A stretch of 10,625 bases of DNA from Oopsacas minuta (Eukaryota > Animalia > Porifera), in contig JAKMXF010000331.1 of the NCBI GenBank assembly GCA_024704765.1, positions 95,362-105,986 of the forward strand. The letters are read 5' to 3'. The notes below the pieces were generated by a model, which saw only the letters and a program-made list of their open reading frames with translations, was not told the DNA's origin and did no database searches. The translations under genes were made by a program, and so were the position numbers. This document shows, one piece after another, positions 1 to 10,625 of the stretch (positions are counted from its first letter, which is position 1; every line of letters begins with the position of its first letter).

Positions 1-97
1 CGAGGAAAGCGAAAGGAATTCAGATATTATCGTAGAAGTTGTGTGGAATAACTAAAACTCTAATGAATAAAATTTCGTAAATCACTTTCTATAGCCA

Positions 98-166
98 TTC
101 CGCGGCCCCTTTGCAACCTCCTCGCGGCCCCCTGGAGGGCCGCGGACCCCAGTTTGAGTACCACTG
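98..166. mobile_element. Terminus of a hAT (Charlie-like) non-autonomous element; the other end lies outside the window
   Basis: Reverse complement of 137-166 reads CAGTGGTACTCAAACTGGGGTCCGCGGCCC, resembling the CAGTGGTTCTCAAAC-type hAT terminus. Subterminal CGCGGCCC repeats occur near 100-107, 123-130 and, inverted, 138-145. No partner TIR in the window, so the TSD cannot be tested. Confidence 0.65.
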
Positions 167-410
167 AATTAGAGTACAATATAGTTATCTTTCTAGTACT
201 ATAGCCTATTATTAATTAGAAAAATTATTATGAATCAAGGTAATGAACCAATTTTCTAGATGATAACTCACAAAATCATAAGACAATGACAAAAAACCGC
301 CCACCGGCATGCATGTTCAGGTGGATCAAATGTGGAGCTAAAACAGGTTGTTCATTAACAGGCCTTATACTTATTGATATTGCAAATAGAAAAACTCAAA
401 ACCTGTCTAC

Positions 411-858
411 TAGGGCTGCCAAGTGAAATCAGAAAAATTTACGGAGATTGACCGAAAAATTTGCGTAGAAACCAAATTTTTACGAGCATTTTAAAATCAC
501 TTAATGACTCCCAACAGGCCTTAATTTGCTTTTACTAATGCCATTAGCTAACAACTTTTTATTAATAATCATTAATAAATGAAGATATATGGACGCTTTC
601 GCGTAGGTAAACAATAATCTATAATCGCTATCAGCATGCAACCAACTATCAAAGTACTAATTCATACTGTTGTACATACTTTGAGCAAATAACTCGTACA
701 TTTACGAGGTAGGTACAAAGGTTGAGGAATTTCGAATATTGACTTACATTGTCAACAATAAGTATTACAAGTACATGGAATTCGCTAGAAATAGGAAGAA
801 ATAAGTCTTCGTAAGTAGATATGTAGATAGCAGTCAAATTTGCGATTTGACAGCACTG
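411..858. mobile_element. Non-autonomous hAT-type element (448 bp) with 8-bp TSD
   Basis: CTGTCTAC is exactly duplicated at 403-410 and 859-866. Left end TAGGGCTGCCAAGT versus reverse-complemented right end CAGTGCTGTCAAAT (10/14 identical). No recognisable coding content. Confidence 0.8.
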
Positions 859-926
859 CTGTCTACATGGTACTGTGCATAGCTAATCACCAAAAACAGA
901 TCCCCACACATCTATAGGCTTATAAA

Positions 927-960
927 CAGGGGCGTCAGGTTGACCAAAATAGTGGGGGGC
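927..960. mobile_element. Orphan MITE-like terminus (CAGGGGCGTC...GGGGGGC)
   Basis: GC-rich start CAGGGGCGTCAGGTTGACCAAAATAGTGGGGGGC resembles hAT-type MITE ends. No partner end with a matching TSD was found. Confidence 0.3.
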
Positions 961-1346
961 TCCGTTGGACTCACTACTCATTTTACGTTTAACTGCACAA
1001 ATTATAATGAGTAGTAAAATGATTTTATATTGAATATAATGACTTTGTCAACAAAAATGACTTGTATAATGGAGAAATTCAGAATATAACATATTCAGTC
1101 AATCCTTTATTGTATTTCTGAATTGATTAATTAAAGAATCTATAATTGGGTTAATTCATAATTAAACAAGAAGAGGGTCTTGACTCTATGATGTGAATAA
1201 TATAAACATTATTATATCATATCATATCAATAACTAGTTGCTGATATTACATTCATTCCAATTACATAAAAATAGAAATTTTTTAATCGGTTAGAAGTAT
1301 TAAGTATTATAATCATGTACCACATATGTATTTACAGCACATTAAG

Positions 1347-1541
1347 CAATGGCGTATCAAGGGGGGTAGGGGGGCGGTTCGCGCCGGGTGCCAACCTTGA
1401 ACGAGAGAGATACATTATATTATATATTTTTGAGATCCAAGGTGTAGTTACTGCGTTCCAATATATACCCGCTAAACTACAATACATTATCCAGCAAAAT
1501 ACATTCATCATCCCTACATTATATAAACCGAGACGCCAGTG
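1347..1541. mobile_element. Old hAT-like MITE (~195 bp)
   Basis: Left end CAATGGCGTATC is followed by a G-rich tract (GGGGGGTAGGGGGGCGGTTCGCGCCGGGTGCC). Right end reverse complement is CACTGGCGTCTC. Flanks ACATTAAG and ATAATAAT match only 5/8, so the TSD is decayed or the pairing is wrong. Confidence 0.45.
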
Positions 1542-2399
1542 ATAATAATAAATTAAAATTCCCCATAGGTTTAACTTCGAGGCACCTAGTGCCGAGATAT
1601 CCCTTCGGGTAGCAACCAGAACATCTAGAAATTTAGCTGTCAAAACACCTAAGCCAGTCTGAGGCACTGAGCTGTCATACAGCGACCTAGCAAGTGAATC
1701 GCTCTAGTGGAGAGATTTCTTACGTATTAATTGTATAGATAATATATATTATCATGGACAATAATAATTTTCGTAATAATACATAAATAATATATGAATA
1801 GTCAATTAATCTTCCAACAACAATTAGCCGAAAATAATAATATCTAGACGCACGCAACTTGAATTTGAGCACTACACAAGTGAAGTTAATACACGTAAAG
1901 GATGTTTCACCAATTGATTCGCAATACGAAATTGCTTGAATTCAACAAGTGACCAAGATAAAATTGACCTATATGATATTGAGGCGACATTGAAACGAAT
2001 TTAGCTGAATTGAGATACGCTGGATAAAATACCAATATTTGAAAATAATCTTCATGACCCTGTGATCAAATTTTCGGCGGCCTCTAGATAACGGGCTCAT
2101 TTTTGCTCCCAATTGCATTATAAATAGTGAATGTCGGGAAATTCGCTGATGTATCGCCATATGTTAACATCTTTTAGTAGGTTTTAATGAAGTGCGCGAT
2201 GAAAAGGACATGCTAATTGTATAAACTTTATTAGAATAAAGAAAATTACCAACTTCTATAAAAACAGTACATAATATGCGGATGTCTTGATTATTAATAA
2301 ATCAATGTACGTATATCTGAAGGATTATATTTACGAATATACGTACTAGAGTAATCAATAATGGGAGACTAAAAATACCATCAAAATATTACGTTTCAC

Positions 2400-2595
2400 C
2401 CCCGATGCGAGGCCACTGGAGCGGCAAAATTGTAACAGGCACTTACCTGACAAAATAGCACTCGGTCTCTATACCAGGTATTACCCGGGCTTTATACTGG
2501 GTAGTACCCGGGAGCCCTGGTAGCACTTGGAAGACCGTTATTCCCTCTGGGACGCCGCTAATTGCCGAGTGCCCGGGTGGGTTACGACGCCTATA
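2400..2595. repeat. GC-rich repeat/palindrome cluster, probably a DNA-transposon end
   Basis: GGTA(T/G)TACCCGGG direct repeat at 2477-2489 and 2500-2512. GCACTCGG/CCGAGTGC inverted pair at 2458-2465 and 2565-2572. Three CCCGGG palindromes. Ends in GGTTACGACGCCTATA (rc TATAGGCGTCGTAACC), which looks like a MITE terminus. Confidence 0.4.
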
Positions 2596-2855
2596 ATCTC
2601 CCTCTTTGGAAACGTTTCGTAAATTTGCTGGTATTTGATTAAAATTGTCATGAATTCAAATAGCTGATAAAATATGTTACGCATCGGACCAAGTTATGAG
2701 ATTCAGATTCTCTCATCATCTTAACCTTTAACTTATGTAAATACGCTGTTCAAAAACTCGGGAAATGCGTTAAAATAAGCTAGTTTAACACAATAGTGGG
2801 AGACATTACTCCGCAAGTGTGAAGCGTAGTACGAATTGACATAAAATGGTACGAG

Positions 2856-3066
2856 CATACTTCCCAACAATTTCTAACTATTTCCCTGGTAGGTATGTCG
2901 AATTTCCCGAATAGTCAAAGTTTCCATGCATTTCTAAATATATACAAACAAATAATATGAATTTTTCACAATTTTGTTCTAAAAATTCTAGAAATAGCCA
3001 CTGTTACCCTAAATATCAATTTAAATCCCGTGATAATCCAGGGATCCCGGAAGGTTGGCAAGTATG
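2856..3066. mobile_element. MITE (211 bp) with 13-bp TIRs and 6-bp TSD
   Basis: TIRs CATACTTCCCAAC (2856-2868) and GTTGGCAAGTATG (3054-3066) match 12/13. TACGAG is exactly duplicated at 2850-2855 and 3067-3072. Confidence 0.9.
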
Positions 3067-3345
3067 TACGAGTTGTTCTCATAACCGACATACATCACAA
3101 AGAATTTGAGAACAGTATATATAGGGTGGTTCTTATACTCGTGATGTGAATATAACCAGTGTTGTCATAAACGATATCCATCTTCTCAATTCCGACTATA
3201 GAAATTTATTGGTAAAAGTATGTCAATTATTCGGTATAAAGTACGTTCTTGGAATTCTGCTTTTAGGTATAGTGTGAATCTGATCCCAAATTGGGGGATA
3301 TAACCACCATTCCACCGGGATTTACGACCATGTATTTGCATCACA

Positions 3346-3570
3346 ACCTCTATATAGGGCCACTTTATCTAAAGTACATTCTACTTAAAGGTCACCTCCC
3401 ATTAAGCCTACCTTTGAAAGTTCCTTGGGTGGTGCTCATGATATATTATTGCCCTGTATTTTCTTATATATCAGTAACGTGTATTAAAGGCTACCTTCTC
3501 TATACAGTGACCATAAAGCTCAAAGAATAACCACACCTGTCTATTAAGGCTAACCTCTCTATAGCGACCA
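3346..3570. repeat. Degenerate array of ACCT(C/G)TCTAT..AAGGC(C/T)AC motifs; remnant of a probable Tc1/pogo-type MITE
   Basis: Related units at 3346-3363, 3387-3412, 3483-3513 and 3535-3570 (e.g. ACCTGTCTATTAAGGCTAACCTCTCTATAGCGACCA). No intact TIR pair found. Confidence 0.5.
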
Positions 3571-4601
3571 TATGAATGTAACGATATTTTGGGCCAGACC
3601 CTTCGGTAGCCGGATTAGGCAAGTTTAAATACACTGCTTCTCCAAAAGAAACGAAACAGTGTAAAATTGTGGCACAAGTGACAGAAGTACTTTTCCGAAA
3701 TTCTTGCCTTAGGCCCCTACACCCCCTCGATGAGCCTTAATGAACCCAAAAAAGGACTAACTTAGAATTGATCCAAACCTATTTAGGAAATTTAGGACTA
3801 GATATAGATTTCAAAAGATGATTCCAGCTCCAGAAGTTTGAGAACAATTACAGTACAAAATTTGTAAATATGCCATGATCATATCCTAACAAGACTAGGA
3901 CCAGTTATGGAACATGGATCATTTAAAGCGCTAAAAACCCCTTGAGGCGAAGTTACGAAATGTGCAAAAAATGTTCATATGTGAATAAGCCTACAAATGT
4001 ATTATAATACTTGTTTTCATCTCAAGAGGGTCGAGCATTTCAATTGGTCAGGGTGACTTTACAAAAAAATGGAGATACCAAAGTGGGCCCGTGAACTAGC
4101 ACGATTCCTATTAGTAGTCCAAATAGTGGCCAAGTTGAAACCTGACCAAACGGAGCGTGTCCTGAGGCCATGTAAATAATACTTATAATAGTAGTTAAAT
4201 CAATATTCAGGGGAAGGAATTAATCACTATGGCTAATTATTACGCAAGTGTAAACATTAGATCAACTTAAACATGCATGCGGGCGGGCGGTTCATTACAC
4301 TGATATACAACGTTTTTGATGATCTTCTTTCTCTATCATTTTTGCATAGTGTAGATATATGTTGGGAATTATTATCTGTTTTTCATTTTCAAGGGTACTA
4401 AAAGTAAGAACTCTCTATTTTAGCTATGTCGATCTTTTAATTGACTACATGGTCAAAAATATTTCTAAATTCAATTCTACACATCACCCTTATCCAATTT
4501 ATTTGGTTTCATTGCTTACATGATCTAAATTGCCTCTAATAGTAGTTATAATCTGTTTTATCCCACTCGACATTTAGTTTATTTTGTTCATTTTATTGTT
4601 C

Positions 4602-5178
4602 ATGGATTCTGGTTTGTAAAAATTCTCCTGAAAAGTTTTGTTATATTTGTGGGAGGTATACTACAACTGACCAACGGCAAAATATCACAAAGGCTGTAGA
4701 ACGCTGTTATTTCGCTTATTTTAGATGCCATCTTGGGGATCAAGATAAGCCGTGGGCTCCCACAATGCCTGAAAGACGCATGTGGTATGCTGGGAAGAGA
4801 AACATATTCCCGTTTGCAGTTCCAATGATATGGAGAGAACGAATGTTTCTTCTTTCGGAATGTTATTTCTGTAGGACAAAAATTGATGATATCACAAAAA
4901 AGAATAAATCCAGTATTGCGTATCCAGACGTACCGTCCGCCATTAGGCCAGTTCCATATTCAGAGGACCTACCTGTACCAGTTCCATTGGAAATATTGGA
5001 CATTTGCAGTGACAATGATAGTAGTGGAGATACTATCATTGTCGCTGCTCTCTGTTTGTCAGTTGCTAAGGAAGCTGAAATGGAATGTGGAATTCGTATT
5101 TGCAAAAATGTTTGTATCTATATATCTATGGTGTTAATCAGGAAAATAAACAAATTTCATAATTTGACTAAAGGTTAG
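4602..5178 (+). pseudogene. Truncated Chapaev3 transposase: N-terminal zinc-finger region, catalytic core deleted
   Basis: The frame of ORF 4765-5178 is open back to 4615: CKNSPEKFCYICGRYT...YFAYFRCHLGDQDKPWAP...PFAVPMIWRE...ECYFC...IAYPDVPSAIRPVPYSEDLPVP. This matches the CYICG, GDQDKxWAP, VPMIWRE, CYFC and YPxxPSAIRPVP motifs I recognise from Chapaev3 proteins. ATG at 4602 is out of frame by 1 nt, and the H..CxxC expected after WAP is missing. Confidence 0.82.
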
Positions 5179-5339
5179 CGAATATGGTAAATCCGAATCA
5201 CACTTATTGATTTGTCATATACAAATTAAAGCTGTTTATATGAATATAAAGTAAACAAAAGTAAACAAATTTCAATATTATCCTAGAAACGTGGTTTCAA
5301 CGGTTATTGTAGGGTAATCGGGTACTCTGATTCCGAATA

Positions 5340-5438
5340 TCACACAAACGAATAGTCCTAAGCTAAGCGAGGGCCAAAGGCCGAGTGCGGACACGAAGTG
5401 TTAGAATCCGCGTAGCGCAAGGAAGCATAGCGCACTAG
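5340..5438 (+). mobile_element. ~99-bp non-autonomous Helitron-like insert nested in the Chapaev3 element
   Basis: A|TC start (5339/5340) and CTAG|T end (5435-5439) with no TSD. GC-rich island in AT-rich context, with mini-hairpins GGCC-AAA-GGCC (5372-5382), ACAC-GAA-GTGT (5391-5401) and CGC-GTA-GCG (5409-5417). The 5' boundary is less certain than the 3'. Confidence 0.6.
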
Positions 5439-5985
5439 TGATAGTTAATATTAGGATGATTTAGTGGGTAATAAACATAAATGTATGTTCAATTTTATAT
5501 ATTAAGTCGCATATTGGTGCAATCTTCCAACCAGAAAATTACAAATTCTAGACCTGTTGTGAATACTTCCTTAACCCATTTAAAAAGAATCCCCCTTCAA
5601 ATTCTTCAATTTCAGCTATTTTTATTTAATCATCAAAAACACTTTTTACAATTTTGTATATCAGTGTTATCATTATCTCATTATTCGTGAGGTATCAGCT
5701 GGAAAATTGATTCATTGACTTTATTCATGAAAATATGATAAATTAGAAAAATTCAAAAGAATATGAGAATAGGCTAGACAATGAAAAAGATACTTCTATA
5801 GCACTGTTATGTAGGATTTTGACCCGCAAGTAGCAATTCCAAATTAATTAATATCAAGATTTCATCCCTAGTCATATAGTATTCGTATTTATACATGTGT
5901 GACTTCCTAAATGCACACACTAACATTTTACTTTGTTTCTAGATTTCAACATCAACACTTATATTTACTTTTGCCATTTTTCATT

Positions 5986-6129
5986 ATGGATGCGACAGAG
6001 TATGAAGGAATTCGTGGATACCTTCAGGCGAATATTATCCCACCAGAAATCAAGAGTGATCGCTACAGAAAGAAGAATTTTGCCAGAAAGTGCAAGGGGA
6101 TTTACTTTCAAGAGAATGAGCTAATGAAG
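5986..6129 (+). pseudogene. Integrase gene coding exon 1 (YPYY-like N-terminal region)
   Basis: MDATEYEGIRGYLQANIIPPEIKSDRYRKKNFARKCKGIYFQENELMK, then donor AAG|GTATAT at 6130, phase 0. Pattern Y..I..YL....P......K.NF.RK...F....L resembles GIN/Ginger1 N-termini. Confidence 0.7.
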
Positions 6130-6346
6130 GTATATTCCTGAACTGATATTTTTGATTTATACTTATTTCCGGGACATAATTAGAAATCTTGAAGCAACTA
6201 CATATCTCCGAGGAAGCAAATATGTAGTTACCTCATTATATTTGCGTACCATAGGTAGATAAGAAGGGCGAAAACGCTAGGGGGCTCCTCTGCCCCTCAA
6301 TACTAGCTACAACCTCTGAGTTTGACTACAATAGTTTTTCTTGTAG

Positions 6347-6520
6347 ATTTTCAGAAAGATGAATGGCTGCGTGAAATACTTGGAGATTCCACTGGTCTCA
6401 GAAATTGACAACATTATCGGATTGTATTACAATGTCACTCATCCTGGAACCAACACAACCATGAATGGAATCCGAAACAAATATGGTTGGAATAGCATAT
6501 ACAATGATGTTGGGTACTAC
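6347..6520 (+). pseudogene. Integrase gene exon 2 (His half of the HHCC zinc finger)
   Basis: Acceptor TTTTTCTTGTAG (AG 6345-6346) and donor GTGAGT at 6521; 58 open codons, phase 0/0: IFRKMNG...LYYNVTHPGTNTTMNGIRNKYGWNSIYNDVGYY. The first His appears mutated to Tyr. Confidence 0.85.
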
Positions 6521-6583
6521 GTGAGTTACTAAATTACTTATTTCTTTCATGTATGATTTTCCAAGAAAATGTGGCCAAGAACA

Positions 6584-6689
6584 CAGACTTACCAACCCCA
6601 GTGATCCCTGGATACTCCGGATTTCACTTCAAATTCAGGGGAAAATATTGAAAATCCAGGGAAATTTGCAAAATGAGCTAGTAAGTCTG
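6584..6689. mobile_element. MITE (106 bp) with 13-bp TIRs and 6-bp TSD, in intron 2 of the integrase gene
   Basis: Left CAGACTTACCAAC versus right reverse complement CAGACTTACTAGC (11/13). AGAACA is duplicated at 6578-6583 and 6690-6695. Shares subterminal GATCCCTGGAT with the reverse complement of the right end of the 2856-3066 MITE. Confidence 0.85.
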
Positions 6690-6928
6690 AGAACAGCATG
6701 TATTTTATAGTTTGAGGTTATTCATCTTGACTATTCTACTGTATACAGGTTTATTTGTGCGAGTGTAAAATTAAAATTGTGCGATCTGATGATATTTAGT
6801 ATACCGGTATACAATTTTATCAGATGGAAATCTATTTGTGCGGTGCAACCAACCAACCATGTATCTAACAACTAATAATCCTTGCGGTAGTTAGTAATTG
6901 GGATAGGTAGTGGGAGTATTTCCATAAA

Positions 6929-6986
6929 CATATTTGCCAACTTGAGTGAAGAAAAAGCGGGACAGAATGCTAATTTAGTGGGACAT
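6929..6986. mobile_element. Orphan terminus of the same MITE lineage
   Basis: CATATTTGCCAAC (6929-6941; 12/13 to CATACTTGCCAAC), followed by GCGGGACA and GTGGGACA subterminal motifs. No partner end found. Confidence 0.5.
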
Positions 6987-7051
6987 CTGGAACGTAGCAA
7001 ATTACATTAGACTGGACTACAAACTAACAATTAAATCATTTCCCGTTCTAG

Positions 7052-7363
7052 ATCGGAATTTGCCATGACTGTCAAACCTCTGCTGCACTACCTCCTCAGG
7101 CACAACGAGAGCTTCAACCTATTCATCCTCCTGAAGAACCATGATGTCATTGTGGAATTGATCTCATATGCAATATGTCTCTCACTGTACTTGGATTTAA
7201 GCACATTCTTGTAATCGTGTGCTACCTGAGTAAATTTGTAATTGCCAGAACACTCAAGACTAAAACATCTAAAGAAATATTGGATTGTTTACAGGAAATT
7301 TATCTCTCATTCGGCTTACCTAACATCTTCCAACATGATCAGGGAACAGAATTCTCAAGCAAG
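7052..7363 (+). pseudogene. Integrase gene exon 3 (CxxC plus first two catalytic Asp of the rve core)
   Basis: Acceptor TTCTAG (AG 7050-7051) and donor AAG|GTAACT at 7364; 104 codons: IGICHDCQ...LQPIHPPEEP*CHCGIDL...KHILVIVCYLSKFVIARTLKTKTS...FGLPNIFQHDQGTEFSSK. TGA at 7142-7144 replaces the conserved Trp. Asp codons at 7160 and 7337. Confidence 0.92.
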
Positions 7364-7738
7364 GTAACTCATATTTTTTACATACTCGAGATTAGTAATT
7401 GTAAATGCACCAAGTAAATTATTCCCGATGCACAATGCAACTTACCATATTGGAAATACGTACGTAACATGTTGCATTGTCAATTGTCAGCGCATTGCTT
7501 CAATATATACCTTGGTAGGAAATTGTGCGTTCTGATGGCCATATTTAAGAAACCGTGTGGAAAATTGGATTTTAATTTATGTTAAATACTAATAAATAAG
7601 AATATACGAATTGATCCAACTACCTTCGGATGGAAAATTCACCTTATTAATCGTTTTATTTTTCTAACTATTCTTGTACAAGACTAAATACATGCACGTA
7701 GTTGATTGTTATCGTTCTCTTATTTACTTTCAAAATAA

Positions 7739-7844
7739 GAATTTCAAGAATTTCACAAGAAGATACATGTCAACACCAGAAGAACCACAGCATACCACCC
7801 ACAAAGTAACGACTTGCTGAGCCACACAACAAAATATTGAAAAC
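7739..7844 (+). pseudogene. Integrase gene exon 4 (YHPQ motif and catalytic Glu)
   Basis: FQEFHKKIHVNTRRTTAYHPQSNDL, then a 1-nt deletion at ~7817, then E-P-H-N-K-I-L-K (GAG 7819-7821); donor GTGAGT at 7845, phase 2. The acceptor is degraded (TAA at 7736-7738, or AG at 7738-7739 with one base lost). Confidence 0.85.
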
Positions 7845-7868
7845 GTGAGTACTGATGCTAAATATAAA

Positions 7869-7880
7869 TATATATATATA
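7869..7880. repeat. (TA)6 microsatellite in intron 4
   Basis: TATATATATATA read directly. Confidence 0.7.
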
Positions 7881-7927
7881 TTATAAGCCTAACATACGTT
7901 TAATACACGTCGTTTATAATTAGATAG

Positions 7928-8273
7928 CTTTGAATCAATTCTACACTTTTTACAAATAAAAAATCAAAAAATGCAATCTGATAGGAACACTGAATGGACA
8001 GAGAAATTACAGACTGCAGTACTAGCAGCAAATACTCAAACCAAAATCTCTACAAGCTACACACCAATTTTTCTCATGTTTGGGAGAGACTTTGATTCGT
8101 CTAACCTCCTCAATCTTATCACTTCTCCACATAACCCCAGATTACTAAACGAAACTGATACCTCAAATGCAAAGTATTAGAAGTGAGAATATTCAAATGG
8201 ATAAAGCGAACCACGTCCATTTGACTTTCCTATAATTGATAACGAATGGATAGAAATCTTTCTTCAAAACGCA
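7928..8273 (+). pseudogene. Integrase gene exon 5, 5' part (up to the mariner insertion)
   Basis: ORF 7971-8180 MQSDRNTEWTEKLQTAVLAANTQTKISTSYTPIFLMFGRD is a typical post-DDE integrase segment. It continues through a frameshifted linker to ...FDFPIIDNEWIE. The acceptor is ambiguous; AG at 7926-7927 is phase-compatible but gives a longer segment than I would expect. Confidence 0.75.
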
Positions 8274-8462
8274 TCAGGGCGCTCAATGAGTCTTGCGGGT
8301 CATGATATATCTCAGGAATTAGTCAAGTAATATATCTAACTTTCATATATTACAAGCCCATATAGTTGAACTCCATATACTGAAAGTTTCAAGCTTATTC
8401 AATACAAATTATGAATTTTTGAGATAGTTACGTGTAGTCAATTTATACTCACTGTTGAGTTT

Positions 8463-8800
8463 ATGGCTTCAAAGGATGATAATTTCAACCTCAAATGGCG
8501 AGCTTACATAGAGTTTCGCACAATACTCAAGATCCAGCCGGTACAGATCTTCAGCAAGTTACAGGAGATATTGTACGTGGATTGCCCTTCCAGATCTACT
8601 GTAGAGCGATGGGCTGCCCGTTTAAGATCTGGTGATGCTGTTGTCACAGATTTGCCTCGATCTGGAAGACCGGTATCCGCCACAACCTCAGAGAATATCA
8701 CAACTCATTGAAAGTATGGTCATGGAAGACAAGTGCATTACTGTCAATCAGTTAGAACAAGTATGGAGATTTCATCGGGAGCTATTCATACAATTCTGAC
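8463..8800 (+). pseudogene. mariner transposase N-terminal HTH region, frameshifted
   Basis: MASKDDNF...SRSTVERWAARLRSGD...DLPRSGRP...ENI, a shift at 8700, QLIESMVMEDKCITVNQLEQ (8701-8760), a shift at 8761-8762, then MEISSGAIHTIL running into the gap. Confidence 0.9.
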
Positions 8801-9227
8801 NNNNNNNNNNNNNNNNNNNNNNNNNNNNNNNNNNNNNNNNNNNNNNNNNNNNNNNNNNNNNNNNNNNNNNNNNNNNNNNNNNNNNNNNNNNNNNNNNNNN
8901 NNNNNNNNNNNNNNNNNNNNNNNNNNNNNNNNNNNNNNNNNNNNNNNNNNNNNNNNNNNNNNNNNNNNNNNNNNNNNNNNNNNNNNNNNNNNNNNNNNNN
9001 NNNNNNNNNNNNNNNNNNNNNNNNNNNNNNNNNNNNNNNNNNNNNNNNNNNNNNNNNNNNNNNNNNNNNNNNNNNNNNNNNNNNNNNNNNNNNNNNNNNN
9101 NNNNNNNNNNNNNNNNNNNNNNNNNNNNNNNNNNNNNNNNNNNNNNNNNNNNNNNNNNNNNNNNNNNNNNNNNNNNNNNNNNNNNNNNNNNNNNNNNNNN
9201 NNNNNNNNNNNNNNNNNNNNNNNNNNN
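8801..9227. other. Assembly gap (427 N)
   Basis: Run of N characters; ORFs crossing it are artefacts. Confidence 1.
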
Positions 9228-9228
9228 G

Positions 9229-9729
9229 GCGAAAGTTCCTAGGCACGACTTCAGAAAACCTAAGATTATGTATACCATCTTCTTCAGTAGTCATGGAATT
9301 GTCTTGCAATTACCTTGTGAGAGTGGCAAAGCTGTTACTGCTACTTTCTTTACAGAGCAAGTGCTTCCAAATTTGATAAAAAATATAGAAAAGTACCGCC
9401 CGAAAACCGGAACTCGAGGAATGAAGATTTTAATTGATAACGCCAGTTCCCATACAGCTAAGCTTACCAAAAATTTCTTGGTTGTAGAAGGGTTAGAATT
9501 ACTTCCCCATCCACCATACTCACTAGACCTAGCTCCATGTGATTTTTGGCTTTTCCCCAAGCTTAAAATCTACCTTCAAGGCAAAGATTTTAATGCATTA
9601 CAAGCACTCGGAACGGGTCTGTACCAGTACTTCAAATCCATCCCCGAAGAAGTGTACAGAAATGTGTTTTACAAGTGGGTGGAAAGGTTAAAACTTTGTG
9701 TATCTGCAGGAGGGGATTACTTTGAATAA
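9229..9729 (+). CDS. mariner transposase C-terminal catalytic half (open frame; first Asp lies in the gap)
   Basis: AKVPRHDFRKPKIMYTIFFSSHGIV...ILIDNASSH...HPPYSLDLAPCDFWLFPKLK...GGDYFE*. Exactly 34 residues between the Asp of DNASSH and the Asp of APCD. The canonical YSPDLAP motif reads YSLDLAP here. Confidence 0.9.
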   Translation, partial: AKVPRHDFRKPKIMYTIFFSSHGIVLQLPCESGKAVTATFFTEQVLPNLIKNIEKYRPKTGTRGMKILIDNASSHTAKLTKNFLVVEGLELLPHPPYSLDLAPCDFWLFPKLKIYLQGKDFNALQALGTGLYQYFKSIPEEVYRNVFYKWVERLKLCVSAGGDYFE

Positions 9730-9809
9730 ATAATATAGTGAATTAGTGTGTGTAGTGTTTGCATCATATTCTATGATATCACCCGCAAGGCTTATTGAAC
9801 TCTCTGGTA

Positions 9810-9897
9810 AAGCTGACAGGATGACTGCTATTGAAAACATCAAGGCCGGTTAGAAAGTTCAAAAGAAAACATATGACATCAAAGTTAAACACAACAG
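9810..9897 (+). pseudogene. Integrase gene exon 5, 3' part (resumes after the mariner)
   Basis: KADRMTAIENIKAG*KVQKKTYDIKVKHN matches the A..NI..AQ.KQK..YD motif of Gypsy/GIN integrases. TAG at 9851 replaces Gln. Donor AG|GTAAGC at 9898, phase 2. Confidence 0.8.
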
Positions 9898-10165
9898 GTA
9901 AGCAATAACGAAACACATTCTTGTTGTGATGTAACATAATGGAATTTCAATACATCATCTCTCACTAAATTCAATTAGATTCACTAATTGTTGCATAATC
10001 AGATAAATATGAAATAGTCTTGAATCGGAACTGATTTCTTGCTACATCAATTACATGAATTCTTAAATTCCAAACACTTGCTTTTAGTTATAAAATTTGC
10101 AGCAGTACAAACTGTAAGTAATTGGCACATTATAATTCTTTGTATAATCATTGTTGTAACTTTAG

Positions 10166-10211
10166 ATCAGAATTTGTGGAAGGAGACGAAGTACTTGTAC
10201 ATAACACAAGT
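10166..10211 (+). pseudogene. Integrase gene exon 6 start (truncated before a GPY/F motif)
   Basis: Acceptor TTTAG (10164-10165), phase-2 compatible (AG|A = Arg), then SEFVEGDEVLVHNTS, matching the F..GD.VLV motif. Similarity is lost after ~10211 and the frame stops at ~10251. Confidence 0.7.
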
Positions 10212-10625
10212 CAACAAAATTTAAATTCATTTTCTCATCAAGTATTAGATTAACATTTTCTAAGCTAGTTTTTTACGCAGAATTCAAATCTGTTTTCAGA
10301 TTCTTTCCAGCACGTTCAGTTACTTTTCCATCTACAAGTCAACGATTTTTATGTATTTCCTAAATTTTTCCTGTTATTTTATGGTAGTGGCTGTCTTTTT
10401 GTCTTCTTACATGATGGTCATCTGAAATAACTCAACGTTTCGATGTTTTTAGATTAATGCCAAGATAATATCAGTTATGATCCTAGCTCTTAGATATAAT
10501 TATTCACATTCATGCATGTATCAACTACTCACAAACTAAGGGGAAATACATATCCATCTAGAAGTATAAAGGTAGCTAACTAAATTAAAAGTGTTGAGAA
10601 TACGACTTACTTTTATATATCTTGT

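What the first reader, a model, noticed from the sequence alone, without database searches (positions are those of the whole stretch)
5986..10211. Hidden six-exon Gypsy-type integrase gene with no retroelement context (Ginger1/GIN-like DNA transposon or relic of a domesticated integrase)
Seen: five GT donors and mostly intact AG acceptors in compatible phases (0,0,0,2,2). Splicing restores H-x29-CxxC across intron 2 and D-x35-E across intron 3 (after repairing the exon-4 start and a 1-nt deletion), which strongly supports the exon model. The gene starts at its own ATG with a YPYY-like region and has no gag, protease, RT or RNase H upstream. Established: LTR retrotransposons normally lack spliceosomal introns in pol, whereas Ginger1/GIN elements are DNA transposons with Gypsy-like integrases that can carry introns, and GIN1/GIN2 are host genes derived from them. 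Inference: this is a dead copy of a possibly undescribed, intron-rich Ginger/GIN lineage. Introns even split the zinc finger and the catalytic core. No TIRs were found, so a pseudogenised domesticated gene is not excluded.
Basis: partly seen in the sequence, partly recalled or inferred. Interest (0 to 1): 0.8.

Follow-up and report, generated by a model that had tools for sequence, protein, structure and literature searches.

The report
Decayed Ginger1 transposon copy in sponge
The split integrase gene is real: it is the front half of a worn-out copy of a roughly 50-copy cut-and-paste "Ginger1" jumping gene of the glass sponge Oopsacas minuta, whose family is unusual in fusing the integrase to a USP-type protease fold.

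Summary
An annotated paralog in the same genome (P0004, LOD99_1838, Oopsacas minuta) uses the same junctions.

The transposon reading is right and the TIRs exist. The element starts at 5805 with a 25-nt TIR (family TGTTGCG...) after the flank GCAC. It ends 4.3 kb beyond the window with the inverted TIR followed by GCAC. Intact relatives are about 5.85 kb, with perfect TIRs, 4-bp GNNC duplications (9 of 9) and 105 termini genome-wide. Introns are copied along with exons, so the element moves as DNA. There is no RT, gag or LTR.

The window copy is dead. It has in-frame stops, a frameshift and two lost acceptors, and two other transposons are nested in it. The N gap (8801-9227) lies inside the nested mariner, not in an integrase exon.

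The family differs from published Ginger1 in four ways:
- six introns;
- a seventh exon with a USP deubiquitinase fold (Z up to 13.9) instead of OTU or Ulp1;
- GNNC targets instead of CCGG;
- short TIRs with subterminal repeats.

The scan has already found this family on other DNA of this genome (s1-304907 and others). This copy is ordinary; the family is a modest new variant.

The parts
5801..5804 (+). Left copy of the 4-bp target-site duplication (GCAC)
   Evidence: The same GCAC follows the right TIR of this copy at L041:4388-4391, which is C331 downstream of the window.
5805..5829 (+). Left terminal inverted repeat. Here it reads TGTTATGTAGGATTTTGACCCGCAA; the family reads TGTTGCG...
   Evidence: All copies begin here and have unrelated flanks. 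L033 has a perfect 25-nt TIR pair. The genome holds 105 such termini against 0 in the control.
5986..6129 (+). Exon 1: own ATG and a YPYY-like N-terminal region
   Evidence: Translation. It equals residues 1-48 of paralog P0004. GT donor at 6130.
6130..6346 (+). Intron 1 (phase 0, GT..AG)
   Evidence: It is conserved in 20 of 21 copies.
6347..6520 (+). Exon 2: the His half of the H2C2 zinc finger
   Evidence: Pfam Integrase_H2C2, E 4e-4 here and 2e-7 in copy L033.
6521..7051 (+). Intron 2 (phase 0, GT..AG); it splits the zinc finger
7052..7366 (+). Exon 3: CxxC of the zinc finger and the first two catalytic Asp residues. It is broken by an in-frame TGA at 7142-7144.
   Evidence: Pfam rve, E 1.6e-7, for 7145-7366.
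7367..7738 (+). Intron 3 (phase 0). The donor is GT. The acceptor reads AA here, where 21 other copies read AG.
7739..7844 (+). Exon 4: YHPQS...E, holding the catalytic Glu. It has a frameshift near 7813.
   Evidence: The exon is one base shorter than in L040.
7845..7958 (+). Intron 4 (phase 2). The donor is GT. The acceptor G is missing in this copy.
7959..8271 (+). Exon 5, first part. It has in-frame stops from 8178.
   Evidence: In intact copies exon 5 is one 408-nt exon.
8272..9810 (+). Nested mariner-type transposon. The core is 8274-9808; the TA duplication is at 8272-8273 (now CA) and 9809-9810. It holds the N gap at 8801-9227.
   Evidence: This stretch is absent from all other Ginger copies. 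Pfam HTH_48 and DDE_3. 29-nt imperfect TIRs. At least 40 copies at 94-96% identity. Ungapped copies have 228 nt where the gap lies.
9811..9897 (+). Exon 5, second part. TAG at 9851; GT donor at 9898.
9898..10165 (+). Intron 5 (phase 2, GT..AG)
10166..10205 (+). Exon 6, first 40 nt (SEFVEGDEVLVHN). The rest, which holds the GPY motif, lies beyond the second insertion, outside the window.
10206..10625 (+). Start of a second nested repeat, which runs on to C331:107708. After it the Ginger copy resumes and ends at C331:110286.
   Evidence: At least 40 copies at 94-95% identity. The Ginger sequence resumes at L041:1810. Termini and the TAA duplication were read.

Best explanation
Window 5805-10625 is the 5' half of one complete but dead insertion of a Ginger1-type cut-and-paste DNA transposon of the glass sponge Oopsacas minuta. 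The whole insertion spans C331:100166-110286.

The family element is about 5.85 kb. It has 25-nt perfect TIRs (TGTTGCG...CGCAACA) and several subterminal copies of GGGTCAAAATCCTACG. It carries one seven-exon gene. Exons 1-6 encode a Gypsy-type integrase with a YPYY-like region, H2C2, D,D35E and GPY. Exon 7 encodes a helical linker and a USP-fold cysteine-protease domain.

Shown: the element multiplied as DNA, with its introns, to about 50 copies, and it makes 4-bp GNNC target duplications.

Inferred: the spliced integrase binds the terminal and subterminal repeats, cuts at the TG...CA ends and integrates with a 4-bp stagger. The USP-fold tail plays the role proposed for the OTU or Ulp1 tails of other Ginger1 transposases, that is, removal of ubiquitin or a ubiquitin-like tag during or after transposition.

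The window copy cannot work. It carries stops, a frameshift and two lost acceptors, and a mariner and a second transposon are inserted in exons 5 and 6.
For: Copies and ends:
- At least 35 paralogous copies of exon 3 have 85% or more amino-acid identity.
- The whole unit, introns included, is 90-92% identical at DNA level to 29 other loci.
- All copies share the same left end with unrelated flanks.
- L033 has a perfect 25-nt TIR pair and subterminal repeats.
- 8 of 8 full copies, plus the window copy, carry identical 4-bp flanks, all GNNC.
- There are 105 TIR termini against 0 in the control. Some pairs lie 54 bp to 3.9 kb apart, which points to deleted derivatives.

Gene structure:
All six introns are GT-AG, and they are conserved in 20 of 21 copies.
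- Intron positions and the subterminal repeat are also conserved in a related element from another assembly, L049.
- P0004 hits Pfam H2C2 (1e-11) and rve (3e-10).

USP tail:
- Exon 7 has no Pfam hit.
- Its AlphaFold model (pLDDT 74) matches only USP deubiquitinases: Foldseek E about 1e-7 for the top 50, and VIA Z 12-13.9 over about 230 residues.
- NTC, CxxC...CxxC and HFY...YD motifs are conserved in 16 homologs.

Placement:
- In a tree of 93 integrase cores, all 10 integrases with OTU, Ulp1, UCH or USP-like tails are separated from all 45 RT-bearing ones by a single branch (SH-aLRT 86).
- P0004 is sister (support 100) to P0028, an integrase-OTU protein of the same genome.
Against: - The TSD sequence (GNNC, mostly GGCC) is not the CCGG/CCGT reported for Ginger1.
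- The TIR is shorter than the published 40-270 bp.
- The tail is neither OTU nor Ulp1 (PMC2836005).
- No named Ginger1 (Repbase) or GIN1 sequence was available, so the Ginger1 clade is defined here by architecture only. Only the quick tree finished, and the key branch has moderate support (SH-aLRT 86).
- Splicing rests on a gene prediction and on conservation. No RNA reads were examined here.
- The USP assignment is structural. Sequence profiles find no USP: PDB profile search gave 0 hits, and hhalign against the UCH-bearing P0153 gave E 0.08.
- No activity of either domain has been tested.
Confidence: 0.93

Rival explanations
1. A pseudogenised domesticated host integrase gene (GIN1/GIN2- or Imagin-like): single copy, kept for a host function and later lost.
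For: The multi-exon integrase has its own ATG and no retroelement context. By language-model features, the nearest ESM Atlas clusters are named 'Gypsy retrotransposon integrase-like protein 1'.
Against: There are about 50 copies at unrelated loci, each with TIRs and a 4-bp duplication, this copy included. The catalytic DDE is retained in the family. Codon-position differences between this copy and the others are nearly flat (0.071, 0.054 and 0.080 per site at positions 1, 2 and 3), which points to neutral decay.
Confidence: 0.02
2. A fragment of the pol gene of a Gypsy LTR retrotransposon whose apparent introns are unrelated insertions or chance.
For: Outside the sponge family, the best-scoring database hits are long RT-bearing polyproteins at about 30-33% identity.
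Against: No RT, RNase H, gag or LTR is found in any of the 5.85-kb copies. The intervening sequences have GT-AG ends in compatible phases, conserved in 20 of 21 copies and in another species. The ends are inverted repeats, not direct ones. The high scores of the polyproteins come from several matched stretches. The tree separates RT-bearing integrases from this clade.
Confidence: 0.02
3. A member of Ginger2/TDD, or of a separate and so far unnamed integrase-transposon superfamily, rather than Ginger1.
For: The TSD sequence, the TIR length and the C-terminal domain all differ from the published Ginger1 description (PMC2836005). No Ginger2 reference sequences could be put in the tree.
Against: The GPY motif and the YPYY-like region are Ginger1/Gypsy hallmarks. 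The sister family in the same genome carries an OTU domain. The family clusters with OTU- and Ulp1-bearing integrases. The TGTTG end and the 4-bp TSD fit Ginger1.
Confidence: 0.04

Closest known systems
Ginger1 DNA transposons (Bao, Kapitonov and Jurka 2010, PMC2836005), e.g. Ginger1-5_HM of Hydra
   Same: - Cut-and-paste element of 2.6-7 kb with TIRs starting TGTNR.
- 4-bp TSD.
- One transposase gene with GT-AG introns.
- Gypsy-type integrase with a YPYY-like region, H2C2, DDE and GPY.
- A cysteine protease of the ubiquitin or ubiquitin-like system fused at the C-terminus.
- No RT.
   Different: - Six introns, against a published maximum of four.
- The C-terminal domain has a USP (peptidase C19) fold instead of OTU or Ulp1.
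- The TSD is GNNC (mostly GGCC) instead of CCGG/CCGT.
- The TIR is only 25 nt, followed by subterminal repeats.
- The host is a hexactinellid sponge, a group not in the 2010 host list. The genome paper's main text and the three supplementary files held as text do not mention Ginger.
P0028 (LOD99_3154), an integrase-OTU protein of Oopsacas minuta
   Same: It is the closest integrase: 46% identity and sister with support 100. It comes from the same genome and has the same H2C2 and rve architecture.
   Different: Its tail is an OTU domain (local phmmer labelling), which is the canonical Ginger1 architecture. Its element ends were not examined.
P0153 (KAK3916962.1, Frankliniella fusca), an integrase + Peptidase_C48 + UCH protein
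   Same: It is an RT-less Gypsy-type integrase fused to a USP/UCH-family domain (Pfam UCH, E 1e-24). It lies in the same RT-less clade.
   Different: Its UCH domain is recognisable by Pfam and is accompanied by Ulp1. The sponge domain is not recognisable by sequence and aligns to it only marginally (E 0.08). That suggests separate acquisition or very deep divergence.
GIN1/GIN2 and Imagin, domesticated Ginger1 integrases (PMC2836005, PMC12863088)
   Same: Multi-exon integrase genes of Ginger1 descent.
   Different: Those are single-copy host genes without TIRs. Imagin has lost the DDE triad. Here the gene sits in a multi-copy element with TIRs and TSDs and keeps the DDE triad.

Membership tests
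Ginger1 | Terminal inverted repeats with TGTNR...ACA ends | tested here: met
   The TIR pair TGTTGCGTAGGATTTTGACCCGCAA is perfect over 25 nt in L033. The left TIR of the window copy is at 5805 and its right TIR at L041:4387. The TIR is shorter than the published 40-270 bp.
Ginger1 | 4-bp target-site duplication | tested here: met
   9 of 9 complete copies have identical 4-bp flanks.
Ginger1 | TSD sequence CCGG or CCGT/ACGG | tested here: not met
   The TSDs are GGCC (4 copies), GTAC, GGAC, GTGC, GATC and GCAC. The left flanks seen at the other loci also fit GNNC where the 4 bases before the TIR could be read.
Ginger1 | Transposase with an H2C2 zinc finger and a D,D35E integrase core | tested here: met
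   Pfam Integrase_H2C2 at 1e-11 and rve at 3e-10 on P0004. H-x3-H-x29-C-x2-C and D-x58-D-x35-E. The window exons hit the same families.
Ginger1 | YPYY motif upstream of the zinc finger | tested here: inconclusive
   Y12, P19/P20 and Y39/F40 are present in P0004. The fourth position could not be assigned without the reference alignment.
Ginger1 | GPY/F motif after the core | tested here: met
   KYLGPYTI in L033 exon 6 and in P0027; LGAYT in P0004. In the window copy this part lies beyond the second insertion.
Ginger1 | C-terminal OTU or Ulp1 protease domain | tested here: not met
   There is no Pfam hit. The predicted fold is USP. The function class is analogous, but the family is different.
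Ginger1 | No RT, RNase H, gag or LTRs; DNA-level propagation | tested here: met
   ORF and Pfam survey of the 5.85-kb element. Introns are retained in all copies.
Ginger1 | Integrase clusters with Ginger1 transposases rather than with RT-bearing Gypsy | tested here: met
   In the quick ML tree, one branch (SH-aLRT 86) separates all 10 protease-bearing integrases from all 45 RT-bearing ones. No Repbase references were available, and the careful search did not finish.
GIN1/GIN2-type domesticated integrase gene | Single-copy syntenic host gene without TIRs or TSD | tested here: not met
   About 50 copies with TIRs and TSDs.
Gypsy LTR retrotransposon | LTRs and a pol gene with RT/RNase H upstream of an uninterrupted integrase | tested here: not met
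Ginger2/TDD | Integrase groups with Ginger2 and Polinton integrases (PMC2836005) | not tested
The GPY motif and the OTU-bearing sister argue against membership.
USP (peptidase C19) deubiquitinases, for exon 7 | USP fold with a Cys box and a His box | tested here: met
   VIA Z 12-13.9 over about 230 residues against USP30, USP46, USP35, USP12, USP7 and USP1. Foldseek probability 1.0. NTC and HFY...YD are conserved. Sequence membership in Pfam UCH is not met, and catalysis was not tested.
Tc1/mariner, for the nested element at 8274-9808 | TA duplication, short TIRs, HTH plus DDE/D transposase | tested here: met
   Pfam HTH_48 and DDE_3, both below their gathering scores. 29-nt imperfect TIRs. 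TA at 9809-9810, with CA on the left. At least 40 copies.

The most novel reading that the evidence does not exclude
The USP-fold tail is a working ubiquitin or ubiquitin-like protease that the integrase needs in order to transpose. Ginger1 transposases would then have recruited three different protease folds of the ubiquitin system (OTU, Ulp1 and USP), which would point to a general requirement for de-(ubiquitin-like)-ation in integrase-mediated DNA transposition. The changed target (GNNC instead of CCGG) would mark a separate Ginger1 sublineage in glass sponges.
Probability: 0.35. Interest if true: 0.55.

Novelty: new variant of a known kind. Interest (0 to 1): 0.33.

Why it matters
For this window the result is housekeeping. 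A puzzling "hidden" integrase gene turns out to be a decayed transposon copy with two nested insertions, and the assembly gap does not affect it.

At family level the result:
- extends Ginger1 to a hexactinellid sponge;
- shows the most intron-rich Ginger1 gene that I know of;
- adds a third class of ubiquitin-system protease fused to these integrases;
- shows a different target-site preference.

These points bear on two questions. One is why integrase-type transposases so often carry deubiquitinase-like tails. The other is how intron-bearing Ginger1 genes became host genes such as GIN1 and Imagin.

The scan had already reported the family elsewhere in this genome, so this copy adds little beyond confirmation.

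Tried and rejected
- The apparent TIR of the window copy alone (TGTTATGTA at 5805 against TACATAACA at 10199-10207) is a coincidence. Other copies read on past 10205, and the true right end lies outside the window.
- I first read the copy as 3'-truncated. That was wrong: it is interrupted by a second transposon and resumes downstream.
- The 611-aa open frame at one paralog (L021/L039) is probably an artefact of N runs in that locus, not an intronless copy.
- A profile of the exon-7 family against PDB sequences found nothing. hhalign against the UCH-bearing P0153 was marginal. Pfam found nothing.
- The look-up of encoding contigs had no record for P0004.
- Rfam at gathering thresholds found nothing in the window or in three related loci.
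- The careful tree search did not finish in two 300-s runs, so only the quick tree is reported.
Each exon was searched by reference, pieces around stops were searched separately, and the naturally annotated paralog P0004 stood in for the spliced product.

Full report
**Scope and rules.**
The window is G000:C331:95362-105986. The genome is the 61-Mb, 365-scaffold assembly of the glass sponge Oopsacas minuta: database hits carry LOD99_ locus tags, and the assembly figures match PMC10280926. Exons were translated and searched one by one by reference, and pieces around stops were searched separately. A naturally annotated paralog (P0004) served as the spliced comparison.

**Observation.**
Exon 2 hits Pfam Integrase_H2C2, and the part of exon 3 after the stop hits rve. 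P0004 (LOD99_1838, 726 aa) is the gene model of a sister copy. It has seven exons and six GT-AG introns in phases 0,0,0,2,2,1. Intron 2 separates the two His from the two Cys of H76-x3-H80-x29-C110-x2-C113. Intron 3 separates D202 from E238 of D143-x58-D202-x35-E238.

In the window all five donors are GT. Three acceptors are AG. The intron-3 acceptor reads AA (7737-7738), and the intron-4 acceptor has lost its G.

**The gap.**
The stretch 8272-9810 is absent from every other copy of the integrase unit. It is a mariner-type transposon:
- Pfam HTH_48 and DDE_3;
- 29-nt imperfect TIRs;
- a TA duplication;
- at least 40 copies at 94-96% identity.

The N run at 8801-9227 lies inside this mariner. 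Both of its sides are collinear with ungapped mariner copies, which hold 228 nt (76 codons) there. The gap's estimated length is therefore too long, and the gap does not concern the integrase. The mariner sits inside exon 5, so the coding pieces on either side of it are one exon.

**What it is.**
A six-frame search of the genome with exon 3 finds at least 35 copies with 85% or more identity. At DNA level, 29 other loci align to window 5800-8271 and 9807-10204 at 90-92% identity, introns included.

All copies begin at the same base (window 5805, family sequence TGTTGCGTAGGATTTTGACCCGC) and have unrelated flanks. Other copies continue past window 10205. Full copies are about 5.85 kb. In L033 the ends form a perfect 25-nt inverted repeat, and the 3' end carries four further copies of GCGGGTCAAAATCCTACG.

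Eight of eight complete copies have identical 4-bp flanks: GGCC four times, then GTAC, GGAC, GTGC and GATC.

The window copy is also complete. Its sequence resumes downstream of the window after a second nested repeat. That repeat runs from window 10206 to C331:107708 and has at least 40 copies. The copy ends with the inverted TIR followed by GCAC, and the same four bases precede the left TIR at 5801-5804.

The genome holds 105 TIR termini against 0 for the reversed control. Some pairs lie only 54 bp to 3.9 kb apart, as expected for internally deleted derivatives. The element has no RT, RNase H, gag or LTR.

**State of this copy.**
The breaks are:
- TGA at 7142-7144;
- the intron-3 acceptor lost;
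- a frameshift near 7813;
- the intron-4 acceptor lost;
- stops from 8178;
- the mariner in exon 5;
- TAG at 9851;
- a second transposon in exon 6.

This copy differs from the others by about 7-8%. The others differ from one another by about 3-4%. Its differences are nearly even across codon positions (0.071, 0.054, 0.080). Among the other copies third positions change about twice as often as second positions (0.042 against 0.020). This is an old copy decaying neutrally, in a family whose source copies were under selection. About a third of the sampled copies keep exons 1-5 open.

**The seventh exon.**
Full copies carry a 422-codon open frame after exon 6. Two gene models (P0004 and P0027) splice it to exon 6.

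It has no Pfam hit. It has 26 homologs, many from other assemblies at 43-64% identity. Their alignment shows three conserved motifs: QxNTC, a CHxC...KCKSCG zinc ribbon and HFYS...YKYDG. The similarity starts at the splice acceptor, ahead of any conserved Met.

An AlphaFold model built from that alignment has pLDDT 74. It matches only USP deubiquitinases:
- In Foldseek the top 50 are all USP-fold chains, at E about 1e-7 and probability 1.0.
- VIA-align gives Z 12-13.9 over about 230 residues spanning model residues 150-421.

Sequence-level links are absent or marginal.

**Family placement.**
A full HMMER scan with P0004 found no other protein with both parts outside this sponge family. Among its hits are RT-less integrases fused to other tails:
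- OTU: P0177, P0160, P0142;
- Ulp1: P0174, P0166, and by local phmmer labelling the Ephydatia protein P0196;
- Ulp1 plus Pfam UCH in one thrips protein, P0153.

P0028 is a second O. minuta family, 46% identical, and carries OTU.

In a tree of 93 integrase cores, all 10 protease-bearing integrases are separated from all 45 RT-bearing ones by one branch (SH-aLRT 86), and P0004 is sister to P0028 with support 100. This is the quick tree only. Domain labels came from local phmmer searches. No named Ginger1 or GIN1 reference was available.

A related element from another assembly (L049, ENA ERZ25069837) keeps the same intron positions for exons 4-6, GT-AG ends, and three GGGTCAAAATCCTAC repeats at 36-bp spacing.

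**Comparison with the literature.**
Ginger1 as defined in PMC2836005 has these features:
- length 2.6-7 kb;
- TIRs of 40-270 bp starting TGTNR;
- 4-bp TSD of CCGG or CCGT;
- an integrase with YPYY, H2C2, DDE and GPY/F;
- an OTU or Ulp1 tail;
- 0-4 introns;
- hosts hydra, Aplysia, lancelet and aphid.

The sponge family meets the structural definition but differs in four respects: TSD sequence (GNNC), TIR length, intron number (six) and tail (USP fold). I found no paper that pairs Ginger1 with a USP domain. The O. minuta genome paper reports 15.4% DNA transposons, and neither its main text nor the three supplementary files held as text mention Ginger.

**Mechanism.**
Shown: DNA-level multiplication, TIRs, 4-bp duplications, an integrase with intact catalytic motifs in sister copies, and a USP fold with a conserved Cys/His signature.

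Inferred: the spliced protein binds the terminal and subterminal repeats, cuts at the TG...CA ends and integrates with a 4-bp stagger at A|GNNC|T-like sites. The USP-fold tail acts on ubiquitin or a ubiquitin-like modifier, as proposed for the OTU and Ulp1 tails in PMC2836005.

**Earlier findings of the scan.**
After my own fold result I found that the scan had already noted this family on other DNA of the same genome. A follow-up (s1-304907) gave the same reading and added a hammerhead motif in the 3' UTR.

I tested that motif in part. Full copies hold CTGACGA-GTCTACGCCGAGAC-GAAA at L033:5842-5900. Rfam Hammerhead_3 scores only 19 bits there, against a gathering score of 48.5. However, the stretch is 88% conserved in L049, where the rest of the element is about 74% identical. 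In the window's own copy that region falls in an N run outside the window.

**Verdict.**
The host-gene alternative is refuted. This copy is an ordinary dead insertion. The family is a modest new variant of Ginger1, and the scan has seen it before.

Noticed in passing
window 8272-9810, and L044 (C331:~90256-91694): The nested mariner has a 99.8-100% identical twin about 12 kb upstream, in inverted orientation. The twin is also interrupted by an N run. The family has at least 40 copies at 94-96% identity. The twin could be a very recent transposition or an assembly effect.
   Followed up: partly
window 10206-10625, continuing to C331:107708 (L041:1-1809): A second nested repeat with at least 40 copies at 94-95% identity. 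Its termini read CACAAGTCAACAA... and ...TTGTTGAGTTGTG, and it has an apparent 3-bp TAA duplication, which is a PIF/Harbinger-like feature. Most of it is an N run, and it was not classified.
   Followed up: partly
window 4597-5175 (+): An open 193-codon Cys-rich frame (CYICG...WAP...CYFC) with no Pfam hit. The nearest ESM Atlas clusters (0.95 and 0.92) are arthropod hypothetical proteins, and one of them has RAG1_imp_bd in 14% of its members. It may be the N-terminal module of a Transib/RAG1-like element. This is a lead only.
   Followed up: partly
L033:5842-5900 (3' UTR of full copies; outside the window): A hammerhead-like core, CTGACGA-GTCTACGCCGAGAC-GAAA. It scores below threshold in Rfam (19 bits against 48.5) but is more conserved across species (88%) than the surrounding element (about 74%).
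   Followed up: partly
left TIR of about half the copies (e.g. L002, L006-L008, L011-L015): A 17-nt tandem duplication, GTAGGATTTTGACCCGC, directly inside the left TIR. It adds one more copy of the putative transposase-binding motif.
   Followed up: no
G000:C188:459914-459989: Two facing TIRs only 54 bp apart. Other TIR pairs lie 1.6-3.9 kb apart (C306, C320, C331:207727-211648, C332:196320-198570). These are probably internally deleted, non-autonomous derivatives.
   Followed up: no
P0153 (KAK3916962.1, Frankliniella fusca): A thrips protein annotated as 'Sentrin-specific protease 1' is in fact an RT-less Gypsy-type integrase fused to both Ulp1 (C48) and a Pfam-recognisable UCH domain. This is a Ginger1-like architecture with two proteases.
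   Followed up: partly
L049 (ENA ERZ25069837, contig ctg19659): A related element in another assembly, from an unknown organism with 37% GC. It lacks exons 1-3 but keeps the intron positions, the USP-like exon (61% identity) and the subterminal repeats.
   Followed up: partly
L031, L037, L039, L041, L042: Several copies of the family and the window's flanks hold long N runs at varying places (for example C331:105987-107578, which starts right at the window's end). I could not tell whether these are assembly gaps or withheld stretches.
   Followed up: no
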